From: Candidatus Hydrogenedentota bacterium
GTDB lineage: Bacteria; Hydrogenedentota; Hydrogenedentia; Hydrogenedentales; SLHB01
Direction: 5' to 3'
NCBI GenBank assembly: GCA_034408725.1
Contig: JAWXCN010000125.1
Coordinates: 1 to 28,212, forward strand
DNA: 28,212 bases
Of this stretch, positions 1 to 28,212 are shown piece by piece. The position numbers were made by a program, and so were the translations under genes. The notes under the pieces are model-generated. The model was given only the letters and a program-made list of their open reading frames with translations, was not told where the DNA came from and ran no database searches. Numbering within the stretch: position 1 is the stretch's first letter; each line of letters starts with the position of its first letter.

Positions 1-4
1 AAAT

Positions 5-26
5 AATATATGTTATATTTTATAAT
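5..26 (+). promoter_or_regulatory. AT-rich promoter region: TATAAT -10 box (21-26) preceded by the inverted repeat AATATA-tgt-TATATT (5-19)
   Basis: Perfect TATAAT in a very AT-rich patch 37 nt before the ATG at 63; any -35 box would lie at or beyond the window edge. Confidence 0.45.
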
Positions 27-62
27 ATCGACTGATTGAATCTCATACGAAGAGGATTTTCC

Positions 63-1340
63 ATGCGGTCCGCGCTCCAGCACCACCGCAATATCACCCC
101 GGCCGTGATCGACGCCCTCGCCGATACGCCCGTCGTGGTGATTCATGGCGCGCGCCAAACGGGCAAGAGCACCCTTGCGCGCTCCATTGCCGAAGGACCG
201 CATCCCGCAACGTATATGTCATTCGACGATCTGACCATATTGGGAATGGCGAAGGATGACCCGGCAGGGTTCATCGCGGGACTGACGGGGCCCGTGGTGA
301 TAGATGAGATTCAACGGGTGCCCGATCTCCTCCTCGCAATCAAGGCAAGCGTGGACCGCGACCGGAGGCCTGGCCGTTTTCTGTTAACCGGATCGGCGCA
401 CGTGCTCAATCGTCCCCGGTTGGCTGATACCTTGGCGGGACGCATGGAAGTGCTGACGCTCTGGCCGCTATCGCAGGGAGAACTGCATTCCACAAAAGAA
501 ACGTTCATTGATCGCCTTTTCGCAAGCGGGCCACTGTCGCCCGTGGCGCAACCGAAGGTCTCTCCGGCGAGCATGCTAGACCGGATAGTTCAGGGGGGAT
601 TTCCGGAAGCCACTGCCCGGACCAACCCGGATCGGCGCAGGGCGTGGTTTGGCGCGTATATCAGCGCGGTTATCGAACGTGAAGTACGGGACCTCTCGAA
701 CATTGCCGGACTGACGGAACTGCCGCGGCTGCTTTCGCTGCTTGCGGCGCGCGCGGCGGGGTTGCTGAATTATGCCGACCTCGCGCGCGACGCGGGGCTG
801 AATCAGATTACGCTTAAACGTTACGTGGCGTTGTTGAACGCAGTCTTCATGACCATCAATGTCCGGCCGTGGTTTGCGAACCGCGCCAAACGCCTGATGA
901 AATCGGAGAAGGTGTATCTGGTCGATACTGGATTGCTGGCGCACTTGTTAAACGTCACGCACGAGGATATCGCGCAGGACGCGCACGCGAAAGGCGCGCT
1001 GTTCGAGAACTTCGTGGCGGTCGAAATTCTCAAGCAGCGCACGTGGTCTGCGACGCGCCCGGATGTGTACCATTTTCGCGACTATTCGGGAAACGAGGTG
1101 GACCTTGTACTGGAGGCGCCGGGAGGACGGAAAGTTGTGGGAATCGAGGTGAAGGCCTCCGCAACGATTCGAAAAAGGGACCTCACGGGCATGATGGTGA
1201 TGCGCGAAGCACTCCGCAACAAATTCCATCGTGGCGTCGTGCTTTATAACGGCGATACCATCGTGCCCTTTGGCAATGATATTTATGCCGTTCCCATTCA
1301 GCATTTGTGGGCCAACGGCGCGAGCGCGAAGAAAAAATAG
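63..1340 (+). CDS. ATP-binding protein, AAA_14 + DUF4143 family, with a C-terminal PD-(D/E)xK-like domain
   Basis: Walker A GARQTGKS, Walker B VVIDEIQ, LLTGS, LAGR, GGFPE, DTGLL, GALFEN and EVDLV..GIEVK motifs; AGAGGA SD favours ATG 63 over TTG 36. Confidence 0.9.
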   Translation: MRSALQHHRNITPAVIDALADTPVVVIHGARQTGKSTLARSIAEGPHPATYMSFDDLTILGMAKDDPAGFIAGLTGPVVIDEIQRVPDLLLAIKASVDRDRRPGRFLLTGSAHVLNRPRLADTLAGRMEVLTLWPLSQGELHSTKETFIDRLFASGPLSPVAQPKVSPASMLDRIVQGGFPEATARTNPDRRRAWFGAYISAVIEREVRDLSNIAGLTELPRLLSLLAARAAGLLNYADLARDAGLNQITLKRYVALLNAVFMTINVRPWFANRAKRLMKSEKVYLVDTGLLAHLLNVTHEDIAQDAHAKGALFENFVAVEILKQRTWSATRPDVYHFRDYSGNEVDLVLEAPGGRKVVGIEVKASATIRKRDLTGMMVMREALRNKFHRGVVLYNGDTIVPFGNDIYAVPIQHLWANGASAKKK

Positions 1341-1366
1341 ACCCGGCGGGGTGCGCGTCCCCGGCT

Positions 1367-2128
1367 TCATCGGAGCCAATACTCCTTTGCGGCCGGGGAC
1401 GCGTTTTCGATCTTGCCAAAGCGGCGTTCGCGGCGATGGAACTCGTGGACGGCCTGGCGAAAATCCGTGTCCGAAAAATCGGGCCACAAGACGGAGGTGA
1501 AATACAGTTCCGCATAGGCGCATTCCCATAGCAGGAAGTCGCTTAATCGTTGTTCGCCGCCGGTGCGGATCAACAGGTCTACGTTGGGGACGGGACGGGT
1601 ACTGCCATCGCCCGCGAGGTACTGTGAGAGGCCATCGGGATTTTGCCGCTGGTGTCCGAGGTATCGACGGGCAGCGGCAAGAATGGCATCGCGTGATGAA
1701 TAATCCAGCGCGATTCGAAGGTCAAGCCGTGTGCCATGCGCAGTTGCCGATTCAGCCGCTGCTATACTTTTCAGGAGCGCGTAGTCCAAACGCTGGCGTG
1801 AGCCGATAACTTGCATGCGCACACCCTCGCGCAGGCATCGCTGCTGCTCGCTATCGATGAATTCTCGCAGCAGCATCATCAGGTTTTCGACTTCATCGGC
1901 GGGGCGCGACCAGTTGTCGCGCGAAAATGCATAGAGGGTGAGCGCTTGTACGCCGACGGATGGCGCGGCTTCGACAATGCGCCTCACCGATTGTGCGCCT
2001 GCCCGGTGGCCTTCGGCGCGGGGTTGGCCCAGCGATGTTGCCCAGCGGCCGTTCCCGTCCATGATGATTGCGACATGTATGCCCTTGGTCGAGGGTAGAT
2101 ACTTGGCGGCGGTAAGTACACGGCGCAT
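1367..2128 (-). CDS. uppS: Isoprenyl transferase (cis-prenyltransferase, UppS family), divergent paralogue
   Basis: HVAIIMDGNGRWA, GHRAG, LYAFSxxNWxR, DLLIRTGGEQRLSDFLLW, LWPDF and RRFG motifs; GGAGGGAG SD upstream of ATG 2128. Confidence 0.93.
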   Translation of the reverse strand: MRRVLTAAKYLPSTKGIHVAIIMDGNGRWATSLGQPRAEGHRAGAQSVRRIVEAAPSVGVQALTLYAFSRDNWSRPADEVENLMMLLREFIDSEQQRCLREGVRMQVIGSRQRLDYALLKSIAAAESATAHGTRLDLRIALDYSSRDAILAAARRYLGHQRQNPDGLSQYLAGDGSTRPVPNVDLLIRTGGEQRLSDFLLWECAYAELYFTSVLWPDFSDTDFRQAVHEFHRRERRFGKIENASPAAKEYWLR

Positions 2129-2176
2129 GCTATTGTCTCCCTCCAAGTCTGACTCCCGGCATCTATCGACAAAGAC

Positions 2177-2191
2177 CTTTGTACTACAAAG
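2177..2191. promoter_or_regulatory. Palindromic operator candidate CTTTGTA-C-TACAAAG (CTTTG-N5-CAAAG) upstream of uppS
   Basis: Perfect 7-1-7 inverted repeat; the same motif recurs at 3240-3254. Confidence 0.65.
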
Positions 2192-2200
2192 AGCGAATCC

Positions 2201-2229
2201 AAAAAAAGAGACAGGCGCGGGCGCCTATC
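2201..2229 (-). terminator. Intrinsic terminator after the wHTH regulator gene
   Basis: Minus strand GATAGGCG-CCCG-CGCCTGTC forms an 8-bp stem with one G-U pair, followed by TCTTTTTTT. Confidence 0.6.
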
Positions 2230-2593
2230 CTTCGCGCACGCGCCGGATTAACGATTCCATGTGCGCAAGATATTTCTCGAGCGTTTTCCGGCCTTTATCC
2301 GTAATCTTGAAATCGGTCTTAGGCATGCGCCCTTCAAAATATTTGGTGCAGTCGATGTATCCTGCCTCTTCCAGTTTGCGCGCATGCACGCTAAGGTTCC
2401 CGTCGGTGGTGCGAAGAATCCGTTTTAGTTCGTTAAACGACAAGGTTTCGTTCACTGCGAGGGCGCTCACGATCGCCAGGCGCAGCCGCTCGTGTATTAC
2501 GCGATCAAATGCCGTAGTCTCGACCGGGTCCGCTTTGCGCGCAGACGGAACGCGTGGTTCGCCCCGTTTTGCTGTATTTGTTTTACCCGCCAT
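2225..2593 (-). CDS. Winged helix-turn-helix transcriptional regulator (HTH_34 / ArsR-MarR-like)
   Basis: FDRVIHERLRLAIVSAL, LSFNELK, TDGNLSVHARKLEEAGYI, K-F-GRMPKT, TDKGR motifs; ATG 2593 with GAGG SD overlaps the upstream gene end by 11 nt. Confidence 0.9.
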   Translation of the reverse strand: MAGKTNTAKRGEPRVPSARKADPVETTAFDRVIHERLRLAIVSALAVNETLSFNELKRILRTTDGNLSVHARKLEEAGYIDCTKYFEGRMPKTDFKITDKGRKTLEKYLAHMESLIRRVREG

Positions 2594-3200
2594 ACTTCCT
2601 CGCAATGATATATCCAAAGACAAGTTGCATGCCGCCGAATCCCGCTGCCATAAACCAGTCACCCCACGCTTGGGGCGCCAATAGCGCCGCGATACCGAGG
2701 GCGGTGATGCACGCGCCCATCACGGGCACGATGCGCACGGAATAAGCACCCGCGGTAACGACGCCGGCCCCGTAGAGGAGTAGCCACGCGCCGGGCATCA
2801 GGCCAAAATTTCCGTCCCGGTAAAAGACGAGTGTGAACACCACGCCGGCGCCGAGTGTGGGGATCAAGCCCAGCCAGAACCGCCGGCCCGGGCTGTCAAA
2901 AACCGATTCATTGGCTAGGCGGGCCTTTGTGAGCATGGCTGCAAACCCGCAAGCGACCGCGGCTGATGCAGTGGCTATCCACGTCAGCAACCACCCGTCG
3001 GCATGGGGGGCCATGCGCGCAGCGCCAGCGCCAATGAGCGCGACGACGCCCATACTCACGGTGCCCCAGCCCGGCACGGCAGTAAACGAAGTTGATCGCT
3101 CCATGGTTTCGCGGATGAACTTGAGATTGTCCATTGCGAGGACATGCAGATTGACTGGGTCGTCATCCGGTTGTGGTGCGGGCTTTGGCGACGGGTTCAT
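2583..3200 (-). CDS. Uncharacterised integral membrane protein (~6 TM, 205 aa)
   Basis: N-terminal DNLKFIRETMERS helix followed by six hydrophobic segments; coupled to the regulator; ATG 3200 lies 7 nt after a -10 box. Confidence 0.8.
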   Translation of the reverse strand: MNPSPKPAPQPDDDPVNLHVLAMDNLKFIRETMERSTSFTAVPGWGTVSMGVVALIGAGAARMAPHADGWLLTWIATASAAVACGFAAMLTKARLANESVFDSPGRRFWLGLIPTLGAGVVFTLVFYRDGNFGLMPGAWLLLYGAGVVTAGAYSVRIVPVMGACITALGIAALLAPQAWGDWFMAAGFGGMQLVFGYIIARKYGG

Positions 3201-3207
3201 GGGGGCA

Positions 3208-3236
3208 AGTATACCGCGGGCCGGGTGGTCTGTCAA
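3208..3236 (-). promoter_or_regulatory. Sigma70-type promoter TTGACA-17-TATACT, apparently leaderless
   Basis: -35 at 3236-3231, -10 at 3213-3208, 17-nt spacer, then TGCCCCC and the ATG; no SD. Confidence 0.8.
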
Positions 3237-3239
3237 GTG

Positions 3240-3254
3240 CTTTGCGTTGCAAAG
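3240..3254. promoter_or_regulatory. Palindromic operator candidate CTTTGC-GTT-GCAAAG, 3 nt upstream of the -35 box
   Basis: 6-3-6 inverted repeat matching the site at 2177-2191. Confidence 0.65.
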
Positions 3255-3364
3255 GCAACGCGGCGCGCGTGCGGAGGGGCGGTCAATGCTCTACAGTAGC
3301 CTGGAGACACCGTTGCCGCGTGGTGCTCCAAACAGGTGCAGTTGCGGCGTCAAGGGAAACACCA

Positions 3365-4630
3365 ATGACCGTTTTGATTACCGCGATGGCAATTGCCATG
3401 ACCGTATCCGCGTTGTGTTCGCTGCTCGAGGCAACCTTGCTTAGTCTCACCCCGACCCAGGTAGCGCAAATGGCGGAAACGCATCCAGGGGCGGTCTCCA
3501 CTTGGCAAAAACTGAAGGGCGACATTTCCAGGCCGATAGCAGTCATTCTCGTGTTTAACACGTTGTCGCACACTGTCGGCGCAACAGTTGCGGGCGCGCA
3601 ATTCGAGAGTCTATATGGAAAAGAATGGTTGGCGGTGTATTCGCTGGTGTTTGCCGTTCTCATTCTGCAGTTCACCGAAATCTTACCAAAGACGCTGGGC
3701 GTGCGGTATAACACCGCCATCGCGCCGGTCACCGGATGGATGTTGTACGCGGTTGTGCGCGCGACGTCTCCGCTGATTGCATTGATCAATCTGATGAACC
3801 GGCCTTTTGAAGGACGGGGCCGCAAGGAGAATCATCGTGAAACGGTCGAGGAGATCGCGTCGCTTGCGGGGCTGGCGCGTCTGTCGAAGCTGATTGGCCC
3901 GCACGAGGAGCGGATTATCAAGAATGCCACAAAGATGGCATTTACCGAGGTAGGCGATGTAATGCTGCCGGTCGATCAGATTACGTTTTTAACCACGTCT
4001 CAAACGATGACTGACGCCGTAATGACGGCGCATTGGGATCCGCACACGAGATTCCCTATTTGCGAAGACGGGGACCATGATCGGGTGTTGGGTTACATCA
4101 ATTTCAAGGAAATGGTGTATCGCGCGCGAACGAACCCCGCGGATCCGAGTCTGCGCGGCATCATCCGTCCAGTTCATTTTGTGGCGAAAGACGAATCGGC
4201 GGCGGAGTTGTTGCGGATGTTTGTCGAGCAACACGTACACGTGGCGCTGGTACGCGATGAAAAGGGAAAAACCCTCGGACTTATTACCATGGAAGACTTG
4301 GTTGAAGAATTGGTCGGAGAATTGGAAGACGAGTTTGACCGGTTGCCGCGGATGTGCCACGCGCTCAGCGGGGGCACGTGGATGGTTGGCGGCGGGTTTC
4401 CAGCCTCGAAACTTGACGACGTGCTCGGGGTTCCGCTTGAAAACGTGCGGGGCAGCACGTCCGCGTGGCTCATTGAGCGCATGGGCCGGTTGCCAAAAGT
4501 AAACGAGATATACCGCGAAGCGGGGTGCGAGATATTGATTCGGCGCACGCGGCGTGGCAAAATTTTTGAAGTCGCGGTATCGAAAGCGCGCGTGGGCGTT
4601 GTTGAGCCCGGCGGCGTGACACGGGACTGA
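3365..4630 (+). CDS. CNNM/hemolysin-family membrane protein (DUF21 + CBS pair + CorC_HlyC)
   Basis: SALCSLLEATLLSL, ILVFNT, FTEILPKTLG, HTRFPI and GLITMEDLVEELVGELEDEFD motifs; AAGGGA SD before ATG 3365. Confidence 0.9.
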   Translation: MTVLITAMAIAMTVSALCSLLEATLLSLTPTQVAQMAETHPGAVSTWQKLKGDISRPIAVILVFNTLSHTVGATVAGAQFESLYGKEWLAVYSLVFAVLILQFTEILPKTLGVRYNTAIAPVTGWMLYAVVRATSPLIALINLMNRPFEGRGRKENHRETVEEIASLAGLARLSKLIGPHEERIIKNATKMAFTEVGDVMLPVDQITFLTTSQTMTDAVMTAHWDPHTRFPICEDGDHDRVLGYINFKEMVYRARTNPADPSLRGIIRPVHFVAKDESAAELLRMFVEQHVHVALVRDEKGKTLGLITMEDLVEELVGELEDEFDRLPRMCHALSGGTWMVGGGFPASKLDDVLGVPLENVRGSTSAWLIERMGRLPKVNEIYREAGCEILIRRTRRGKIFEVAVSKARVGVVEPGGVTRD

Positions 4631-4668
4631 CTGGGCGACGGATTTCAGGGGTTAATCGTCCAATTTAC

Positions 4669-5904
4669 ATGAAACAAGACACCAGTATGCTGCTTGTGTT
4701 GCCCGTGTGCTACCGGAAGGTGGGCAATCATTTGCTGTTGGAGGCCCAGGCGTGCAATGGCATTGAGCGTTGGGCCGACAACTTTTCCTCGTTGGTGGTC
4801 GCTTGTCCGGTGGTACCCGAGGACCGTGTTGAAGCGGACAGCTCGGCCGTCTGGAAAGACACTCGGGAGATCGCGTGCCGTGATCGCGTCGAATTTGTGC
4901 CACTACCCTGGGCGTTTGGCGTGGGCACGTGCCTTCGCACGTATCGAGCGACGCGCGGGCTGCTTGCCGGTCTCATTGCGCGCAGCCGCTATCTTCAATT
5001 CGGATTGTGGGGGCTTGTGGGAGATTGGGCGTCCGTGGGCGCGCTCGAAGCAATCAAGCAGAGGCGCGAATATTCTTTGCACGTTGACATTGTGAATCAT
5101 GTCGCGGTGAAACGCGCGGCGCGCGCGCATGGACTTAAACGGCGCCTGCGCGCCGGCATTGAAGCGCCGTTAATGAAACAGTTGCACGCGCACCTCGCCC
5201 GGCATTGCGCGTTGGGACTGTGGCACGGCTACGATTGTTATCAGGTCTATTGCGCGTGGTGCAAGAACAACCACAACGTACACGACGTCCACACGAAGCC
5301 GGAAGACTGCATTTCGCCGGAAGCCCTGGAAGCAAAGGCGCGTGACGCGGAGTCGGCATCCGAGGTGCGCGTCTGTTATGCGGGTCGCGCAACGGCGGTC
5401 AAAGGGCCTCTCGACTGGGTGCGAGCGGTGGCGCATGCGAGAACAATGGGCGCCAACTTGCGGGCAACGTGGATTGGCGACGGTCCGATGCTGGAAGACA
5501 TGCGGCAGCTCGCGGGAAGGCTGGCGTTGGGAGAGTATTTTGATGCTCCAGGATTCGTCAGCGATCGCGCAGTAGTGTTGGACGTGCTGCGGGGGAGTCA
5601 TATCATGCCATTCGCGCACCTGACACCCGAATCACCCCGGTGCCTGCTCGAGGCGCTGCTTTCGGGGACACCGATCGTGGGTTATGACAACGCGTATGCG
5701 AAAGATTTGGTGGATGGACATGGTGGTGGGCGGTTTGTACCACTGGAAAATTGGAAGGCGCTGGGTGAAGAACTCGCGAAGCTTGTGGCGGACCGGGCCG
5801 CATTGGCTGCGTTGATTCGGGCCGCGGGGAAAAATGGCGCGCGATTCAATGACGTGCAGGTGTTCGGGGAACGGAGCAACCTTGTCAAGAAGTATTTACC
5901 GTGA
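4669..5904 (+). CDS. Glycosyltransferase, GT-B fold (GT4-like)
   Basis: YAGRATAVKG, IGDGPM and PESPRCLLEALLSGTPIVG motifs. Confidence 0.85.
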   Translation: MKQDTSMLLVLPVCYRKVGNHLLLEAQACNGIERWADNFSSLVVACPVVPEDRVEADSSAVWKDTREIACRDRVEFVPLPWAFGVGTCLRTYRATRGLLAGLIARSRYLQFGLWGLVGDWASVGALEAIKQRREYSLHVDIVNHVAVKRAARAHGLKRRLRAGIEAPLMKQLHAHLARHCALGLWHGYDCYQVYCAWCKNNHNVHDVHTKPEDCISPEALEAKARDAESASEVRVCYAGRATAVKGPLDWVRAVAHARTMGANLRATWIGDGPMLEDMRQLAGRLALGEYFDAPGFVSDRAVVLDVLRGSHIMPFAHLTPESPRCLLEALLSGTPIVGYDNAYAKDLVDGHGGGRFVPLENWKALGEELAKLVADRAALAALIRAAGKNGARFNDVQVFGERSNLVKKYLP

Positions 5905-5996
5905 AAATTGAGCGGCGACTCGATACCTACGTACATGGGCACGAGATCGCTTCGCGGTAGCGGGGCCGTGCTGCTATTGCCGGGGGACACTGTTTT

Positions 5997-7043
5997 TTGA
6001 GCAAGCTTTGGAATGACATTGTGCGGCAACCGCAGGAATTACAGGCCTGTCTTGAGTACACCATGGGCAGCGGTGGGAAGGCGCGACTCGACGCCGCGGC
6101 GTCGCTGGTAAATCAGTCGCGCCATGTATACATCACGGGGATTGGTGCGAGTTGGCACGCGTCGATTGGCGTGCAGCATCTGTTCCAGATGCACGGAATC
6201 CCCGCGCACGCAGTCGATACGGCCGAACTCGAGATCATGTGGCCAATCGCGGCGGACGCGACAGTAATCGTTTTGTCGCGCAGCGGGCGCAGCATTGAAA
6301 TTATTCGTGTGCTTGAGAAGGCGAAGCATGCGAACGCCCGGATCGTCGCTATCACGAACGCAGGGGATAGTCCTCTAGCACGGGGCGCTGACGTCGCATT
6401 GTTGTGCAACGTGCAATTCGATAATGCTGCGTCCATCGCGACATACACCGCGCCCGGGCTTGTCGGAGGATTGCTCGCGGCGCGGTGCGCAGCTGTGATG
6501 GATGAAGCCCTCGTGGCATCGCTGTCAACAGCTTTTGCGCAGACCGGCGTCCGCATTCATTCGTGGCGCGATGTTATCGAAAGATCGGATTGGTTGAACA
6601 TCAATGCGCCGACGTTTTTCCTTGCGCGTGGGGGCAGCATGGCCAGCAGTTACGAAGGGCGGCTGCTGTGGATCGAAGTGGCGCGCGCGGCATCATCCGC
6701 GATGGGCACCGGGGCTTTCCGGCACGGTCCGCAGGAAATACTGGCGGCGGGCCGGGCGCGCATTGCGATATGGATCGATGCAGAGCGGTCGCGTGAACAG
6801 GACATGCAACTGGTACGCGACCTTCGTAAATACGATTGCCCGATTTTTTTGATTGGCCAGAAAATTTCCGGGAATTCAACGGACCTATGCATAGACCTTC
6901 CGCAGATTCCCGCGGATTGGCAATTCCTGATCGACATCGTTCCGTTACAAATCGCCGTGGAGATTCATGGTATGTGGCGAGGTTTCGATCCCGATAGTTT
7001 CGAGATATGTTCTCACGTCGTAGAGTCGGAGGGGGGACTTTAG
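5997..7043 (+). CDS. Double-SIS-domain sugar-phosphate isomerase/deaminase-like protein (GlmS C-terminal/AgaS-like), no glutaminase domain
   Basis: DIVRQP, TGIGASWHA, LSRSGRS, AITNAGDSPLA and FRHGP motifs; TTG start with a GGGGA SD. Confidence 0.85.
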   Translation: MSKLWNDIVRQPQELQACLEYTMGSGGKARLDAAASLVNQSRHVYITGIGASWHASIGVQHLFQMHGIPAHAVDTAELEIMWPIAADATVIVLSRSGRSIEIIRVLEKAKHANARIVAITNAGDSPLARGADVALLCNVQFDNAASIATYTAPGLVGGLLAARCAAVMDEALVASLSTAFAQTGVRIHSWRDVIERSDWLNINAPTFFLARGGSMASSYEGRLLWIEVARAASSAMGTGAFRHGPQEILAAGRARIAIWIDAERSREQDMQLVRDLRKYDCPIFLIGQKISGNSTDLCIDLPQIPADWQFLIDIVPLQIAVEIHGMWRGFDPDSFEICSHVVESEGGL

Positions 7044-7169
7044 CGTTGTTTGCAACCATGTCACCACCCATTTGGCGATAGGCTGGCCGGGGTGTATTAT
7101 CAGCGTTTGCGCAAGCGGGAGCACCAAGGGCTGGCTCCCATCCAACCATTACGTAGAGAGGGAAGCACC

Positions 7170-8507
7170 ATGAAGCAATCGCGCTCGCGGCGTGGTCTCA
7201 GTCGCAGGCAATTTTTGAAACAGGGAGGCGCTACAGCGCTTGGCGTTGTCGCACTGCCGAACATAGTTCCGTCGTCTGTACTTGGTCTGGACGGCTCTGT
7301 GCCGCCCAGCGAACGGATCGTCGTGGCGTCCATTGGTGTTGGCGGTCAGGGGACTGCGAACCTGCGGGCATTTCTCGGCCAACGTGACGCGCAGGTCGCG
7401 GGCGTGTGCGACGTGGATTACCAGCGCGCATGCAACGCGCGTGATCTCGTGCATGAGACCTACGGTCAATTCATGCAGAGTGGCGAGTATAAGGGCTGCG
7501 AGGTATACACAGATTTTCGCGCGGTGCTCGAACGCGAAGACGTGGACGCCGTAGTGATATGTTCGCCGGACCATTGGCACGCGGTCATATCGGTAATGGC
7601 CGCGAAGGCGGGCAAGGACATGTACACGGAGAAACCGCTCGCGAACGGCATCGCGGATGGCCGGCGCGTGGTTGACGCAGTGAAGCAGTATGGCCGCGTG
7701 TTCCAAACGGGGAGCCACGAGCGATCGCGAACAAATGCGCGGTATGCCGCGGAGCTGGTAAGAAACGGACGTATCGGTAAGTTGCACACGATTCATGTCA
7801 ACCTTCCGGTTGATAATCATGAACCGATTGCCCCACAGCCGGTGATGCCCGTGCCAGAGGGGTTTGACTACGACATGTGGCTCGGTCCGGCGCCCTGGGC
7901 GCCGTACACGGAAAAGCGTTGTCATTTCTGGTTTCGCTATATCATGGATTATTCCGGCGGTGAGGTGACGGACCGTGGCGCGCATATCATTGATCTTGCG
8001 CGCATGGGGCATGGCACGGACCTCACCGGGCCGGTGGACGTCGAAGGTAAAGGTGATTTCCCGAGGGAGGGCCTGTTTAACACCGCGATGGACTATTCGT
8101 TTTCTTTCACGTTCCGCGACGGCGTGCGGTATATCTGCAAGCAGCAGGGCCCGCGCGGCGTGAAGTTCGAGGGGGACAAAGGCTGGGTGTTTATTCACGT
8201 TCACGGCGGGCACCTCGAAGCCGAGCCGTCGTCGTTGTTGAAAGAAATTATCGGTCCGGACGAAATTCATTTGGGCCGAAGCCCGGGGCATCATCGCGAT
8301 TTCCTTAACAACGTGGTATCGCGTGGGGAGTGTTTTGCGGCGCCGGAGATTGGCCACCGCACGGCGACCATGTGCCATCTTGCGAATATTGCGATGCGGC
8401 TGGAGCGTCCATTGAAGTGGGACCCCGACAAGGAAGTATTCACCAACGACGACGAGGCCAACCGCTTGTTGGAAGTCCCGACGCGGTCGCCCTGGCGGCT
8501 TGTGTAA
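7170..8507 (+). CDS. Tat-exported Gfo/Idh/MocA-family oxidoreductase
   Basis: SRRQFLK twin-arginine signal, IGVGGQG, PDHWH, EKP, WLGPAP and DRGAHIID motifs; GAGGGA SD before ATG 7170. Confidence 0.92.
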   Translation: MKQSRSRRGLSRRQFLKQGGATALGVVALPNIVPSSVLGLDGSVPPSERIVVASIGVGGQGTANLRAFLGQRDAQVAGVCDVDYQRACNARDLVHETYGQFMQSGEYKGCEVYTDFRAVLEREDVDAVVICSPDHWHAVISVMAAKAGKDMYTEKPLANGIADGRRVVDAVKQYGRVFQTGSHERSRTNARYAAELVRNGRIGKLHTIHVNLPVDNHEPIAPQPVMPVPEGFDYDMWLGPAPWAPYTEKRCHFWFRYIMDYSGGEVTDRGAHIIDLARMGHGTDLTGPVDVEGKGDFPREGLFNTAMDYSFSFTFRDGVRYICKQQGPRGVKFEGDKGWVFIHVHGGHLEAEPSSLLKEIIGPDEIHLGRSPGHHRDFLNNVVSRGECFAAPEIGHRTATMCHLANIAMRLERPLKWDPDKEVFTNDDEANRLLEVPTRSPWRLV

Positions 8508-8517
8508 GGGCGGGAGG

Positions 8518-10479
8518 ATGAAAACCATGCAAGGAACGAAATCAATGCGAAATGTTGTACGAGCAATGCTCGTCTCTTTGGTCTGTGTGTGCGCGATGGC
8601 GCAACCATCGCCCAGTCTCGACGAGGCGCTGCAAAAAATTGCCGCGTACAAGTTCGGCGAGAGCCGTGAACCGTTGACAATAGTGAATGATCTTGTGCGC
8701 AAAGCGGACAATGCAGGCGGCGCGGAACGAAAAGACGCGGAAACGAAACTGCTCGCGTTGCTCAAATCGAATCCGTCACCGGATTGTGTGGATTTTTTGT
8801 GCCGGCAACTGATGATTATCGGGACAGAAGCATCCGTTCCGGTGCTGGCTCCGATGTTGACGAAAGACGAGCAAAGCGCGGACTGGGCGCGTTACACGCT
8901 CGAGAATATTGAAGGCAACGCAGTCGATGAAGTGTTGATCGATGCGCTGACGAAGACAGACGGGCGCGCGCGCGTGGGCATCATCAACTCTCTGGGGAAT
9001 CGCAGGAGCGCGGATGCCCTGGGCGCGCTTGCCGCGTTGACGGGCGATACCGATGAGACTGTCGCCTCGGCGGCGATTGCATCGCTTGGCCTTATCGGAG
9101 GTGACGAAGCGGCCGCGGCGGTCGCGAAAGCGCGTAGCGGACCACTAAAGACGGTGGCGGACGATGCGTATATCGCGTGCGCGAATGCATACCTAGCCAG
9201 CGGGGACAAGGGCAAGGCCACGGCGATTTACGAAGAACTTGCGAATGCCAAGGAATCGGCGCGTATTCAGGCGGCAGCGATGGTAGGGTTGGCAAAAGCC
9301 GAACCAACCAAATCCCAGGGCGAACTCGTAGCATTGTTGAAGAGCGATGACGAATATTTGCGCGCGGTGGCAGTCGGGTTGTTGCGCGAGAATCCGCGGG
9401 CGGCCGGACCCGTCGCAGAAATTGTGGGTAGTCTGAATCCCGAAGCGCAGGTGATTGCCATCGGGGTATTGCAGAAGCATGAAGACAAATCAACGTTGAA
9501 TGCGGTCGCTCAACTGGCGTCGAGTGCCGATCCGGCGGTCCAGGCAGCGGCGGTGCGCGCGCTGGGTGTGCTTGGCGATGCGGGCACGGTCCCGATGCTG
9601 CTGACCGCCGCAATAAGCGGAAGTGATGAGGTGAAGCGCGCCGCCAGTGCTAGTCTCGACACGTTGCGCGGAACAGATGTAGACCCGATGCTGCTCGGCG
9701 CGATGGCGGGGGCCGACGCGACAACGCGCGGCGAATTGATCCGAAGCCTGGCCGTTCGCGGCGCGACGTCTTCGATCCCGATGTTGCTAAAGGCGACTGA
9801 AGATTCCGACGAATCCATTCAGGTAAAGGCATTCGATGCGCTGGGTGCGTTAGGCGGGCCGGGTGAATTGCCGGCGTTGATTGATTTGCTCGCGAAGAAA
9901 GCTGGGAGCGGTGTTCAGTCGCAAGCGGAGGCGGCGGTGGTCGCGGTGTCGCAGAAAGTTCCGCAAGCCGATGCCCGGGCACAGGCAATATTGGGGGCAT
10001 TGAGCGCGGCGAAAGACGAAAAGGTGCGCGCGTCTCTGACCAATGTGCTGGGGCGGTTGGGTGACTCGACAGGCCTCGCCACCTTGCGTGAATTGGCGGC
10101 GCAAACGGCGGAGACGGAGGTCCAAAATGCCGCCGTGCGCGCGCTTGCCGAATGGGAAACGGCCGCGACGCTTGAGGACCTGCGGGCCATGGCCGCGAAA
10201 TCGGCGAACGAAACGCACCGGGCACAGGCGTTCAACGGCATGATCCGCGTCGCGCGCATGAATGAAAACGGACCGGACGTGGATACGAAATTGAAAGTAT
10301 TCGAGGAAGCGTTGGGGTTGGCGAAAACCCCGGACGAAAAACGTCTTGTGCTGGCCGGATTGGGCCAACTGGCGGATGCGCGCGCGCTCGAACTGGCAAA
10401 GAAACTCGAGAACGACGAATCGGTAAAAGAAGAGGCGCGCCAGGCGATCGAGCAGATCACCAAGGCAACGGCCAAGTAA
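8518..10479 (+). CDS. Secreted HEAT/PBS-lyase-repeat alpha-solenoid protein
   Basis: Hydrophobic N-terminal signal; repeated AAVRALG/LGRLGD helical units; GGGAGG SD; start could be 8518, 8527 or 8544. Confidence 0.8.
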   Translation: MKTMQGTKSMRNVVRAMLVSLVCVCAMAQPSPSLDEALQKIAAYKFGESREPLTIVNDLVRKADNAGGAERKDAETKLLALLKSNPSPDCVDFLCRQLMIIGTEASVPVLAPMLTKDEQSADWARYTLENIEGNAVDEVLIDALTKTDGRARVGIINSLGNRRSADALGALAALTGDTDETVASAAIASLGLIGGDEAAAAVAKARSGPLKTVADDAYIACANAYLASGDKGKATAIYEELANAKESARIQAAAMVGLAKAEPTKSQGELVALLKSDDEYLRAVAVGLLRENPRAAGPVAEIVGSLNPEAQVIAIGVLQKHEDKSTLNAVAQLASSADPAVQAAAVRALGVLGDAGTVPMLLTAAISGSDEVKRAASASLDTLRGTDVDPMLLGAMAGADATTRGELIRSLAVRGATSSIPMLLKATEDSDESIQVKAFDALGALGGPGELPALIDLLAKKAGSGVQSQAEAAVVAVSQKVPQADARAQAILGALSAAKDEKVRASLTNVLGRLGDSTGLATLRELAAQTAETEVQNAAVRALAEWETAATLEDLRAMAAKSANETHRAQAFNGMIRVARMNENGPDVDTKLKVFEEALGLAKTPDEKRLVLAGLGQLADARALELAKKLENDESVKEEARQAIEQITKATAK

Positions 10480-10511
10480 GGCCCTCGCCGTCCGGCGATG
10501 TAGTGAAATCT

Positions 10512-10542
10512 GAGGGCCGCTTCGACAAACGAAGTGGCCCTC
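10512..10542. terminator. Strong intergenic hairpin (13-bp stem, 5-nt loop), possible terminator
   Basis: GAGGGCCGCTTCG-ACAAA-CGAAGTGGCCCTC, 33 nt after the HEAT gene stop; no clear U-tract. Confidence 0.5.
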
Positions 10543-10623
10543 CGCGATTTACAGCGCGGGTGGCCGCAAGTTTCCATTTTGGAGTAAAATGGCAGCGGCG
10601 CATTCATAAAGAGGAGATGAGCC

Positions 10624-11430
10624 ATGAAACGTTTAATCAGCATTTTTTCAATGGTATGTGTGTTTTCGGCGGCATTTTCATTGAGCGCGGCGGCGATTCC
10701 ACCGGGAGCGGATACCGCGAAGGCTGCCATCGCCGCGTCGCCGCGTCATAGCGAGTACGTCGAAGTGGCGTTGCCGGGCTCTGAAACAAAAATCCGAAGC
10801 TGGGTCAGCTTTCCCGAGAGCAAAGACAAGGCTCCCGTGATTATCGTCATTCACGAAATATTCGGATTGACCGAATGGATCGAATCCGTCGCCGATGCGC
10901 TTGCCGCGGAAGGTTTCATTGCCATTGCGCCAGACCTCATCTCCGGCGTCGAAGGAGCAAAGGAAAATGCGCGGGCGGCAATCGGCACCTTGACCGACGA
11001 GGAAGTTGTCAAGCGGCTCAATGCCGTGCGTGACTACGGTCTTGCGCTGCCGGCGGCCAACGGCAAGTTGGGCACGATCGGGTTTTGCTGGGGCGGCAAG
11101 TCGAGCTTTCTCTACGCTGTGGAGCAACCGAAGTTGGACGCCGCGGTCGTGTATTACGGCACAGCGCCGGCGCCGGAAACATTGTCGGCCATTGTCGCGC
11201 CCGTCCAGGCGCATTACGGGCAGAACGACGAACGTGTGAACGCGACTATTGCCCCAACAGAAGCGAAAATGAAGGAACTCGAAAAGACCTTCGAACATTC
11301 AATTTATGAGGGCGCAGGTCATGGATTTCTGCGTCAACAAAGTGGTCAGGACGGCGCGAACAAAAAGGCCAGCGAGCAGGCGTGGGCAAAGACGGTGGAA
11401 TTTTTGAAAGCGCGGACCGCTGTGAAGTGA
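10624..11430 (+). CDS. Dienelactone hydrolase family protein with a signal peptide
   Basis: HEIFGL, APDL, GFCWGG nucleophile, D in GQNDERV and H in AGHGF; GAGGAG SD. Confidence 0.92.
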   Translation: MKRLISIFSMVCVFSAAFSLSAAAIPPGADTAKAAIAASPRHSEYVEVALPGSETKIRSWVSFPESKDKAPVIIVIHEIFGLTEWIESVADALAAEGFIAIAPDLISGVEGAKENARAAIGTLTDEEVVKRLNAVRDYGLALPAANGKLGTIGFCWGGKSSFLYAVEQPKLDAAVVYYGTAPAPETLSAIVAPVQAHYGQNDERVNATIAPTEAKMKELEKTFEHSIYEGAGHGFLRQQSGQDGANKKASEQAWAKTVEFLKARTAVK

Positions 11431-11480
11431 TGCCAGAACCCGAGGGAAGTGAAGACGAACCTATCCCGGTTCGTGACTTG

Positions 11481-11941
11481 ATGGATCGCCCGATTATGTA
11501 GATACATCGGTTTTTGGAGGTTGCTTCGACATAGAGTTTGCCAGTGCCAGCACGGAATTTTTTGAGCAGATACGATCTGGCGAGTTTCACTTGGTGATTT
11601 CCGCGCTCGTGCGAGAAGAACTTCTAGCTGGACCGAAATACCTGCTCGACTATTTTGAAAGTTTCGGCGATAGCGCGGAATTGGTTTCGACAGTCGAAGA
11701 AATGCTCGACCTGAGAAATGCATATCTTGTGGCCGGCGCTGTCTCACAAAAATGGTCGGCGGACGCCTTGCATGTAGCGATTGCGACCATGTCTGGCTGC
11801 GCCGCATTGGTTAGCTGGAATTTTAAGCACTTGGTGAATTTTCGCAGAATTTCAATGTACAATGCAGTCAACGTATCGCGAGGATACGGGCCTGTGGCGA
11901 TTCATACGCCCGAGGAGATGATTTATGGCGTTAAAGACTAA
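11481..11941 (+). pseudogene. PIN-domain (VapC-like) toxin with an apparent 1-nt frameshift just after the start
   Basis: The frame of ORF 11591-11941 extends upstream as YVDTSVFGGCFDIEFASASTEFFEQIRSGEFH with no start codon after TGA 11474-11476; ATG 11481 reads MDRPIM-stop in another frame; REEL, ADALHVA and SWNFKHLVN motifs are present. Confidence 0.75.
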
Positions 11942-12110
11942 ACAGTTCAAGTGCATGGATGTAAAACGTGCAGGTGCATTGTCCGTGTACAACGCGACTA
12001 AGAATATGTCTCTGACGGATGAACTACGATATTGGGCAGAACGCGAAGAGGCTGCAAGAGTTGCTCGTGCCAAGGCTGGATCTACTATTCGTGATCATCG
12101 AACGAAATAG
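11925..12110 (+). CDS. Small protein overlapping the PIN gene end, putative cognate antitoxin
   Basis: 61 aa, GAGGAG SD, 17-nt overlap with the PIN gene; KQFKCMDVKR...ELRYW resembles small proteins encoded after this PIN type. Confidence 0.65.
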   Translation: MALKTKQFKCMDVKRAGALSVYNATKNMSLTDELRYWAEREEAARVARAKAGSTIRDHRTK

Positions 12111-12132
12111 CAGTCGAGCGCGACACATTGAT

Positions 12133-15100
12133 ATGAGCAGTAACTTTTCTAGAGGCTCTCCGGCTCGGCGTTTTAGGCAGTACTTTGGATGCTTGGGCGC
12201 GTTAATATTGGTCTGTATTCATGGCTTGGCACAGGAATACGATTTTTTCGAGCAGCGCGTCCGTCCGATATTGATCGACAACTGCTACGAATGCCACAGC
12301 GCCGAAAGCAAGACGGTCAAAGGCGGTTTGTTGCTCGATACGCGCGAGGGCATGCGCAAGGGTGGCGCCTCTGGCAAGGCCGCGGTCGTGCCCGGCGCGC
12401 CGGAGCAATCGCTTGTGCTCGAAGCAATCCGCTATCAGAACCCCGATTTGAAGATGCCGCCCAAACATCAACTTGATCAGGCGGCTGTAGATGCGATCAG
12501 CGCGTGGATTGTGTCTGGCGCGCCGGACCCGCGCGAGTTTTCGGCCAATGCCGTGAAGCAATCACAGAAAAAACTTTGGGCGCTGGAACCCGTTTCCGAT
12601 CCCGCGCCGCCTGTTGTCGCGCGCGCGGATTGGCCTCAGACGCCTATTGATGCGTTCATACTCTCGAAACTGGAAGTGCAAAGTCTCGCTCCTGCGCCGC
12701 CTGCCAGCAAGCATTCACTCATTCGGCGGGCGACAATCGATCTTACCGGATTGCCGCCCACCGCTGACGAAGTGGACGCGTTTATTTCCGATGAATCCCC
12801 GGAAGCTTTTGCAGCCGTGATTGATCGCTTACTCGCGTCTCCGGCGTACGGCGAGCGCTGGGCGCGTCATTGGCTTGATGTCGCGCGCTACGCGGATACG
12901 AAAGGGTACGTATACGGCGACCGTGAAGAAGCGCGGTTCATTCATTCGTATGTATACCGCGACTGGGTGATCGGCGCGCTAAACGCGGATATACCGTATG
13001 ACCAATTTCTCTTGCTTCAAATTGCGGGCGATCAGATTGTGACTGAGGCGAATAAAGAGAATCTTGCGGCGATGGGATTCCTGACACTCGGCCGGCGATT
13101 TCTCGGCGTGACCCATGACATCATTGACGATCGCATTGACACCCTCATGCGCGGAACGCAGGCATTGACTGTTGCGTGCGCCCGTTGCCACGATCACAAA
13201 TTCGATCCGATTCCAACGGAAGACTACTACTCGCTGTACGGTGTGTTCGCCGGTTCAAGCGAGCGCGCGGTGCAACTTGCCGGCAATCCGGAACCGACGG
13301 AAGCGTTCAAGGCCTATACCGGGCTACACGATGCACGTGTTGAGGAATTTCAAAAACAGTTCGAGCAAAAGGCTTCCGCGCTTTCGACGCGATTGCGGGC
13401 GCAAATCAAAGAATATCTCATTGCCGTGCTCGAGGCGGACTCGCTGCCGACGGAAGAGTTTTACGAAATCCGCCAGGCCGACGAGATGAACCCAACGATT
13501 GTGCGGAAGTGGCAGGCGTACTTGCTTAAGCGCACGCCGGAAGACCCGATTTTTGGCCCGTGGAAATCGTTTGCGCAGATGCCGCCGGAATCATTCGGGG
13601 AGAGCGCGAAGACGTATGTTGATGCATCGTTTCCGAAAGTGGAACCTGTACCTGTAAAGGACACGTCAGAGGCTGTTCCGGCCGCGCCCCTTTTCAATAC
13701 ACGGGTAGCCGGATTGTTTCGCGAGAAACCGCCCACGAGCATGAAAGATGTCGCCGAGCGGTACGGTGAATTGTTCCAGAGCGTGCGCGAATCGTGGCGA
13801 GATACGCTGGAGCAGGCCGCGATCAAAGGCGAACCGCAACCCGCGAGGTTGCCCGATGCCGATGAAGAAGCGTTGCGGCAGGTCCTTTATGCGGCGGACT
13901 CCCCGGTGACTGTGCCGTCGGGCGCGATTGTGGATCAGGAATGGTACTTCGACGAGCCCGCGCGCGTGGAATTGGGCCGCTTGCAACGATTGGTTGACGC
14001 ATCGATCATCGAACAGCCCGGATCGCCGCCGCATGCGGTGATTCTCGAAGACCGCGCCGAGCAGCGCAACGCGCGGGTATTCAAGCGCGGGAACCCGGCG
14101 ACTCGCGGTGATGAAGCCCCGCGCCGGTATCTCATGGCATTGTCCGGACCGGATCGCAAGCCGTTCGAGCACGGTAGCGGACGTCTGGAACTTGCCCGCG
14201 CGATTGCCAGCGCAGAAAACCCGCTCACGGCGCGGGTGATGGTGAACAGGATATGGCAGCATCATTTTGGGCAGGGGCTTGTGGCGACGCCGAGTGATTT
14301 CGGGTCACGAAGCGAATTGCCCAGCCATCCGGAACTGCTGGATTGGCTTGCTACGAAATTCGTGCGTGATGGTTGGTCGATGAAGAAGCTGCATCGGGTC
14401 ATCATGTTGTCCAATGTGTATCAGCAATCGAGCGAATCGGCGGGTGATATTGCCGCGGCGGAATCCGTTGATCCGGAGAACCGGTTGTTGTGGAGGTTTA
14501 ACCGGCAACGGCTGGACTTCGAGTCGATGCGCGACGCGATTCTTGCAGTGTCCGGCAACCTTGATGCAACCATGGGCGGGCGCGGGACTGATATTGTCAA
14601 GCCGCCGTATTCCGCGCGCAGGACAATCTATGGGTATGTCGATCGTCAGTTTCTGCCGGCAGTTTTTCGTGTGTTCGATTTTCCAAACCCTGACATGCAC
14701 AGTCCGCAGCGATACGACACCACCGTTCCGCAACAATCCCTATTCCTTATGAACAGTCCCTTCCTCATGGAACAAGCGCGCGGGCTTGCAGCGCGGACAG
14801 CGGACGCCGCGACAGTTCGCACGGACGATCGCGTGCAAGCGATGTATCGCGTCGCGTACCAGCGCGCCGCGAGTGAAGATGAAATATATAAAGGCCTCGT
14901 TTTCCTTGCGAGCGTGCCGCCGCCGCCTCCACCGGAGCCTGTGAAAGTGGCGAGTACCGCGTGGCAGTACGGGTATGGTCCGTACGATGCCGAAACGAAA
15001 CAGATGAAGTCATTTGAGCCTTTGCCATATTTCACGGGCGAAGCGTGGCAGGGTGGCAGTGCGTATCCGGATGCAAAACTGGGTTGGCTAAAGCTTGCGG

Positions 15101-15567
15101 CGGAAAAGGGGCATCCCGGCAACGACATGGAACACATGGTTGTTCGCCGCTGGACATCGCCGATTTCCGGCGCGGTCTCGATCTCCGGCGAAGTTCATCA
15201 CGATACGCCCGCGGGCAATGGCATTGCCGCGAGAATACTTTCGAGCAAACACGGACTCCTCGGCGAATGGCCCATTCATAACAGTCATGTCGCGGTTGAT
15301 CTGAAGGATCTGGCTGTGGCGAAAGGCGACACACTCGATTTCGTCGTGGATGTCGCGGGTGAATTGAACAGCGATGATTTCCGCTGGGCGCCGGTGATCG
15401 CGCGTTCAACGCCAGCGCCCGCCGAAGAAGGCGCGAACTACGAGACGGAATGGAACGCGAAGGAAGATTTCGCGGGACCTCCAGAATCGCGCCCGGTTCC
15501 ATTGGAACCTTGGGAGCAATACGCGCAGGTGTTGTTGCTTTCCAATGAGTTTAGTTTCGTTGATTGA
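12133..15567 (+). CDS. Planctomycete cytochrome c + DUF1549 (PSCyt2) + DUF1553 (PSD1) protein
   Basis: FFEQRVRPIL..CYECH, YGERWARHWLDVARYAD, CARCHDHKFDP, GSGRLELA, NPLTARVMVNRIWQHHFG, SHPELLDWLA and terminal SNEFSFVD; start codon uncertain. Confidence 0.93.
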   Translation: MSSNFSRGSPARRFRQYFGCLGALILVCIHGLAQEYDFFEQRVRPILIDNCYECHSAESKTVKGGLLLDTREGMRKGGASGKAAVVPGAPEQSLVLEAIRYQNPDLKMPPKHQLDQAAVDAISAWIVSGAPDPREFSANAVKQSQKKLWALEPVSDPAPPVVARADWPQTPIDAFILSKLEVQSLAPAPPASKHSLIRRATIDLTGLPPTADEVDAFISDESPEAFAAVIDRLLASPAYGERWARHWLDVARYADTKGYVYGDREEARFIHSYVYRDWVIGALNADIPYDQFLLLQIAGDQIVTEANKENLAAMGFLTLGRRFLGVTHDIIDDRIDTLMRGTQALTVACARCHDHKFDPIPTEDYYSLYGVFAGSSERAVQLAGNPEPTEAFKAYTGLHDARVEEFQKQFEQKASALSTRLRAQIKEYLIAVLEADSLPTEEFYEIRQADEMNPTIVRKWQAYLLKRTPEDPIFGPWKSFAQMPPESFGESAKTYVDASFPKVEPVPVKDTSEAVPAAPLFNTRVAGLFREKPPTSMKDVAERYGELFQSVRESWRDTLEQAAIKGEPQPARLPDADEEALRQVLYAADSPVTVPSGAIVDQEWYFDEPARVELGRLQRLVDASIIEQPGSPPHAVILEDRAEQRNARVFKRGNPATRGDEAPRRYLMALSGPDRKPFEHGSGRLELARAIASAENPLTARVMVNRIWQHHFGQGLVATPSDFGSRSELPSHPELLDWLATKFVRDGWSMKKLHRVIMLSNVYQQSSESAGDIAAAESVDPENRLLWRFNRQRLDFESMRDAILAVSGNLDATMGGRGTDIVKPPYSARRTIYGYVDRQFLPAVFRVFDFPNPDMHSPQRYDTTVPQQSLFLMNSPFLMEQARGLAARTADAATVRTDDRVQAMYRVAYQRAASEDEIYKGLVFLASVPPPPPPEPVKVASTAWQYGYGPYDAETKQMKSFEPLPYFTGEAWQGGSAYPDAKLGWLKLAAEKGHPGNDMEHMVVRRWTSPISGAVSISGEVHHDTPAGNGIAARILSSKHGLLGEWPIHNSHVAVDLKDLAVAKGDTLDFVVDVAGELNSDDFRWAPVIARSTPAPAEEGANYETEWNAKEDFAGPPESRPVPLEPWEQYAQVLLLSNEFSFVD

Positions 15568-15651
15568 GCGGCGTCACCTCGAATCCAAGTGGTTGCGTGC
15601 CCGAAGCCGACTCTGCTGCCGCAGTCCAAAGCAAGAATGGCAGACAGTGCC

Positions 15652-16239
15652 ATGAATGACCAGCTTCAGCGCTATATCGAACACTTCCTCTCAGCCCGTG
15701 ATCGAATCGATGTGCTGATAGCGGGCCTGACTTTCGAGACATTTAATCAACGTCCAGCGTCCGGTGGATGGTCGATTGCGGAGGTGGTTGACCATCTTTG
15801 CATTTTGGGCGAAATGCTGTTGCCGCGAATTGATGTTGCGATTGATGAAGCGGGTGTGCGCGGATGGCGCGGAAACGGTCCGTTTCGCTATCCATTTCTC
15901 AGCCGGTTGTTCATTAAAAGCGTAGGCCCGCTAACACCGAATAAGCGTGGCAAAATGAAGGCCCCAAAAATTTTTGCTCCATCGACCGATCAAGCGTTGG
16001 ACGGTCTCGTCGAGCGTTTCCGGGCGTTGCAGGACAAGCTGGTTGTACGATGCCGCGCCGCGGACGGCATCAACTTGCGGAAGCCATCTTTTGCGAGTCC
16101 TGCCAGTCCGTTGATACGCGTGCGGCTCGGAGCGTGGATCGAAGCAATAGCAATGCACCAGTTGCGCCATTTTCAACAGATTGATGATATTCGTGCTTCA
16201 CTGCGGCTGAATGACGCATCCAGCCGTCATGTGGTATGA
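15652..16239 (+). CDS. DinB/YfiT-superfamily protein
   Basis: FNQRPASGGWSIAEVVDHL and C-terminal HQLRHFQQI metal-ligand pattern; start could be 15637 or 15652. Confidence 0.8.
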   Translation: MNDQLQRYIEHFLSARDRIDVLIAGLTFETFNQRPASGGWSIAEVVDHLCILGEMLLPRIDVAIDEAGVRGWRGNGPFRYPFLSRLFIKSVGPLTPNKRGKMKAPKIFAPSTDQALDGLVERFRALQDKLVVRCRAADGINLRKPSFASPASPLIRVRLGAWIEAIAMHQLRHFQQIDDIRASLRLNDASSRHVV

Positions 16240-16261
16240 TCCAACGTTGATGAGTTGGAAC

Positions 16262-17683
16262 ATGCAGCATCACAAGCCCAACATTGAAGACGCTTTTCTC
16301 ACGCGCCGGGATTTTATCTGCCGGTGCGGCATGGGCATGGCCTCACTCGGACTCGCGGGGTTGATGCAGGAGGCATTCGCCGCGGATACCGTGAATCCGC
16401 TCACGCCGCGCGCGCCTCACTTTCCGGGCAAGGCAAAGCGCGTCATCCACTTCTTTCTGAACGGCGGCCCCTCCGCGGTCGATACGTTCGATCCCAAGCC
16501 CGCGCTGCAAAAGTATGCTGGACAAACGCTGCCGATGGAGTATCTGCGCACCGAGCGCAAAACAGGTGCAGCGTTTCCGTCGCCGTTTACGTTCAAGAAA
16601 TACGGACAGAGCGGCATAGAAGTCAGCGAGATATTTGCGAAGACCGCGGAACACATCGACGATATCGCCGTCATCCGCTCAATGAAAGCGAAAGTGCCCA
16701 ACCACGAGCCGTCTTTGATGTTGATGAACTGCGGCGACGCCGTGCTGAGCCGTCCTAGCATGGGATCGTGGATTACGTATGGGCTGGGGTCTGAAAACCA
16801 GAATTTGCCGGGTTTCATTTCGATGTGCCCTGGCGGGTATCCAATAAAGGAAGCGGAGAACTGGCAATCGGGGTTCCTTCCCGGCGCGTTTCAGGGCACG
16901 TATATCGATTCGAACCACACGAAGCTTGAGAAACTGATCGAGCATATTCGCAATAGCAGCACGACATTGAGCGATCAACGGCGGCAGTTGGACCTGTTGC
17001 ACGAGTTGAACGAAACGCATGCGCAACGCCGCGCAGAGGATGCAAAGCTCGAATCCCGCATGCAATCGTTCGAGTTGGCGTATCGCATGCAGATGGAAGC
17101 CGCGGATGCGTTCGACGTCGAGAAGGAACCGGAACATATCCGTCAAATGTACGGAGAAGGCGTACACGCGCGTCAGACGCTGATCGCGCGGCGGTTGCTC
17201 GAGCGCGGCGTGCGTTTCGTACAGTTGTGGCATGGCGCGGGCCAGCCCTGGGACAACCACGACGACATCGGTATACATCGCAGTCTCGCGGGACAAATCG
17301 ATCAGCCCATCGCGGCGCTGATCACCGACCTGAAACAGCGCGGCATGTTCGACGATACGCTCATCCTTTGGGGTGGTGAGTTTGGCCGCACGCCCACCGT
17401 CGAGCTAAGCGCAGGCGGTGATCCATTGAAAGGCCGCGACCATAACCCCTACGGCTTCTCGGTCTGGATGGCCGGTGGTGGAATCCGTGGCGGAACCGTA
17501 TATGGCGCGACAGACGAATTTGGCTTCAAGGCGCAGGAAAACCCGCTTGAGGTCCATGATCTCCACGCAACGATGCTTCACCTACTAGGGTTCGACCACG
17601 AAAAATTCACGTACCGCTACGCAGGCCGCGATTTCCGGTTGACCGATGTCGCAGGCCATGTCGTGAAAGAAGTGGTCGCGTAA
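16262..17683 (+). CDS. DUF1501 family protein with a Tat signal
   Basis: TRRDFI, AKRVIHFFLNGGPS..DTFDPKP, ARRLLERGVRFVQ, WGGEFGRTP, GRDHNP and DLHATMLHLLG motifs. Confidence 0.95.
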   Translation: MQHHKPNIEDAFLTRRDFICRCGMGMASLGLAGLMQEAFAADTVNPLTPRAPHFPGKAKRVIHFFLNGGPSAVDTFDPKPALQKYAGQTLPMEYLRTERKTGAAFPSPFTFKKYGQSGIEVSEIFAKTAEHIDDIAVIRSMKAKVPNHEPSLMLMNCGDAVLSRPSMGSWITYGLGSENQNLPGFISMCPGGYPIKEAENWQSGFLPGAFQGTYIDSNHTKLEKLIEHIRNSSTTLSDQRRQLDLLHELNETHAQRRAEDAKLESRMQSFELAYRMQMEAADAFDVEKEPEHIRQMYGEGVHARQTLIARRLLERGVRFVQLWHGAGQPWDNHDDIGIHRSLAGQIDQPIAALITDLKQRGMFDDTLILWGGEFGRTPTVELSAGGDPLKGRDHNPYGFSVWMAGGGIRGGTVYGATDEFGFKAQENPLEVHDLHATMLHLLGFDHEKFTYRYAGRDFRLTDVAGHVVKEVVA

Positions 17684-17687
17684 ATTC

Positions 17688-17761
17688 CCGGAGCGCGGGT
17701 TTTCCAACCCGCGATTGATTTTCTTATCGAGAATTCGCGGGTTGGAAAACCCGCGCTCCGG
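17688..17761. repeat. REP-like doublet: perfect 27-bp inverted repeat with internally palindromic arms, between convergent genes
   Basis: CCGGAGCGCGGGTTTTCCAACCCGCGA (17688-17714) and its exact reverse complement (17735-17761), 20-nt spacer. Confidence 0.85.
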
Positions 17762-17766
17762 AATTC

Positions 17767-19131
17767 CTATTTGCTCAAATCTGTAATCTTACCTTCGATC
17801 AGTTTCCGTATTTCCGCGAGGCGTTTCGGCGTTTCCGCTTCGCAGCGCATGACGAGCACTGGGGAGGTATTCGATGCGCGGACGAGTCCCCAGCCATCCT
17901 CGAACTCGATGCGGGCGCCGTCGATGGTATTGACGTTGTACCCGGCTTTCTTGAAGTAGTCTTGCGCTTTGCTGACGATTCCGAACTTTTTCGCTTCACT
18001 TGTCTCGATGCGCATTTCCGGCGTGCTGTACATCTTTGGAACGTTTGCAAGGTGATCGGAGAGGGGCTTTTTTCCTGCCGCGACAATTTCGAGCAATCGC
18101 GCGCCCGCATAGATGGCGTCGTCGAATCCATACCAGCGGTGTTTGAAGAACATATGCCCGCTCATTTCGCCGGCGAGTTCGGCATTGTATTTTTTCATCG
18201 CGGCTTTGATGAGCGAGTGGCCCGTCTTCCACATGATTGGTTTGCCGCCGTGCTTGGCAATATCGGCATAGAGCGTGCGCGAGCTTTTCACTTCGCCGAT
18301 GATGGTCGCGCCGGGTTTTGCTTTCAAGACCGCGCGCGCGAAGAGGATCAGCAATTGATCGCCGTAGATGACGTTTCCCTTTTCGTCTACCGCGCCGATG
18401 CGGTCCGTGTCGCCGTCGTAGGCAATGCCGAGGTCGGCTTTGGTCTGCTTTACTTTCGCGATCAGGTCTTTCAGGTTTTCCGCGACAGTCGGATCGGGAT
18501 GATGGTTGGGAAACGTGCCGTCCACGTCGCAAAACAGTGGAATGACTTGACAGCCCAGGGCCTCGTATAGCGGCACGCCGACGGGCCCGCCCGTGCCGTT
18601 GCCGGCGTCGAGTACGACTTTAAGTTTGCGCTTGAGCTTGACGTCTTTGAGCACGCGTTTCATATATTTTGGCACGATGTCCGTGCGGGTGATCGTGACG
18701 GAGCCTTTGGCGGCGGGAAATTTTCCGGCGAGCGCGACCTGGAGGAGCTTCTGAATTTCCTTGCCGTGGATGGTTGAATGCCCGATGGCGACCTTCAGCC
18801 CGTTGTACTCTTTCGGATTGTGGCTCGCGGTCACGATCGCGCCGCCGTCCACGGGCAATGTAAACAATCCAAAATAGAGAAGGCCGGTGGGCACTTCGCC
18901 AATATCGATGACGTTTACGCCGCAGGACGTGATGCCGTCGATCAAGGCATTTGCATATGCCTTCGAGGTGAGTCGTCCGTCGCGTCCAACCACGAGGCAT
19001 TTCTTCTTGAGTTTGCCTTTCATCATCGCGCAAAGTGCCTTGCCAACGGTCTCGTAGGTGGTCTCGTCCAAGTCTTTACCGGCTATTCCGCGGATGTCGT
19101 ATTCGCGGAAAATGTGCGCGGGCAATTTCAT
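17767..19131 (-). CDS. Phosphomannomutase/phosphoglucomutase (AlgC/ManB type)
   Basis: FREYDIRG, TASHNP (phospho-Ser), DGDTDR, GEMSGH and VRASNTSP motifs; AGGAG SD. Confidence 0.96.
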   Translation of the reverse strand: MKLPAHIFREYDIRGIAGKDLDETTYETVGKALCAMMKGKLKKKCLVVGRDGRLTSKAYANALIDGITSCGVNVIDIGEVPTGLLYFGLFTLPVDGGAIVTASHNPKEYNGLKVAIGHSTIHGKEIQKLLQVALAGKFPAAKGSVTITRTDIVPKYMKRVLKDVKLKRKLKVVLDAGNGTGGPVGVPLYEALGCQVIPLFCDVDGTFPNHHPDPTVAENLKDLIAKVKQTKADLGIAYDGDTDRIGAVDEKGNVIYGDQLLILFARAVLKAKPGATIIGEVKSSRTLYADIAKHGGKPIMWKTGHSLIKAAMKKYNAELAGEMSGHMFFKHRWYGFDDAIYAGARLLEIVAAGKKPLSDHLANVPKMYSTPEMRIETSEAKKFGIVSKAQDYFKKAGYNVNTIDGARIEFEDGWGLVRASNTSPVLVMRCEAETPKRLAEIRKLIEGKITDLSK

Positions 19132-19177
19132 GTGCTTCTCCTGAAAAAATTGCGTTCAACCCCAAAACAACTTGCAG

Positions 19178-19207
19178 AGGGTAGCAAGTGAAGGCGGTGG
19201 GCTTCAA
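19178..19207 (-). promoter_or_regulatory. Possible promoter for the phosphomannomutase gene, TTGAAG-18-TACCCT with an extended-10 TG
   Basis: Partial consensus match 46 nt upstream of the start codon. Confidence 0.35.
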
Positions 19208-19297
19208 TTGATTCTGTCACGGTTCTCAAATATCGGGGATTTTCTGGGTGGACCAGGTGACGTATACAACGGGAAGGTCACCGGCTATCCCGGCGTG

Positions 19298-19573
19298 CTA
19301 CTTGATATTCTGGCCCCGCTTGGAAGGCGCGGAAATTGGTTTCTTTAACAAGATCACAGAATGTGATCTTGCTGTCTCGGCTTCCTCCCGAGTGAGTTGA
19401 AACATGAAGTCATCGGGAAAGCGATCTATGTTGCGTTTGACCGCCTGGATGAGCGCGCGGGACTCCACCTGATAAAGCGCGGCAAGATCAGTGCTCAGCA
19501 TGACCTTTTGACCCCTTATAAGAAAAATGCTTGAATCGATTCGTTCACGGGGTGCTGTCAAATGTGTGCTCAT
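19298..19573 (-). pseudogene. Truncated ORF6N-domain (KilA-N-like) DNA-binding protein
   Basis: IFLIRGQKVMLSTDLAALYQV..QAVKRNIDRFPDDFMFQLT..E; stops at RGQNIK, and the expected PYAFTEQG motif does not follow. Confidence 0.75.
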
Positions 19574-19582
19574 GATTACGAC

Positions 19583-19611
19583 ACTTTAGCGGCATGGGTT
19601 TCCGGGGTCAA
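19583..19611 (-). promoter_or_regulatory. Sigma70-type promoter TTGACC-17-TAAAGT, near-leaderless, for the ORF6N gene
   Basis: -35 at 19611-19606, -10 at 19588-19583, ATG 9 nt later, no SD. Confidence 0.6.
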
Positions 19612-19657
19612 GGGGTGGCGAATTTCCCTTCCAACAAAGCTACGTTAAACGTGTTTC

Positions 19658-19695
19658 AAAAAAAACGGCACGTTACCAGCGATGGTAACGTGCCG
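19658..19695 (-). terminator. Intrinsic terminator of the rplM-rpsI operon
   Basis: 13-bp perfect stem CGGCACGTTACCA/TGGTAACGTGCCG, 4-nt loop, followed by T8 on the minus strand. Confidence 0.92.
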
Positions 19696-19713
19696 AAAAA
19701 TAATCTACTTCGT

Positions 19714-20112
19714 TTACCGCTTGGAGAACTGGAAACGCTTGCGTGCGCCGGGCTGACCGTACTTCTTGCGTTCGACCTCGCGGGCGTCGCGCGTGAGCAG
19801 GTTGTAACGCCGAAGCACGGCGATGTACTTCGCGTCGAATTTTGCAAGGGCACGGGCAATGCCGAGACGCAGTGCGCCGGCTTGGCCGGCGACGCCGCCG
19901 CCCGCGCAGTTTGCGCGCACGTCCCATTTGCCGACGTTGTCCGTCGTTTCAAAGGGCTGGTTCGCCATCATGACGAGGACGTCGCGCGCCATGTAATCCG
20001 CGACGGGTCTGCCGTTGACGGTGATAACACCGGTGCCCGGCTTGATGCGGACGCGGGCCGTCGACCTCTTGCGGCGGCCTACGGCGATAATTTCGTTGGT
20101 TGCAGTTGCCAC
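19714..20112 (-). CDS. rpsI: 30S ribosomal protein S9
   Basis: GRRKRSTARV, GGGVAGQAGALRLGIARAL and TRDAREVERKKYGQPGARKRFQFSKR; GTG 20112 with a GAGGA SD. Confidence 0.98.
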   Translation of the reverse strand: MATATNEIIAVGRRKRSTARVRIKPGTGVITVNGRPVADYMARDVLVMMANQPFETTDNVGKWDVRANCAGGGVAGQAGALRLGIARALAKFDAKYIAVLRRYNLLTRDAREVERKKYGQPGARKRFQFSKR

Positions 20113-20146
20113 GGATATAAATTCCTCGTCGTTTGAACGCGGGATT

Positions 20147-20219
20147 GGGACAGCGCCCAATTTCGCGTCAGAATTTACTCTAAACTGTCAGGTCATCCCG
20201 CGAAATTGGGGACAGTCCC
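20147..20219. repeat. Imperfect 21-bp inverted-repeat element in the rplM-rpsI spacer
   Basis: GGGACAGCGCCCAATTTCGCG (20147-20167) and CGCGAAATTGGGGACAGTCCC (20199-20219), 18 of 21 positions complementary. Confidence 0.7.
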
Positions 20220-20648
20220 TTAGAACGTATACACTTCCGGTTTTTGCGCCGCGTGCTCATGGTCCGTGCCCGCGTACACGCGAATGTGCGTGGCGAGTTT
20301 TCGGCCCAAGCGGTTGTGCGGCAGCATGCCTTTGACTGCGAGCAGCATTGCGCGCGTCGGATGCTTTGCCAAGAGGCGGTCATACGTGTATTCCGTCAGC
20401 CCGCCGGGATACCCGGAGTGACGGTAATACATCTTTTGCTCGCCTTTGTTGCCGGTCACCCGCGCCTTTTCGGCGTTTATGATGATGACGTGATCACCGC
20501 AATCCAGGTAGGGCGTGTACTGCGGCTTGTGTTTGCCGCGTAACAGCTTTGCCGCCTCGACGGCAACGCGGCCAAGGATTTTGTCCTGGGCATCAATCAC
20601 GAACCACTTCTTTTTTATTTCCCCTTCTTTGGGGACATAGGTCTTCAC
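20220..20648 (-). CDS. rplM: 50S ribosomal protein L13
   Basis: [39 protein letters not shown] and HAAQKP motifs; GTG start with a GGAGGA SD. Confidence 0.98.
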
Positions 20649-20719
20649 AGTCCAAATCCTCCGGGAATGACCCGTTCGTTAGGCATAATTCAGGCGTCTT
20701 CACGCCAGAAGGAGCCGGA

Positions 20720-20748
20720 AGCTTATCAAACGCCGATCCCCAAGTCAA
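20720..20748 (-). promoter_or_regulatory. rplM-rpsI promoter TTGACT-17-TAAGCT with an extended-10 TG
   Basis: -35 at 20748-20743, -10 at 20725-20720, giving a leader of about 65 nt. Confidence 0.75.
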
Positions 20749-20792
20749 GTCTTCTTGGGGCTTTACATTGGGCATTTAAGCCCAATGCGGGC

Positions 20793-21092
20793 CTATTTGG
20801 TACGGGGGGTGGGCTTACGCTTTTTGGGCACGATGGGGATAAGCGCGCGCAAATGCTTGTTCACCGATTTAGAGTCGGGAAAGTGTTCTCTAACGAAGGG
20901 GTCAAGCATGACTGCGCCGTCTTTTAACGTAAAGAAACGCGTTGAGACAGAGCCGTCCTGCTTTTTGACCGAAAGAGCATGGCCGACTCGGTACTTCCTA
21001 TGGTGCTTTCCGCGAACCCCCCCACTGAAGTCGTAGTTCGAAAGTAGGTCGTCTTTTTTTTGGCCGCGAACTTTAGGGCTGTTTTTCTTCAT
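20793..21092 (-). CDS. Putative antitoxin, partner of the BrnT toxin
   Basis: YDFSGGVRGKH and LDPFVREHFPDSKSVNKHLRALI patterns; start overlaps the toxin 3' end by 20 nt. Confidence 0.75.
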   Translation of the reverse strand: MKKNSPKVRGQKKDDLLSNYDFSGGVRGKHHRKYRVGHALSVKKQDGSVSTRFFTLKDGAVMLDPFVREHFPDSKSVNKHLRALIPIVPKKRKPTPRTK

Positions 21093-21357
21093 AACAGATC
21101 CGCTCATGTTTAGTGGCGACCCGGCTACTGATTATGCGGATTTTGCCGTGCCGCTCTGTGTACGCAACGACAAGCTCTCGCTCTCGCTGCGAAGTAGCAA
21201 TATCAATATAACGATTCTCGTAAATAGAGTGTACACGATCCTCTATGGTTATCGACAGCGGGTCTGCAAAAACCGTTACGGCTTCCTCGAATGTGACAAA
21301 ATGCTTCTTCCTATTCGCATGTGATTTTTCTTCGTCCCATTCGAATCGAAGTGACAC
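21073..21357 (-). CDS. BrnT-family toxin
   Basis: FEWDEEKSHANRKKH..FEEA..VF.DP, ENRY and RIISSR.AT..ER..Y motifs; GTG 21357 with a GGAG SD (alternative TTG 21372). Confidence 0.88.
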   Translation of the reverse strand: MSLRFEWDEEKSHANRKKHFVTFEEAVTVFADPLSITIEDRVHSIYENRYIDIATSQRERELVVAYTERHGKIRIISSRVATKHERICYEEKQP

Positions 21358-21381
21358 TGGCGTGCTCTCCAAGATGCTAAA

Positions 21382-24300
21382 TCATTTTCCGCCCGCGAGC
21401 AGGAAGGCCAACAAATTCAGGAATTCCGCTTCGGGCAGGGTCTGCCCGAAGCCCGAAGGCATCGGCGAGAGCCATTCTTTTCTGATGTCTTCGACCTCGG
21501 CTCTGGCGAAGGTATGTTCGTTTGCCTCATTGTCGAGCAGGACCCATTGAGTCGCCGTTTCGCGTAGCAGCAGGCCACTCATGACGGCGCCGTCCCGGGT
21601 GGTGATTACGGTCGTGCGGAACGACGGATGCACGTCGCGGCTCGGGGTCACCACATCTTGCAGAAGTCGGTCGATGCCGCGCTGGCCGACACCCTCGATA
21701 TTCGGACCGCGCAAGCCGCCGCGACGCGTCATGTCGTGGCAGACGAGACAGTTCTTCTCGAAGGCAATTTTCCCGCGCGCGGTGTCCGGTGTGTGCGCGG
21801 CGAATTTTTCTTTTAATGCGGCGATAACTTTTTCGTCGTCATCCGTCACGGAGGGCGCGCGCGCAACGAGCGCGTCATATCGTTCGTTCAATTTTGGGTC
21901 GTTGTGCGAACGGAACACAAAGATGTCGAACAGCGGCTGGGTAAGGACTGCCGGCGTGAGCTTTCCGGCCTCGACCGCGTCGAACAACAGGTCGACGCCG
22001 GGCCGTTGCGTGAGCATGCGCTGCACCGCGCCGCGTTTAATTTCCGCGGACGCCGGCGTAATCGCGGTGATGAGCGTGTCCACCTGTGCCGGTGTTTTGG
22101 CGCGCGCGCCGAGTTCCTCCGCAAACGCGCGCTGGGCTGCGACGACGCCGCCGGGCGTCGTAATCTGTTCCAACACCGTGGGTGTAAACTTTTCGTGATC
22201 AAGGCGTAACAGACAAATTGCGGCATCACGCCGCGAGCGCGTGTCATAGCCGTCGCCGCGCATGACCTTTTCCGCAACACCACTCAACGATGGGCTGTTT
22301 ACGAACATTGCAATATGAACCGCGAGTTGTTCTGACTCTGAGGTCGCCTGGCTTGCCAGCCGTTGCGCTATTGATTCGAGGTCAGATGAAAGAAAAGTGG
22401 CGATCTCCTTTCGCTCGTTAATGCGATTCATCGCTGCTCGCGCGTACGTTTTTGCATCTTCCGGTGATTGACCGCTGTGGTTTGCGTAAAGCGCTTGCAA
22501 CGTCGCGGGTTGTCCGTACATGAGTACATTCTCCAAAACGGGCAAGACGTGCTCCCGCGGAACCAAAGCTTGATCAAGGAATTTTGCTGACAACTCCGCT
22601 GCTTCGGGCGTCGGCGTTGCGGCTAGCGCGTCCGCGCAACGAATTCGGGCCTGCGCATCCAATTGCGCCATATCGACCGATGCGAGTATCGACGCGTCTG
22701 CGAAATGTTTGCTCAACGACACCGTGACCGCGTGATGGAGCAAGGTGTCCTGCTCGCGCGGCGGCAACGCGGCGCCAAGCAACTCCTTTGCAGAGTTTTC
22801 CGTAGAGCGCATACTGAGGGCCATGATGGCGCGCGAACGTGCATCAGGATTCGCATCCCGGCTTAGCCGCAATAACGCTTTCGAAAGATCACCTACCCCC
22901 GCAATCGATGACGTGTCCGTCGAATTCATGCCGGCAAGAGCCGACCCAATAAGTTGTGCTGATTGCGCACGAACAAGCGAGCTGGCATCTTCCGTCATGC
23001 GTTCCAGCAACTGAATCGGAAGTTCGTGATTCCGTTCCAGCAACCACAGCGCTTCAGCCCGTTGTGTTTCATTCAGCTTGGCATTTCGCGCTATGCGCGC
23101 CAGCCGCCGCTGAGTTTCGCCCGGCATGCGGTAGGCCAGTTGTTGCGCCGCGGCGCGGCGAACCCAAGTTTGGGGATGCGCGAGGGCGGCGATCAATTGT
23201 TTGCGGGAGGCTTTGCTCCAGTCGGTTTGCATCGGTCCCGCGAATTGCCGATCGATCTGTTCCTTGCGCGTCTCGTCGGCGCGCTCTTCCTCCGTGCCGC
23301 GATATACCACGCGCCAAATGCGGCCGCGCTCCTTGTCGCGCGCGGGATGGTCCAGCCGCACTTCGACGTGTGCGATGACCGCGTTGTACCAGTCCGCGAT
23401 ATACAACGCGCCGTCCGGGCCAAGTTCGAGATCGACGGGGCGAAACCACGGATCGCTTGATGCCATGAAGTCCGGTTTGCGGTCCGCGAAGCGGGTGAAT
23501 CCATCGCCTTTCAGGCCGTCGCGGTGAATGAACCCCTGCATCACGTTTCCGAGAAACAATGTGCGCTGGTCTTCGGCCGGGAACGTTTCCGCGTCGAAAT
23601 ACACGAGGCCCGCGAACCCACTTGCGCCGTGGCCATCTTCGGTAATGTGCGGGGCGTAGCCCGCGGCCGCCTTGGGTTGCCTGTACCCCGGATAAGAAAA
23701 CCCCGGCACGATTTGCCAAAGAGGGCGGCTTTCGCAGTCAGAGCCGAACAGGTTGTAGTGTTCGTCAAACGCCTGGCCCCAGGGATTGCTCATGCCCGGC
23801 GCGACAATTTCGATCCTGGAGCCGTCGGGTTTCATGCGATACGTATTCCCGTGATACAGCGGGAGCAACCGGCCGCTTTTGTCTTTAATCGTGGATTTGT
23901 TGGTTTGCCCTTGAAGCGCATAGAGCCAACCATCGACGCCCCAGGTAAACGAGTTCAGAATTTCGTGGGTATCGTCCCGCGCGAAGCCCGTGTAGAGCAC
24001 CTCACGTGAGTCTTCCTTGTCGCCTATGTGGTGGATCAGAAGCACGTCGGGCGCATGGCCAAGAATGATGCGGTCGCCCGGCAGCGCTTCGATACCGGAA
24101 GGAATGTTGAGTCCGTCCACGATGGCCGCGACGGATGTCGCCTTCCCGGAAGCGCCATCGATTTCGATGAGCATGACCTTGTCGGACGGGTTACCGCCGT
24201 CACCGGGGCCGAGCGGGTAGTTTGTCGAGGTTGTGACGAGTAAGCGCCCCTTTTCGTCGAACGCGAGTTGCATCGGCTTGCGGATGTCGGGTTCGGACGC

Positions 24301-24459
24301 GACGAGCTGGATGTCGAATCCCGGTGGGAGCGTGAACGATGCGCGTTCTTCTTCCGGGGATTTCGCGGGTTGCTCGACGACCATCGGGTTCGTTTGGGAA
24401 ATGGCGGGCAATGCGAGTACAAGGAATATGATGTGGGCAGATGTCAGAAACGTTTTCAT
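21382..24459 (-). CDS. PVC-type heme-binding CxxCH protein (secreted dehydrogenase-like beta-propeller + HEAT repeats + cytochrome c)
   Basis: Signal peptide, FTLPPGFDIQLVASEP, WGVDGWLY, NPWG, FRPVDLELGPDGALYIADWYN, RGRIWRV, CLVCH and SPMPSG motifs; GGAGG SD. Confidence 0.92.
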   Translation of the reverse strand: MKTFLTSAHIIFLVLALPAISQTNPMVVEQPAKSPEEERASFTLPPGFDIQLVASEPDIRKPMQLAFDEKGRLLVTTSTNYPLGPGDGGNPSDKVMLIEIDGASGKATSVAAIVDGLNIPSGIEALPGDRIILGHAPDVLLIHHIGDKEDSREVLYTGFARDDTHEILNSFTWGVDGWLYALQGQTNKSTIKDKSGRLLPLYHGNTYRMKPDGSRIEIVAPGMSNPWGQAFDEHYNLFGSDCESRPLWQIVPGFSYPGYRQPKAAAGYAPHITEDGHGASGFAGLVYFDAETFPAEDQRTLFLGNVMQGFIHRDGLKGDGFTRFADRKPDFMASSDPWFRPVDLELGPDGALYIADWYNAVIAHVEVRLDHPARDKERGRIWRVVYRGTEEERADETRKEQIDRQFAGPMQTDWSKASRKQLIAALAHPQTWVRRAAAQQLAYRMPGETQRRLARIARNAKLNETQRAEALWLLERNHELPIQLLERMTEDASSLVRAQSAQLIGSALAGMNSTDTSSIAGVGDLSKALLRLSRDANPDARSRAIMALSMRSTENSAKELLGAALPPREQDTLLHHAVTVSLSKHFADASILASVDMAQLDAQARIRCADALAATPTPEAAELSAKFLDQALVPREHVLPVLENVLMYGQPATLQALYANHSGQSPEDAKTYARAAMNRINERKEIATFLSSDLESIAQRLASQATSESEQLAVHIAMFVNSPSLSGVAEKVMRGDGYDTRSRRDAAICLLRLDHEKFTPTVLEQITTPGGVVAAQRAFAEELGARAKTPAQVDTLITAITPASAEIKRGAVQRMLTQRPGVDLLFDAVEAGKLTPAVLTQPLFDIFVFRSHNDPKLNERYDALVARAPSVTDDDEKVIAALKEKFAAHTPDTARGKIAFEKNCLVCHDMTRRGGLRGPNIEGVGQRGIDRLLQDVVTPSRDVHPSFRTTVITTRDGAVMSGLLLRETATQWVLLDNEANEHTFARAEVEDIRKEWLSPMPSGFGQTLPEAEFLNLLAFLLAGGK

Positions 24460-25535
24460 GCTTTCCTCCAAAGATCGATGGGTTTGTCCGGATCGTTTGC
24501 GAAGGGAAGTGTAATCCTCGAATGTATGCCGGCAGACGCATACGCGGCTTGAATGATTTCGAGCACGGCGCGGCCATCCTCCGCGGTGACGGATGGCTGC
24601 GTTCCGTTGCGAATGCAGTCAACGAAGTGCTGGAGTTCCTGTGGAAATCCGTAGTTCCACAATTCTTCAAAGGAGGTGAAGGTCCATCCCTGCGTGCTGG
24701 CGGCTTTCTCGACGGCATAGCCGTATCCGCGAGCGCTGTAGGTTTCGAGTGCATTGCCGTGGAGCAGATCGGCGTAGGTGACCCCTTCGCTTCCGTAGAT
24801 TTCCGCACGGTCGTCCATGCCACCTTGCCGCGCCCAGCTTTCTTCGATAAGGCCCATTGCATTATTTTCGAATTCGATGATAAGCACGGCGGTGTCTTCG
24901 CCGCGGGTGCGCTCGCCGTGTACGTAGGTCGCGCAATGCGCGTAGACGCTTGTCGCGCGCGGCCGGCCCAGCACCCAGCGGGCAAACTCGATGCCGTGGC
25001 ACCCCATGTCAAACAGCACGCCGCCACCGCTTTTGTTCACGTCCCAAAACCAGTCCGCGTGCGGGCCGAAATGTTTCTCACTCTGTTTCACGAGATAGAC
25101 GCGGCCCAGCGCACCCTCATCCGCGAGTTGTTTCGCGCGCACGTATTTAGGGGCAAAGCACAACTCTTCCGCGTACATGAAGGTTACGCCCGCCTGCGCG
25201 CACGCGGCGATCATGGTGTCCGCTTCGCGGAGATTCATGCACATTGGCTTTTCGCACAAAATGTGTTTACCGGCCGCGGCAGCGTCGATGGTGGCCTGGC
25301 AATGCAGATAGTTTGGGAGGCACAGCACCACGCCGTGTATATCGTCGCGCGTGAGCATTTCGCGATAGTCAGTGTATGCGTGTGGAACGCCGTGTTTATC
25401 CGCGAACGTCCGCGCGCTTCCCGGCGTAGGCGAAGCGACAGCGACCAGGTTCGCGCCGTGAATATGCCTGAAAGATTCAGCATGCACCTGCGCGATGAAC
25501 TTAGAGCCAATAATGCCTATGCCAACATCGTTCAC
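24456..25535 (-). CDS. Cytoplasmic Gfo/Idh/MocA-family oxidoreductase
   Basis: IGIIGSKFIA, PNYLH, AGKHILCEKP and GGGVLFDMGCH motifs; ATGA overlap with the downstream gene. Confidence 0.93.
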   Translation of the reverse strand: MNDVGIGIIGSKFIAQVHAESFRHIHGANLVAVASPTPGSARTFADKHGVPHAYTDYREMLTRDDIHGVVLCLPNYLHCQATIDAAAAGKHILCEKPMCMNLREADTMIAACAQAGVTFMYAEELCFAPKYVRAKQLADEGALGRVYLVKQSEKHFGPHADWFWDVNKSGGGVLFDMGCHGIEFARWVLGRPRATSVYAHCATYVHGERTRGEDTAVLIIEFENNAMGLIEESWARQGGMDDRAEIYGSEGVTYADLLHGNALETYSARGYGYAVEKAASTQGWTFTSFEELWNYGFPQELQHFVDCIRNGTQPSVTAEDGRAVLEIIQAAYASAGIHSRITLPFANDPDKPIDLWRKA

Positions 25536-25799
25536 GGTTTAAGCCTTATTTAACCACGGGCCGGAGAACTCCGAGCCCCGGATTCCGATACCGATGCTTT
25601 TCCGGGCGCCCTCGTGGCATTCGCAGCCAAGCGGTTCGCACTTCGTCTCACGGGCCTGATTTCCCCTATTCGCCACCGGCGACAAGATACCATGCTGGAG
25701 CGTCCGCAAGCACCGGGGAAATCTTACTGTTGTCCCAACCCTGAGTGCCGGCAATTGCGGAATTCCTGTAAGATAGCCGCGTTCGCCGAACATCAGCCC

Positions 25800-25827
25800 A
25801 AAATCCAAAATCGAAAATCCAAGATTC
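25800..25827. repeat. Short tandem heptamer repeat, four units of AAAATCC-like sequence
   Basis: AAAATCC AAAATCG AAAATCC AAGATTC directly upstream of the MFS start. Confidence 0.6.
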
Positions 25828-25830
25828 CCC

Positions 25831-27057
25831 GTGAGTTCACCCGCCCTACATCCGCAGGCTAAAGTCGCGTTTGTGCTTGCCGGTCTGTACAACGCCGCCG
25901 AGGCGTTGTGCCAGGTGTTTGTCAGCGTGTACTTCTGGCGCAACAGCCACGACCTGATGGTCCTTTGCTGGTACTACCTTGCGCTGTATTCCGTTACGCC
26001 GGTCATGTTTGTGATTTGCGGTTGGTACTCGAAGGTGCGTGACAGGCTGCACGTTTACCGCATCGGCATTATTCTGCACGCGGTGTACTATGCGACGCTG
26101 CTGGTGTTGCAGGAAGAGTCGGTGAACTACACGTTGCCGCTGGGCGTGTTGCTTGGGATCACGTGGGGCGCGTTCTGGGCGGGCGCCAACACGATCAATT
26201 ACGATGTGACGACCTCGGGGCGCCGCGAACATTTCATTGGGATAATGAATGCGATTAGCCACTTTGCCCGGCTTTGCGCGCCACTGATCAGCGGGTTCAT
26301 CATCACGGCGACTCCCGACCGGCTGCAAGGCTACCACTATGTATTCGCCTCGGTGCTGGTGCTGTATCTGTTGTCGTTTCTCGCCAGTTTCTGGCTCACG
26401 CCTGATCCGCACCGGACCCCGTTCCGGTTGAAGCGCGCGCTGTTTCCACCGAAAGAGCACCGGGACTGGCGCTACGTCATGCTCGCGTCGTTCACGTTGG
26501 CGGGTGCTTTCGAGATTCCTACCAATTTTCTCGGCATTCTGGTGTTCATGGAAACGGACAACGAGTTTACAGTAGGTAGTTATGCCGCGTACCAGGCGCT
26601 TGTCGCGCTTGTCGTTTCGTACGTTTTCGGCTATTGGGTGCGCCCTGAAACGCGACGCCAACATCTGTTCTGGTCGTCCATGTTGCTCGCGGCGAGTGGC
26701 ATCGTATTCTTCTTTCCGATCACGCTGTTGTCGTTGCTCGTGTTCGCGATGCTGCGCTCCGCGGCGATGGCGATGTTCGGAATCAGCCATTTCAGCCTGC
26801 GCATGGAAGTCATCATGAAGACCGCGGAAGACCCGCTTCAGCGGATCGAATACTTGTGCGCGTGGGAGGTGCCGCTGGCGATTGGCCGCACGATAATGAT
26901 GGTGTTGATGATCGCGTTGGCGCTGGCGCTGGATGACGCGAGTTTGGGCATTCGCATCGTGATTATTGTTTTGTGCGCGCTACGCCTTGCCACGTATTAT
27001 TTTCTTTCAAAGACGTCGCTGCTTGGGAAGTCGCGAACAGATTCGGTGGCGTCGTAG
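25831..27057 (+). CDS. MFS-type transporter
   Basis: 408 aa with about 12 hydrophobic segments in two bundles; GTG start uncertain. Confidence 0.8.
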   Translation: MSSPALHPQAKVAFVLAGLYNAAEALCQVFVSVYFWRNSHDLMVLCWYYLALYSVTPVMFVICGWYSKVRDRLHVYRIGIILHAVYYATLLVLQEESVNYTLPLGVLLGITWGAFWAGANTINYDVTTSGRREHFIGIMNAISHFARLCAPLISGFIITATPDRLQGYHYVFASVLVLYLLSFLASFWLTPDPHRTPFRLKRALFPPKEHRDWRYVMLASFTLAGAFEIPTNFLGILVFMETDNEFTVGSYAAYQALVALVVSYVFGYWVRPETRRQHLFWSSMLLAASGIVFFFPITLLSLLVFAMLRSAAMAMFGISHFSLRMEVIMKTAEDPLQRIEYLCAWEVPLAIGRTIMMVLMIALALALDDASLGIRIVIIVLCALRLATYYFLSKTSLLGKSRTDSVAS

Positions 27058-27068
27058 ATCGTGCGCCC

Positions 27069-27098
27069 TTGCGGTAAACCGCAGCATGGTGGCATACT
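27069..27098 (+). promoter_or_regulatory. Leaderless parDE promoter TTGCGG-18-CATACT with the palindrome TGCGGT-AA-ACCGCA over the -35 box
   Basis: TG extended-10, ATG 6 nt after the -10 box, no SD; perfect 6-2-6 inverted repeat at 27070-27083. Confidence 0.6.
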
Positions 27099-27104
27099 TT
27101 CCCC

Positions 27105-27359
27105 ATGAATATAACCCTGCCAGATGCCCTCGCTATCCGCTTGAACCAGCAGGCGGCGGAACATGGCTTCGACTCGATCGGGCCTTTCATCGAGGCACTA
27201 CTTGACTACGATAGCGTACGAATTGATCATGAGCATCTTGAAGAACTGCTTCTTGATGGCATCGAAAGCGGGGGCGCGGTCGAAGCAACTCCTGAGTTTT
27301 GGCAAAAGCAAAAGCGGGAGTTCGTGGAGAATCATCCAGATGCGGCGGAGTATCTTTGA
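27105..27359 (+). CDS. ParD-like ribbon-helix-helix antitoxin
   Basis: MNITLPD beta strand, LEELLLDGIESG..TPEFW acidic C-terminus; TTGA overlap with the toxin. Confidence 0.82.
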   Translation: MNITLPDALAIRLNQQAAEHGFDSIGPFIEALLDYDSVRIDHEHLEELLLDGIESGGAVEATPEFWQKQKREFVENHPDAAEYL

Positions 27360-27664
27360 AGCTTCCGATACGACTTCGGAATCGGGCGATTCAAGACACC
27401 CAAAAACAGGCTGCATTCATTGCGAGAGAAAGTACGGAATCAGCATTACGATTCTATGATGCAATCGATGAAGCGTGCAGTCATTTGGCGCGCTGGGCTG
27501 GTACGGGACTCATCTACAAATCCTCAAAGGAACGATATTCGAATATTCGGATTTGGCCGGTCTCTGGCTTCAAACGGCACTTGATCTTTTACCAATTCAT
27601 GCCTGATCAAATCGTCATCATTCGAATTCTGCATTCCGCGCGCGATATTCGAAGGATTTTATGA
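27356..27664 (+). CDS. RelE/ParE-family toxin
   Basis: AIQD..FIA..SALRF, RIWPVSGFKRHLIFY and IIRILHSARDI motifs; TTG start with a GGAG SD. Confidence 0.88.
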   Translation: MKLPIRLRNRAIQDTQKQAAFIARESTESALRFYDAIDEACSHLARWAGTGLIYKSSKERYSNIRIWPVSGFKRHLIFYQFMPDQIVIIRILHSARDIRRIL

Positions 27665-27689
27665 CAATTTTAAGGAAAGGACGAATCGA

Positions 27690-28212
27690 GTGAAGACCCG
27701 TTGCGAGTGGGCGAGGACCCCGCTCGATCAGGAGTACCACGACGCGGAATGGGGCGTGCCGGTGCGCGATGACCGAACGTTGTTCGAGTTTCTGATACTC
27801 GAAGGCGCGCAGGCCGGGTTGTCGTGGTCTACGATTCTGAGGAAGCGGAGCAACTATCTTGCGGCGTATGACAACTTTGACGCCGCGAAGGTCGCCCGTT
27901 ACGACGCGCGCCGCAAAGAGAAACTCCTGTTGAACGAAGGGATTGTGCGCAACCGGCTCAAAGTCGAGGCTTCGGTAGTGAATGCGCGCGCATTTCTTGC
28001 CGTGCAAAACGAATTCACGAGTTTTGACGCTTACATTTGGCGGTTTGTCGAAGGGAAGCCCAAGATTAACAAATGGGTGTCCTTCCGCGAAGTCCCCGCC
28101 AGCACGCCTGAATCCGATGCAATGAGCAAAGACCTGCGCGTGCGAGAATTCAAATTTGTGGGAACTACCATTTGCTACGCGTTCATGCAGGCTATAGGCA
28201 TGGTGAATGACC
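27690..28212 (+). CDS. tag: DNA-3-methyladenine glycosylase I, 3'-partial (runs off the window)
   Basis: Translated by hand (not in the ORF track): RCEWA..YHDAEWGVP, LEGAQAGLSW, IVRNRLK, FKFVGTTICYAFMQAIGMVND; GTG start with an AGGA SD. Confidence 0.95.
   Translation, partial: MKTRCEWARTPLDQEYHDAEWGVPVRDDRTLFEFLILEGAQAGLSWSTILRKRSNYLAAYDNFDAAKVARYDARRKEKLLLNEGIVRNRLKVEASVVNARAFLAVQNEFTSFDAYIWRFVEGKPKINKWVSFREVPASTPESDAMSKDLRVREFKFVGTTICYAFMQAIGMVND

Follow-up and report, generated by a model that had tools for sequence, protein, structure and literature searches.

How is a second copy of the cis-prenyltransferase UppS controlled when its gene lies behind a membrane protein and a small winged-helix regulator? 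The question is raised by a stretch of 28,212 nt from Candidatus Hydrogenedentota bacterium (GCA_034408725.1, contig JAWXCN010000125.1), which was analysed at its full length and is called the window here. Read on the minus strand, a near-consensus promoter is followed by the gene of a 6-TM protein, an overlapping HTH_34 gene, a terminator made of a hairpin and a run of seven T, and the second uppS (Table 1). The sequence was re-read, and the elements claimed in an initial annotation (two palindromes, promoter, overlapping 6-TM and winged-helix genes, terminator and uppS) were all recovered at the same positions, as was the extra minus-strand half-site described 2 nt past each palindrome. Nine sequencing runs were found to contain the stretch, all of them of DNA. 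An Rfam search of 1300-3450 gave nothing at E<=1, and the literature on uppS with a winged-helix repressor or on second UppS paralogues, as far as its text was available, contained no description of such a layout. The locus probably belongs to a regulatory module that is widespread and still lacks a name. From its sequence, and with comparative genomics lending strong support to the regulatory part, we consider it fairly probable that the module is an autoregulated repressor system for a polyprenyl-lipid and envelope regulon, in which the second palindrome would serve as a roadblock.

Table 1. Features of the uppS-linked locus in the window, in minus-strand order
Feature	Position	Strand	Description
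Operator O1, 15-bp palindrome CTTTG-N5-CAAAG	3240..3254		Exact match, CTTTGCGTTGCAAAG
Third half-site CTTGA	3233..3237	-	2 nt after O1, overlaps -35 box; read from sequence
Sigma-70-type promoter of the membrane-protein/regulator operon	3208..3236	-	TTGACA 3236-3231, TATACT 3213-3208, 17-nt spacer; 11/12 matches
6-TM membrane protein, unnamed family, 205 aa	2583..3200	-	ORF, ATG at 3200; six hydrophobic segments
HTH_34 winged-helix regulator, 122 aa	2225..2593	-	PF13601, E 1.7e-27; overlaps membrane gene by 11 nt
Intrinsic-terminator-like element	2199..2230	-	Hairpin 2230-2209 + CTCTTTTTTTGG; T-run 2207-2201
Operator O2, second palindrome copy	2177..2191		Exact match, CTTTGTACTACAAAG; 9 nt past T-run
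Third half-site CTTTG	2170..2174	-	2 nt after O2; read from sequence
Accessory cis-prenyltransferase (UppS paralogue), 253 aa	1367..2128	-	PF01255 full length, E 5.8e-75

Proteins encoded at the locus

The likely start of uppS is ATG 2128, behind the Shine-Dalgarno sequence GGAGGGAGA (2144-2136), and not TTG 2146. The product matches PF01255 over positions 1-219 of 219 (252 bits, cut-off 27) and exceeds the cut-off of TIGR00055 (246.5 bits against 109.55); the best NCBIfam model, NF011412, scores 333.1 bits, just below its cut-off of 334. Its alignment with E. coli UPPS (5CQB / 1JP3; E 1.3e-62) runs from end to end, and the motifs HVAIIMDGNGRWA, LTLYAFS..NW.RP, RTGGE.R.S.FLLW and RERRFG, named here by us as substrate and catalytic motifs, are conserved between the two. 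The gene has the regulator on one side and faces an AAA_14/DUF4143 gene, and is not in an frr/cdsA context. That it is accessory, as initially annotated, was borne out by a second PF01255 gene on another contig (C251), where a separate housekeeping uppS stands in a row of Ribosomal_S2, EF-Ts, UMP-kinase-type, RRF, UppS and CdsA (CTP_transf_1) genes. The two copies in this genome are 39% identical. Among 60 relatives, wherever a genome contains two whole PF01255 genes, the second is in the module, and two UppS genes were also present in 5/5 tested genomes of other phyla. In a tree from a quick search with a small housekeeping set (6 sequences), the branch that separates 49 module-linked UppS from the housekeeping copies had an SH-aLRT of 99.

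The membrane protein matched no Pfam family at E<=0.01 and no NCBIfam family; at E<=1 the sole Pfam match was Rce1-like (E 0.46). Its profile found nothing better than E 0.15 among PDB sequences, and the ESM Atlas placed it in unnamed or 'transmembrane protein' clusters only, without a structure model. Relatives are numerous: of 8000 candidates scored, 5801 reached E<=0.001.

The regulator belongs to HTH_34 by a match to positions 1-80 of 80 of PF13601 (95.8 bits, cut-off 27), and it is the sole HTH_34 match in the genome. Its closest solved relative by sequence is 1UB9 (E 5.4e-7 with the single sequence, 4e-9 with a profile), which is PH1061 of Pyrococcus horikoshii. PH1061 and the ArsR/SmtB and MarR-like repressors are of similar size and the same fold class as the regulator; PH1061 itself is uncharacterized, and a literature search on HTH_34/PF13601 regulators returned nothing relevant. 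In 28 regulator sequences from different phyla, the recognition helix hardly varies.

A palindromic operator conserved in three phyla

In the window, CTTTG-N5-CAAAG occurs only as O1 and O2, and none was found in 100 dinucleotide shuffles. A scan of the whole 5.17 Mb genome, as had been proposed, gave 3 matches, of which 2 are at this locus, and a reversed control pattern gave 7; the palindrome is thus not frequent overall, but it is concentrated here. The third exact palindrome (C255:10848) was considered as a regulatory site and taken as chance; it lies inside an ORF. An 88-aa ORF beside the C35 double palindrome was likewise not counted as a regulon member; it was not found in 40 relatives. 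The promoter is the only promoter-like site within 1200-3500, but shuffled sequences contain a mean of 0.9 such sites, so it is not significant alone. The same holds for the terminator, since shuffles contain a mean of 2.8 terminator-like sites. What raises the arrangement above chance is its conservation in other genomes.

Conservation was assessed in 100 non-redundant loci from Hydrogenedentota, Acidobacteriota and Gemmatimonadota. With one mismatch or fewer allowed, 75/96 loci have the palindrome upstream of the membrane gene and 50/98 have it within 300 nt past the regulator gene, so that both positions proposed from the single locus are upheld in orthologous loci; elsewhere in the same loci, 13 sites occur in 755,541 nt. 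At this threshold no site was seen in 21/96 upstream and 48/98 downstream windows, and an equivalent of O2 went undetected in 21 uppS-bearing loci. The NNCTT element that follows the palindrome is also conserved, C, T and T being found in 73, 72 and 70 of the 75 upstream sites and in 40, 48 and 42 of the 50 downstream sites. A 20-nt version of the motif (<=1 mismatch) gave 26 matches in 61 related genomes, 20 of them inside module loci; 24 fell in the 23 module-bearing genomes and 2 in the 38 genomes without the module. The operator is essentially restricted to module-bearing genomes. This shared DNA operator is not known to have been described before.

From the co-occurrence of operator and module, and from the conserved recognition helix, the HTH_34 protein is very likely the binder of the palindrome; the near-invariance of that helix fits an invariant operator. 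The protein probably binds as a dimer or dimer pair to CTTTG-N5-CAAAG and the third half-site CTT 2 nt on.

In 66/75 upstream loci, a promoter scoring at least 8/12 stands at one constant offset from the palindrome. In 60/75 the palindrome is upstream of the -35 box with a gap of 3 nt, as in the window, where O1 spans about -53 to -39. Such positions, just upstream of the -35 box and off the core promoter, are known to be occupied by activators, and the O1 position in the window could also accommodate one. The regulator would then activate its own operon in a positive feedback loop. We regard this as very unlikely for several reasons. The -35 box is already consensus in the 60 type-A loci (TTGACA in 35, TTGACG in 17), the -10 boxes are good, and promoters of this quality rarely depend on an activator. 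The third half-site, itself conserved, overlaps the -35 box. In 4 loci the operator is placed within the core promoter, past the -35 box, and overlaps the -10 box (TTGACA, 7 nt, palindrome, with TAAAGT as -10), and at unlinked full-length CreD genes of related genomes it covers the -35 box and spacer in 3/3 cases, with PWM scores of 28-33. Nor would it make a coherent scheme for the regulator to activate at O1 and to block at O2. The overlap with core promoter elements in the 4 loci and at the 3 CreD genes instead fits the repression initially proposed, and a repressing role for the HTH_34 protein is accordingly what we predict as likely from these geometries. At O1, overlap of the third half-site with the -35 box would let the pair limit its own synthesis.

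The membrane gene ATG is 7 nt past the -10 box in the window, and an in-frame start codon is found 6-9 nt past the -10 box in 52/60 type-A loci. The membrane-protein mRNA is therefore predicted to be leaderless, and the strong sigma-70 promoter would drive a probably leaderless, translationally coupled operon of the 6-TM protein and the HTH_34 regulator.

The terminator-like element and the second operator

In the window, a hairpin of 9 pairs followed by CTTTTTTTGG has the form of an intrinsic terminator, and it is strong (-17 to -21 kcal/mol). Across loci, the T-run ends 7-12 nt before the downstream palindrome in 41/50 cases, and exactly 9 nt before it in 33; a T-run precedes only 2/75 upstream sites. 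By a crude test, a hairpin abuts the T-run in only 19/41 loci.

The initial annotation needs a correction at O2, which has no recognizable promoter beside it. A sigma-70 promoter for uppS after O2 was sought; none was convincing in the window, and at the 50 downstream sites no offset of a sigma-70-like promoter recurs more than 3 times. In 10 loci, moreover, every possible uppS start codon is at the palindrome or ahead of it. These observations, together with the T-run upstream, argue that O2 is not a promoter site, and we lean, at slightly less than even confidence, to a role in gating read-through.

A promoter reading was also weighed, in which O2 is the operator of a weak uppS promoter, for example with its -10 box in the right half-site (yAAAGT) and its -35 box where the T-run ends; repression would be ordinary at both sites, and the T-run would be the terminator of the upstream operon. 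The geometry has a precedent in the 4 loci with TTGACA, 7 nt, palindrome and TAAAGT upstream, and a constraint on -35/-10 spacing would also explain why the T-run and the palindrome keep a fixed distance. A hairpin as strong as that of the window might terminate transcription without the repressor and leave uppS without a visible route of expression, and a promoter of its own would then help the gene. Against it, besides the absence of a recurrent promoter offset, only 26/50 sites have T directly behind the right half-site and the window has G there, TTTGNN is by our own reading a poor match to the -35 consensus, and in the 10 loci with early start codons a later transcription start would be useless to the gene. 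We therefore consider the weak promoter unlikely.

Under the gating of read-through at O2, a repressor bound 9 nt past the U-tract would most likely stop polymerases arriving from the operon promoter. The polymerase would be stalled in the U-tract, termination would be reinforced, and the accessory UppS would be produced only once the repressor is off the DNA. In the available portions of the published accounts, roadblocks of this general kind are described for LacI and for the controller protein C.Kpn2I, where elongating polymerase is stopped by a regulator bound to the DNA within the transcription unit and downstream expression falls. The present arrangement differs in that the operator stands at a fixed 9 nt past a U-tract in 33/50 loci. 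The fixed spacing points to a roadblock that works together with an intrinsic-terminator element, a combination for which a literature search found no description.

Cargo of the module, candidate signals and known systems

The initial annotation had proposed a three-gene unit of membrane protein, regulator and UppS. A gene-neighbourhood search found uppS after the pair in 49/100 non-redundant loci from three phyla, so that the unit does recur elsewhere, but it is wider than had been supposed, and uppS is only one choice among several cargo genes. In every locus with enough flanking sequence the membrane gene stands next to the regulator gene, and the two usually overlap, whereas the other cargo varies. 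Genes found downstream encode a UppS paralogue of a distinct kind (49 loci), DUF4153, IspH, or a geranylgeranyl-reductase-like enzyme accompanied by CreD-like proteins. In G003, the closest relative, the pair stands without a uppS. CreD and DUF4153 are absent from the window's own genome (92% complete). No homology between DUF4153 and CreD-like proteins was detectable (hhalign probability 0.1%), and a literature search on DUF4153 gave irrelevant mentions only. The presence of the same operator on DUF4153, CreD, the reductase-like enzyme and IspH indicates that the regulon may serve polyprenyl-lipid supply and envelope integrity.

The constancy of the pair bears on what the membrane protein does. 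It may equally well be the regulator's sensing partner or have some other role, as judged from the sequences. One such role is that of core cargo, for example in the handling of carrier lipid, with the regulator alone sensing a cytoplasmic ligand, metal or redox change in the manner of ArsR/SmtB proteins. Binding of two proteins does not follow from co-transcription, and the regulator has residues that would suit such a function: H34, C82 and H111 recur in 90% or more of 28 sequences, and H70 and E113 are invariant. There are also weak ArsR-type matches (HTH_5, E 1.5e-6; an ArsR structure, E 3.8e-4). The score against the metalloregulator model NF033788, however, is 26 bits, far under the cut-off of 55, and the regulator consists of a winged helix and a variable basic tail without a separate ligand domain. 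The invariable adjacency of the two genes amid changing cargo also speaks against the membrane protein as cargo, as does the finding that its best-conserved part is the cytoplasmic N-terminal helix. A regulator sensing alone is for these reasons rather doubtful.

Two known systems offer comparisons for a sensing pair. In BlaI/BlaR1 and MecI/MecR1, as in the locus, where binding is predicted, the genes of a small winged-helix repressor and a membrane protein are neighbours, with a palindromic operator, autoregulation and an envelope-related target. BlaR1 and MecR1 are membrane sensor-proteases, whereas the membrane protein of the locus has no protease or penicillin-binding domain by Pfam (E<=0.01) and no invariant His among 30 homologues; its regulator belongs to HTH_34 and not to the BlaI family. 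Mlc-PtsG, in which a membrane protein keeps the repressor at the membrane, provides a possible working model, since here too an integral membrane protein might hold the repressor in a signal-dependent manner. The families of Mlc and PtsG are unrelated to the locus proteins, and the genes of the locus are translationally coupled in one operon.

The signal is tentatively placed in a shortage of lipid carrier or in envelope stress. This reading draws on CreD, which belongs to the same regulon and which, in the available part of a report on B. cenocepacia, was raised >30-fold when the undecaprenyl pool was fouled; overexpression of UppS rescued growth there. The accessible text of the CreD literature describes a protein of the inner membrane that can be induced and is linked with the integrity of the envelope. 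In the CreBC-CreD system of Proteobacteria CreD is under a two-component system, whereas in module genomes it follows the putative HTH_34 operator and would be co-regulated with an extra UppS.

A different product is conceivable. The regulon might make a specialized polyprenyl lipid rather than buffer the carrier pool, the accessory enzyme having another chain length or product, which a reductase would saturate in some lineages. In keeping with this, the module-linked UppS form their own clade across three phyla, the window copy is far from its housekeeping counterpart in sequence, a geranylgeranyl-reductase-like flavoprotein replaces UppS as cargo in Pyrinomonadaceae-type loci, and the second UppS of B. 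cenocepacia failed to rescue carrier shortage, according to the portion of that report available. The end-to-end alignment with E. coli UPPS, the score above the TIGR00055 cut-off and the co-regulation of CreD, with its link to carrier and envelope stress in the partly available literature, make a specialized lipid the improbable choice.

Carrier supply under envelope stress can be extended to a fuller and quite speculative scheme, which as a whole we think unlikely. The new 6-TM family would sense the free polyprenyl-phosphate pool, or envelope damage that drains it, and release the coupled HTH_34 repressor, which would control both initiation and a repressor-gated terminator with its U-tract and an operator exactly 9 nt behind. 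The module would then be a dedicated homeostat, adding carrier-lipid synthesis (second UppS, IspH) and CreD or DUF4153 on demand in Acidobacteriota, Gemmatimonadota and Hydrogenedentota.

To our knowledge, it is largely unknown by what means bacteria monitor and regulate their small undecaprenyl phosphate pool, which is needed by all envelope polymers, and the module offers a testable handle on its control. A membrane-protein family with thousands of relatives in abundant soil phyla is paired with a regulator whose operator is simple and invariant. The regulon joins an extra UppS to CreD, already suspected in carrier recycling, and DUF4153 gains a first functional context. The arrangement at O2 is also a natural test case of whether a repressor just past a U-tract can make termination conditional. 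The module is present in several soil and sediment phyla, where it appears to switch a spare UppS on and off through a shared operator.

Organization of the module and its genomic neighbourhood

All genes under study lie on the minus strand of the window (table). TTGACA-17-TATACT is the only promoter-like site between positions 1200 and 3500, and the ATG of the membrane protein lies 7 bases downstream of its -10 box. No match to this protein was obtained in Pfam or NCBIfam. The 3' end of its gene shares 11 nt with the 5' end of the regulator gene, whose stop codon lies inside a terminator-like hairpin. The second copy (O2) of the operator palindrome CTTTG-N5-CAAAG is followed 3' by GT, a perfect CTTTG, about 25 nt and the Shine-Dalgarno sequence GGAGGGAGA of uppS. 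A second terminator-like match, inside the membrane-protein coding region, is probably due to chance, as shuffles average 2.8 such sites.

Features of the module and its neighbours in the window
Feature	Position	Strand	Description
CNNM/CBS/CorC-type transporter gene	3365-4630	plus	divergent from module
O1 (first palindrome)	3254-3240	minus	followed by CA, then CTTGA running into the -35 box
Promoter	TTGACA 3236-3231; TATACT 3213-3208	minus	17-nt spacing; 11/12 consensus positions
Membrane-protein gene	ATG at 3200	minus	205 aa, six hydrophobic segments
Second terminator-like match	2660-2677	minus	7 pairs, weak T tail
Regulator gene	2225-2593, start at 2593	minus	122 aa, full-length HTH_34 winged helix (PF13601, E 1.7e-27)
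Terminator-like hairpin	2230-2209	minus	9 pairs, then CTCTTTTTTTGG
O2 (second palindrome)	2191-2177	minus	nine bases past T-run
uppS	ATG at 2128	minus	full-length cis-prenyltransferase (PF01255, E 5.8e-75)
AAA_14 + DUF4143 ATPase gene	36-1340	plus	convergent with uppS

The transporter gene and the module have a common 164-nt intergenic region, which contains O1. This type of neighbour is directly beside the module at loci L010, L037 and L040 and about 800 nt away at L034; none was seen in loci of other phyla, and it probably reflects lineage synteny. The AAA_14 + DUF4143 gene faces the regulator directly in G003, the closest relative, where uppS is absent, suggesting that uppS was recently gained or lost at this junction.

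The membrane protein was found in 22 of 60 related genomes. The regulator gene followed it directly in all 22, and uppS came next in nine; the closest relatives, G003 and G004, have the pair without uppS after it. A scan of one genome per species carrying the regulator added 80 loci, which belong to Acidobacteriota, Gemmatimonadota and Hydrogenedentota. The membrane gene lies 5' of the regulator in 78 of these, and the remaining two are interrupted by a contig end. The family is large: of 8000 candidates scored, 5801 proteins reached E<=0.001, and all of these are unnamed. After removal of three duplicates the pooled set comprised 100 loci, in 49 of which uppS follows the pair; the three-gene unit described in the initial annotation does recur elsewhere.

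Other cargo was counted in part of the downstream ORFs, so the numbers are lower bounds: a geranylgeranyl-reductase-like flavoprotein in at least 19 loci (best model TIGR02032 at 116-126 bits, under the cut-off of 158.8), a CreD-like protein in at least 18, often with MacB/FtsX permeases, and DUF4153 in at least 15, directly after the regulator or after UppS. An ankyrin-repeat protein gene lies between regulator and UppS in six Thermoanaerobaculia-type loci (L074, L083, L085, L102, L103 and L117), and IspH (TIGR00216, 239.8 bits against a cut-off of 187.85) followed by DUF4153 occurs in one. The relatives have 13 strong DUF4153 genes, ten of them in module loci; of the unlinked genes, one has an operator and two do not. 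Two Gemmatimonadaceae loci have a heme-related gene of the chlorite dismutase family after DUF4153 (L060 6812-7636 and L067 5945-7570). In one Bryobacterales genome a group II intron reverse transcriptase/maturase gene (L089 5849-7450) lies just 3' of the module-linked uppS. At L092 and L115 the UppS ORF spans 468-511 aa, including an N-terminal extension without any match in Pfam.

In the membrane protein, the best-conserved parts are the cytoplasmic N-terminal helix (AMDNLRFIRETMER), glycine-rich helices and a C-terminal IARRYGG; the alignment of homologues contained no invariant histidine and no protease-like motif. Its gene is strictly linked to that of the regulator and translationally coupled to it, which suggests a putative role as sensing partner.

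Operator conservation and promoter geometry

The palindrome proposed to be shared by both sites is present at each, with two copies in the window and none in 100 shuffles. The 5.17-Mb genome contains three copies, the third on a different contig and internal to an ORF. If up to one mismatch is tolerated across the two half-sites, 75 of the 96 loci whose flank was long enough have a site in the 160 nt preceding the membrane gene, and 50 of 98 have one in the 300 nt following the regulator, so the palindrome is also conserved in orthologous loci; the remainder of these loci held 13 sites in 755,541 nt. Two bases plus CTT 3' of the palindrome are kept at upstream and downstream sites alike. The near-invariant recognition helix of the regulator (TTDGNLSVHARKLEEAGY; 28 sequences, three phyla) fits this invariant operator. 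In the same 28-sequence alignment (A2), at least 90% of sequences retain His34, Cys82 and His111, and all retain His70 and Glu113; these residues might make up a metal or redox site like that of ArsR/SmtB proteins, or be simply structural.

A weight matrix from 33 sites in other genomes ranked O1 first in the window's own genome and O2 within the best four, the remaining two being a double palindrome on contig C35 read on both strands. A 20-nt form of the motif, with at most one mismatch, had 26 matches in 61 genomes, 20 of them inside module loci; 24 fell in the 23 module-bearing genomes and 2 in the 38 without a module. A reversed control pattern gave 52 scattered matches. The C35 site (47645-47682; L053 2646-2682) is the best off-locus match in the genome, with four half-sites, ATTTG-N5-CAAAG-TA-CTTTA-N5-CAAAA. 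It lies right next to a TTGACG, ahead of an ORF for an 88-aa two-helix membrane protein that was not found among 40 relatives; the arrangement of the site hints that a pair of palindromes linked by TA may be the complete operator. Around it (about 1600-2300 and 2700-3500 of L053), repeats of about 100-130 nt by eye (gaaattgaaaccacgg...) occupy the intergenic DNA that surrounds small antitoxin-like ORFs.

Type A geometry, seen at 60 of the 75 upstream sites, has a -35 box (TTGACA in 35, TTGACG in 17) exactly 3 nt past the palindrome and a TAnnnT -10 box 16-18 nt further on. In 52 of these 60 there is an ATG or GTG in frame 6-9 nt past the -10 box, so a leaderless membrane-protein mRNA is predicted in most lineages. 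In four loci (type B) the palindrome starts 7 nt past the -35 box, and its right half-site (TAAAGT) doubles as -10 box. One operator match outside the modules pointed to a full-length CreD gene in G003. The 60 relatives have three such genes (515-521 bits), all in module-bearing genomes and unlinked to the module, and each carries the best-scoring operators seen (PWM 28-33); none of nine weak CreD-like genes had a site. In the CreD promoters the left half-site supplies the -35 box (TTTACA), and TAGTAT or TATATT comes 16-18 nt later. An operator over core promoter elements is the classic position of a repressor, and the type B and CreD geometries thus point to repression by the regulator.

The second operator and proposed control of read-through into the cargo

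A sigma-70-like promoter was found at one fixed offset in 66 of the 75 upstream sites, whereas among the 50 downstream sites no such offset was found more than three times. Of the 50 downstream palindromes, 41 are preceded by a T-run (six or more T in 7), which ends 9 nt ahead in 33 loci, 7 nt ahead in 7 and 12 nt ahead in 1; of the 75 upstream ones, only 2 have such a run. GTCTCTTTTTTTG recurs across phyla at downstream sites by eye; a hairpin abuts the T-run in only 19 of the 41 loci by a crude test. The distance from palindrome to next start codon is 13-45 nt in the loci inspected by sequence, and in 10 loci uppS could start only 11 nt ahead of the palindrome or within it. With no recurrent promoter, a T-run and little or no room for a promoter, these sequences suggest that cargo transcripts must arise upstream and cross the T-run and operator. 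Less probably, the downstream operator instead serves a weak promoter with its right half-site as -10 box, a reading that stays plausible for loci such as the window, in which a strong hairpin lies 5' of O2.

If the transcripts do come from upstream, repressor bound at the downstream operator would halt polymerase with its active centre in the U-tract, and termination there would depend on the repressor. The basal, self-limited transcription of the sensor operon would thereby be kept from leaking into the cargo. The stalled 3' end usually lies roughly 13-15 nt from a roadblock. Roadblock-induced termination as a concept is described in a review on transcription roadblocks.

The accessory UppS and the role of the regulon

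The window's genome has two PF01255 genes. The other lies in the row Ribosomal_S2, EF-Ts, amino-acid-kinase-family protein (UMP kinase position), RRF, UppS, CTP_transf_1, the usual context of the housekeeping uppS; the expected canonical copy beside cdsA is therefore present, and the window UppS is an extra one. The housekeeping UppS exceeds the NF011405 cut-off (319 vs 304), and the best NCBIfam model for the window enzyme is NF011412 (333.1 vs cut-off 334). The latter matches E. coli UPPS from one end to the other (E 1.3e-62), keeps the usual motifs and is 39% identical to its own housekeeping copy and 50-69% to module-linked copies. Any of the 60 relatives with two whole UppS genes has the second in the module, and all five genomes tested from other phyla have exactly two. 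In a quick maximum-likelihood tree (five duplicate rows omitted), a branch with SH-aLRT 99 parts 49 module-linked from 6 housekeeping copies.

The enzymes of the regulon all act on isoprenoid lipids. In published accounts, CreD is tied to envelope integrity in S. maltophilia, and in B. cenocepacia a CreD homologue is up more than 30-fold when the undecaprenyl pool is fouled, growth is restored under such fouling by UppS overexpression, and the authors suggest a role for CreD in carrier recycling. An extra UppS and CreD under one operator would fit a response to carrier or envelope stress, as proposed in the initial annotation; a regulon yielding a specialised polyprenyl product is a real alternative. 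Known pairs of winged-helix repressor and membrane protein follow a similar logic, but neither module protein belongs to a characterised family, and no description of the regulon was found in the literature searched. The module can be tested directly and, if confirmed, the pairing of U-tract and operator would be a new regulatory device.
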